From Octopus vulgaris (taxonomy: Eukaryota): 64,000 nucleotides of DNA. The translations under genes were made by a program, and so were the position numbers. Where the stretch lies: the NCBI GenBank assembly GCA_951406725.2, contig OX597820.1:89094001-89158000 (forward strand), in the 5' to 3' direction. The notes beneath the pieces are model-generated. The model saw nothing but the letters and a program-made list of their open reading frames with translations. It had not been told where the DNA came from and did not search any database. How positions within the stretch are numbered: the stretch's first letter is position 1; each line of letters begins with the position of its first letter. This document shows positions 1 to 64,000 of this stretch, in pieces.

Positions 1-1149
1 CACACACACACAGACACACACATATGCATAGCTATCACTCACAAATGGGTATGACTTGGTAACACACACCATGCTTTCACCATGCTTTTAGTTATCTCTG
101 CTGAATGTGACCCAATACAGACAGCCTCTTCGGTTCGGGCTCCAGCTTTGACACAGCACAACATCCAGGAGACAATGCACTACCTAGTCCAGGAATCGAA
201 CCCAAGACCTTATGATCAAGATTTCAACACTCTAACCTCTAAGCCACCCACCTTTGGTTGGCCTAAGGCTATAGAAAAAGACACTTGCTCAAGGTGCCAT
301 GCAGTGGGGGTGAACTCAGAACCACGTGGTTCATAAGCAAGCTATTTACCACACATCCACTCCTGTGCCGCCACACAGCTACTCCTGTGCTTCCACACAG
401 CCACTCCTGTGCCTTGTGTGTGTGTGTGTATTTTTATATTTGTATTTGTCACTTCTTGACACAGTGTTGTGGTGTTAAGTCCTTTTAACTTAGAGACTTA
501 GATAAGTCTCTAACAGAATAAGTACTGGAGTAGATTTGAGTGACTAAAAACTCTTCAAAGAGGTGCCCCAGCATAGCTGCAGTCCAGTGACTAAAATACA
601 GTAAAATACTTGTCGGAGTCATTATCCACTCAATAAAGACCTATCCCCAAGCAAAACAGCTTAAGAGTCCTGATGGCAAGTTGCTTTATAGACTGACCAA
701 TTAATTTTAATATTCAACATCATAGACCTGCTCATTCATGGTTAACCTGAGATTAAAAATCAGTCTGCCACAACTCATTTATATCTCCATAATGAGGAGC
801 GTGGCTGGATACCTTTGATCACCTAAGGTTTACTAAACAGGGGTTAAACAACTCCAAACTATTGTTTTTGTATTTTTGCTCATGTTTGTTTGCAGCTGTA
901 AATTTTATCACTTGTTTAATTTTCATGCTATAGTAGAAATAGAAAAAACAGAGTGAGGGGAGTACTTCTGTGAACTAGGAGTGGAGTATACTTGTGAGAG
1001 ATCCTTACCAATCAGCCACATGGCTGTCTTTTCAATGTGGTGTAGGATGCTGTTTAGGGCCCAGCTCAAGTTTGATTGATCAAACTGCTTTAGTCATGAA
1101 CATCTCATATTTTACTCAGACATTGTGTATCCAGAAGCACATGATACAA

Positions 1150-1531
1150 TCTTTTATCTTTTACTTGTCTCAGTCATTTGACTGCATCCATACTGGGCCA
1201 CCACCTTGAAGAATTTTTAGTTGAATGAATTCCTCCTCTTCACACAATATTGTTTTAAAGCCTGGTACTTATTCTATCAGTCTCTTTTGCAAAAACCACT
1301 AAGTTATGGGAATGTAAACAAACCAACACTGGTTGTCAAGTGGTGGTGGAGGACACACATAGATATATATGTATACGATGGGCTTCTTTCAGTTTCCACC
1401 AACAAAATTCACTCACAAAGCTTTGATTGGCCCAAGGCTGTAATAGAAGACACTCGTTCAAATGCACATAGCGGGACTGAACCCAGAACCATGTGGTTGG
1501 GAAGCAAGCTTCTTACCTCACAGTCACGCCT
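1150..1531 (-). mobile_element. SINE family A (tRNA-derived), diverged copy
   Basis: Reverse complement of the family head and core: ttttacttgtctcagtcatttgact...gactgaacccagaaccatgtggttgg. Confidence 0.75.
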
Positions 1532-1699
1532 AGGAACTTTAACTTAGCTATCATCTCACTTTGTGCTGTTGTTTATAGAAAAAAGAGCTAAAAAGCAAAA
1601 AATAAGAAAAAAACAATATAGCCTGACACAATGATATCATACCCGCTAAAAACAAAACAAAAAATACAAACAACACCAAAAAACAAAACAAAACAAAAT

Positions 1700-2035
1700 A
1701 AACCCAAGTCAGAATGCTCAATATAATCATAGGTATCAGTTTCGTAAGGTTACCAAGAAAGAGACTAAAATAGACATCCGGCATTGGTTGAATGCATATT
1801 GCAGAACAGGACATTCTTTGTGCAAGTGGGCAATGCACAAACTGGATTGGTCTATTTCAAAGCAGTATGCATGCTCTGCTGCTTTTTAACATCTGCATTA
1901 ATAACCAGCCAAGAAATAAAAATCGTGACAAACTGATTTGTGTATGGTGACAAATTAGTAGACATATAACAACAGATCTCTACCCATCGCCCTCAAAAAC
2001 GTATTGTTGGAAAGTGAACAGAAAATTGGAAATAT
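1700..2035 (+). mobile_element. Decayed non-LTR reverse transcriptase fragment
   Basis: Frame-broken QSSMHALLLFNICINNQP (cf. QGSVLAPLLFNIYTNDQP) followed by FVYGDKL (cf. F.YADDL). Confidence 0.55.
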
Positions 2036-2503
2036 TTTTATCAACTAAGAACTAGAGTTGACCCTTTTGTTACTATATTTCAGTTGAAATACTGTTTTTC
2101 ATCAAATAAATTTTGAAAATAATTTATTATATAAAATCCGTTCCGTCTGTCTCCATCCGATTGCACTCAAATTTGATATATAAATACCGACAGTATCAGG
2201 GCATGTATAAGTCTTGAAAAAATTACAAAAATCGATTCCAGGTGAGAATGTGATCGATAAAGCCATGGGAACATGCATTTGTACGCGCAAGTACATCAGT
2301 CGAAATCTGTCTTTTGCTGATGTCTCAAATTTAGGTTAAATCAGTGTTTCTCAAAGGGGAGGCCTATGGGACGGTCAAACAAGTTGTTTCGAGAAAATTT
2401 GGTTTAAATTTTTGACAACTCAGCACCGTCCATTGGACGGGGAAGAAATAAAAATCGTGACAAACTGATTTGTGTATGGTGACAAATTAGTAGACATATA
2501 ACA
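1911..2503. repeat. Perfect 61-bp direct repeat (1911-1971 and 2443-2503)
   Basis: aagaaataaaaatcgtgacaaactgatttgtgtatggtgacaaattagtagacatataaca occurs at both positions. Confidence 0.9.
2128..2442 (+). mobile_element. Putative non-autonomous Helitron-like element nested in a MITE
   Basis: CpG-retaining insert starting tatataaaatccgttccgtctgtct...ccgattgcactcaaatttg and ending in the hairpin ccgtcca-t-tggacgg. It interrupts a CCCTTTTGTTAC-type MITE that starts at about 2062. Confidence 0.4.
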
Positions 2504-2902
2504 TATGCCTGTAAGAATATATTAAAATAGCTTTGTTATTAATAAGCTGATGTTTGGATCATAAATTAACATGAAATTTTAATTGGAAGCTTTAATTTAG
2601 ATCCCTTTAAAGCAGGAAGTTTGTGCCATACAACCAAGGGCTGTCTCAGGCAGTTTGGTGTCAAAGAGGTCAGTGACACTCAGCCAGCTGAAACAAAGTT
2701 TTCACACACAATGACTCTATTATCTATGATTGCGTCACAGATCCACAAACTGTAACACACCTGTTGGGTTGTTTTCTAGCACAAGTATCATGTCCTGTTG
2801 ATTTTACAATGTACAAGGAAGCTAGAGAGAAATGCTTTCAGATACAGTAGAACAATGTCAGGTTTGCATGATAAGAAAATGTCCGTTGTAAATCTTAATA
2901 AT

Positions 2903-3200
2903 GGAGGCACATGGCCTAGTGGTTAGAGCAGTGGACTCACGGTCGAGGGATCGTGGGTTCGAATCTCAGACCAGACGATGTGTGTGTTTATGAGTGAAAC
3001 ACCTAAGCTCCATGTGGTTCTAGTGGAAGGTAATGGTGAACTTCTGCTGACTTTTCGCCACAAATTTCTCTCACTCTTTTCCTCCTGCATCTAGCAGCTC
3101 ACCAGAGATAGACTGGCATCCTGTCCAGGTGGGGAACCTATATGCCAAGGAAATTGGGAAACTGGCCCTTACGAGCCAGGCGTGGCTCGAGAAGGAACAA
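2903..3200 (+). mobile_element. SINE family C (tRNA-derived head)
   Basis: A box tggcctagtgg and B box ggttcgaatct. The body gtgtgtttatgagtgaaacacctaagctcca is shared with copies at 8373, 41193, 42145 and 61953. Confidence 0.8.
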
Positions 3201-3397
3201 GCCAAACCATGTAATTCAGAAGCAAGCTTCTTACCACATAGTCACACCTGATTTTTAAAATCTGGTACTTATTCCTTTGGCTTCTATTGCCAAACTGCCA
3301 AGTTACAGGGTTATAAACAAACAACAAAGCAACAGCTGTTAAGTGGTGGTGGACAAACACAAGCATAAAGACTAACACACACACACACGCACACATA

Positions 3398-3763
3398 CAT
3401 CATCATCATTTAGCGTCCGCTTTCCATGCTAGCATGGGTTGGACGGTTCAACTGGGGTCTGTGAAGCTGGAAGGCTTCGTCAGGCCCAGTCAGATCTGGC
3501 AGTGTTTCTACGGCTGGATGCCCTTCCTAACGCCAACCACTCCGTGAGTGTAGTGGGTGCTTTTTACGTGCCACCCGCACAGGTGCCAGACAGAGCTGGC
3601 AAACGGCCATGAACGGATGGTGCTTTTACGTGTCACTGGCACGGGGGCCAGGCGAGGCTGGCAACGGACACGAACGGATGGTGCTTTTACGTGCCACCGA
3701 CACAGGGCCAGACAGAGCTGGCAAACGGCCACGAACGGATGGTGCTTTTACGTGTCACTGGCA
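3398..3763 (-). mobile_element. RTE-tail-type retroposon 3' end with internal ~60-nt repeats
   Basis: (CAT)n tail and ...tacggctggatgcccttcctaacgccaacc, also seen at about 16800, 18893 and 32635. The gatggtgcttttacgtg unit is repeated three times. Confidence 0.7.
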
Positions 3764-5532
3764 CATACATATACATACATATATGTATATATATATATAT
3801 ATACATATATGACAGACTTCTTTCAGTTTCTGTCTACTAAATCCATTCACAAGGCTTTGGTTAGCCCAGGGCTATAGTAGAAACACTTACCTAAGGTGCC
3901 ATGCAGTGAAACTGAACCTGAAACCATGTGGTTTCCTATCACACAGCCACACTTGTGTGCATGTTAAGCTTTCTGGTTTTTCTTTTTTTTTCTTTTTCCT
4001 TTTATTTTGTGGGATGTACCACATCAGAGAATCATTAATTTTCTCAGGCACAGTCATTAGAGTACCAGATAGAAATCCTTGCGATATTTATTCTAATTCT
4101 CTTCTTCCCAAGTTCAAACCCTACCAAAGTTGGCTTTATGTTTACCTTTCATCCTTTTGATGGAGTTGGCTAAAAAGTAGCAATCTAGAGAGGTGGATTG
4201 GTGGAACTAAGATTGTTGGACCAGATGCAGTGCAGTATTTGGCCCAATTACTTGTGTTCAGAGTTCAAATCTGTCCAAGGCCTGCTTGGATAATGAACTT
4301 AATCAGTCACCCTATTTAACACCACTACCTGGTACTTTGAGTAATTTTAGTAGAATTCACTCTCTTGTAAGTATCTGAGCCAAGTCACTGGTTTGAAGAT
4401 ATCTTCCTCCAACTCTCCCTCCCACCTTAGCACCAATCATTGAAGCTCTATAAAGAGTCAGAGTCATGGGCACTACCTTTCCTCCTGATTATGATAAGGA
4501 AAAAAGTAGATTACAAACAGTTAAAAACTACATCTTCCACAGTACATAGATATCTATGAATCCTTTGTGGTCACTTGATCCATTAGAAATAGCAGTTAAG
4601 TCTTCCTTATACCACACACCAACTATAATCTTACAAAAAAGTGAAGGACACATTGAATGATTCTTTCTACTTTAGGCACAAGGCCTGGAATTTTGGGAGA
4701 GGGGAATAGTTGTTTATATCAGCCCCAGTGTTCAACTGGTACTTATTTTATTAACACCCAAAAGGATGAAAAGCAAAGTCAACCTTGGTGGAATTTGAAC
4801 TTAGAAAAACAAAGATTAGTGAAAAGCCATTAAGAATATTGTCCCGTGTGTTAACAGTTCTGCTAGTTTGCTGCCCACAGGGACACACATTAAATGATAT
4901 AATTCTAAACACATTATATTTGGATGTAAGACAGGATGGTCACAGCTAGAAAGGCTTTTGATCATAATTCTGTTCAGTTAGAGTTACCCTAGCACTAAAC
5001 AACAACAACAACAACACACACACACACACACACACATACACAAACAAACACACACACACAAATAGCAATAATTGCCACAATAACCCTGGAGACAGGATTC
5101 TTTTGATCACTTGATCAATAAAGATCTTAATTAGTTCACTAACAAGATAATTAATTGAGACAGCAGACCTCTATTAAAACAAATAAACAAAAGAGCATTA
5201 ATACTAGAATTACAAGGAATTTCAGTTCTATTAATATTGATATTTTTTTTTCTCCTTTTCTGTCTATAATTGGGACAAGGCTAAATATCTGGTGGGAAAA
5301 AAAGGTGGTGGTAGTGGTGGTGGTGGGGTGTTGTGATGTTGTCTGTTAACTACATACAATACAAGACTCCTATTCACTTCATAGTTTCCCCGAGAACGTC
5401 TGTAGGCAAGTCTACCCTGGCGGGACTGCGATACAGAGAGTAAAGGAAATAGCAGTGTCTGACATTACTGTGGGGCGACATAACGTTAGGCTTGATGAGA
5501 TGAAATGCCAGTGGGACACATTTACATAGTTC

Positions 5533-6130
5533 ATGATTACTCATGCAAACACACACACACACATGTATGCAAACACACACATGCAAACACAAACACATAC
5601 ACACACATGCACACACACACACACACATACATGTGAACATACATGCACACACATAGATGCAAACTCACACACATGCAAATACACATGCACACACATGTAA
5701 ACACACACACACATTCATGCAAACACACATGTAAATACAAACATGCATACATGTAAACACACATACATGCACACATGCAAACATGCACAATGCATACATC
5801 ACACATGCATACACAAGTTTATGATTACACATGCAAACATACACACACATGTATGCAAACACACACATGCAAACACAAACACATACACACACACACACAC
5901 ATACATGTGAACATACATGCACACACACACATGCAAATACACATGCACACACATGTAAACAGACACACACAAACACACATGTAAACACAAACATGTATAC
6001 ATGTAAACACACATACACGCACATATGCATACATCACACATGCATACTCAACACATACATAAACCACACATGGATTACATATGCATTCATTTACATACAC
6101 ATGCATACGTGCACATGCAAGCATGCATGC
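5533..6130. repeat. CA/CATG-rich low-complexity tract with ~288-bp internal duplication
   Basis: atgattac..catgcaaaca... starts at 5533 and again at 5821. This tract is the source of the C/V/H/T-rich pseudo-ORFs. Confidence 0.85.
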
Positions 6131-8372
6131 AAAATTATACATGAATGAATTATATATTTTTGCAAGCATATGAATAGGTAGCGGGGCTCCAAAATGGGTC
6201 TCAGGGAGTAGTGTCCCTGCTTTCCTGAGCTAGTTTTCCACCACATTTCTTTAAAATCATAGTAGAGGCCTTAGTCTCAGGACCACTCATGTCCAGAAAC
6301 TAAGGTTGGGGTTAAGCAAGGGCATGCTCCCTGTAGAAAATCCAGCTCCCAAAACACCACATGATAGCAAAGGAAAATGAGCGCCAACCAGCCCAAAAGT
6401 TGAGGTGGGCTGCACCTGCCTACCTCAGTTGCTATGGCATTGAGGAAGATCCGGTAGCCCCAGTTAATGGGGACATAACCCAGATTTAAAACATTGAATG
6501 ATGATGATGATGAATGCAATCAACCACATGCATGCATGCATAGTTAGTGAACAAACACAAATGCACATGTATGCATTCACACAGTATATGCACAATTATA
6601 CACCAATGTATTATCTATTTTTGCATGCATATGAAAGCAATCAACTATATGTATATGCAGTCAGTGCACCAACAAAAGCTTACTTATGCATACACACATT
6701 ATATGCACGATTATACACTCATGAATTATATATTTGCAAGTATATAAATACAAGCAACGACATGTATGCAAGGTTAGAGCACAAACATACATGCATACAT
6801 ATGCATTTGCACACATATACACAATTATACACTAATGAAAGATATTTTTCGCAAGCATATGAATGCAATAAAGCACATGTATGTGCAATTAGTGCACAAA
6901 CGCATATACACATTTGTGCAAGTGCATGAATGCACATATGTGTGAGTACATGTATGCATACGTATGTATAAATTCAGGACATCCTTACTATACACTTGTA
7001 TATATATCAAAATGAATCAAAGGTCTTTTCAAGCCATAAGTTGGTGAGGTTGGTTACCCAGATTCTGTGACTTTTATCCCGCCCCTCATACCTTGCACCC
7101 AGCTGGGACATTGGTTTGTGGCATGATTACTAATTTTTGCCAGCTGATTGGTCTGGAGGAATGTGACATTAAATATTTTCATCAAGAACACAACCCCTCA
7201 CTCGGTCCAGTAACTGAAAGCACACTCTTACGACCACGAGTGCAACTAACCACAAAGCCATGCATCTCCACACACACACACATACACAGATGTACACACA
7301 CATATACACACCATATACTAGCACATTATATACGTGTGCAAGTGCACAATGCATTCATGAATATGCACATATTCAGCAATTAATGCAAGATTATGCATTT
7401 ATGCAAAGCAGACACATACCTATAAATATGCATGTGCAAAAAAAATGTGTATGCATGTTAGAAAACATGTGCATGTATGCATAAGCAAATGTATAGATGA
7501 ATGCACTTGGGTACATTGTGCATAAATGCAGACATGCATACTTGCACAATGAAACAATGTATTCAAACATGGAAAATTAAAGCACTCATGCTTGCGCATA
7601 TATGCACATACATACGTGTGCATGCATATGCATGCAAGTGCTTGAATGCATGCATACATAGATAAATACATATACACATGCATACACGCATATATATGTA
7701 TATACAGCTAGACTGATACGTATAACAAAATAAAACAGGAGAGCCTGTTTATAAGATATTTAAATAGTTTATAAACGAACTTTCTTGCCTTGTTCTCTTT
7801 TCTGTGTGCACTCTGTGACATGCCCAACAGTGGATTCCATTTGAATGATGCAATGGATTATAACATGAATTCTCTACATGGTTTCTGTTCCGATATATAG
7901 GAATATGCTCGCAGTTCTAAATACTGGTCATTTAAATGCAATTTAATACATAAATTACATTTACATACATAATATATTCATACATACATATATTTTTATA
8001 TACATGTATATACAAATAAAATAAAATACACACAAACACATACATACACACCAACACATACAGTAACATCTCGAAAGTTCATTGACATCATCATTACTGA
8101 AAAATTCATTTGTAGAAGCTAAATAATATCATTTGGTGCATCTGAATACTTAATCTAGTATTTAATAGACATGCCTTGTGCATAATACATTAGCAAATTC
8201 AAAGCACAAGGCAATGTGTGCAAGACATAAAATGATATAATGAGGGTTGGTCTTTTTACTTTTGAGGTGTCTGTGAGAAAAAAAAAAATTCAATTCTCAA
8301 ACCTCCTGACTTTATGCTTATAACGAGTATGATGATGATGATGATGATATATATATATATATATATATATAT

Positions 8373-8747
8373 GGAGGTGCAATGGCCCAGTGGTTAGGGC
8401 AGCGGACTCGCGGTCATATGATCGCAGTTTCGATTCCCAGACTGGGCGTTGTGAGTGTTTATTGAGCGAAAACACCTAAAGCTCCACGAGGCTCTGGCAG
8501 GGGATGGTGGTGATCCCTGCTGTACTCTTTCACCACATGTTTCTCTCACTCTTTCTTCCTGTTTCTGTTGTACCTGTATTTCAAAGGGCCGGCCTTGTCA
8601 CTCTCTGTGTCACGCTGAATATCCCCGAGAACTACGTTAAGGGTACACGTGTCTGTGGAGTGCTCAGCCACTTACACGTTAATTTCACAAGCAGGCTGTT
8701 GGTCGGATCAACTAGAACCCTCATCGTCGTAACCGACGGAGTGCTTC

Positions 8748-8748
<1 letters not shown>
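8373..8748 (+). mobile_element. SINE family C copy (alternative tail) inserted after (TA)n
   Basis: Head ggaggtgcaatggcccagtggttagggcagcggactcgcgg...gtttcgattccc with A and B boxes; tail ends ...gtcgtaaccgacggagtgc. Confidence 0.8.
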
Positions 8749-8784
<36 letters not shown>

Positions 8785-8789
8785 CTTTT

Positions 8790-8987
8790 TTTTTTACATG
8801 TTTCAGTCATTTGACTGTGGCCATGCTGGAGCACCACCTTTAGTTGAGCAAATTGACCATAGGACTTATTTTTTTAAAGCCTAGCACTTATTCTATCGGT
8901 CTCTTTTGCCTAGCCACTAAGTTACAGGGATGCAAACACCAGCATCAGTTGTCAAGCGATGTTGGGGGGACAAACACAGACACACAA

Positions 8988-9025
<38 letters not shown>

Positions 9026-9717
9026 TCTTTTACTCTTTACTCTTTTACTTGTTTCAGTCATTTGACTGCGGCCATGCTGGAGCACCACCTTTAGTACTTA
9101 TTCTATCGGTCTCTTTTTGCCGAACTGCTAAGTGACGGGGACGTAAACACACCAGCATCGGTTGTCAAGCAATGCTAGGGGGACAAACACAGACACACAA
9201 ATACACACACATATACATATATATACATATATACGACAGGCCTCTTTCAGTTTCCATCTACCAAATCCACTCACAAGGCATTGGTCGGCCCGGGGCTATA
9301 GCAGAAGACACTTGCCCAAGATGCCACGCAGTGGGACTGAACCTGCAACCGTGTGGTTGGTTAGCAAGCTACTTACCACACAGCCACTCCTGCGCCTATG
9401 TATATATATATATACATCAATTGCTTACTAGTACTCTTAGTCACTATAGTGACGTCTATAGTTCTGCCTTTCAGATGTAAATTGCTAATAAGCCACCTTT
9501 ATATACTCTCTTTTCTCTTTTACTTGTTTCAGTCATTTGACTGCGGCCATGCTGGAGCACCACCTTTAGTCGAGCAAATCGACCCCGGTACTTATTCTTT
9601 GTAAGCCCAGTACTTATTCTATCGGTCTCTTTTGCCGAACCGCTAAGTGACGGGGACATAAACACACCAGCATCGGTTGTCAAGCAATGCTAGGGGGACA
9701 AACACAGACACACAAAC

Positions 9718-9748
<31 letters not shown>

Positions 9749-9876
9749 CATATATACGACAGGCTTCTTTCAGTTTCCGTCTACCAAATCCACTCACAAG
9801 GCATTGGTCGGCCCGGGGATATAGTAGAAGACACTTGCCCAAGATGCCACGCAGTGGGACTGAACCCGGAACCATG
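8790..9876 (-). mobile_element. Cluster of three SINE family A copies (nested or tandem)
   Basis: tgtttcagtcatttgactg.ggccatgctggagcacc occurs at about 8800, 9050 and 9525. The tRNA-like head ends at 9397 (cagccactcctgcgcct). Confidence 0.85.
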
Positions 9877-10999
9877 TATCAAATATAAAGAAATTCAGGA
9901 GGGATGAGATGAATATATTTATTTCACCAATTGATATCCATAGGATGATGGCCATTTCGCAGCCAACATCATACAAAAATGTTTTACTTTAGTGTATAAT
10001 AAATACCATAAATTACTTGACATGTCTGCACAATTGTGTATGCTATATGTTGCATAGTACTATTGTACATTTTACAAACCAATGCAGTTATAGAAGGCTA
10101 GCTCTTCAGGTCAACAGGATATCATGGTTACAAGCAATTTTTCAACTTCAGTATAAACATACAAAGTATCAACTTCAAATTTTTTAATTTGTGGAAGACA
10201 ACAATTAATAAAAAGATATACTAAAGAGGAGAGGAAGGAAGATTTAGTATTATATTAAAAAGGAAATTATGGGTAGAGGTGAAATATGTGAAGATGCTGT
10301 ATGATATGAGAGAGAGAGTCAGGTAGGTTATCCTCAATAACCTAGAAGTATTAAAAACAGAGAGGGAGAAAAAGAATGCGCATATTTAAAGGAAGGAAGG
10401 AGAAGTTAGCAGATATAGTATTTATAAAATATAGCGAGTAATGTCAACAAAAAGAGAAATAAAGTGAAAGTTAAACCAGAATGTGAGAGAGAAAGATAAA
10501 TAAGAACATTAGAATTAGTTTGGTAGATCACAGTATACTGACCTATATAAAGTAAACAGAATGTGGAGAAAATGTATGAGATGGAAAAATTGTGAGATAA
10601 ATTTGTTTTAAGATTGTTTAGAAAGATGTAATTAATAAGGCAGCTGGATAGTTTATAATGATTGCTAGTATTGAAAACAGGGTTGAAATTTAAATGGTCA
10701 ATAGATTCAAAGTGTCTTAAGTAAACTGTATGAAAAATCCAGTACATTTAGCTAAGGAGTAAATAATGGTATTATTTGATTATTTCACCTGCATGATTTA
10801 AAAAAAAAAACTCGAATTTTTTGCATGGAATCAAGTACCCTGACCTCCTAATATGCTGCAAACCCCGTATTTTTATGCAGGAAAAAGGGTGTGAGAGTGT
10901 TGGGGAAACCAGACCTCCTAATATGCTACAAACCTCTTATTTTTGTCTGGAAAAAATGGGTGCGTGTGGAAATTGGAAATTTTTTTTTCTTTTCCATTG

Positions 11000-11440
11000 A
11001 ATGAATTCCGGTGACCTCTACCTTGATTAGCTTTAAATCATAAAATAATTTCATTGGTATTACACTATGGGGAGAGATTGGATGCCCTCCTTATAGTGAT
11101 CTTTCTCAATATATGTTTTCTCACCAGTCTGTTTCTGATTTAGCCTGGTTAATCAGGTGGAATTTGGGGTTAGAGGCAAAATTTGGTTGGTGGTCTTTGA
11201 TTGTGATAAAGACATTTCTCTTAGCTAACACTTCCACTCTATCAGCTACACCTAGACAGTTTGGTTTCATTGTTAATACAAGTGTATGTGTGTGGGAAAG
11301 CTTGCCTACATTTCTGTGTGATGCAGTTCTTTAAAAGCCTGTGTGTGCTGGTGTCTACTCTATATGGGTTTCTTTTTTTTTAGATTTTGTCAGGGAAGAG
11401 TAAAACCCTATCTGAATTTTTAAGTAAATGTAAATCAGAA
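11000..11440 (-). mobile_element. Penelope-like element (PLE) RT-region relic
   Basis: Minus-strand translation LGVADRVEVLAKRNVFITIKDHQPNFASNPKFHLINQAKSE matches the PLE ORF motif FIT.KDHK.NF..NP.CRLINPAKSE. Stops and frameshifts flank it. Confidence 0.7.
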
Positions 11441-11559
11441 GAAAGCTCACACTGAAATGGTGATAAAGGCATTTCTCTTAGCTAATGCAGAACTATTTTA
11501 GACATACCTGAAACTGATCTAACAAAGATAGCACTACTACAGTCACATTTATTGCCAGT

Positions 11560-11960
11560 AGGCGTAGGAGTGGCTGTGTGGTAAGTAGCTTGCTTACCAA
11601 CCACATGGTTCCGGGTTCAGTTCCACTGCATGGCACCTTGGGCAAGTGTCTTCTACTATAAGCCTCGGGTCAACCAAAGCCTTGTGAGTGGATTTGGTAG
11701 ACGGAAACTTAAAGAAGCCCTTCGTATATATATATATATGTGTGTGTGTGTGTATTTGTGCGTCTGTGTTTTTTCTGCCAACTTTGCTTAACAACTGATG
11801 CTGGTGTGTTTACGTCCCCGTAACTTAGCGGTTCGGCAAAAAAGAGACCAATAGATAAGTACTAGACTTATAAAGAATAAGTCCTGAGGTCGATTTGCTC
11901 GACTAAAGGCAGTGCTCCAGCATGGCCACAGTCAAATGACTGAAACAAAAGAGTAAAAGT
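11560..11960 (+). mobile_element. SINE family A, near full length
   Basis: A box tggctgtgtgg, B box ggttcagttcc, CORE-like ccttgggcaagt, internal (TA)/(TG) microsatellite, and aagagtaaa tail. Confidence 0.88.
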
Positions 11961-12201
11961 AGAATTTCGTTCTGGAATTTTTTGCTAACGAAATTCATGC
12001 TTCCAGTCTGGTTTGGCTTGGTTTCTATAAGTGGATGCCCTTCCTTATACCAACTACTCCAAGAGTATAGTGGGTGCCTTTTACATGACATCAGCACTGG
12101 GCATGACTTTGATTTCCCTTCACTTGATGTGTCTTCTCAAGCAGATAGCCAAAGGTCTCGATCACTTGTTATCACCTGTGAGATTCAACATCCACATACA
12201 C

Positions 12202-12234
<33 letters not shown>

Positions 12235-12236
12235 AA

Positions 12237-12619
12237 ACTCTTTTACTCTATTCTTTTACTTGTTTCAGTCATTTGACTGTGGCCATGCTGGAGCACCGCC
12301 TTTAGTCGAGCAAATCGAAGCCTAGTACTTGTTCTATCGGTCTCTTTTGCTGAACCACTAAGTTATGGGGATGTAAACACACCAGCATCGGTTGTCAAGC
12401 GATGTTGGGGGGACAAACACAGACACACAAACATACACACATATATATACATATATTCGATGGGCTTCTTTCAGTTTCCGTCTACGAAATCCACTCAAGG
12501 CTTTGGTCGGCCCAAGGCTATAGTAGAAGGTACTCGCCCAAGGTGCCACGCAGTGGGACTGAACCCGGAACCATGAGGTTGGTAAGCAAGATACTTATCA
12601 CACAGCCACTCCTACGCCT
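12237..12619 (-). mobile_element. SINE family A
   Basis: Full reverse-complement match to the family consensus seen in other copies. Confidence 0.85.
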
Positions 12620-12868
12620 ATATAAATGTATAGGAAGCAAAATTATAACACTGTATTTACTCATGAATGATACAAGAAATTTTATACAAAAACACTAGGT
12701 TTAAAATGGAGAAGAGTGTAGCATTTTAACCTTGTGAGAAAACTATGAGGATAAATATATTATAATAAATTTTGGGGCACAAAAATTGAGAGTTGAAATA
12801 CATTCAAGAAAACATCACACTGGAATATGTTGCAAATAAAGATCAAGAAAATGTTTTTGATTGCTAAC

Positions 12869-13225
12869 CTTATAAATATCAGGTAGATTTGCATTATAAG
12901 TCACTGGAAGAATCAAATGTGCCACAATAGCCATGGAGATTGGAAAAACTAAAATCAGGAACCAGTATGTGAGTCCTTGGTTTATCATAATAGCTGGTAC
13001 TCCCATTATTGTGTTGGCTGAAAGGTAACTTGCTGTAAGCGATAATGCCACTGGTATGGTGTTAACAGCAACTCTGCGACCAGTATTTTTTTTGGTGATA
13101 AACCTATATATGGTATAGGCCAAGTTACATACCACTGGCAGTAGAACAACAACAAATAAGAGAACCATGTCAATTGTACTTAATTCTTTTGACTCAGAAG
13201 TCGTTGTGTTGGTAGACGTATTCAT
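12869..13225 (-). CDS. First coding exon of a sodium:solute symporter (SLC5 family; SMCT/SMVT/NIS-like)
   Basis: ATG at 13225 opens 119 codons: MNTSTN...STIDMVLLFVVVLLPVVCNLAY...PVALSLTASYLSANTIMGVPAIMINQGLTYW...HLILPVTYNANLPDIYK. This matches the SLC5 motifs PVALSL.AS..SA...G.P and LPV.Y..L.S.YE. It ends at AAG|GTTAGC (phase 0), equivalent to the YE|YLE.RF first intron I recall for vertebrate SLC5A5/A8. Confidence 0.88.
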
Positions 13226-14110
13226 TTTGGAATAGTTTGACAATTTTTAATTCTAAATCGGATTGATAGAATACACGGTTTGGTTTATACCAAAGGGCCT
13301 GATCTGTTTCTGTTACAAATCTGTGCTTTTAGTGTCTCTCTCTCTCTCTCTCCCTCTCTGTCTTACACATACATATGTAGGAATCTTGTTTGGTTAAGGT
13401 TTTTAATTTGGACGGATGAAGTTGTGGTGTCACTTTGGTGAAGTGGTTAGTATTGCTTTATGGTTCACAGCAGAAACAAGTTTTTATTCCAATAGGTTAT
13501 ATTATACACTTTTTTTCATCAAAAGTATATATATATAGTGTGTGAGTGTGTGTGTATTACAAAACTAAGAGAGTAATCAATTCTAAGTTGCGGAGGTAAT
13601 GCATATGAGTGTTTGAAGTTGAGAAAATCTTTCTATTACTCAGAGTTTATCACAGAAAACTCTGTTAAATTTCCCAATTTAAAAGAGATACGCACACACA
13701 TGTATATATTCATATACATGTGTGTGTATTTATATGTGTGTGTATATGTACGTATGTGTGTATTAGTTTTTTTTTAACTGACAGTGGCTTTTATGTTCTA
13801 TAGTTTGGACAGGAAATAAGAAGCCATGAATGGCTTGGAAAATAGATCAAGCATGTTTTAGATGTTTTAGAAGCTGATTTCTTTAAAGTTTTCTTCTTTG
13901 ATTCTGAAAAAGAATTGGAAAAAAAAAAGTCAATTAATATTTTGTTAATATGTTACATATTCATATTTCTGACATGAATTATTGCAAAAATATTCTCAGA
14001 TTTATATTATTAATCACACTGAAGTTCTAAACTAGTCTGAAGACATTGTGATTGTATATGTGCATGTGTAAATAAATAAATGATTGAATGAATTAATTAA
14101 TGTATGTATG

Positions 14111-14149
<39 letters not shown>

Positions 14150-14572
14150 TCTCTTCTGTTTTTAATTGTTTGACTTCTTCTTCAGAAGGAGCTGGTTTCT
14201 AACAAACATACAAAGCTCCATCCTTGGAAGGTTGATAACAAAAATGTCACATTTTAAACTCGAGGGAAGTCTTGCATATTTTTACTGTTCTACTTACAGG
14301 CTGTCATATATGTGTGTGTGTGTGTGTAAATGAGTGTATGTCTTTGTGTCTACGTTTGTCACCCCCATCACCACTTGACAACTAGTGTTTGTGTGTTTAC
14401 GTCCCAGTAGTCTAGCAGTTTGGCAAAAGAGATTGATAGAATAAGTACTAAGCTTTAAAAAAATAAGTCCTGGGGTTGATTTGTTTGGCTAAAACCATTC
14501 GAGTTGGTGCTCCAGCATGGCTGCAGTCAAATGAATGGAACAAGTAAAAAAATAAAAGAATATATATGGTAT

Positions 14573-14969
14573 AGAGTGGCTGTGTGGTAAGTAGCTTGCT
14601 AACCAACCACATGGTTCCGGGTTCAGTCCCACTGCGTGGCATCTTGGGCAAGTGTCTTCTGCTATAGCCTTGGGTCGACCAATGCCATGTGAGTGGATTT
14701 GGTAGACGGAAACTGAAAGAAGCCTGTTGTATATATGTATATATGTGTATATGTATGTGTGTGTGTGTTTGTGTGTCTGTGTTTGTCCCCCCAGCATTGC
14801 TTGACAACCGATGCTGGTGTGTTTACGTCCCCGTTACTTAGCGGTTCGGCAAAAGAGACCGATAGAATAAGTACTGGGCTTACAAAGAATAAGCCCCGGG
14901 GTCGATTTGCTCGACTGGAGGTGGTGCTCCAGCATGGCCGCAGTCAAATGACTGAAACAAGTAAAAGAG
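14573..14969 (+). mobile_element. SINE family A, young copy (older partial copy at about 14310-14560)
   Basis: gagtggctgtgtggtaagtagcttgc...gactgaaacaagtaaaagag with CpGs largely intact. Confidence 0.88.
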
Positions 14970-14979
14970 GGTATTTCCT

Positions 14980-15380
14980 TGTAATCTCCTGTTCTTGAAT
15001 TGAAAATGCATAACCTTTGAAGAATGTGATGTGATGTAGCAAACACAAGTCCTAGAGAGGCTTCATTTCATGTCAATGTTACTATCTTCTTCAACTCTTC
15101 TGGAAACATTCCTATGCATGGTCCTTTTTTGGCACATTCACGTCTTCTTTGAAGTATGTTAGCCTGCCTGTTTTGAGGTCGTATGAGAGGTCATCAGGAA
15201 AGGAGTGCTTCCTGAGGAGCTCTCTGTTTTCATGAAGGATGTGTTTATTTTTGCTGCTGCTGTTTAGCAAGTGCTGTCTGAGAGAGACTATTCAATATTT
15301 GAAGGCTATCTGCACTGATCCCAAGCCTCAACCTACTTTGTCTCCTCTTAGGTAAAGCCTGTTTGCATCACTATTTCAGT
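14980..15380 (-). mobile_element. R4/Dong-like (REL-type) non-LTR retrotransposon relic
   Basis: Minus-strand SDANRLYLRGDKVG*GLGSVQIAFKY*IVSLRQHLL, cf. the RLYLPR..GGRGL motif downstream of RT. Confidence 0.6.
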
Positions 15381-15619
15381 AAAAGAAAAATGGTAAAGTT
15401 ACCTTTTTCAGTCATGCCATAAGGGCCAGTTTCTAGGTTTCTATGGCACATAAATTCCCCAACTAAATGGGAAGTTGGCCTGTTGCAGGATTACTCATGT
15501 TTGCCAGCTGAGTGAACTGGAGCAATGTGAAATGAAGTGTTTCACTCAAAAACCACATGTCGCTTGGTCCAGGAACTGGACCTGTGACTTCTTTTTGTAG
15601 CTCCAGTGGACCTGTGATT

Positions 15620-15870
15620 TCTTTTTGTAGCCCCCAATGAAAAAAGTCCTTCAAGGAAAATGTTTTGCAGATGCTTAAGAGGTAAAGAAAAATCAATGGA
15701 GGTGTTAAAATGCATCACTTCGCAAGAGTTCCAGGACTGCTTTGAACAGTGGAAAACATATCTGGACTGATGCATCACTTCTAATGGAGAATACTTTGAA
15801 GGTGATAAATGTGTAAACTAAGTGAATAAAATGTTGCAAAAACTCTGGTATCTTTTAGGTACCCCTTCAT
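15620..15870 (+). mobile_element. Mariner transposase C-terminus relic with 3' TIR
   Basis: MKKVLQGKCFADA*EV...QEFQDCFEQWKTYLD*CITSNGEYFEGD, then a TIR-like end ...ggtaccccttca followed by TA. Confidence 0.8.
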
Positions 15871-16626
15871 ATATATATATGTTTGTGGAGGCACGTGGCT
15901 TACTGGTTAGGGTGATCGTAAGATTGTGGTTTCGATTCTTGGACAGGGCGACGCGTTGTTTTCTTGAGCAAAACACTTCATTTCACATTGCTTCAGTCCA
16001 CTCAGCTGGCAAAAATGAGTAACACTGCGATGGACTGGCGTCCCGTCCAGCTGGGGAACATATACGCCACAGAAACCAGGAAACCGGGCCCATGAGCTGT
16101 GCTAGGCTTTAAAAGGGTGCATTTGTTATGTGTATATATATATATATAATAATGGGTACTATGTCCCTTTATTTTCCCGCAATGAACCCCCAGAAACAGC
16201 CACTGGTACCCCATTTTAATTTTAATTTCGCTCCTCATTGTATCTTTTACTTCACTTCCATCACCATTTCAGACATTCTCCATTATTTTTACCTATACAT
16301 GCATGTTTTAACATTTTTATACTTCCATCTGGAGATTTAAAAAAAAATCTATTAATTTACACACATATATTTTTAATACATTTATTTCTTTATAGATCTT
16401 TAAAAAAAAAATGTCTGTGTATTTGTATATTTTTTATTCTATCCTGTACATTTGTCTTTTAAATCCATCTCTAATTGGAGTCATGTTTGCTGATTGAATT
16501 ACCAGGTCTTTTGTTTCTTCACATTACATATTTATATCTTTCGTCTCAAGTTACTCTTGAACACTTCTAAATCTAAACATCTACATTGTGAGAGAATTTC
16601 TAATCAATTTTTCTCTTCAAAACAAT

Positions 16627-16673
<47 letters not shown>

Positions 16674-16799
16674 ATATTATTTATGTATATATACACCGTT
16701 ATATATATATATATACACATACATACACACACACACATATATATATATGATATGTATATTATACATGTATATGTATATATATATATATTTATATATCAT

Positions 16800-18878
16800 C
16801 AACATCATCATCATTAGTTAATGTCTGTTGTCCATGCTGGCATGGGTTAGATGGTTTGACTGGGCTGGCAGGCTGAAAGGTTGCACCAGACTCCAGTCTG
16901 ATTTGTCATGGTTTTCTTCAGCTGGATGCCTTTCCTAATGTCAGCCACTCCGAAAGTGTAAGGGGTGCTTTTACGTGTCACTCGTACTGGTGCCATTTGC
17001 ATGACACCGAGGTGCATTTATGTGCCACTGGCATTGGAGCCTATTTGCGCAATACCTATTTCTTTACGACACCCAAGGGGCTAAACACAGAGAGGACAGA
17101 CAAATGGATTAAGTTGGTTATATCGACCCCAGTGCGTAACTGGTACTTATTTAATCGACCCCGAAAGGATGAAAGGCAAAGTTGACCTCGGCGGAATTTG
17201 AACTCAGAACGTAACGGCAGACGAAATACGGCTACGCATTTCGCCCGGCGTTCTAACGTTCCTGCCAGCTCGCCACCGGTATCTCTGTGCAATACCGGTA
17301 TATTCTACAACTTTGCGCTATACCGGTATCTACTACAACTGCGATTTTGCTTGGCTTGATGGGTCTTCTTCTCATGCACAACATAATACCAAAGATCTTG
17401 GTCATTGCTTCCTTGAAACCCAATGCTTGAAAGGAACTCAGTCACCTCGCTTCCGTAAGGCCCAACACTTGAAAAGAACTCAACCACTTTGCCTCCATGA
17501 GGCCCAACGTTCAAAGGGTGTTCTTTACGTGCCACTAGCATGGGTGTACTTGGACTGATGGGTCCTCTCAAGCACAGCACATTGCCAAAGGTCTTGGTCA
17601 GCAGTCATTGCCTCTGTGAGGCTCAAAGTTCGAAGATCCTGCTTCACCACTTCGTCCCATGTCTTCTTAGGTCTACCTCTACCACAGGTTCCCTCCACAG
17701 TTAGAGAATGGCACTTCTTTACACAGCTGTCCTCGTCCATACACAATACATGACCATACCAGTGCAGTTATCTCTCTTGTACACCACATCTAATGCATCT
17801 TATGCCTAACTTTTCTCTCAAGATGCTTACACTCTGTCAAACATGCACACTGACATTGCACATCCAGCGAAGTATACCATCTTCATTTCTTTCAAGCCTA
17901 TGCATGTCCTTGGCTGTCATAGCCCATGTTTCATTGCCATGTAGCATGGCTGTTTGCACACAGGCATTGTATACTCTGCCTTACACTCTGAAAGAAAGAG
18001 GCCTTTTGTTGCCAGCAGCAGTAAGAGCTCTCTGAACTTTGCTCAGCCTAATCGTGTTCTCATAGCTATGCACTCGGAGCATCCCCCTCCACAACTAACT
18101 TGGTCACCTAGATAACTGAAGCTATCTACTACATCTAGCTTGCTCCCCTTGCAGTTGATGGAGTCTATTTTCTGCACATTTTCAGTGTATATTGTACCTG
18201 TGCACCTTCCACATACAAAAATTAGTTTCCCTGTTAACCTTCTTCTGATGTTGCTGCACCTTTTATGTGTCCAAAGCTTACACTGTGTGCATCTTATTGA
18301 GTTTTTACTTACAACTTTTCTACAGATTGAGCAGGGCCATCTACCTGAAGGATTTGTGATTTGTCTGCCTTCCTACTTACTATGACTTTGGTTTTTGCTA
18401 GGTTAACTTTAAGGCCTTTTAATTCTAGACCTTCCATATCTGGAACTTCTTCTCTAGTTCAGATAGTGATTCAGCTATAAGAGCAAGGCCATCAGCATAG
18501 AGGAGCTTCCAGGGGTAGCCGGTCTTGAATTCCTCTGTTATTGCCTGGAGGACTATGATGAACCAGAGGGGGCTGAGCACCGATCCTTGGTGAACCCCTA
18601 CATGTACTCTGAATTCTTCACTGTACTTATTGCCCACCTTCACCATACTGGTAGCATCCCTGTAAAAGGCTTGTACGGCTCTCACCAACCACTTGTCTGT
18701 CCCCAGTTTCCACATTGACCACCAGATTGTGAGACTCTGTCAAAAGCTTTCTCCAAGTCAACAAAAGCCAAGTACAGAAGTTTTTCTTTGGCTAGGTATT
18801 ACTCCTGCAGTTGCCTTACCAGAAATATAGCATCAGTGGTGCTTCTACCTGGCACAAAACCAAACAGCATCTCATCAT
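16800..18878 (-). mobile_element. 5'-truncated decayed RTE-clade LINE (RT domain to 3' tail)
   Basis: FGFVPGRSTTDAIFLVRQLQE*YLAKEKLLYLAFVDLEKAFDRV, GVHQGSVLSPLWFIIVL..LLYADGL (YADD to YADG), C-terminal GRGRPKKTWDEVV, and an (ATG)n tail at about 16800. Interrupted by a SINE B copy. Confidence 0.9.
17056..17277 (-). mobile_element. SINE family B (tRNA-like head, Nin/Deu-like central domain)
   Basis: Sense ggcgagctggcag...ctgagttcaaattccgccgaggtc.actttgcctttcatcctttcggggtcga.taaataagtacc...aaagaaatag. Confidence 0.85.
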
Positions 18879-19213
18879 AAATATATATATATCATCATCA
18901 TCATCATCGTTTAGCATCCGCTTTCCATGCTAGCATGGGTTGCACGGTTCGACTGGGGTCTGGGAAGCCAGAAGGCTGCACCAGGCCCTGTCTGATCTGG
19001 CAATGTTTCTACGGCTGGATGCCCTTCCTAATGCCAACCACTCCGTGAGTGTAGTGGGTGCTTTTTACATGCCAGACGAAGCTGGCAAACGGCCACGATC
19101 GGATAGTGCTTTTTATGTGCCACCGACATGGAGGCCAGGCGAGGCTGGCAATGGCCACGATCGGATGGTGCTTTTCACATGCCACCGGCATGGAGGCCAG
19201 TCGGGGCGACGCT

Positions 19214-19628
19214 AGGCGTGGGAGTGGCTGTTTGGTAAGTAGCTTGCGTACCAACCACATTGTTCCAGCTTCAGTTCCACTGCATGGCACCTTGGGCAAG
19301 TGTCTATTACTATAGCCTCAGGCCAACCAAGGCCTTGTGAGTGGACTTGGTAGATGGAAACTCAAAGAAGCCCATCGTATATATATGTATATATATATGT
19401 GTGTGTGTGTGTATGTTTGTGTGTCTATGTTTGTCCCCTAGCATTGCTTGACAACCGAAGCTGGTGCGTTTATGTCACTGTCACTTAGCAGTTCGGCAAA
19501 AGAGACTGATAGAATAAGTACAGGGCTTACAAAAATAAGTCCCAGGGTCGATTTGCTCGACTAAAGGCGGTGCTCCAGCATGGCTGCAGTCAAATGACTG
19601 AAACAAGTAAAAGAGTAAAGAGCAAAGA
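19214..19628 (+). mobile_element. SINE family A
   Basis: Head, core and aagagtaaagagcaaagag tail are all present. Confidence 0.85.
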
Positions 19629-20184
19629 GTATATATATATTTTTTATAAATATGTATATAATGCATGTATATTATACACACACACACACACACACATATA
19701 CATATATACATACACACTCACACACACAGGCATACATACCATAAACTACACAACAAAGAAAATAATCAAATTTAAGATTTCAAAACCATTTTTTTTTTAT
19801 TATTCAAGAGGTTATAAATATGAAACAATACGAATGTGGGAAAAACAGCTGAAGATATTTTAGATACAGATTTATAATTTTTTTAATGTATTTTGCGATA
19901 CAGTTATATCAGCTATATGTATCTCGGTTGTGTTCACAAATATTTTTGTTGAAATTCATTTCATTTCATTCTACATTTTAGAAATGTGGAATAATAATGA
20001 GGAAACATTCGATATCTTTTGGCTGATCTTGTCATAACAAAATATTTTTCATACTCCATGAATTTCATTATAAAGGAATTTCACACACACACACACATTT
20101 TTATAGTTATTATATATTTATATCTATGTATCTCTGTATCAATCTATCTATTTATCTGTCCATCAACTATCATCATCATCATCA

Positions 20185-20216
<32 letters not shown>

Positions 20217-20575
20217 GTTATCATCATCATCATCATCATTATCATCATCTTTCTTATTATTGAGTGAGAGAGCAGTGCATGCCATCAAAGTGACACTGGG
20301 GTAAAATATACAAAGCCCAGTATACCCATCATGACTTTCCATCTGATAAGGGTACACCAGACACATGCATCACAACTATATGCGTGCAACGTGCATCTCA
20401 TACCGAGATAAACAATATGTGACCTTGCAGGTGGGGCCCAGTTAGAATTTTCTTCTGGTTGAGTAGCCCATCTCGCTCAAAAGGTCCTTGAATAAGAGTT
20501 GTTTAAGGCTGTAGAGTTACATACATACATACATACATATATATATATATATACATTGAAGTTTGTTTTTATGTT

Positions 20576-20786
20576 TACTCTTTTACTCTTTTACTTGTTT
20601 CAGTCATTTGACTGCGGCCATGCTGGAGCACCGCCTTTAATCGAGCAACTCGACCCCGGGACTTATTCTTTTGTAAGCCCAGTACTTATTCTATCGGTCT
20701 CTTTTGCCGAACCGCTAAGTAACGGGAACATAAACACACCAGCATTGGTTGTCAAGCAATGCTAGGGGACAAACACAGACACACAA

Positions 20787-20830
<44 letters not shown>

Positions 20831-20993
20831 GACGGGCTTCTTTCAGTTTCCGTCTACCAAATCCACTCACAAGGCTTTGGTCGGCCTGAGGCTATAGTAG
20901 AAGACACTTGCCCAAGGTGCCATGCAGTGGGACTGAACCCGGAACCATGTGGCTGGTAGACAAGCTACTTACCACACAGCCACTCCTGCGCCT
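20576..20993 (-). mobile_element. SINE family A, young copy
   Basis: Near-consensus reverse complement with an internal (TA)n. Confidence 0.88.
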
Positions 20994-21217
20994 ATAGTTA
21001 TAATAGAAACAATTTTGCATTAATCTGATGGGTTCCTCTATATCTTTGTAGAGTACATACTCATTATTCTTAAACAAGACTATTATTGACAGTGATTTTG
21101 AAGTCTCATGCAGCTCAGCCAATGTTGGATATACAAAGGCCTAAAATAATATATTATACAGATGTGTATATGTATATGTAGATGTGTATGCATGTGTGTG
21201 TATGTATATGAGTGTAA

Positions 21218-21259
<42 letters not shown>

Positions 21260-21570
21260 ACATGTGTGAAGTTATTATTTCTGCTTTTTGCATGAAATCA
21301 TCTGAGTAAAAACACGGTTTTGCTGCCTTTGATTTTCCTGAATTATCATGAAGCTTTGCACTCCCAAAGTAACAGAATACAAAAAGAAAAAAGAAAGGGT
21401 TGGTGACAGGAAATGCATTCAACCATAAAATACCACCTCAAACAAGTACCCTTCCAACCTATGCCAGTATAATAAATAAGGAAGTAAAACAGATGAATGA
21501 ATGAATTTATAAGCACACATCTCTTCTACCACAAAGACACTCTTTAAAGACTGATAGATTTCTGACTTAA

Positions 21571-21791
21571 CCCTTTAGTGTTTAAACCGGCCATATCTGG
21601 CCCAGATATTCTACATGTTTTATATTCAAACTGGCCATATCCAGCCTCTTACACCTAACCTACATTGACATTCAAAAAAATAGACAATCACATCATTGAA
21701 ACCTCAAAGATATAACATAATGCATGATTAATTCAAAACAATTTGAGTGAAAAAGTATTACATTTAACAGAGTAATGTGAACACTAAAGGG
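21571..21791. mobile_element. piggyBac-type MITE, 221 bp
   Basis: TTAA on both sides; TIR ccctttagtgtt / aacactaaaggg. A second copy lies in the opposite orientation at 34678-34898. Confidence 0.85.
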
Positions 21792-21911
21792 TTAAACAGA
21801 ATAATAAGCAACTCCTTGCGAGTAAATAAATCCATGATTTCTTCTAGATGCCTGCACATGCAAACATTCTCCATGCCTATAAATTTAGAAAAACAAATTG
21901 AATATCTACAA

Positions 21912-22209
21912 CAGGGGTTCTCAAACATTTACTATTAATGGACCCCTTTGGCTACTGTTTTGTTTTGGTGGATCCCATACCCATTTGATGTTTAAAAAAA
22001 CTTGTTTTATAGAAACTTCTTTCACAATACCTGTTTTGTTATTCACACATTAACTTGTGTAGCTTGAACTATATAAAACATCAGAGAAAGAAACCAAGCT
22101 CTTTCTTGCAATACACACCAATACATACATCTAAAGCAAAATTTTTTCAGGGGCCGTAAAAATACTATTATGGATATTGTGTTATGGGGACCCCAGTTGA
22201 GAACCAATG
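21912..22209. mobile_element. hAT-type MITE with perfect 8-bp TSD
   Basis: TIR caggggttctcaa / ttgagaaccaatg; TSD atctacaa at 21904-21911 and 22210-22217. Confidence 0.85.
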
Positions 22210-23179
22210 ATCTACAATTTTCTGACAAACTGAAGCACCTCCAAAATTCAGAACACTTTCCAGAACTGATAACAAATGCAGAAGATAAGCGATTGATGTA
22301 TTAATAAACTGATCTACTATGAAAGCTATAAGCTCATTTATCACTACATATTAAATATAATGAATTTATAACTGGTAAAGATATACACCTGTCATAAGCA
22401 AACTGTAGCCTGTGGGACTTTCTGAATTGTATGTCTAACAAAAAATTACCTTTAATTTTTGTTAGTAGTATGGCCCACCTAATGATCAGCTATCTCTCAT
22501 GTGGCCTACTTCTTGAGAAAGGTAGCCCATACCTGGTATGCACTTTCTATTCATGGTGTCTTTGTACACACCTGAGTTAACAACAGAAAGTAGTTTGACT
22601 TCAGAGCTTCTAAATCTTTTTCTGAATTTATGACAAAGAAAATTTATGATCAAAGAATAAACAAAATCATAAGTTAATTTTCACATGGATAAGTAAAACT
22701 AGTTTTAGAGTTGAAAAATATTTCCAGAATAAAAATGAAGAAAACTCTTACCTTCCTTGTTTTATGAGTCATATTTTGTTATACAACAAACAATATTATG
22801 TATGAATAACAATTTTTGAGATACCCAAACATTAAATAGAGTAAAGCCTAAAATAGTATTTTTAAACATCTGCCACACATCCAGGTACCTCTCGCAGTAT
22901 GCCTAGATACTGCAAGTGAAGCAGCTAAATACTGTCCACAGCACATGGATTGTGAACTACTCAAATGTAGTGGCTCACTCTACTAGAAATAGTAGTTAAA
23001 TTCTTTCAAATCACACCCTGCAGTTATAAAAAATAGCAGGCCACATTGAACAATGAGTGCTACTTTAGTGTGCAGTCTATGGCTGTAACTTGGGTTAGGG
23101 TTAGGGTTAGATTGCACATAAAAGTGTAAATGGCCAGGTAGACAGTATACTAAAGTGGCATTGAACAAGGTAATGAATT

Positions 23180-23385
23180 CTTTTCTTTTACTTGTTTCAG
23201 TCATTTGACTGTGGCCATGCTGGAGCACCGCCTTTAGTCAAACAACTCGACCCCCAGGACTTATTCTCTGGAAGCCTAGTACTTATTCTATCGGTCTCTT
23301 TTGCCAAACTGCCAAGTTACGGGGAAGTAAACACACCAACATCGGTTATCAAGCGATGTTGGGGGGGACAAACACAGACACACAA

Positions 23386-23416
<31 letters not shown>

Positions 23417-23586
23417 TATATATGACAGGCGTCTTACAGTTTCCATCTATCAAATCCACTCACAAGGCTTTGGTCAGCCTGAGGCTATAGTAGAAGACAC
23501 TTGCCCAAGGTGCCATGCAGTGGGAATGAACCCGGAACCATGTGGTTGGTAAGCAAGCTACTTACCACACAGTCACTCCTGCACCT
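23180..23586 (-). mobile_element. SINE family A
   Basis: Reverse-complement family match. Confidence 0.85.
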
Positions 23587-24779
23587 ATGCTATAAGAAAA
23601 ATCAGAATAGTCATTCAGGGTTTATTTGGGACTAAACAACAGTAGTGGTGACAACGACAGCAACAACCCAAGCAAACAATGGACCTTCTACATGGTCATT
23701 TTATCCACTAGAAATAACAGTAAAATTTCCATCTTAAAAAAAAAATCTTAACTGAAATTACATTTGGTCATGTAGTTATAAGATACACAATGTTTGAGTA
23801 GAAATTAAACAGAGTGCTCATAACTGGAGCGCCTTTGATTATAGGTCATCGGGAGCAGGGTTCACATGGGGATAGACAGTAGCAGCAGCAATGACAATAA
23901 CAACAACAACGACCACAACAGAAAATTACAATACCAAAAGCTGCTGTAGCAACATGAGAAAATCAAGTTACAACAACAACAACAACAACAACACAAACAG
24001 CTACAGTAACATCAACAACAACATTTAGTAGAATATCAACTGAAACAACAACAGCTGCAGCAGCATTTTCTCTCTTTGGCAATATGAAATTCAAATAAAA
24101 CTACAATATATCATGGCTCGAGAAAATGATGTCTGCTCTTCCCATTCAGTCAGTTTCCAGGTTGTGTGACATATTGTCGTTGTCATGTAGACACACCCTC
24201 TCTTAAACTGCCTTTCTCATGCCTTCTCTTCATCCCTTTTCTTTCACACCCTTTTCTTTCTATTTCCAATAATACGCATGCACACACACACACACACATG
24301 CATACACACACGCACACATACATACACATACATAGATTCTTACATAAACATTAACATCTTTCAAACATATACATACATCTATCCCACTTTCACACATACA
24401 CATACATACATATACCCAGGCCTATTCCCTATTTTTTTTAGGAAGGAGTACCCACAGCAAAACACACATCAGGCATTCCATTCATTTTTCAACTCAAAGA
24501 GGTGAGCCCAATCTTATGCTCGGGTCAAAGCATAGAATGCAACCCCCAGTGTCTACAGTGGGCCCCACCCCCGACAACATATGCTGGTTTACTCATGCCA
24601 CATCATGCTGGTTCCATGCCCCTTTGAACAACATCAAATCTACTCATCCGTCCACAAACACTTTCCAAGCTTTCCTATCATTTATAAACCCTCTTGAATC
24701 TCTCACTCCAACACCTCTAACCATCAAAGCTTTCCTTATTCCATCCATCCACACACACACACATATCTAGCATACACAT

Positions 24780-24938
24780 AGGCATAGGAGTGGCTGTGTG
24801 GTAAGAAGCTTGCTTCCCAACCACATGGTTCCAGGTTCAGTCTCACTGTGTAGCATATCGGGCAAGTGTCTTCTACTATAGCTTCGGGCTGACTAAAACT
24901 TTGTGAGCAGATTTGACAGACGGAAATTGAAAGATAAC

Positions 24939-25003
<65 letters not shown>

Positions 25004-25180
25004 TTATGTGTGTGTTTTTGTGTCTGTGTTTTTCCCTCCACCATTGCTTGACAACTGATGTGGATGTGTTTGTCCTCATAACTTAGTGGTTCAGCAAAAT
25101 AGACAGATAGAATAAAAAGACCTCTTAAGGCAGTGCTCCAGCATGGCTGAAGTCAAATGACTGAAACACGTAAAAGAATA
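24780..25180 (+). mobile_element. SINE family A, diverged
   Basis: aggcataggagtggctgtgtggtaagaag...gactgaaacacgtaaaaga. Confidence 0.8.
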
Positions 25181-25394
25181 TAAGAACATCCCCAACCCCA
25201 CACAAATATCAGAAATATTCTTTTAATACAGTCATTCACTGGGCTGTGGTCATGCTGGGGCACTGCTTTTATCATTTACTTGTTTCAGTCCTTAGATGCA
25301 TCATAGGAATGGTACATTCAGAACTTGCTGAAGCCCCATTTTGGTATGTCTAAGACTGACATAAGTTTCCAAGTCCAAACCCAATTCAGGTAGT

Positions 25395-26160
25395 TAGTTC
25401 TTTCTGTGCCATGAAGCCCATAAGGCCACAACACAATCACCCCAACCAACTCAGTTTTCTACCGCTGTTTTGGTTTTATTCCATCTTCTCCATCCTTCTT
25501 GACCACTATCTTATTTCTTTATTGCCCACAAAGGGGCTAAACACAGAGGAGACAAACAAAGACAGACAAATAGATTAAGTCAATTATATCGACCCCAGTG
25601 CATAACTGGGATTTATTTAATCAACCCCGAAAGATGAAAGGCAAAGTTAACACCGGTGGAATTTGAACTCAGAACTTAGCGGCAGACAAAATACCACTAA
25701 GCATTTCACCTGGCATGCTAACATTTCTGCCAGTTCGCCGCCACTATCTTGACCACTATCTTTGTCAATGGTTCTTTGCCGTGTGGTTTTAGGGTGTCCT
25801 GCTGCTCTTTCCCCTTCAGGCCGTCACTTTAGTGCTGCCATACAATTGCTTTCTCGATCTTGTCTGAGGATATGCCCGATTCAGTTCCAGCATCTACGTC
25901 TTATTTTTTCACTGATCCTGTCGATGCCTATTGTTGTCTCATTCGTGTCCTTTTGGACTCTTTGCAACCACTTGATGTCAAGTATTCTCCTTAAACATAT
26001 GAATTGGAAGCTGTCCATCGTTTTTTCCTTCTATTTTTGTCACTTTTCAATTTTCACATAAATAGAGTAATATTGGGTGGGCCAATGTCTTGAAAAACTT
26101 CAGCTTTATACCTTTGCTTCTCCATATCTTTGTTAGACTTGTACAATGCTCTCCAGGCAT
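25395..26160 (-). mobile_element. RTE-clade LINE 3' relic (with SINE B inserted at about 25511-25742)
   Basis: IRRRCWNWIGHILRQD...AALK*RPEGERAAGHPKTTRQRT and terminal VGWGDCVVALWASWHRKN*. Confidence 0.7.
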
Positions 26161-26310
26161 ATACATATTGGTTTCAAATTATGGCACAAGGCCAGCAGGT
26201 TTGGGGGAAGAGTAAGTTGATTAAATCAACTTTAGTGTTCAACTGGTACTTATTTTATTGACCCCCGAAAGGATGAAAGGCAAAGTTGACCTTAGCAGAA
26301 TTTGAATTCA

Positions 26311-26541
26311 GGTGGTGAGCTGGCAGAAACGTTAGCACGCCGGGTGAAATGCTTAGCGGTATTTCGTCTGTCACTATGTTCTGAGTACAAATTCCGCCGA
26401 GGTCGACTTTGCCTTTCATCCATTCGGGGTCGATTAAATAAGTACCAGTTATGCACTGGGGTCAATATAATCGACTTAATCCATTTGTCTGTCCTTGTTT
26501 GTCCCCTCTGTGTGTAGCCCGTTGTGGGCAGTAAAGAAATA
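26311..26541 (+). mobile_element. SINE family B inserted antisense into an older SINE B
   Basis: Full head-to-tail copy flanked by the TSD agaatttgaattca. Confidence 0.85.
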
Positions 26542-26946
26542 AGAATTTGAATTCAGGATGTAAAGACAGATGAAATGCTGTTAAACATTTCGACCAGTGT
26601 GCTAATAATTCTACCTTTATATACCTATAGTATACCTATTATATACATATAATAATTCACTGCCTTTCCAGCACTCCTCACATATTCATAGATAAGATGC
26701 CTGAAGACTTCTCACTGTCTGTCTTTCTTTCTCCAAGTTCTATGCCTACAAGTGTCAGACTTCATGAACCTAGCATCAGACTTCATGGAAACTTCAGGTC
26801 AAAGTTCGAAGATATATGATTTTTATTGGGATATATATATATATATATATATAGATAGATAGATAGGTAGATATAGCAGTGGTTTCCCTATTGCTTTCTG
26901 CTGGTTTATTCTTAGTATGCACTTGTAGTTTTCTGCTCTTTGAATC

Positions 26947-27178
26947 TTATTTTTTTACTGCCCACAAGGGGCTACATACAGAGGGGACAAACAAAGACAG
27001 AACAACAGATTAAGCTGATTATATCCACATCAGTGTATAACTGGTACTTATTTAATCTACCCCGAAAGGATGAAAGGCAAAGTCAACCTCGGCGGAATTT
27101 GAACTCAGAATGTAGTGGCAGATGAAATGCCGTTAAGCATTTTCGCCCGGCATGCAAACGTTTCTGCCAGCTCGCCAT
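26947..27178 (-). mobile_element. SINE family B
   Basis: Family match with flanking duplication ctctttgaatctt. Confidence 0.8.
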
Positions 27179-28110
27179 CTTATAATCTCTTTGAATCTTG
27201 GTTCACATGACATTAGGGCATGGCCACACACGGGTGCATCTGTATAACATGTGTAGGGCCAGTACTCCTCTCAGTCCTGTATGTCTTAGCCACAAAACTA
27301 TCAGGAATTTGACCCATAACTCGGTTCCTTGACAAGTATTGGTCCTAGAGGCTGTGTGAACCTGGTAGTTGTGATAACTAAGGGGCATTTCAAAGCTCCT
27401 GAGTTGGAACCTTATCACTAGATATAGTTTAATGCTTCACCCAGGACAACTTGATAACTATCGTAGGTCAAAGCAAGCAAAACATAATCTACATATAAGT
27501 ATTTAAATATATATCATCTTTATAGCTGAGGTTAATAGTCTGGGGAATTATAATGTTATTAGCAATAACTAATCTCAGACATTTAGATGTTTAATTAAAA
27601 CTCAGAAGATTTTAATGATAATGGTGTTGATGATGATGACAACGATGATAATATTTCAATGATTTCGATAGTGATGACGGTGTTAATGATTTCAATGATA
27701 ATGATGATGATGATGATGTTGATAGTATTAAAGTGGTGGAGGTGGTAGTAGATGAGTAGAAGAGAGTGGAGGAAGATGGTGCAATGTGGTGAGGAAGATG
27801 GTAATGGTTATGATAATGATACTTATGATGGACATTGTGGTGTTGATTGAGAAGAGAGTGGAGTGAGGTGTGGAAGGTGATAATGATAATAAAAATGATT
27901 GCTAATGATAGCATTGAAAGTAGTGGTGTTGTGTGTATATAAACATATATTTACATATATATGTGTAAATATACACATCAACATCAGTGCCAAGCAGTGA
28001 TTAGAAATATATTTTAGGTTAAATGAAATATATTTCAACTCCTAAAGGCATATTCACTGCAGTTACCATGGAGAAAATTCTGTCTTATAATAACAGGTGT
28101 GAAAACATCT

Positions 28111-28160
<50 letters not shown>

Positions 28161-28856
28161 TCAGGTTGACTCAAAAGCTTTTTCAGATTTTCACTAATGA
28201 TTTTTGGCAACTTGTCTCCCCATGTTATATCGTTAATTTGATACAACTTGTCCAATCATTACTGAATTATTTATTCTGGATTTTCATATATAACATATAA
28301 ACATGAATTGCTTATTCTTTATTTTACAGCTTTGGTAACAAGTGGTGAAAAAATTGCAGTTAGCGCCATATCAAGTTACCATTTTTCATCCCTAGTTACA
28401 ATTCAACACCAAAAGCAAGCAAATTGAGGATTTGCCAGCAGTGGTTTGCATATGTTCCTGTGATGTTGAGCCAGTTCATTGTTAAGATAATGAGAGCAAG
28501 AGCAATGGTAAAAGAAATTAATGATACAGAAGGCTGAGGAACTGTCCATGAATGTGTAGTATGGAACTGGTTCAGATATATCAAAGAAGGTGACACCAAA
28601 CATGAAGACAAATCAAGGTCAAAGAAACCTTCTCTTGTGGAAGAGGATGCCTCTCTTGAAATGCTTGAACAACAACAAAGTGCAAGCACTTGTACATTGT
28701 TGGCAGAATTTGGTCCTTCACAAAGCATCATCAATCAGTATCTACCTAAGTTCGGCCTTGTGAACAGATACTGTCAAGAAGTTCCTCATTATCTTACCAA
28801 TGAACAGGCTCAACATCACGAGAACATAGGCAAACAACTACTGGCAAATCCTCAAT
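28161..28856 (+). mobile_element. Mariner element 5' relic (TIR and HTH region of transposase)
   Basis: TIR-like tcaggttgactcaaaag. Translation KEINDTEG*GTVHECVVWNWFRYIKEGDTKHEDKSRSKKPS...EVPHYLTNEQ (cf. WF.RF..G...LED..RSGRP and WVPHEL). Confidence 0.82.
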
Positions 28857-29879
28857 ATACTCTTACTCTCTTTTACTTGTTTCAGTCATTTGACTGTGGC
28901 CATGCTAGAGCACCGCCTTTAGTTGAGCAAATCGACCCCAGGACTTATTCTTTATAAGCCTAGTACTTATTCTATCGGTCTCTTTTGCCAAACCCGCTAA
29001 GTTATGGGGATGTAAACACACCAGCATCGGTTGTCAAGCGATGTTGGGGGCCAAACACAAACACACAAACATATAACATACACACACACGCACATATATA
29101 TATATATATATATACATATATAGGCGTAGGAGTGGCTGTGTGGTAAGCAGCTTGCTTACCAACCACATTCTACTGGTATATTTTGCTGAACCGCTAGGTT
29201 ATGGCAATGTTAACACACCAACACTAGTTATCAAACAGTGGGTGTGGTGGGGGGACAAACATAGGCACTAAGTCTCACACACACACACAAACATTGATGA
29301 TGATGATAACAGGCTTTTTTCAGTTTCCTTCTACCAAATCCACTCACAAGGCTTTGGTCACCCCATGGCTATAGCAGAAGACACTTGTCCAAGGTGTCAC
29401 ACAGTAAGACTGAACCCAGAACCATGTGGTTAGGAAGAAAACTTGTTTCAGTCATTACACTGTGACCATATTAGGACACCACCTCTGCAACATGCTCCAT
29501 GTCAGCTTTGGCATGGTTTTAATGGCTGGATATCCTTCTTATTGCCATTCAGCCACTTTATAGTGTGTACTGGGTGCTTTTTTTTCATGCTACCAGCACT
29601 AATGAGGTTTCCAAGTAACTTGCAAGAAGGGATAGAGCAAGAAAAAGAAAAAGAGAGAAAAAAAGGAAAGCCTTCTTGATTAAGTATGGTGGTGGTGGGG
29701 TATTTGAGAAGGTGAAGAGGTGATTTTATGCCATGGCCAAGCAGAGGTGGCAAGGTATAGAGAAAATACACAGCTACCTTGCATTTATATAATGGTAGGC
29801 AGGAATATCTGGTAAAAGGTAATATAGTAATGATGGGGTGTGAGACGAAATCCCTGAAGAAGCAAGAGATGATACAAGC

Positions 29880-30021
29880 AGTAGATCAGGGGTGAAGGGT
29901 ACTTTTCAGAGTAGATCAGGGGTGAAGGGTACTTTTCAGTAGATCAGGGGTGAAGGGTACTTTTCAGTAGATCAGGGGTGAAGGGTACTTTTCAGTAGAT
30001 CAGGGGTGAAGGGTACTTTTC
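29880..30021. repeat. Minisatellite, 28-bp unit x5
   Basis: agtagatcaggggtgaagggtacttttc occurs five times identically, with a 2-nt ag spacer after the first copy. Confidence 0.92.
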
Positions 30022-30217
30022 ATGAAGGGAAGGTACTAGATAGTTAAAGATGGAAGCAGAGGTAAATGTAATAAGTAATTAACAGGAGTAGCGGTGTGGA
30101 CTGATGATGAATTAAGACTAATCACCAAAAACAGGAACAATCATTTCAGTAGGATTGTAAACAGTGTTCCATCAACTGAATTTCAACCACACTATTTTGG
30201 TTGGCCCAAGGTTACAG

Positions 30218-30279
<62 letters not shown>

Positions 30280-31087
30280 TTACTACTGCTGCTGCTTACT
30301 AACACAAGCACCTACCCAAAACGCCACACAGTAAGTTTGAATCTAAAACCATGGAATTGCAAAAAGCAAACTTATTGACTACATAACCATGTCTGCATTT
30401 GTTTAGATAGTGGCAATTCTCATAGGTAGTGTTTACTTTGTATTCTGATAGGAGAATATAAGGAACAAACGAAGCTGTTGTTTATCCTGGGAGACTGTAT
30501 TTAATGGAAGTTGTGGAAAAACTTACCAAAAGTTATTGACAAGAATCTCTTTGAAGCAAATTTTAAAATTCTATCTTTGGCAAAATGCCACAACTACTGC
30601 AACTACAATAATGATTTCTTACATACAGGTCTCAAACGTAGAGACCTTGTATGTAAGTAAAAAGTTAAAAATCAAAACTAAAGTCCCAACATTTACACTG
30701 GTATTTTAGTTTGTTGATGTAGAAGAATGAAAGGCAAGGTTCACTTTGGAAGTATTTGAACTCAGAATGTAAAGAGTTGAGACAAGGACAACAAACCTTG
30801 GCAAATCCATTAACTTTATTATGACTACAGTATCTGAGACCTCCTTCGATCACAGCCTTTGCTGACCTTTTGGCTACCATTCACCAAATGCATGGTCCAC
30901 TTGCTATATGTGTGTATGTGTGTGCATAACAATGCAGGGGTGGGTATCTGGAAGCATAGTTGCTAGAATAATAATGGGTTGGAAGATACTGCTTATAACA
31001 TAGAATTTCTCTTTCAGGGTATCAGAGCAAAGAGGAGACTCTATGTTTTCTGACTATGAAGTGTAATGCTGCCACATGGCAGTGAGA

Positions 31088-31483
31088 TTCTTTTTATTCT
31101 TTTATTCTTTTACTTGTTTCAGTCATTTGACTGCAGCCCTGCTGGAGTGCTGCCTTTAGTCAAACAAATCAACCCCAGGACTTATTCTTTGTAAGCCTAG
31201 TACTCATTCTATCAGTCTCTTTTGCCGAACTGCTAAGTTACAGGGACATAAACACACCAACATCAGTTGTCAAGTGATGGTGGGGAGACAAACACAGACA
31301 CACAAACATATACATACACGATGGGCTTCATTCAGTTTCCGCCTACCAAATCCACTCAAAAAGGCTTTGGCTGGCCCAAGGCTAGAATAGAAGACACTTG
31401 CCCAAAGTGCTACACAGTGGGACTGAAACTGGAACCATGTGGTTGGGAAGCAGGCTTCTTACCACACAGCCATGCCTGCACCT
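31088..31483 (-). mobile_element. SINE family A
   Basis: Reverse-complement family match, CpG-decayed. Confidence 0.82.
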
Positions 31484-31515
31484 GTATGAATATTGAATGC
31501 ATTGGCTACTTGCAA

Positions 31516-31599
31516 AAGCTAACATAAAGCTAATAAAAGCTAGAAATATATGAAGCTAACATAAAGCTAATAAAAGCTAGAAATATATGAAGCTAACAT
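31516..31599. repeat. 37-bp tandem repeat x2.3
   Basis: aagctaacataaagctaataaaagctagaaatatatg repeated. Confidence 0.85.
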
Positions 31600-32149
31600 G
31601 CTAGTGCACATGAATGATAAAATATACCACTATCCATCACAAATATCCACCAGTAATTCTACTGTGGTACCAACCCCACCAGAATCACCACCACCACCAC
31701 CACCACCATCACTACTACCATAGCTCAATCATAGGTAACCACTCTACAGTGCATGATTGTACAATATCTCAGAAAAGATGTTTTAACAGTTGTTTACACT
31801 CATTACTCAATTTCTCCTACTGCTGCTGCTGCTACTGCTGCTGCTACTACTACTACTACTACTATTACTGCTGCTGCTACTAACACAACTATTACATCCA
31901 CTACCACCATCACCACTACTACTACTACTACTACTACTACAATTTTCTCCACAGATATGATATCAAGTCTATGAGCACAATGTGTTGTTTGTTAACTACA
32001 GAGGGTCGATGAAAGAGATAGTTTTGCTTTGGAGAACCATCATAAATACAAGTGGGAATGCTAATGCTAAATAAACTTAATGGGAGATCTTTCAGTGAAA
32101 TCATTAGTTTTTGTTTGTTTTTTGTTCACATTTATTAGAAGTTATACCA

Positions 32150-32430
32150 GCCTCCAAACTGAACATTAATGCACTGTTCTAAAAGTCCCAGTTATCCTGT
32201 CTAGGGTGAGAACCACGTACTGTAATAGATTGGGATTCAAGGGCGCACAGCTACTTAATGCCTTGCCAAAACATCTGAGGGATCTTCATGGAGTAGGGGT
32301 AGATGTTTTCGAGAAACAACTTGACTGCCTGCTGTTCAAGGACTCAGATAAACCTATATCAGGGCAAGAAACTCAAAAGAGGGCAGCAGTGTTGAACTTC
32401 TTTCTTAAGCAAATGCCAATTGCATAAGAG
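32150..32430 (+). mobile_element. CR1/L2-group LINE ORF2 C-terminus relic
   Basis: RTTYCNRLGFKGAQLLNALPKHLRDLHGVGVDVFEKQLD..DKP, cf. the G..LFN.LP..LR....V..FK..LD..L...PD.P C-terminal signature. Confidence 0.65.
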
Positions 32431-33571
32431 TGGCCATTGAAAAGGTGATTACACTGGCAATGTTCCAGCATGGCCACAGCCTTTGGGCTGAAGCATATAA
32501 AAGAATTAACAATAAGTACTGAACCACTACTATCACTACACCATACCATACCACTCCATAGCAGCACCCTGCTACAAACTCACCAATTAAGAAAGGCCTG
32601 CAAAGACTATGGGTACTACCCCATCTTACACACTCATCATCATCATCATTTAGCATCCACTTTTCCTTCTTGCATGGATCAGATGAAAATTGTTGAGGCA
32701 GACTTCCTAAGGCCAGATACCCTTCTTGTCATCAACCATCACCAGTTTCCAAACAAGGTAACATCTTTCCTGAGTTAGACATGATTTTCATGAAGACTGG
32801 AAATGAACAACTTCGCCTGTATGACAATGAAATCTAGACAATACATGTGATGTCCCACATATCATGAAAACCAAGTCCCTACATAATGAAAGAGAAGAAA
32901 AAAAACCCAACCAGGTCAGTAAACTGAGCAAAGTTTAAGGGTCCCATGGTGATATCTTCTCAGGTTACTAACCTGGTTGGTCTTTTCCTCTCTCTCAAAT
33001 AAAACAGCAGTTCCCTAGCCTATCCAGAGGTCTAAACAAGGATGATACTCTACTCTTTTCACAACCATAGGGATGTCTTGATTGTCCGTTGAATGTACCT
33101 GAAAGTCTCTCTATAAGTTTTTAAAGAATTTCTTTATAATTTTGTGCTCTGTATAAATATGTGTGTATGTGTGTGTGTGTATGTATATATATATATAATA
33201 GAAATATGTTACATATATGTCAATAATTGTTGGAAGCTGAAATATCTTCTGATCCTAAAAGGAAAGCTCAGTCTTTGAGCTACGTTCCAAGACTTTGAAG
33301 GAGGTACTTTTGCTAGATAAATCCCTCACTGATAGAGGGTCCCAACAAATGGAGCAGTTGTGGGTACTTTTATACATTAGGGCTGCAGGGTGCTGCTATG
33401 GAGTGGTATGGTGTAGTGATAGCAGTGGCTCAGTACTTATATATATGTTATATATATATACTTGTTAATACAAATTCAGCTTGTGTTGCATCCCATTACT
33501 TAATAAATGAAAAATGTATATATATATATGTTATATATGTATATATATATATTTATATGTGTGTGTGTGTA

Positions 33572-33603
<32 letters not shown>

Positions 33604-34087
33604 TGTGTGTGTATGTGTATATGTGTGTGTGTGGGTGTGTGTACATATATATATGTCAATGCTAGTTGTTTTTATTGGCATTCCTACTTCTATATATATA
33701 TATACAGACACACACACACACACACACAAGCATATACAACTATATTTATAATTATCACATGATGTCAAGGCAAGGCGACAGTAACATGCCCTGCACACAC
33801 ACACACACATACACACAATGGGATTTTTTTTAGTTTCCATCTCTGAAATCCCCTCAAACAGCTTTGGGCTGTAGCAGAATACACTTGCCAAATGTGCTAC
33901 ACAGTGGGACTGAACCCAAAGCTATATGGCTGGGAAGTAAACTTCTTACCACACAGCCATGCCTTAGCATATGAATCAAAAAAAAATAATCATCACCAGC
34001 CACAGTCACAGAATCAGTCGAGCACTTTGTGCCATAAAAACTGTCCCGCCTATAGATACATTCAATAAAGAGAACTAAGGAGGTAAA

Positions 34088-34482
34088 CTCTTTACTCTTT
34101 TACTAGTTTCAGTAATTTGACTGTGGCCATGCTGGAGCACCGCCTTTAGTTGAGCAACTCGACCCCGGGACTTATTCTTTGTAAGCCCAGTATTTATTCT
34201 ATCGGTCTCTTTTGCCGAACTGCTAAGTAACAGGGACATAAACACACCAGCATCGGTTGTCAAGCAATGCTAGAGGTACAAACACAGACACACAAACATA
34301 CACGCACATACATATATACGACGGGCTTCTTTCAGTTTCCGTCTATCAAATCCACTCACAAGGCTTTGGTCGGCCCGAGGCTATAGTAGAAGACATTTGC
34401 CCAAGGTGCCATGCAGTGGGACTGAACCTGGAACCATGTGGTTGGTAAGCAAGCTACTTACCACACAGCCACTCCTGCGCCT
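34088..34482 (-). mobile_element. SINE family A
   Basis: Near-consensus reverse complement. Confidence 0.87.
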
Positions 34483-34677
34483 CTTTCTTTCTTACTTTAT
34501 ATAATGTTTCGTTTTTGTCTGCTTCATAAATTTAGGATGTTTTTGTTAAGGGAAAATCCTGAACACCCCACATGACTGATTACAATAGATAAAAACTGAG
34601 TGAACCGTCGAGGGTAGTTGACGGTGTTAGTTTGACCATGTTGGCTTACTGTGTTAGTTCAATGTGTATTGGTTTAA

Positions 34678-34898
34678 CCCTTTAGTGTTCGCATTATTCT
34701 GCCAAAATTAATCCTTTTTTATCCATATTACCTCGAACTAATCAGGCATTATCTTGGAGCTATGAGATTTTGATGAGGTAGCTGTTAATTTTTAAAACGA
34801 TATTGTAGGGCTGGTGCGAGAGACCAGATCTGGCCAGTTTGAACATAAAACAGGTAGAATACTTTTGGCCGGATATGGCCGGTTTAACTGCTAAAGGG
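34678..34898. mobile_element. piggyBac-type MITE, 221 bp (same family as 21571)
   Basis: TTAA-CCCTTTAG ... CTAAAGGG-TTAA. The interior is the reverse complement of the 21571 copy. Confidence 0.85.
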
Positions 34899-35587
34899 TT
34901 AACAGTCAGTAGTTGAACAGTGAATATTGAGTATCGTATCTATGTTCGAGTAGTACAGTGTACATTCTGTGTTAACAAATATTTTCTGCGTTAGGTACTT
35001 TTCAGATAATTACAACCAATTATTTATTTGTATAACACCATTTTACACCAGACATGGATACCCACGTCATAACAGTTTTCAATTTCCTTCTCAGTGGTCA
35101 CGGGCAATGCTTTTATTATCACATGAGAGAAAAAAAATTCTCGCATCAAATAATTTCTTAACCATGTAATGAGGGTGATGTGGTAATTAGTAATGCTAGA
35201 AGTTTTGATTACTCTTTTTAATTGTTCATGGCTGAAAATTAAGATCCAATCAAAAATCATCAGGCTTTGGTATATCCTGTTTGGATATTTTCAGATAGTA
35301 TATTTTTTCTATTCTTTTTTTTGTTTTTGGTAATGCTTTATGATTTTAAATAGTCTTCTGGAACATGTTATGTATTCAAAACTATTTCATCTTTTGTCTA
35401 TTTCTTGCATCTGTCATTACTGAGTTACTGTCTTGAAGGATTTAACTGAATGAATTGACCTTAGTACTTATTCTATCAATGTTTTGTTGAACTACTAATT
35501 AGTGGGGACATAAACAAACCAACATAGGTTGTCAAATAGTGTGATGGGATCAAACACAAAGATACACTCACATTATATATACATATA

Positions 35588-35816
35588 TTCTCTTTTACTC
35601 TTTTACTTGTTTCAGTCATTTGACTGTGGCCATGCTGGAGCACCGCTTTTAGTCGAGCAAATCAACCCCAGGACTTATTCTTTGTAAGCCTAGTACTTAT
35701 TCTATCAGTATCTTTTGCCGAACCACTAAGTTACGGGGACATAAACACACCAGCATCGGTTGTCAAGCGATGTTGGGGGAACAAACACAGACACACAAAC
35801 GTACATATACACACAC

Positions 35817-35906
<90 letters not shown>

Positions 35907-36068
35907 GATGGGCTTTTTTCAGTTTCTGTCTACCAAATCCACTCATAAGGCTTTGGTCGGCTCGAGGCTATAGTAGAAGACACTTCCCAAGGTGCCATGC
36001 AGTGGGACTGAACCCAGAACCATGCGGTTCGTAAGCAAGCTATTTGCCACACAGCCACTCCTACACCT
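35588..36068 (-). mobile_element. SINE family A with expanded internal (TA)n
   Basis: Family match. Confidence 0.85.
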
Positions 36069-36089
36069 ATATATATATATATATATATA

Positions 36090-36378
36090 TCACCGTGACC
36101 GAACAGGCTATCAGATGTTGCTACACATTGCTGGTCACAATGCACTTCGCATTGTTTTAGCCTTGAAATGACGCCACCCCACTGGCTAAGCGAGCAGGCC
36201 AACAGAAAAAAGAGTGAGAGAAAGTTGTGGCGAAAGAGTACAGCAAGGATTGCCCCCCCCCCCTGTCGGAGCCTCGTGGAGCTTTAGCTGTTTTCGCTCA
36301 ATAAACACTCACAACGCCCGGTCTGGGAATCGAAACCGCGATCCTGCTGCCCTAACCACTGGGCCATTGCGCCTCCGC
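36090..36378 (-). mobile_element. SINE family C with RTE-type tail
   Basis: Head ggaggcgcaatggcccagtgg at 36378; tail ...ctgttcggtcacggtga abuts (TA)n. Confidence 0.82.
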
Positions 36379-36388
36379 ATATACATAT

Positions 36389-36421
<33 letters not shown>

Positions 36422-36600
36422 CACATACATATATAGTTATAGTTATGGTATATTCTGTTAAGAACATTGTAGAGTACACTATAAAGTTTGCCCACCTTCA
36501 TATTTACCCAGCACACTTGGAGAACTATGTTGCATTGAAACAATTGTAGTGATTAAAAACCAATCCCCTTCTTGCTGACTCCAAGTTTTTCAAATATATA

Positions 36601-37024
36601 CTGTAAAAACCCATGTAATTAATGCACTATTTTGGGGGCAAAAATAAAAATTAACATTAGTGAGTGTGTAAATTATATGAGTAGGTCGTTTCCGGAATTT
36701 TTTTAGAAATTTTTTTTGTTGAAAAAAGACATATACATGTCATTCCCAGAAAACTAATTTTATTTATATAGAAGACAACACAATCACTTTGTAATTTAAC
36801 ATCTTTTAATGTAAATTTAATAAAATCTAATCATAAGTAAGTGAAATTATGCTAAATACAACTAAATTGAAAGCCTTTTTCCCTGGCCATATCAGCAATT
36901 CTGAAAACTTTTGTGTTGGAATTTTACATGAGTAGTAGCTTTTTTTAATAATTTTTATCCTAAAAATCACCTGAGTTTCCATGCGTAAATTACACTGGTT
37001 TTCAATTTACATGGGTTTTTACAT
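36601..37024. mobile_element. Tc1/pogo-type MITE
   Basis: 17-bp perfect TIR tgtaaaaacccatgtaa (36602-36618 and 37007-37023), flanked by TA. Confidence 0.75.
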
Positions 37025-37046
37025 TATATATATATATATATATATA

Positions 37047-37197
37047 GGAGTGGCTGTGTGGTAAGTAGCTTGTTTACCAACCACATGATTCCGGGTTCAG
37101 TCCCACTGCGTGGCACCTTGGGCAAGTGTCTTCTACTATAGCCTCGGGCCGACCAAAGCCTTGTGAGTGGATTTGGTAGACGGAAACTGAAAGAAGC

Positions 37198-37243
<46 letters not shown>

Positions 37244-37417
37244 TGTGTGTGTCTGTGTCTGTGTCTGTCCCCCTAGCATTGCTTGACAACCAATGCTGGT
37301 GTGTTTATGTCCCCGTTACTTAGCGGTTCGGCAAAAGAGACCGATAGAATAAGTACTGGGCTTACAAAAGAATAAGTCCTGGGGTCGAGTTGCTCGATTA
37401 AAGGCAGTGCTCCAACA
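37047..37417 (+). mobile_element. SINE family A, 3'-truncated at a (GA)n tract
   Basis: Family match. Confidence 0.85.
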
Positions 37418-37492
37418 TGAGAGAGAGAGAGAGAGAGAGAGAGATAGATAGAGAGGGAGAGAGAGAGAGGTATGTGTGTGTGTATATATAAA

Positions 37493-37539
<47 letters not shown>

Positions 37540-37622
37540 AATCCAAACGGGAAACAAAAAAACAACAACAAGGGAACAATTATATTATTATTAATAGGCG
37601 CTCAGGAAATGGAAGCAGGGAG

Positions 37623-37658
37623 GTATGACGTTTCGAGCGGAGCTCTTCGTCGGAAACA
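37623..37658 (-). ncRNA. Degenerate minimal hammerhead ribozyme motif (PLE-type)
   Basis: Sense CCGACGA-A-GAGC(UCC)GCUC-GAAA-CG-UC. The core has U4C and stem I is weak. Downstream cctgagcg...aata is shared with the 59 kb copies. Confidence 0.45.
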
Positions 37659-38007
37659 TAAAGAAGGAAGAGAGAGGAAAGAAAGATCCCGGAGCGGGCA
37701 ACGGAGATAGAGAAAAAACGGCTGGTGTTAGCAGAAGCACATGGTGAAAGGCGGATGTTTACGATAACAAGAGCAAAGTGGGTTTTTAAAGGCAAAAGAG
37801 TGGAGACAAGGTTGGTAACGCAACAGATGTGTGTGTATGTGTGAGTGTGTGCGTGTGCGTGTGTGTATGTGTGTGTGTGAGGCGAGGTAAAAAAAACAAA
37901 AAATATATGTATGTGTTAGTGTGTGCGTCTGTGTGTAGGCGTGTGAGGTAGGGCGAGACGGTGGTCAGCATAGCAGCAGCATAGCAGACAAAGGTCATAG
38001 ATAGATA

Positions 38008-38083
<76 letters not shown>

Positions 38084-39399
38084 ACAGGCTTCCACATAGT
38101 TTCTGTCTAATAAGGTACTGATTGTTCTGGAGCTATAGTAGAAGAAACCAAGTGCTTTGCAATGGAACTGAACCTGAAATCACATGGTTGCAAAGTATGT
38201 ATTTTAACTACATAACCATGTCTGTGTTTGACAACCTTTTTCTTCTTTTTTAAAGAAAACCATACTGCATAATCTCAATTTTCATTATTTCAGCCATGCT
38301 GAGTTTCCAGGCCTGTATACCTTATAAAAAATAATGCTACATATAAAGGCGTCTTAAATTTTAGTTCTGGAAGCCATTAATATTCTTTCAATTTTTTTCC
38401 AGGACATTAAACACTGTTGTTTCAGGTTTTAACTTGTTGATACCACCAAAACCAAACGTAGTAAAGTTCTATCATAAAAGTTAATGATCATCACAAACAC
38501 AACAGCATCATTGCACAAGTAGACAATACGATCAGCATATAAAATCATTCTGAGGGATTGAATAACACCAAGGCCACATACATTGCATTGTTGTTGCATA
38601 GAGTAATGATTAGGGATCTAAAACAAACACTGCAGTTTGATGTTTGCAAATTCTGCAAACAACACCTAATGTTCAGCACATCGCAACAAAAGATCAATGA
38701 ATATTCCTTCAAACTTTACCTAATCAACTTGAACATTTTGCTTATTTCTTTGTGTTCATTTTCTGTTTACCCTTACTATGCTTTGCTTTTACATTTCAGT
38801 TTCTCAATTTTGTTGTATTGCATTCTTCTGCTTTGTATTCCATGTTCATACCCGGTTTCTGCACTGTATATTTACATACACCACCTCTTTACCTCTTTTC
38901 GACTTTTTAAAGTTTAGCAGGAGGCTATGTAGCATAGCCACATAACTAAAGCATGGTAATAAGTGACCAGAGGTGCTATGGTTGTCCTGCACAGCAGACG
39001 AATACATTGGTGATGTAGCTAGCCTCATTTTGATACACTAACCTCGTTTTGATACACCATTCTCATTCTGACCTACACAGTAGTAACAAATTCAGTTAGT
39101 GACAGGCCCGAGTCAAAGACACATGTCTTTACTGCAGCTCCACGTGCAATCTCCCATGTGTGTTACTCACACATCTGTTTACCTCAACACAAGATCTAGG
39201 GGTTTGTAAATGAAGATATTTTGTTATCACACACACACACATTCTCAAAATGACTGTTCTTTTCACGCACAAGCATACATACTGTAATACAGATATCATA
39301 TGTTACTTCTCTTCTCAAGTCTAAATTTCAAATATATTAAAAATAACAGGTGATTCAACACTTCTTTATTTGTAACTAGTAAAAGGTTTAAAAAATAAT

Positions 39400-39760
39400 T
39401 TTGAACTTTGAACAGTGGCATTTTGCCAAACAATTTGCAACTGGAGACAGTGTACTTTGATGACTATCTGGATAGACTGTTGCAACTCTTCATCTAAGAT
39501 GCAGTGCTGCAAAAAAAAAAGCTGGTGTCACTTAGCTGATGTAGCAGATAAGTTAGGTAACTGTGCAATGGTCAAATCACTGAGACTGGATGGTTTGCCT
39601 TGAGAACTCAAATGTTCCATGCCAGGTTTGCTTGCAACTGTCTGGGCAACTGTATATACAACTGGCAACAAAATGGAAATATCCACAATTATGTGAGCTG
39701 AGAAGTAGTGATGCTGAGGAAGGACTTAAGAAGAGAATACAGCTTTTGAAAAGCTATATT
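39400..39760 (+). mobile_element. L1/Tx1-like RT relic
   Basis: VKSLRLDGLP*EL..NWQQNGNI (cf. GKSPGLDGLPYE.Y), frame-broken. Confidence 0.55.
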
Positions 39761-41192
39761 TGAAAATAACCACAAACCATGATGTGTTGAAGTGTTGTTC
39801 ACTGTGTGTTAAACACCAAATTGAGAGAGGGTATAATCTACCATTAAAGCATGGGTCTTTTTCCACTTAACTGCAAATCTCCTTATATATATATATATAT
39901 TTGTCTTCTTGACTATTGATGGATCAAAGGGGCATACAACATCAATTATATTGCACATGTGGTGCAGATGGCAAGCTAGCAGAATCATTAGCATGCCAGG
40001 CAAAATGCTTAGTGACATTTCATCCATCTTAACATTCAGGGTTCAAATTTCACTGAGGTCAACTTTGCCTTTTATCATCTTGGGGTCAATAAATTACGTA
40101 TCAGTGAAACACTGGGGTCAATCTAGTCGACTAGTCCTCTCCCCCCAAATTTCAGGCCTTGTACTTTTAGTAGAAAGGATTATTATTATTATTATTTCTC
40201 ATTATTATCATTAGTAGAAATAGAGGAAATGTGAGAGAAGGAATGAGGTATACAATTATATTTATCATGTATATTACCGGTAATTTATGTTATCAGACCT
40301 AAAACAATTAAAGACAATTAATCTCAGTTGGAAATTGAAATCTAGAAGTGCATAGTTTTAAACTACATGCATTAAAGCAGTATTTTTCAAGGGGGCAGAA
40401 ACAAGCCCTTAAGTATTTAGTTTTATCCCTCCTTGTTGTAAGTTAAAATTGTTATCAAGTGTGAGTTAACTTTTCAAGGAGGGAATAGTAGCAGATGAAA
40501 AAAAGATAATTGTTGAAATATTACAAAAATTTGTTTTGTTGGCCTAGTGAAGAGGAATCAACATTATTGAAATAGTAAATGGTGATAGTGGATTGCATGA
40601 TCTTTGGATTAAAGAGGAGCCAGTTATAGTCATTTTAGAGGATGAAAAGAGAGGAGTGGTGTGTGGAGGAAAATAGGAGTGGTAGCATTTCATGTGTTAT
40701 TTCCAGGATGCCTTAAAAGGGGTTGGTTAACAGGTTTAAAAAATTGGGTGAACAAATTATCCTGTTTGAAACCAGTTACTGACAAACTGCATTGTGAAGG
40801 TCTTCTTAAATGGCACATCAGATAAAAAAAAATTACCTTGAATTTCTTTTAATAGTGTTGCCTGCTTATTGATAAGCCATGTTTCAGGTGGCCAGCTTCT
40901 CAAAAAAAGTTTCTCATATCTGTTTTAAACCATTTAAACTCATTCATCTGTCTCTACACATTTCTAAGAAAGAACTGTATGTGTTCAGTTATAAACAGTG
41001 ACAGGAATGGTAGCTGACTATTGAAAATTGCCTCAACACCTATTAAATCCCTATGCCTTATCCCACAATATTTGATTGGTAAATGTATCTTATTCACCCT
41101 GGAAGGCAGAAAGACAAAGCTGACGTGGCAGAATTTGAATTTAGAAATTAAATGAATGAATGTATATTTATGAGTATGTATGTATCTATGTG

Positions 41193-41492
41193 TGGAGACA
41201 CAATGGCTCAGTGGTTAGGGCAGTGGACTCGCGGTTGTAAGATCGTGGTTTCGATTCCCAGACTTGGCGTTGTGAGTGTTTATTGAGCGAAAACACCTAA
41301 AAGGTCCACGAGGCTCTGGCAGGGGAGGTGGTGATCCCTGCTGTACTCTTTCACCACTCTTTCTCTCACTCTTTCTTCTGTTAGCCTGCTCGCTTAGCCA
41401 GCGGGATGGCGTCATTTGAAGGCTAAAACAATGCGAACGCATTGTGACCAGCGATGTGTAGCAACATCTGATGGTCTGGTCGGTCACGTGAT
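41193..41492 (+). mobile_element. SINE family C with RTE-type tail
   Basis: A and B boxes tggctcagtgg / gtttcgattcc; tail gcattgtgaccagcgatgtgtagcaacatctgatggtctggtcggtcacgtga. Confidence 0.83.
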
Positions 41493-42144
41493 GTATCTAT
41501 GTATGAATATGTGTGTGTGTGTATGCATATATCAGGTCACTCATGGGCACTACTGGTAACATGTAACTCAGCACAACCTCTATCATGATCAGGTCCTCAG
41601 CAACTAAACTAGCAACCCCCATCAAGCTTGCTTGGTGAGGAGGGTGATTGTTGGACATTCTGCAGGACAAAAAATAAAACCTGTCAAAGAGCAGAGGAGC
41701 TCATGTGCAGTTAACGGTCATCCAACAATATGGTACATGTGTATGTATGCATATATCTATGCGTGGGGATGTGGAAATACATAGGTTAGTGCCCAGGTGC
41801 ATGGTTGGCCCACTGGGAGTGGGAGGCCTCTCTGTTGTTCTCACATCTCTCTAGGAGAGGGAAACTCTAAGAGAAAACCTATGACACTGAAAATATTCGA
41901 TGATGTATTGCCTTTCATCCTTTTGGGGCTGATGAATTAAGTACCAGTTGCGTACTGGGATTGATATAATTGACTGGCCCTTTCCCCCAAAATTTCGGGC
42001 CTTGTGCCTATATTTGATGATGTAGACTAGTTCTTTTTGAGTTTACGTTGTCTTTAATGATATGCGTTTTAAAAGTATATTGTATTGGTGCACTGGTGGA
42101 AAGTGTGTCTCACTAGTGCTATAAAGTTCCTGACTATGTTTATT

Positions 42145-42443
42145 TGTTGTTGTTTGTTCCTTCTCAAGCCATGCCTGGCTCATAGGGCCAGTTTCCTTGG
42201 TGTATAGGTTCCTCACCTGGACAGGACGCTAGTCCGTCACAGGTGAGCTGCAAGATGCAGGAAGAAAGAGTGAGAGAAAGTTGTGGTGAAAGAGTCAGCA
42301 GAAGTTCGCCATTACCTTCTACTGGAGCCGTGTGGAGCTTAGGTGTTTCGCTCATGAACACACATATTGCCTGGTCTGAGATTTGATCCCGCGATCCCTC
42401 AACTGCGAGTCCGCTGCTCTAACCACTAGGCCATGTGCCTTCA
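42145..42443 (-). mobile_element. SINE family C (same tail as the 2903 copy)
   Basis: Reverse complement of 2903-3200. Confidence 0.8.
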
Positions 42444-43276
42444 CTTGACTATGCTTATGGGAACACCTGAATTACATGGTGGATGAAACTAAATTACATG
42501 GGTGCTCCTGGTTCTTTCTTGGGTGTATGGAAATGTGGAATGTTCTGTATGTATGCCAAGTTCTTGTAGAATTCACTTTTAGCTAAGAGGAGCAGCTAAA
42601 TTAAAGATGCCTTTGTCAGAAGAAAATCACAAAAGTCTACAACTCTAAGTAAACAACATAAATTTTATTAACCTATATTTTCTCAAATATTTAACATTCT
42701 GTGTTAAAAAACGTTATAACACGAAATTTTTTTTCTTACATAAATAAATAAATAACTGCCAAATTATAGAATAAATATAAACATAAAACTATTCAGACAA
42801 TTTTGGCATTGAGAAAAACGTAATTAAAATACTCAAAGCTGTAACAAATGTTAGATCTCAGTATCTCTAATGACCCCTCATAGCAACTCCACATGTATAA
42901 CAGTACAAAAACTGCATCACATAGACAAGGATTCTTCGTCATAGTCAATAAATTCCTGATGAAATGGTAACCCTGTACAGAACTCAAGCGAGACCCATAC
43001 AAGGGTACTGCTCACATATGTGAGAAGGTGTTGCATGCTAATATTTTAGACTAAATCCAAAGTAGGCCATATGGCTTATTGGTAAAGATTCAATTACCAG
43101 TAGGTCTCAATTACTAATTCACAAATATGTTGTTTCATTTATCCAAATGGTTTTTATTTTTCTATTACTCTAAATTAGCTAGCTGCATATCATCATCACA
43201 TAAACTCACCCATATTAGTCTTCATCCTCACTGTTTCCATTTTTGAAGCCTACACTAAAAATTAATTTTTCCTTAA

Positions 43277-43495
43277 CCCTTTTGTTACCAACCTGGCTGA
43301 AACCGGCTCTGGCTCTGAGTACAAATGTCTTGTTTTCGTAAGTTTTGAATTAAAATCTTCCACCAAACCTTAGTCACATTTATGTTCCTAATACTAGCTT
43401 AATGATAACCAAGTTATTTTACTAAATTTTTTATTATGTTTAAAGTAATTGAAAGAAACACAGAGTATCTCAACAGAAATACAGTAACGAAAGGG
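43277..43495. mobile_element. piggyBac-type MITE, 219 bp (second family)
   Basis: TTAA TSD on both sides; TIR cccttttgttac / gtaacgaaaggg. Confidence 0.85.
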
Positions 43496-44063
43496 TTAAC
43501 AGAACAGTGACCCTCTAGAAATTCCCTTCTACCTGTTTTCACAGACATAATTATTCAACATCCAGTAATCTACTGCTTCCTATCATTTCTGTCACTTCAC
43601 CATTTACTCTACTATATATATTCCACCCTTCCACATTGGAAGCCCTATCAAAGATCATGGGCACTGACCTTTCTTTTAATCATAAGATTAAAAGTGGAGA
43701 GGGTTAAAGTTGGTTATACCAACCTTAGTACATGACATACTAATTCTATTGATGCTGGAAGGAAGGAAGAAAGGCAAGACTAACCTCTGCAAGAACTGAA
43801 TACAGAATTAAATGTAGTAAAGCATTTTTACTATTTTAAGGTCCTGTCTATGTTGCATCATAAATAAGGGTAACCCCTTATGTTTTGTCAACAAAATTAA
43901 AATCTGTTCAATATGGCAGTGTGGTAAGAAGTTCGCTTCTCAACTACATGGTTCTGGGTTTAGACCCACAATGTAGAACCATGGGTAAGTGTCTTCTACT
44001 GGGGCCAACCAAAGCCATGAGAGTGGATTTGGTAGATAGAAACTGAATGAAACCTACCGTATA

Positions 44064-44459
44064 TACTCCTTTACTTGTTTCAGCCATTTGACTGCGGCCA
44101 TGCTGGAGCACCGCCTTTTTAGTTGAGCAACTCAACCCCGGGACTTATTCTTTTGTGAGCCCAGTACTTATTCTATCGGTCTCTTTTGCCGAACCGCTAA
44201 GTAACGGGGACATAAACACACCAGCATCGGTTGTCAAGCAATGCTAGGGGACACACACAAACACACACATGCATATATATATATCTACATATATACGACA
44301 GGCTTCTTTCAGTTTCCGTCTACCAAATCCACTCACAAGGCTTTGGTCGGCCTGAGGCTATAGTAGAAGACACTTGCCCATGGTGCCACGCAGTGGGACT
44401 GAACCCGGAACCATGTGGTTGGTAGACAAGCTACTTAGCACACAGCCACTCCTGCGCCT
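44064..44459 (-). mobile_element. SINE family A, young copy nested in an older opposite-orientation copy
   Basis: Family match; older head at about 43915-44060 (+). Confidence 0.85.
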
Positions 44460-44616
44460 GTTTATATATATATAAACGATAAGCGGCGTCCTTTTCAAGC
44501 CTAGCCCGGGTCATGGGCCCGGTTTCCTGGTTTCTGTGGCGTGTGTGTTCCCCCCAGCTGGACAGGACACCAGTCCATTGCAATATATATATATATGAAG
44601 GTGCATGGCTCAGTGT

Positions 44617-44935
44617 TTAGAGCGTCGAGCTTACGATCGTGAGGTTGTGAACTCGAATCCCACATCGGACTGCATGTTGTGTTCTTGAGCAAGATACTTT
44701 ATTTCCCATTTCTCCAGTTCACTCAGCTGTTGAAATGAGTTGCGATGTCACAGGTGCCAAGCTGTATCGACCCCTTTGCCTTTCCTTTGGATAACAGTGG
44801 TGGCGTGGAGAGGGGAGGCCGGTATGCATGGGCGACTGCTGGTCTTCCATAAACAACCTTGCCCGGACTTGTGCCTGGGAGGGTAACTTTCTAGATGCAA
44901 TCCCATGGTCTGTGTCGTGACCGAAGGGGGTCTCA
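44617..44935 (+). mobile_element. tRNA-derived SINE (further family)
   Basis: A box tggctcagtg, B-box-like ctcgaatccc, core gtgttcttgagcaagatacttt. Flanked by (TA)n. Confidence 0.65.
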
Positions 44936-45229
44936 GATATATATATGAGTGTGTGTGTGTGTGTGCACATGTGTTACTGTTTCCTTGTTTTGACTTCATG
45001 CTACAGTTGTAAATGAATGTCACCAACATACAAGAGGAGTTCTATGTTTGCAGTTTTATGTGAAAACATGTTTGGTCATAGAGAAATATATTATCATATG
45101 CAGAAACAGGTGAGTGTTGGTGACAGAGAGGGCATTGAGCTATAGAAAATTCACTGCAACAAATTCCATCTGACCCATGCAAGCATGGAAAAGTGGACAT
45201 AAAACAATGATGATGGTCACACCTTTATA

Positions 45230-45492
45230 CAGTGGTTTCCAACATTTTCACTACCAAGGACCCCTTTTATTTAAATGAGTTTGTCCAGACTCCTTTTAAT
45301 ATGCTTATACACACACACACATATATATATATAGAGTGCTAGCATTTTACATGTGGTAAAATGCTAGCTTACCAACCACATGGTTCCGGGTTCAGTTCCA
45401 ATGCATGACACCTTGGACAACATCTACTACAGCCTCTGGCTGACCAAAGCCTTGCGAGTGGATTTGGTAGATGGAAACTGAAAGAAGACTGT

Positions 45493-45528
<36 letters not shown>

Positions 45529-45908
45529 CTTTTATCTTTTACTTGTTTCAGTCATTAGACTGCAGCCATGCTGGGGCACCACCTCAACCATGTATATCTT
45601 CTACTATAGCCTGGGGCTAATCTGTGTTTGTACCCCCAGCATCGCTTGACAACCGATGTTGGTGTGTTTATGTCCACGTAAAGTAGCGGTTCGGCAAGAG
45701 ACCGATGGAATAGGAACTAGGCTTACAAAGAATAAGCACTGTATACAATAATTTCCTTATTATTATAACTGGGGTCGATTTGTTCAACTAAATGACAGAA
45801 ACAAGTAAAAGAATAAAAGTATTTGAAATTTTGAATTTTGTTCACGGATCCCCAATACTACCTTTGTGGACCACCAGGGGTCCGTGGAACACAGGTTGGA
45901 TACCACTA
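45230..45908. mobile_element. hAT-type MITE with nested SINE A fragments
   Basis: TIR cagtggtttccaac / gttggataccacta; imperfect 8-bp TSD cctttata/cttttaga. Confidence 0.6.
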
Positions 45909-46464
45909 CTTTTAGAGGATTCCTCAAAAATATAATTTTTTCTAAATATTTTTCAGTGTTTGAAATATACATTTTTCTTCATGAGTATATTATAGACTAC
46001 AGAGTAATTATTACATTTTTGACTTTGAAATGCAGAGTAATTAAGTCTTCAGTTTTTCTTTGATTAATTGAGATTATCTTTGCAATTAGAAGACAGAATT
46101 CCTTGAACTATTAAAAATTAAAAAAAATAGCAAAGGAAGGATAACTCCAGTAAAGTTGATTAAAAAAATATAGAAAAAGCGGTTCGTTATTAAGTCTTAC
46201 CAAAGATAAGACTGATTAAATTGATATATCAAAAACATTTCAGCCATGACCATCTCGTTTTTACCTTTTGAGACATCATGTTGTATTTAAAACAACGTTA
46301 TCCAATGCGGGCCAAATTATCAGTATTTTAAAATGGTAGAGTGAATATTTAAGGGAAGTATGACTGCTATCCGTAGCGTGACTGAGCGACCACGTTAATA
46401 TTTATCGAGGACAATACACCTGATATAAAGGGTGTTCAAATATGGCTTATTCAATAGAAATAGA

Positions 46465-47221
46465 GGATCATGTTCAATTTCTTCCAACCACTTTAGATGT
46501 ATTTGAAAATTTTCGAAATACGGTGTAGTTCTGAATGCAGATAACGAAAATCGCATTAATTTTGTTTTTTCTAGAAATTAATAATAAAAAAGTCACAACT
46601 ATTTAAAGTTATATAATTTTAGCCAATCGAAGAGGTCCATTGTCATTGTACAGGAGGTAAGAACTGTCTGTTGTCATGGAAATAAGCAAAAACAACGAAG
46701 ACGGGACCTTTTACGTGGTCAATATACCTGCTAGAAATAGCAGCCAAATCTTCTTTAACCTATACTACAACGTCTAAAAAGCAGAAACAATGACACATTA
46801 TATCAGTTAGTTGAGTGGAAGATTTTCTGTAGTTTCTTTCATGCAATAATTAATGCATTTCATTATGCTCCTAAATTCACAGCGACACTGAAGTATGTTT
46901 ATTATATGTAATCATAAACATGACGCTGAGCACGTGTTAGTTATTAATGCATGCAGTGTTTATGATTTCATATTTAGAGTCGCAGATGCATTGGCGCTCC
47001 AATTATGAATAAAAAATAACATACAGAGACTTTGCCGCCAACTACGTCATATATGCACCTCTTCGACTCGCTAAATTTACATAACTTCAAATGCTTGCAA
47101 CTTCTTTAATTATTGATTTCTAGAATGTGCTTGTGCAAAAAGTACTGTATTATTTTAAAAAGATAACCTGGTAAAATATTTGAAAAACTTCAAGTAGTTG
47201 GAAAAAAACTTAACAAGATCC
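46465..47221. mobile_element. MITE with ~30-bp imperfect TIRs beginning GGATC
   Basis: ggatcatgttcaatttcttccaaccactt versus aagtagttggaaaaaaacttaacaagatcc. Confidence 0.6.
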
Positions 47222-48117
47222 AGAGTGGAAATTACTGATTAAACAATATTTGATAAATTGAATATATAAATAAATAAAATTAAATTAAAAATCTGAATCT
47301 TAGCATCGGTTCTGAAAACTGACAAATACCAGACCCGCCGCCGTTGCTTAGTGAAAAAGTTTTGGTTCTCCACCCTGTATTAATCAAAAGACAGAATAAA
47401 GTTCGCATCGTTATCATTCTTTCTTCGTCTGGTGTTAGACAAATTTAAAAGTTTAAAACTATTTTGATTTTATTAAACAAAGCAATTTGTCAGCTCCACC
47501 TTTTAGGCCTTATAACACAAAGCGTGTTTGAAATTTAAAACGATGATTATGTTATTTCGTTCGTGTATATTCAATGTACAAAAAGTTTGAGTAAACTACA
47601 TTATTTTGAAGTAAAGATTAAAGATTCAGAGAAGCAGAGTAAAGATTCAGCTCCCTCTTCTTTTCATGATAGAATAATTTATCCTACCTTGTGTTCTGAC
47701 TGTATTTTCTATTTTCCGACGATAATTTCCATGGGGAATCTACTGTCATACTATGCACACCATGATAACTACAAAACAGTTTCGTGTTGCATGGCTTTGT
47801 AAGCAAATAGGTCAAAAGGAACGTTTGTTCTTATCAGACTAAAAACTGCCAACATGACGAGGGCGATCACGAACAATACGTGATTATGCGAACAGTTAAA
47901 CATCCGAGTCATACAGCCTTTGCGCCACTCAACCGAGACAGGCGCGATGATTCGCTAGTTGCAGACTTAGTAGAGTTTTGGTAAAGCTACCCCATCCCAG
48001 TTACGTGGCGGTAAAGAATATGCACACCACCCCTTTCTCAGCGTAACTCTAACCCTAATCCAAAAACGCCAAAAACGAGAAGTGGTGCGTTTCCTTTACC
48101 TTCGTCTCAGTCGCATA

Positions 48118-48350
48118 CCTATTTCTTTACTACCCACAAGGGGCTAAAAACTGAGGGGACAAACAAGGACAGACATAGGGATTAAGTCGATTACATCGAC
48201 CCCAGTGCGTAACTGGTACTTAATTAATCGACCTCGAAAGGATGAAAGGAAAAGTCGACCTCGGCGGAATTTGAACTCAGAACGTAACGGCAGAGGAAAT
48301 ACGGCTACGCAATGCGTCCAACGTGCTAACGTTTCTGCCAGCTCGCCGCC
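48118..48350 (-). mobile_element. SINE family B
   Basis: Near-consensus copy with CpGs intact. Confidence 0.87.
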
Positions 48351-48879
48351 TCAATATAAAGGAAAAGGCAGAAAAGCAAAACCGTAAAATCCTCATAGTT
48401 TTGGAGTGAGAAGAAAAAAAATTCAAAATCATAAAACGTACGTACGCACACGCATTAGAAGTGACTGTGCGGTAAGAAAGTTGCTTCACAACAACATGGT
48501 TCCGGGTTCAGTTCCACTTCATGGCATATTGGGCAAATATCTTCTACCATGGGTCCAGGCCAACTAAAGATTTGCGAGAGAATTTGGTAGATAAAAACTG
48601 AAAGAAGCCAGACTTACACACACACACACACACACATACACACGTGTTTGTTTCCCCCTGTCCGCTTGACAACTGATACTAGTTTGTTTACATCCTGTGA
48701 CTAAACGGTTCGACAAACACGACCGATAGAATAAGCATCAGGCTTAAAAAATATACATACTGAGGATTTGTTCGATTAAAAGTCCTTCAAGGTATTTTTC
48801 TAGCATGGCCGAAGTAGAACGACTCAAACAAGTAAAAAGGGGAAAAGTAAAAAGGGGGAAAAAAAAAATGAACAAATTT

Positions 48880-49472
48880 TATACATGCATGTATGTACAC
48901 ATACATACATGCATACATATACACATACATACATATATGCATACACATACATATACATGCACACATACGTACACACATACATGCAATACATACAAGCATA
49001 TATGCATACATACATAACACATACACATACGTACATATGCATGCATGCATACACACTACATATACACGCATAAATGCAATACACACATGCATACACAAAT
49101 ATATACGTACATACAAACATACATACATGCATACATACACATATACATACATGCATACAAACATACATAATACATACATACACACACATGCACATATACA
49201 TACACACATAAAGCATACATACACATACATACAAACATATTACATACATACATGTATACACACATACATACATACATACATACACATACATAAATGCATA
49301 CATACATACATACATGCATAGATACATAAATACATACATGCATACATACATGCACACACATACATACATACACGCATACATCCACACACATACATACATA
49401 CATACATACATACATACATACATACATACATACATACATACATACATACATACATACGTACATACATACATA
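48880..49472. repeat. (CATA)n/(CA)n compound microsatellite
   Basis: Long tacata/cataca runs; source of the 215-aa MYVC pseudo-ORF. Confidence 0.95.
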
Positions 49473-49474
49473 CT

Positions 49475-49810
49475 CTTTGGTACCTATCATCATGGGTGTA
49501 CAAATTCGCACAAAAACTTAGAAACATTTAGGTTTTCTGAAGAAAGAGCAAAAGAAACTGACATGGGATTTCCACATACAGTCTATCAGAGGCACAGTGA
49601 GGATTTGTAAGACATTTCAAAAATTCTCCATCTGAGATTCTTATGGGAAAAGATACACACACTTGGTGAGTATGCATTGACAGTTGAACCAACACCTCAA
49701 CTCAAATGCAACCCTGGGAACTCTCTTAACTCAAAAAGTCTTGTCAAGCGACCAGCTTGAACTCTCTCAAGAAGAGCTTAAACAAAACTAATAGAAAAAT
49801 AAAACATGCA
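49475..49810 (+). mobile_element. 3' end of an R4/Dong-like (REL) non-LTR element
   Basis: VPIIMG...GFLKKEQKKLTWDFHIQSIRGTVRICKTFQKF resembles the C-terminus of REL-type ORFs (VPI.IGA.G...Q...GT..I). Confidence 0.55.
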
Positions 49811-49939
49811 TTTATGAAATCTTAAAAAAAATAACAAAAAAAAAAACAAAGGCAAGAATAGAAAAAATCTACCCTTTTCGTTTCTCATGTTTTGGGACTT
49901 CGAAGGACAGCTATTCTACAACTCTGCCTTTGCAGGACC

Positions 49940-50674
49940 ACCAAAATTTTGGGGGAGAGGGCTTGTCGATTAGATCGGCCCCAGTACGCTACTGGTACTT
50001 AATTTATCGACCCCAAAGGGTTGAAAGGCAAAGTTGACCTCGGCGGAATTTGAACTCAGAACATAAAGACAGAAGAAATACCTATTTCTTTACTACCCAC
50101 AAGGGGCTAAACACAGAGAGGACAAACAAGGACAAACAAACGCGTTAAGTCGATTATATCGACCCCAGTGCGTAACTGGTACTTATTTAATCGACTCCGA
50201 AAGGATGAAAGGCAAAGTCGACCTCGGCGGAATTTGAACTCAGAACGTAGTGGCAGACGAAATACCTATTTCTTTACTACCCACAAGGGGCTAAACACAG
50301 AGAGGACAAACAAGGACAGACAAACGCGTTAAGTCGATTATATCGACCCCAGTGCGTAACTGGTACTTATTTAATCGACTCCGAAAGGATGAAAGGCAAA
50401 GTCGACCTCGGAGGAATTTGAACTCAGAACGTAGTGGCAGACGAAATACCTATTTCTTTACTACCCACAAGGGGCTAAACACAGAGAGGACAAACAAGGA
50501 CAGACAGACGGATTAAGTCGATTACATCGACCCCAGTGCGTAACTGGTACCTAATTTATCGACCCCGAAAGGATGAAAGGCAAAGTCGACCTCGGCGGAA
50601 TTTGAGCGTAACGGCAGACGAAATACGGCTACGCATTTCGCCCGGCGTGCTAACGTTTCTGCCAGCTCGCCGCC
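49940..50674 (-). mobile_element. Tandem array of SINE family B, 184-bp period
   Basis: cctatttctttactacccac starts at 50081, 50265 and 50449. There is a single complete head at about 50674, and an older copy at the left end. Confidence 0.9.
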
Positions 50675-51105
50675 TTTCTACCATGAACCTTTCTATCTGC
50701 CAGTGTGCCACGAACCTTTCAGTCTGTCTGCCAAAGCTTTTCTGTCTGTCTCTCTGCTGACCACGATATTTTATAACAACTGTGGAAGCTAGAAGGACAG
50801 ACATACTGCAGCAGAGATTGTACCTAAATAGGTCAGCGCCTGTCCATTTGAACTTTGCCTGACATGGTTGAGGTCGTAGGTTAAAGGGAGATGATTTATG
50901 ATTTTTTTTCAGGACAAAGAAAACCTTTCTTTTTTGCGCCTTGTTGATCGTGATGGTTTGGACGACCGAGGAACCTTAGATTCGGTTTCGAATCTAAGCC
51001 TGGAGAAGGAAGTGTTAATTTTATTTCAAGGGTCTATGAAAAGTTTTGATTTAAATGTATGTATTTCAAGAAATAGCTAGTTTTTTCCCCTGTAATGTTT
51101 TACAT

Positions 51106-51482
51106 AGACGCACGAGTGGCTCTGTGGTAAGTAGCTTGCTTACCAAACACATGGCTCTGGGTTCAGTCCCACTGCGTGGCATCTTGGGCAAGTGTCTTCT
51201 ACTATAGCCTCGGGCCGACCAAAGCCTTGTGAGTGGATTTGATAGACAGAAACTGAAAGAAGCCCGTCGTATATGTGTTTGTCTCCCAGCATCACTTGAC
51301 AACCAATGCTGGTGTGTTTACGTCCCTGTAACTTAGCGGTTCGGCAAAAGAGGCCGATAGAATAAGTACTAGGCTTACAAAGAATAAGTTCTGGGGTCGA
51401 TTTGCTCGACTAAAAGCAGTACTCCAGCATGGCCACAGTCAAATGACTGAAACAAGTAAAAGAGTAAAAAGAGTAAAGAGTA
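51106..51482 (+). mobile_element. SINE family A
   Basis: Family match with aagagtaaaaagagtaaagag tail. Confidence 0.87.
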
Positions 51483-51526
51483 TAGTACAACCAGCACAAG
51501 CTAATGCGTGAGAAGCAGAGTAAGAA

Positions 51527-51932
51527 TTTTCGGTTTGAACGGCAGTTTTTCTAGCGGTGTCATATGAAATTATCACCCATAATTATGACCCTAGTATCGA
51601 TCTATTGCATTTCAATCTGTTTTAGGGTTAGGGGTGCGGGGGAAGGGTATCTTTTTTTCTTCAGAAATGTAAATAAACCCAATCTGTTTCTTAAACGAGG
51701 GACATATTCATACGGCACAGAATGTTTTCACCTCAATAGACGTCATTGATTGGTTGGAATTGCAGAAATTGAAGAAAAGCAACAACAAATATCTTACAAA
51801 CTATAGAATTTTCTCAATAAAACCAAGAGAAAAAGATGTTTTATTAACACATTTTACCAGTATACGAAGTTTAAAAGTGTTTAGTCACGTGGAAATTATT
51901 TTAAAAATCTGCCGTTCAAACCGAAAAGATCC
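51527..51932. mobile_element. MITE with 19-bp perfect TIR
   Basis: ttttcggtttgaacggcag (51527) / ctgccgttcaaaccgaaaa (51909-51927). The right end continues gatcc; internal ttagggttagggg. Confidence 0.8.
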
Positions 51933-52307
51933 CTAGTTTTTAAACATCGAATGGCTATGAGGGGGGGGGCATCAGAATAAAATAGTGAAAAAGGGATCCA
52001 AAGAACAAAAATGGTTGAGAACTCCTGTTGTGGTGGCACCTATCCACGTTGCTTCGGGTTTTTTTTAACCTTTTTCCATCGTTACAATTAGTCACTAGAT
52101 AGGCCACGAAGAACCTGCTACGTGGTCACTCGATTGGCTAGAGATAACAGGCAAGCTTTTTCGAGAAATCGAGCCAAGACATGACTCATCATCAGGCGGA
52201 CTGCACTACTACTACTAAGAAATAAGTCAAAGTAAGTCACATGGGCTGCATGCGGGGATTCTGTTTGCACATATTACGTTAGTGGCCTGAAAGGAGGAAG
52301 GACACAT

Positions 52308-52725
52308 TACTCTTTTACTCTTTTACTCTTTTACTTGTTTCAGTCATTTGACTGTGGCCATGCTGGAGCACCGCCTTTAATCGAGCAAATCGAACCCGGG
52401 ACTTATTCTTTGTAAGCCCAGTACTTATTCTATCGGTCTCTTTTGCCGAACCGCTAGGTAACGGGGACATAAACACACCAGCATCGGTTGTCAAGCAGTG
52501 CTAGGGGGACAAACACAAACATACATGCACACACATATATACATATATATATACATATATACGACAGGCTTCTTTCAGTTTCTGTCTACCAAATCCACTC
52601 ACAAGGCTTAGGTCGGCCCGAGGCTATAGCAGAAGACACTTGCCCAAGGTGCCACGCAGTGGGACTGAACCCGGAACCATGTGGTTGGTAAACAAGTTAC
52701 TTACCACACAGCCACTCCTGCGCCT
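52308..52725 (-). mobile_element. SINE family A, young copy
   Basis: (tactcttt)3 tail and near-consensus body. Confidence 0.88.
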
Positions 52726-52944
52726 ATTGAGTAATATTATTCCAGATATTACGTCGGGAACTCCCCCCTCCACCTCTGTCCCCCCTCTTCATATAGTATT
52801 CTATTGAAGAGTTTGAACGCTGCATTGAAAGCTAATAAATCATTTTGTCAATTAAATATCGCCGTCGTCTGTTTGATCTTGCGTCAGGGTTCGATAGAGA
52901 AGAAACCAAGTGCCGGATAGAGAAACATAGTGACAACGGTGACG

Positions 52945-53425
52945 GAGACGACGACGACGACGACGAAATAACAGCAGCAGCAACGACAGGAGGAGGAGGA
53001 GGAGGAGGAGGAGAAGAAGAAGAAGAAGAAGAATGAGGAGAAGGAGAAGAAGAAGGAGAAGGAGAAGAAAAGAAGAAAAGAGGACGAAGAAGAATGAGAA
53101 GAAGAAGAAGAAGAATGAGGAGAAGGAGAAGAAGAATGAGAAGAAGAAGGAGAAGGAGAAGAAAAGAAGAAAAGAGGACGAAGAAGAATGAGAAGAAGAA
53201 GAAGAAGAAGAATGAGAAGAAGAAGAAGAAGAAGAAGAAGAAGAAGAATGAGGAGGAGGAGAAGAAGAAGAAGAAAAGAAGACGAAGAAGAAGGAGAAGA
53301 AAAGAAGAAAAGAAGACGAAGAAGAAGAATGAGAAGAAGAAGAAGAAGAAGAAGAAGAAGAAGAAGAAGAAGAAGAAGAAGAAGAAAGAGGAGTAGGAGG
53401 AGAGAGAGTGAGAGATAAGAAGATA
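52945..53425. repeat. Polypurine (GAA/GGA)n low-complexity tract
   Basis: About 480 bp of almost only A and G; source of the poly-R/K/E and poly-L/S pseudo-ORFs. Confidence 0.95.
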
Positions 53426-54127
53426 AATTCACAGCCTTGCGTTTTTCATAAGAAATCAATTTTACACCATCGATATTATTAAAGAGGCCAGTGCAGGCTT
53501 TTGAGGATCTACAAAGCGAAGTTTAGTAAGTAAACAAACTTTTCAAAAGCCTGCAGTAATACCGTGGGAAAAATGAGAGTAATCTTCCGCTTACGATCCA
53601 GAAACTGAAACCACTGAACTCAGCTTGCGATCGTCGTTTACCGGAAGCTCAGCAAACCGCACACACAAACATGTTTTATATTTTATCTGTTACTTATTTT
53701 AGCCATTAAAACTGCGGTCATGCTTGGGTACCGCCTCGAAAAAATTTTAGTTGAATGGTTTTAAGCTTGGTATTTATTCTATCGAAATCTTTTGCCAAAC
53801 TGGTAAGACATAAACACACAAACCAGCAGTTGTTAAGCGATGGTGAGGGTACACACACACACATTCTTTTATTCGTCTACACGTTTATTTAATTTGCTTT
53901 GCGGGAAGGATTGTTTTGACGAAGTCGCGTCTTGTCCCTACGTTCGAAAACGCGGAGTAGATAAAACAGGAGACAACTGATGAAGGGATTGTTCTTTATG
54001 TTGCCTGTCTCGTTTCTCTATTTCTTTCTTTCGTAGTTCGAAAAAAAGTTCGCTTTCCATGCTTTTGTTTTTTATGTTCTCGTTTCTCATTTTATTCACG
54101 TTATTTTACGTCCTGTACCCATGTATG

Positions 54128-54177
<50 letters not shown>

Positions 54178-54211
54178 CTAGGATCAGATGGTGGGCATAC
54201 AGAACAACCGT

Positions 54212-54283
<72 letters not shown>

Positions 54284-54605
54284 TAGAAGGTGGGACTGAA
54301 CCCGGAACCATGTGGTTGGTAAGTAAGCTACTTACCACACGCCCACTTATTAGCTTTTGAAATATGCTTAGTGGACAAACCAACATTCCCCTCTAAATGG
54401 GTTGCTAGTTTGTTACAAGTAAAAGTTAAACGATCGTTCGAATTCCGAATATTAGAATGAAAATACCGCCTGAAATTCAATCTCGTCTCTAGATACAAGT
54501 TGGTCTTTTTAGATACGTGTAAGTCGACATTATCTGATACTTAATGGTGTAGAGTTAAAATGTTACTGGGATGTCTAGCGTCTTTCTAACATTTTCATTA
54601 TGCTG

Positions 54606-54671
<66 letters not shown>

Positions 54672-54818
54672 TGGCCTGCTCACTTAGCCAGTGGGGTGGC
54701 GTAATTTGAAGGCTAAAACAATGCGAAGTGCATTGTGACCAGCGATGTGTAGTAACATCTGATAGTCTGGTCGGTCACGGTGATCACGGTGATATATGTA
54801 CATATATATATATGTATG

Positions 54819-54888
<70 letters not shown>

Positions 54889-54889
<1 letters not shown>

Positions 54890-55092
54890 CACCTTGATCA
54901 CCTTGACCGACCAGTCCGTCATGCGTCCATTTGACACCGTTGGTCACAGCACGCTGTCCACTCCTCTCTGGATCGCGCCTTTCTCATCCACATGATCCCA
55001 ATCATCCTCCTGAAATCGTAACTCCACCGTCGTGGAGGCCTTCCGGGTGGTCGTTTCCGCTCGCGCGGGTACCACTCGACAACTGCGCGAGT
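54889..55092 (-). mobile_element. RTE-clade LINE 3' end (ORF C-terminus and tail)
   Basis: TRAVVEWYPRERKRPPGRPPRRWSYDFRRMIGIMWMRKARSREEW...DA*, then tail ctggtcggtcaaggtgatcaaggtga running into (TA)n. Confidence 0.88.
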
Positions 55093-55663
55093 ATACGATG
55101 GCAAGATGGATGCATTGTGAGATTAGGGAGAGCAGAAGGTGCTAGATCGGTCGGAAGTATCGGATTCATCGTAAGTAAGGAATGGGCTTCGAGAGTCGCT
55201 TCTTACCAGTTCATATCATCACGGATTGGTGTACTGAATGTGAACCTCTCAGGGAAGGCCACCCTCAAGATTGTCCAGACCTATGCTCCCACAAGTGCCA
55301 GCGACGACGACGAGGTGGAAGAATTCTATCGACAATTAGACAAAGAGCTGGCTGTGAAGTCCACTTACACTGTTGTGATGGGAGACTTCAACGCAAAGGT
55401 TGGGCATGGACGACAAGGAGAGGAGTACGTCGGGAGATTCGGCATGGGAGAGAGAAACGAGAGAGGAGAACGTTTGGTTACCATGGCAGAGGCGAGGCGG
55501 CTCTACATCGGAAACATTCAGGAAGAGGGAGAGGAAGAGATGGACCTGGATATCGCCGAACTCTAAGCACCGAAGCGAGATCGACTACACCCTGGTTGAT
55601 AAGCGACGCATATTACATGACGTCTCCGCCGTGACGACGCCATTCAACACCGGCAGCGATCAT
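55093..55663 (+). mobile_element. Inverted APE-endonuclease segment of an RTE-clade LINE (frameshifted)
   Basis: GSIGFIV...SSRIGVL...IVQTYAPTS...VVMGDFNAKVG...RNERGERL, a frameshift at about 55515, then WTWISPN...EIDYTLV...NTGSDH. These are canonical APE motifs. Confidence 0.92.
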
Positions 55664-55672
55664 ACACACACA

Positions 55673-55727
<55 letters not shown>

Positions 55728-55886
55728 ATTGGCAGGGCTGGCCTGCTAGGTAGCCGGCCAGAATGCTAGAAATAGATCATAAACGATCAAACTACAAGGG
55801 AAATTCTCTAGAGGAAGAATTCAGCGAACACCAGAACCAAATTTGGCGGGCAGGACATATGAAAAATTAAATAAAAAACAGACTTA

Positions 55887-55962
55887 AATGCATACCTCGG
55901 TTTCGGTCTTAACAAAAGAATTACTTGCATAATTCAAGTGTCCGTGACTTCTTCAGTACATT
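55887..55962 (-). ncRNA. Type I hammerhead ribozyme motif (monomer copy 1)
   Basis: Reverse complement of 56891-56966. Confidence 0.7.
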
Positions 55963-56432
55963 CGGTCCTCGAGATGCAAACCGCAAGACTAACCCCAGCT
56001 CTCTGTGTCAAGACAGACACGTGCTTAGTCTTACTGATTACATCGGGAATAAAATTTCAAATGTCTTGGTTCCGGCGCGCTAAGAGACTCCTGAAGCGAA
56101 GGGCTGCAGTGAATAATTCACTGCGGGTAAAGCTTACTACTAGGGAACGTATTTATTTAAATATTTAAAAATTGAGGGAGATAAATTAATATTAATTTTA
56201 ATATCAATTTAAAACCAGTAGTCCAGCATTCAAAAAATCTGAGGAGTCAGAGAAAATTCAAATATATGTGTATATTGGCAGGGCTGGCCTGCTAGGTAGC
56301 CGGCCAGAATGCTAGAAATAGATCATAAACGATCAAACTACAAGGGAAATTCTCTAGAGGAAGAATTCAGCGAACACCAGAACCAAATTTGGCGGGCAGG
56401 ACATATGAAAAATTAAATAAAAAACAGACTTA

Positions 56433-56508
56433 AATGCATACCTCGGTTTCGGTCTTAACAAAAGAATTACTTGCATAATTCAAGTGTCCGTGACTTCTTC
56501 AGTACATT
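56433..56508 (-). ncRNA. Type I hammerhead ribozyme motif (monomer copy 2)
   Basis: Same as copy 1, 546 bp away. Confidence 0.7.
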
Positions 56509-56890
56509 CGGTCCCCGAGATGCAAACCGCAAGACTAACCCCATTCTGGCCGGCTACCTAGCAGGCCAGCCCTGCCAATATACACATATATTTGAATTTT
56601 CTCTGACTCCTCAGATTTTTTGAATGCTGGACTACTGGTTTTAAATTGATATTAAAATTAATATTAATTTATCTCCCTCAATTTTTAAATATTTAAATAA
56701 ATACGTTCCCTAGTAGTAAGCTTTACCCGCAGTGAATTATTCACTGCAGCCCTTCGCTTCAGGAGTCTCTTAGCGCGCCGGAACCAAGACATTTGAAATT
56801 TTATTCCCGATGTAATCAGTAAGACTAAGCACGTGTCTGTCTTGACACAGAGAGCTGGGGTTAGTCTTGCGGTTTGCATCTCGAGGACCG

Positions 56891-56966
56891 AATGTACTGA
56901 AGAAGTCACGGACACTTGAATTATGCAAGTAATTCTTTTGTTAAGACCGAAACCGAGGTATGCATT
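56891..56966 (+). ncRNA. Type I hammerhead ribozyme motif (inverted copy)
   Basis: AAUGUA-CUGAAGA-AGUC[37 nt]GACC-GAAA-C(CGAG)G-UA^-UGCAUU. Stem I is AAUGUA/UGCAUU, stem II is extended with an A-C first pair, and stem III is minimal. Predicted cut after 56960. Confidence 0.7.
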
Positions 56967-57226
56967 TAAGTCTGTTTTTTATTTAATTTTTCATATGTCC
57001 TGCCCGCCAAATTTGGTTCTGGTGTTCGCTGAATTCTTCCTCTAGAGAATTTCCCTTGTAGTTTGATCGTTTATGATCTATTTCTAGCATTCTGGCCGGC
57101 TACCTAGCAGGCCAGCCCTGCCAATATACACATATATTTGAATTTTCTCTGACTCCTCAGATTTTTTGAATGCTGGACTACTGGTTTTAAATTGATATTA
57201 AAATTAATATTAATTTATCTCCCTCA

Positions 57227-57268
<42 letters not shown>

Positions 57269-57398
57269 ACGTACATATATATACTTACATACAACCCACA
57301 CACACAGTATTCTGAAATGTGGAAATTGACGATTTAAAGTCTGTTCTCAGCATATTGGCATAGAAATTTTTTTTTTCTTTTGCTCTTGTTTATAAGTT

Positions 57399-57446
<48 letters not shown>

Positions 57447-57530
57447 AATATTAGGGAATAAATCCAAATTTACAGGGAAAAATCAGATTAAGGATTAAAA
57501 CCAATTTTATAGTAAAATATTATAATATTA

Positions 57531-57769
57531 TATAATATAATTCGAGACAAAACCACTATTTTGCAAAACAAACAAGGAAAGACTTAATCAATACATAAAA
57601 ACTTCATAAATTAAAACAGATTAGGAGATCGAAAATCCACCTGACGAATGTCATTGAAGACATGAAACGATTGTAGTGGCGGTTTATTTCTTTATATTAA
57701 AATTTTTATGTATTGATTAAGTCTTTCCTTGTTTGTTTTGCAAAATAGTGGTTTTGTCTCGAATTATAT

Positions 57770-57773
<4 letters not shown>
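57531..57773. repeat. 71-bp perfect inverted repeat enclosing a hammerhead
   Basis: 57531-57601 is the exact reverse complement of 57703-57773. Confidence 0.92.
57637..57679 (+). ncRNA. Type I minimal hammerhead ribozyme motif
   Basis: CCAC-CUGACGA-AUGUC(AUUGAA)GACAU-GAAA-C(GAUU)G-UA^-GUGG. Full core with 4-bp stem I and 5-bp stem II. Predicted cut after 57675. Confidence 0.8.
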
Positions 57774-57824
<51 letters not shown>

Positions 57825-58549
57825 TTATGTACGTATGCGTGTGTATATGCTTGTGTGTCTGTGTTTGTCACCCAACATCGCTTACAACCGATGCTGGTGT
57901 GTTTATGTCCCTATAATTTAGTGGTTCGGCAAAAGAGACCGATAGAATAAGTACTAGACTTACAAAGAATAAGTCCTAGGGTCGATTTGCTCGACTAAAA
58001 GCGGTGCTCCAGATTGGCCACTGTGAAATGACTGAAACAAGTAAAAGAGTGATATGATATGTGGATGCGCATTGTGACAAGCGGTGTATAACACAGTAAC
58101 GATCAAGGTAATCACGGCTACGATCATCCCGTCTATTAAGGGTATGCAGCACTAAATTATCTCAGACATCGTTTCTTTACTTAAGACGGTAGGATGTAAT
58201 CTGAGTGCAGTTTGATTGCTATTTATTGGCGAGTTGAGGGCGGCCGTGCAGACGGTGAGCAGAGATGGGAGAGCTATGCCACAAAAAATAGAGCTAAAGG
58301 ACTGAAATTATTTTATAGCATATATTTCCTTGGCTATTTGATTTGTTGCTTGCTTCAGTCACTAGATCACCGTCATGTCGAAGCACTGTCTCGAAGGTTT
58401 TTAGTCGAACAGATCGCTTCTAGTTCTTATTTTCTGAAGTCTGGTTCTCATTCAAACCGCTAAGTTACGGGAGGAGGTAAACAAACCATAGCCGGTTGCC
58501 AAGCGGGGTTACGATGACAAAAAGGCACAAAAACACATACATACACACA

Positions 58550-58584
<35 letters not shown>

Positions 58585-59061
58585 GGGGGAGAAAGAGAGA
58601 TAATCACTTCTATTCAAAGTTTAACCACTTCTTGTTAGACGTGCTTTTTTCCGTGTATGTGTACTTAAGTGGTTTTTGAGTTCCGAGAGCTGTTTGAAAT
58701 TTGCATTACAGCGCTAATACATCTTACTTCAAATGACAGTGTTATTTGTCTTGTCTGGTTATGAGTGCTGGAATTGTTTACACCAGGTACAGAGTTTTAG
58801 ACAGAGCAGGAATCTTATCAAAATTATACTATATTGGTTTACTAGTCAGCTGAGGTAGACTGGCCATTTGTGGCCATTTAAAACATATGGGGGATGAGCG
58901 CATCCCTAAGCAGGTTTTATCTTGGTGATTATCGGCCGAGAGGAGAAAACAATACTAACCAAAACAATGGTATATATATGTATATATATGTAACTACATG
59001 TGGATCGTTGGCGATTTTTTTCTTCCGTCTTCCTTTTCTCATGGACTTTCCTCTGTCTCTT

Positions 59062-59096
59062 TTTTCTGAAGAAGAGCTTTGCTCGAAACGTAAAGA
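59062..59096 (+). ncRNA. Minimal hammerhead motif (tandem copy 1)
   Basis: UUUU-CUGAAGA-A-GAGC(UUU)GCUC-GAAA-CG-UA^-AAGA. Stem III is reduced to the palindrome ACGU. Confidence 0.62.
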
Positions 59097-59211
59097 TACT
59101 TTTCTTTCTTTCCCTGAGCGTTTGGTAATACTTTTCATGTACCACATTCACGCGTCGCTGAAATCTATAAGTTTTTTTTCATTCTCTCTCTCTCTTTATT
59201 TTCTCTTATTC

Positions 59212-59247
59212 CTTTCTGTTGAAGAGCATAGGCTCGAAACGTAAAAG
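59212..59247 (+). ncRNA. Minimal hammerhead motif (tandem copy 2, core variant)
   Basis: CUUU-CUGUUGA-A-GAGC(AUAG)GCUC-GAAA-CG-UA^-AAAG, with A6U in the core. Confidence 0.5.
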
Positions 59248-59837
59248 ATTCTTTTCATTTTTCCGAGCGTCAAACAAATACACTTGCTTGATCGTACACC
59301 TGTTTTCGTCCTTTGCTTTCCTATATATTTCAACAACTATATATATATTCTTTTATTTGTTTCACTCATAAGACTGTAGCCATGGTGGGGGTCACCGCCT
59401 TGAAGAAGTTTAGCCGATAGAATTGACCCCAGTACTTCTTATTCTCTCGGTTCTTTTTGCACACTATCACCGATTGTCAAGCGGCGGTGGGGGATAAACA
59501 CAGTCACACACACACACACACACGACGGGCTTCTTTCAGTCTCTGAGTACGAAATTCACTCAGGGCTTTGTTCGGCCCGAGGCTATATTAGAAGGCACTT
59601 GCCCAAGGTGCCACGCAGTGGGACTTAACCCAGAACCATATGCCAGGATAAACACATTTCTTACTAGGCAGCCACACCAGGGTTTATACGCAGTTTCGAT
59701 CTATCGAATTCATTCAAAGCGTAGGTCAGTTCGGGGCTATAGAAGAAAACACCTGCCAAAGGTACCGCGCAGTAGGACTGAACCCGAAACCCAATCATTG
59801 CCAAACGAGCTTTTTAATCACACAGTAGCGGCAGTCG

Positions 59838-60260
59838 AAATACCTATATCTTTACTACCCACAAGGGGCTAAACACAGAAGGGACAAACAAGGACAGACA
59901 AACAGATTAAGTCGATTATATCGACCCCAGTGCGTAACTGGTATTTATTTAATCGACCCCGAAATGATGAAAGGCAAAGTCGACCTCGGCGGAATTTGAA
60001 CTCAGAACGTAGCGGCTGACGAAATACCTATTTCTTTACTACCCGCAAGGGGCTACACACAGAGGGGACAAACAAGGACAAACAAACGGATTAAGTCGAT
60101 TACATCAACCCCAGTGCGTAACTGGTACTTATTTAATCGACCCCGAAAGGATGAAAGGCAAAGTCGAACTCGGCGGAATTTGAACTCAGAACGTAGCGGA
60201 AGACGAAATACTGCTGAGCATTTCGCCCGGCGTGCTAACGTTTCTGCCAGCTCGCCGCCT
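59838..60260 (-). mobile_element. SINE family B tandem dimer
   Basis: Two ~184-bp units joined at gacgaaatac|ctatttc, with one complete head. Confidence 0.88.
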
Positions 60261-60729
60261 TTTTCTATAGCAATAATGATACATACTAATATCATTTCCG
60301 AAACCCTTTAGCCAAACATTTTAATTCGACCTGCTTTCAAACATCGCGGCAGTTCAACACCCACATATTGGTAAATGCAGATAACAATCTAATTTTCATT
60401 CTCGGCTCTTCCACTTTCGCAGGTCCATGGGAATATAACAGCATTAACGTCTCTGACCTAGGAGTGCCTGGAAAAGCTACGCGTACTGGCCCTTTCCTCG
60501 ATATCCAGTAAATAATGATAAATCAGTTTTTGACGAAGTTTTGGAATAACTGTCTCACAATGTCATATATCTCATGGGAAAGGAAAAGCTATTTTTTCTT
60601 CTTTTTTCCTTTCATTTTACTCATGCGTTTCATACAACGGAAATTACGATGCTGCGGCAAACAATCCCAAAATTTCAGTCCTTTGCATTTTGCCCTCCTA
60701 TATATATATTTGTGTGTGTATGTATGTAT

Positions 60730-60801
<72 letters not shown>

Positions 60802-61222
60802 AGCTTTGAAACTCCGATACTTAAGCATTCTGCTATGAGTGTCTTGTACCTTATAACGGAAACAGATGTAAGTTAATAAAATTCATTACATAATTTCTTG
60901 TTCCCTTGCCATTCATTTAATTTCTCGTATACATATTTACACACACACGCACATGTACATACATATACATACATATATACATACACACACATGTATGATA
61001 TAAAATTTAAGATAGATATAAAATTTAAGGAATGGAGTAGATAAAACCCAGGCTACATATGTTTTCTAGCTAGCAGGATATCGAAAGTAGTAGTTACCCA
61101 AACGCGGGGTAATCAGCTAGCTACTCGCCAGGCCAGAGATACTTTAATCAAATGAAGGTTACACCTTGATCCTTGGATCTTACCTTTACACAATTCACAC
61201 ACATACACACACACATACATAT

Positions 61223-61266
<44 letters not shown>

Positions 61267-61874
61267 GACTGATGGAGCTTTTTACCTACAGTGAGGGCAA
61301 TCCATCAAGGGGAATGAAAACTGATTCCAAACCTGCCTTGCAGTGAAATCCAGCTATGGGTAAGGCTTCGAGGGTAAACCTCGAGGAAAGAAAGCAGGAG
61401 TCAGAGCCTCTAGACAGTTGGACGTTGTTGGATCTCATCCTGGCAACTCCTGCAACGATGCTGGAGTTGCCGGGACAGACTTGCTGGTAGAATTGTTAGC
61501 ACGCCGGGCGAAATGCTCAGCGGGATTTCGTCTGCCGTTACGTTCTGAGTTCAAATTCCGCCGAGGTCAACTTAGGATCAGAGAGAAGGGACACGTTACA
61601 TGAGCAACAAACTGTCTCCCATACCATACTACATAGGCTCGGATCCTATCGAATACCCCATTATTGGGGAGATAGAACTGGAACACTATCACTCAAATAG
61701 CAACGGGACAGCTAACGAGTGAAGCTTGTGTGGCAGAGTTTGCCATTTGCGCATCAGACTGTTTTGTCACAGACAAGGCTGTTCGAGTGCAGACAACTAG
61801 CATCTTGATCCATGGTCATAATTGACAGACGGAATCCTTCATATCCATCCATCCATAAGAGAAGTGAGAGGGAA

Positions 61875-61910
<36 letters not shown>

Positions 61911-61952
61911 TAGACAAACACAGATATAATACTTTACTACTTTTGTTATGAG

Positions 61953-62200
61953 TGGAGGCGCAATGGCCCAGTGGTTAGGGCGTTGTGTGTGTTTATTGAG
62001 CGAAAACACCTAAAAGCTCCATGAGGCTCCGGCAGGGGGTGGGGTGTTGTACTCCTTCGCCACAACTTTCTCTTCGTCTCTCTTCCTGTTTCTTGAGTAA
62101 CGCTGCGATGGACTGGCGTCCTGTCCAGCTGGGGGGAACACATACGCCACAGAAACCGGGAAACCGGGCCCATGAGCTTGGCTAGGCTTGAAAAGGGCGA
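61953..62200 (+). mobile_element. SINE family C, internally deleted
   Basis: ggaggcgcaatggcccagtggttaggg fused to cgttgtgtgtgtttattgagcg; the B-box region is missing. Confidence 0.75.
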
Positions 62201-62669
62201 AAAAAAAACTTTTGTTATGATAGAGTAAGGTAAGGCGGCTAGCTGGGCAGAATTGTTGGCACGCCGGGCGAAATGCTCAGCGGGATTTCGCCTGCCGTTA
62301 CGTTCTGAGTTCAAATTCCGCCAAGGTCAACTTTTCCTTTCATCCTTCAGAGTCGATAAACTAAGTAGCGGTTACGCATTGGGTTAATTTAATTGTCTAG
62401 CTCCCTCCCCACAAATTTCAAACCTTGTGCCTATAGTAGAAAGGATTATGAGAGAGTAAGATTGCGTGGTAGAACTGAACGCTCGGATGCAATGGTTGAT
62501 CAGATGTCTGTTGGATCAAAGCTGGCTTTCTCTCTCTTTCTCCTTGTATGTTTGTCTCCCTCTCGAACGTTTCTAACACTTTACCTCATTCAATTCACGT
62601 AATTTGTTTTATTCTTACCTTGCGCGCGTAAGCGAAAGCAGGGTATTGTAATCAGTCATCTTTGTTTAT

Positions 62670-63067
62670 ACTCTTTTACTTGTTTCAGTCATTTGACTGC
62701 GGCCATGCTGGAGCACCACCTTTAATCGAGCAACTCGACCCCAGGACTTATTCTTTTGTAAGCCCAGTACTTATTCTATCGGTCTCTTTTGCCGAACCGC
62801 TAAGTAACGGGGACATAAACACACCAGCATCGGTTGTCAAGCAATGTTGGGGGGACAGACACAGACACAGACACAAACACGCATATATATATATACATAT
62901 ATACGACGGGCTTCTTTCAGTTTCCGTCTACCAAATCCACTCACAAAGCTTTGATCGGCCCGAGGCTATAGTAGAAGACACTTGCCCAAGGTGCCACGTA
63001 GTGGAACTGAACCTGGAACCATGTGGTTGGTAAACAAGCTACTTACCACACAGCCACTCCTGCGCCT
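62670..63067 (-). mobile_element. SINE family A, young copy
   Basis: Near-consensus reverse complement. Confidence 0.88.
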
Positions 63068-63219
63068 ATGTTTGTCTGTGTTTACAAAATTACTGGAAAA
63101 CGGTTGAACGGATTTTCACCAAATTTGGCAGAAATATTCACTGGGTGAGTGGCTCGAAATAATGAAAATTTGGTTTGATTATCTTCAAGCATACATAAAT
63201 ACATACATAGATATGCGAC

Positions 63220-63286
<67 letters not shown>

Positions 63287-63675
63287 ATGCGTGTACAGTG
63301 ATGGTTTTGAGGGTTTCGTTCATTTACGAGTTGATTTCTTAATTTCACCGGAAGTACCTATAATGGCGATACTTCCAAAAAAAAAAAAAAGAAAAAAAAT
63401 TAAAGGAAATCGAACTTACAAATTTCCTGATAAGCAAGTGGTCATATTATTTATATTCTACAACGAACTACAGTACGTTTGATTCACCTACAATCATTGA
63501 AAGACGTTGAAAACACTTAAATTCTATGCAATATTTTTGTTCACTTTCTTTTTCAAATGAATCGACCCTCGTCTGCGTGTGTATAGGTCATGGTGTATCT
63601 ATGCGCCTAGATACATGTGGATACATACATACATACATACATACATACGTAAATACATACATGGATATGCGACTC

Positions 63676-63706
<31 letters not shown>

Positions 63707-63771
63707 GAACAGTGATGGATTCAAGGGTTTCGTTTATTTACGAGTTGCTTTCACCGGAGTATAAATACGTA

Positions 63772-64000
63772 TACTCTTTTACTCTTTTACTTGTTTCAAT
63801 CATTTGACTGCGGCCATGCTGGAGCACCGCCTTTAGTCGTGCAAATCGATACTGGGACTTATTCTTCGTAAGCCTAGTATTTATTCTATCGGTCTCTTTT
63901 ACCGAACCGCAAAGTTACGGGGGATTTAAACACACCAGCATCGGTTGTCAAGCAATGCTAGGGGGACAAACACAGACTCGCAAACATACACACACAAATA
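63772..64000 (-). mobile_element. SINE family A, cut by the window end
   Basis: Tail and core are present; the head lies outside the window. Confidence 0.85.

What the first reader, a model, noticed from the sequence alone, without database searches (positions are those of the whole stretch)
55723..57233. Young 546-nt hammerhead-bearing monomer in permuted tandem and head-to-head array: candidate retrozyme or circular RNA element
Seen: near-identical copies of a 546-bp unit, each carrying one type I hammerhead motif. In ribozyme-sense orientation the left arm reads about 1.5 monomers leftward from 56543 and the right arm about 1.27 monomers rightward from 56542. The arms start and stop at different monomer positions, join through a 2-nt CA microhomology, and sit in (TA)n. 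There is no credible protein ORF. Established: metazoan non-LTR retrozymes are tandem repeats with type I hammerheads that yield monomeric circular RNAs, and Penelope-like element pseudo-LTRs carry minimal hammerheads and are often tandem or inverted. Inference: a read-through transcript of the left arm would self-cleave twice and release an exact 546-nt monomer able to circularise. The permuted, greater-than-unit-length inserts are what reverse transcription of a circle would leave. The monomer is longer than the animal retrozymes I recall, and I know of no description of it.
Basis: partly seen in the sequence, partly recalled or inferred. Interest (0 to 1): 0.85.

Follow-up and report, generated by a model that had tools for sequence, protein, structure and literature searches.

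The report
Ribozyme repeat hitchhiking on Penelope retrotransposon
This is one of several hundred young copies of a 546-base non-coding repeat carrying a predicted self-cutting RNA motif, and its insertion ends follow the same two-site rule as an active Penelope-like retrotransposon in the same animal genome, so it likely spreads as an RNA circle copied by that retrotransposon's enzyme.

Summary
Observation confirmed: 546-nt unit, 1.5 units leftward and 1.27 rightward, CA junction, three type I hammerhead motifs, (TA)n flanks, no protein. The family has hundreds of copies (331 and 167 exact motif hits for two subfamilies about 10% apart), with compensatory changes in hammerhead helices I and II. 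The ends are not randomly permuted. 3' ends sit at two AT-rich sites (A and B, about 110 nt apart); 5' ends scatter. In 60 of 63 head-to-head insertions exactly one arm ends at A. Two young, open-frame Neptune-type Penelope-like families (P1, P2) obey the same one-end-each rule (5 of 5; 19 of 20). P2's two ends resemble sites A and B, in reversed order; this match is short, AT-rich and post hoc. No copy (0 of 141) serves as a pseudo-LTR. Units within an insertion share one haplotype (136 of 141 shared alleles, against 15% between loci), and cDNA runs through the cut site (30 of 33), which fits a circular template. Cleavage and circles are untested. Verdict: a new non-LTR retrozyme, likely mobilised by a nameable Penelope-like enzyme. 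The class is known and the length unremarkable, but the system is unusually testable.

The parts
55716..56543 (-). Left arm, 1.5 units; 5' end at unit phase 168, 3' end at site B (55716-55722 is AT microhomology with the flank)
56542..57233 (+). Right arm, 1.27 units; 5' end at unit phase 400, 3' end at site A
56542..56543 (.). CA microhomology joining the two 5' ends
56890..56967 (+). Type I hammerhead motif; predicted cut after 56960
56432..56509 (-). Type I hammerhead motif; predicted cut after 56439
55886..55963 (-). Type I hammerhead motif; predicted cut after 55893
55893..56438 (-). Predicted 546-nt monomer between two cut sites (folding z = -4.1 linear, -4.4 as a circle)
57221..57234 (+). 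Site A, the family's commonest 3' end; resembles the main end of PLE family P2
55716..55741 (-). Site B, the second 3' end; resembles the tail end of P2
55676..55722 (.). (TA)n target, left flank
57234..57283 (.). (TA)n target, right flank

Best explanation
This is a young, non-coding, hammerhead-bearing 546-nt repeat whose copies sit in (TA)n with 3' ends at two fixed sites, and it is likely a non-LTR retrozyme copied from an RNA circle into DNA by the enzyme of a resident Neptune-type Penelope-like retrotransposon, most likely family P2. Proposed cycle: (1, inferred) read-through transcription of an arm with two hammerheads, such as the left arm here, releases a 546-nt monomer that is ligated into a circle. 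(2, inferred; target preference shown) The RT/GIY-YIG protein nicks both strands of a (TA)n tract. (3, end positions shown, priming inferred) One nick primes cDNA at site A and the other at site B or a nearby TA-rich spot. (4, length pattern shown, rolling inferred) Each cDNA runs round the template for a roughly geometric distance, through the cut site, up to about 4 units. (5, junctions shown, annealing inferred) The two cDNA ends join by microhomology, giving a head-to-head insertion with unequal outer ends. Confidence by step: PLE machinery 0.9; circular monomer template 0.65; P2 as the specific helper 0.55.
For: Copy number: 331 and 167 exact hammerhead-motif hits and 549 hits for a 3' motif, controls 0. 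Hammerhead: 97.5% of cells paired over 55 distinct sequences, with two-sided changes in helix I (AU/UA/CG) and helix II (UA/CG); the active fold costs 2.0 kcal/mol in the circle. Ends: 87 of 165 arms end at A, 60 at B, 12 at minor sites, 6 elsewhere; 152 of 165 abut microsatellite. Pairing: 60 of 63 inverted insertions have exactly one A end against 31.5 expected (p about 4e-15); in a second sample 0 of 15 had a second A end. Autonomous PLEs show one tailed and one tail-less end in 5 of 5 (P1) and 19 of 20 (P2). P2 is very young: 7 copies identical over 920 bp, 775-aa RT+GIY-YIG frame. P2's main-end and tail-end windows align best to sites A and B (7 of 400 and 1 of 400 shuffles reach the score); P1 and P3 ends score no better than chance. 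Template: shared minor alleles agree in 136 of 141 tandem comparisons, 154 of 172 between arms and 15% between loci; 19 of 99 locus-private variants occur in all units; 31 haplotype patterns among 37 loci with long arms; 30 of 33 site-A arms pass the cut site and none stops within 3 nt; no indel in 1422 columns at the cut site.
Against: No cleavage, RNA or circle was observed. The helix II base is A.C rather than G-C in most copies, and 8 of 9 predicted Xenopus retrozyme dimers did not cleave in vitro. The covariation rests on two pairs and largely tracks the subfamily split. The P2 likeness is short, AT-rich and was noticed before it was tested; 6 of 480 P2 windows and 3 of 508 P1 windows score higher against the unit, and an ungapped test did not rank site B first for the tail. 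No extended homology to any sampled pLTR; only part of the genome's PLE families was sampled (150 of 6136 candidates scored). Gene conversion or homogeneous linear masters could also give within-array identity. In a few insertions the arms carry different haplotypes (e.g. L187).
Confidence: 0.62

Rival explanations
1. Non-autonomous PLE passenger copied from linear, uncleaved multimeric transcripts of tandem arrays; the hammerhead is incidental or weak and no circle forms.
For: cDNA passing the cut site fits uncleaved RNA equally well. For the anole PLE, hammerhead mutants did not affect insertion and unprocessed RNA was the main substrate. Young P2 copies carry a changed hammerhead core.
Against: Arm lengths decay roughly geometrically and only 13 of 60 site-A arms exceed one unit, so linear inheritance would erode arrays. 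Long arms share no 5' end, arrays are internally homogeneous but differ from each other, and the helices are maintained across subfamilies. Only listed motif hits were inspected, so a long master array on an unlisted contig is not excluded.
Confidence: 0.22
2. Linear monomer (hammerhead-cut or transcribed) multimerised by precise RT template jumping, or arrays homogenised after insertion by gene conversion.
For: Autonomous PLEs form partial tandems with no known circle; some insertions mix two haplotypes.
Against: No pile-up of 5' ends and no indels at the cut site; one arm of four identical units lies beside a different-haplotype arm (L187).
Confidence: 0.08
3. Ordinary solo or tandem pseudo-LTR of an autonomous PLE that I did not sample.
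For: All PLE insertion hallmarks are present; Xenopus retrozymes are often homologous to pLTRs.
Against: 0 of 141 loci continue into an RT/EN frame in pLTR position; tandem units follow each other with no ORF sequence; no match to sampled PLE families.
Confidence: 0.06
4. The inversion is an assembly chimera of a simple tandem repeat.
For: Inverted PLE structures trouble assemblers; I did not lay reads across the junction.
Against: The arms are asymmetric, junctions differ between loci, and the A/B pairing rule holds in 60 of 63 and 15 of 15.
Confidence: 0.02

Closest known systems
Metazoan non-LTR retrozymes (Cervera and de la Pena 2020, PMC7229834)
   Same: Non-coding tandem units, type I hammerhead with a 2-bp helix III and tetraloop, GC under 45%, self-paired monomer, coexistence with PLEs.
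   Different: 546 nt against about 170-400 nt there; dispersed short arrays (up to about 4 units) in (TA)n, mostly head-to-head; long helix II. That paper showed circles experimentally and only proposed PLEs as helpers; here the insertion signature is mapped but no RNA is shown.
Vertebrate retrozymes as PLE derivatives (Li, Clavereau, Pollet, bioRxiv 10.64898/2026.07.22.740005)
   Same: Length within their 51-972 bp range; low repeat numbers; PLE link.
   Different: Their link is pLTR homology and co-occurrence, and they model tandems as local amplification. Here no pLTR homology was found; the link is shared insertion behaviour and two short end motifs.
EN+ Penelope-like elements, Neptune/Nematis type (PMC8557442, PMC11167929, PMC3846280)
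   Same: Partial tandems, inverted 5'-truncated copy, tail at one end only, (TA)n target, hammerhead upstream of the 3' end, two RT start sites.
   Different: No ORF; the offset between the two ends is about 110 nt rather than 30-40 nt; the tail-like site lies upstream of the main-like site.
Non-autonomous Chlamys elements such as MRC1 (PMC8557442)
   Same: Non-coding PLE passengers with multicopy head-to-tail insertions.
   Different: Those share 3'-end similarity with their helper and mostly lack hammerheads; this unit shares at most two short motifs and has a hammerhead.

Membership tests
Non-LTR retrozyme | Tandem units each with a type I hammerhead | tested here: met
   24 of 122 subfamily-A arms span two or more cut sites
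Non-LTR retrozyme | No protein-coding capacity; GC under 45% | tested here: met
   longest frame 97 aa, no Pfam match; GC 38.6%
Non-LTR retrozyme | Monomer size in the reported range | tested here: met
   outside 170-400 nt, inside 51-972 bp
Non-LTR retrozyme | Self-cleavage in vitro | not testable with these tools
   only folding and covariation
Non-LTR retrozyme | Monomeric circular RNA in tissue | not testable with these tools
   only contigs of runs not on record as RNA; indirect genomic support
Non-LTR retrozyme | Homology to the pLTR of a resident PLE (Li et al. 2026) | tested here: inconclusive
   none beyond two short motifs in the families sampled; PLE sampling incomplete
Autonomous Penelope-like element | RT plus GIY-YIG ORF | tested here: not met
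Autonomous Penelope-like element | Unit serves as pLTR next to an ORF | tested here: not met
   0 of 141 loci; 7 have PLE pieces nearby, none in pLTR position
PLE-mobilised element | 5' truncation, partial tandems, inverted 5'-truncated copy | tested here: met
   63 of 107 loci head-to-head, 39 single-arm, 5 compound
PLE-mobilised element | Two 3' ends, one at each end of inverted insertions (tail) | tested here: met
   60 of 63 and 15 of 15; offset about 110 nt, not 30-40
PLE-mobilised element | (TA)n targeting as in Neptune/Naiad | tested here: met
   152 of 165 arm 3' ends abut microsatellite
PLE-mobilised element | Priming by the PLE protein in trans | not testable with these tools
   needs an in vitro TPRT assay
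Rfam Hammerhead_1 (RF00163) | Covariance-model match | tested here: not met
   no hit; the genome search (73 candidates scored) listed six other places

The most novel reading that the evidence does not exclude
A viroid-like 546-nt RNA circle, not derived from any pseudo-LTR, that parasitises one active Penelope-like retrotransposon by mimicking its two reverse-transcription start motifs in reversed order and at different spacing. The PLE tail would then be set by two independently recognised RNA motifs, one per nicked strand, and the genome would record rolling reverse transcription of an RNA circle.
Probability: 0.35. Interest if true: 0.82.

Novelty: new member of a known kind. Interest (0 to 1): 0.6.

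Why it matters
How animal retrozymes get back into genomes is proposed rather than shown: the papers read name PLEs as candidate helpers and circles as candidate templates. This family supplies a specific RNA, a specific intact candidate enzyme, mapped start sites and a strict pairing rule, so both claims can be tested in an existing type of in vitro assay. It also bears on the unexplained PLE tail and inverted ends. A short RNA that is inserted in trans into (TA)n would define minimal cis signals for PLE-type insertion.

Tried and rejected
Rfam scans of the region gave no hammerhead or other credible hit; no tRNA. A Pfam family for the PLE thumb region was not in the library. A pattern spanning two hammerheads was not accepted, so the longest array in the genome is not established. 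A pattern for relatives with a shorter helix II gave 8 hits against 4 controls; three were family members and one led to subfamily B. P1 as direct parent: no DNA homology; its main end resembles site A only weakly (110 of 400 shuffles). A profile search of 46 arms against 27 PLE and hammerhead loci found nothing. Pile-up of 5' ends at the cut site: rejected (2 of 122 against 1.8 expected; 0 of 60); a mild excess 5-16 nt downstream of the cut (5 arms) was seen and is unexplained. Sequencing runs: no RNA holder listed; four runs laid were contigs and show neither strand, ends nor circularity; one back-joint in X1 is equally explained by tandem DNA. Earlier scan notes: nothing. Paper searches listed no description of this element or of end-pairing in retrozymes; the library lacks most subscription papers and Repbase/Dfam were not searched, so the family may exist there as an unnamed repeat. 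Supplements were not read; those of the 2026 preprint are closed and might bear on novelty.

Full report
OBSERVATION. A 546-nt unit (GC 38.6%) runs 821 nt leftward from 56543 with one mismatch and 692 nt rightward from 56542 with none. The arms share CA and sit between (TA)n runs. Three hammerhead cores are present, with predicted cuts after 56960 (+), 56439 and 55893 (-). The longest frame is 97 aa with no Pfam match. I number the unit so that window 56689 is phase 1; the cut falls at phase 272/273.

THE RIBOZYME. The motif has a 7-bp helix I, a CUGAAGA core, a 3-bp helix II with a long extension and a 2-bp helix III with a tetraloop. Rfam misses it. Across 55 distinct natural sequences (59 found, 4 junction or deletion cases left out) 97.5% of cells pair, with two-sided changes at one helix I pair (39 AU, 11 UA, 1 CG) and one helix II pair (33 UA, 16 CG). 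These changes largely follow the subfamily split, so they are few independent events. Most copies have A.C at the base of helix II; some subfamily-B copies have G-C. The active fold is 2.0 kcal/mol above the optimum in a circular monomer, and the monomer folds better than shuffles (z -4.1 and -4.4). Activity is untested; in one study 8 of 9 predicted dimers did not cleave.

THE FAMILY. The genome (2.8 Gb, 227 contigs) holds 331 exact hits for the subfamily-A hammerhead motif, 167 for subfamily B (about 10% diverged) and 549 for a shared 3' motif, with zero control hits. Subfamily-A loci differ by about 2.5%. I mapped 108 insertions (78 A, 30 B; one duplicate dropped), chosen as best full-length matches or by hammerhead motif, and 33 more, 32 of them chosen by the 3' motif. 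Of 107, 63 are head-to-head, 39 single-arm and 5 compound. The repeat landscape recalls an octopus; that is a recalled impression, not tested.

ENDS. 5' ends scatter, with a hot spot at a hairpin (10 of 122 at phases 160-170 against 2.5 expected) and none at the cut site. 3' ends do not scatter: 87 of 165 lie at site A (phase 528-16), 60 at site B (440-459), 12 at minor TA spots and 6 elsewhere; 152 of 165 abut microsatellite. In 60 of 63 inverted insertions exactly one arm ends at A (46 A/B, 11 A/minor, 3 A/other, 1 A/A, 2 B/other), against 31.5 expected. In the second sample, where one A arm is present by selection, the other arm was never A (15 of 15 simple inversions; compound, duplicated or cut-off cases left out). 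The window's insertion is B on the left and A on the right.

THE HELPER. A GIY-YIG search scored 150 of 6136 candidates and revealed several PLE families. P1 has a 781-aa and P2 a 775-aa RT+GIY-YIG frame with a cysteine linker of the Neptune/Nematis type (motif per PMC8557442). Both are young (P1 copies about 99% alike; seven P2 copies identical over 920 bp) and insert in (TA)n. Their inverted insertions have one tail-less and one tailed end: 5 of 5 for P1 and 19 of 20 for P2 (two of these were read by eye where the script mislabelled them). This is the published PLE tail, which in the anole element marks two RT start sites. P2's main end aligns best to site A (18 of 22 columns) and its tail end to site B (23 of 32 columns with a 4-nt gap); 7 and 1 of 400 shuffles reach those scores, while P1 and P3 ends score at chance level. 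Older P2 copies and subfamily B share the same base change in the site-A motif, a single-site hint. The limits are real: the scores alone are reached by 1-2% of PLE windows, the motifs are AT-rich by necessity, an ungapped test did not single out site B, and I saw the likeness before testing it. The order hammerhead-B-A in the unit is not a cyclic permutation of hammerhead-main-tail in P2, and no longer homology exists. No copy is a pLTR: 7 of 141 loci have PLE pieces within the fetched flanks, none contiguous in pLTR position.

THE TEMPLATE. Among 68 subfamily-A loci (compound and mis-aligned loci skipped), shared minor alleles agree in 136 of 141 tandem comparisons, 154 of 172 between arms and 15% between loci; 19 of 99 locus-private variants are in every unit. 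37 loci with long arms show 31 haplotype patterns. Site-A arms on two contigs (n = 60) end at a roughly constant rate; 13 exceed one unit, 30 of 33 pass the cut site and none stops on it. No indel occurs there. Linear inheritance with such truncation would erode arrays, so a monomer must be re-multimerised often; a ligated circle is the simplest way. Homogeneous linear masters, precise template jumps or gene conversion are not excluded. In L187 four identical units lie beside an arm of another haplotype, so two RNA molecules can serve one insertion. Sequencing runs did not bear on this.

COMPARISON. It works like a PLE passenger and meets the sequence criteria of a non-LTR retrozyme; the biochemical criteria are untested. 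It is not an autonomous PLE. The class, the proposed PLE link and lengths up to 972 bp are in print. Papers seen: 10.64898/2026.07.22.740005, parts 1-3 of 5; PMC7229834, abstract, passages and sections 14 and 17; PMC8557442, passages; PMC11167929, parts 1-2 of 4; PMC4209133, part 1 of 4; PMC3846280 and PMC8967140, passages. Nine searches listed no account of this element or of end-pairing in retrozymes. No supplements were read.

VERDICT. A real, young, new member of a known kind. The added value is mechanistic: a strict two-site end rule shared with a nameable active enzyme, and genomic signs of repeated copying of one monomer. Interest 0.6.

Noticed in passing
L094:768-4471 and L315:915-4825: Both young PLE families carry a separate upstream frame (479 and 557 aa) overlapping the RT frame; the two are 38% identical over 168 aa, with no Pfam match for P2 and only a weak sub-threshold one for P1. 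A frameshift-separated ORF1 is mentioned for PLEs in PMC8557442.
   Followed up: partly
L094:244-747; L308-L314 3' ends: P1 pLTRs carry a hammerhead-like motif with the U3/A8 core variant; the youngest P2 copies have a changed base in the conserved GAAA that older P2 copies keep, suggesting the active family does without cleavage.
   Followed up: partly
L315 around 925-985: P2's tail end lies in the loop of a predicted stem-loop, as reported for the anole PLE start site.
   Followed up: partly
window 54907-55660: Fragment of a LINE endonuclease frame (weak Exo_endo_phos match; RTE type by recall) ending at the (TA)n that holds the insertion.
   Followed up: partly
L239-L244: Six other Rfam type I hammerheads in this genome; three (L240, L241, L244) are related, with a long helix II, and are unrelated to the 546-nt unit.
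   Followed up: no
window 57529-57775: 76-nt inverted arms, 99% complementary, 95 nt apart; a possible small inverted insertion or MITE.
   Followed up: no
window 49965-50605 and 59825-60211: Related 184-bp tandem repeats (3.5 and 2.1 copies), SINE-like by recall.
   Followed up: no
L159/L160, L014, L272/L273: Insertions duplicated with the same junction, apparently by later segmental duplication.
   Followed up: partly
L259, L265, L280, L282, L283, L292: Short inversions whose two arms stop at nearly the same unit phase, some at palindromes, consistent with the two cDNA ends annealing there.
   Followed up: partly
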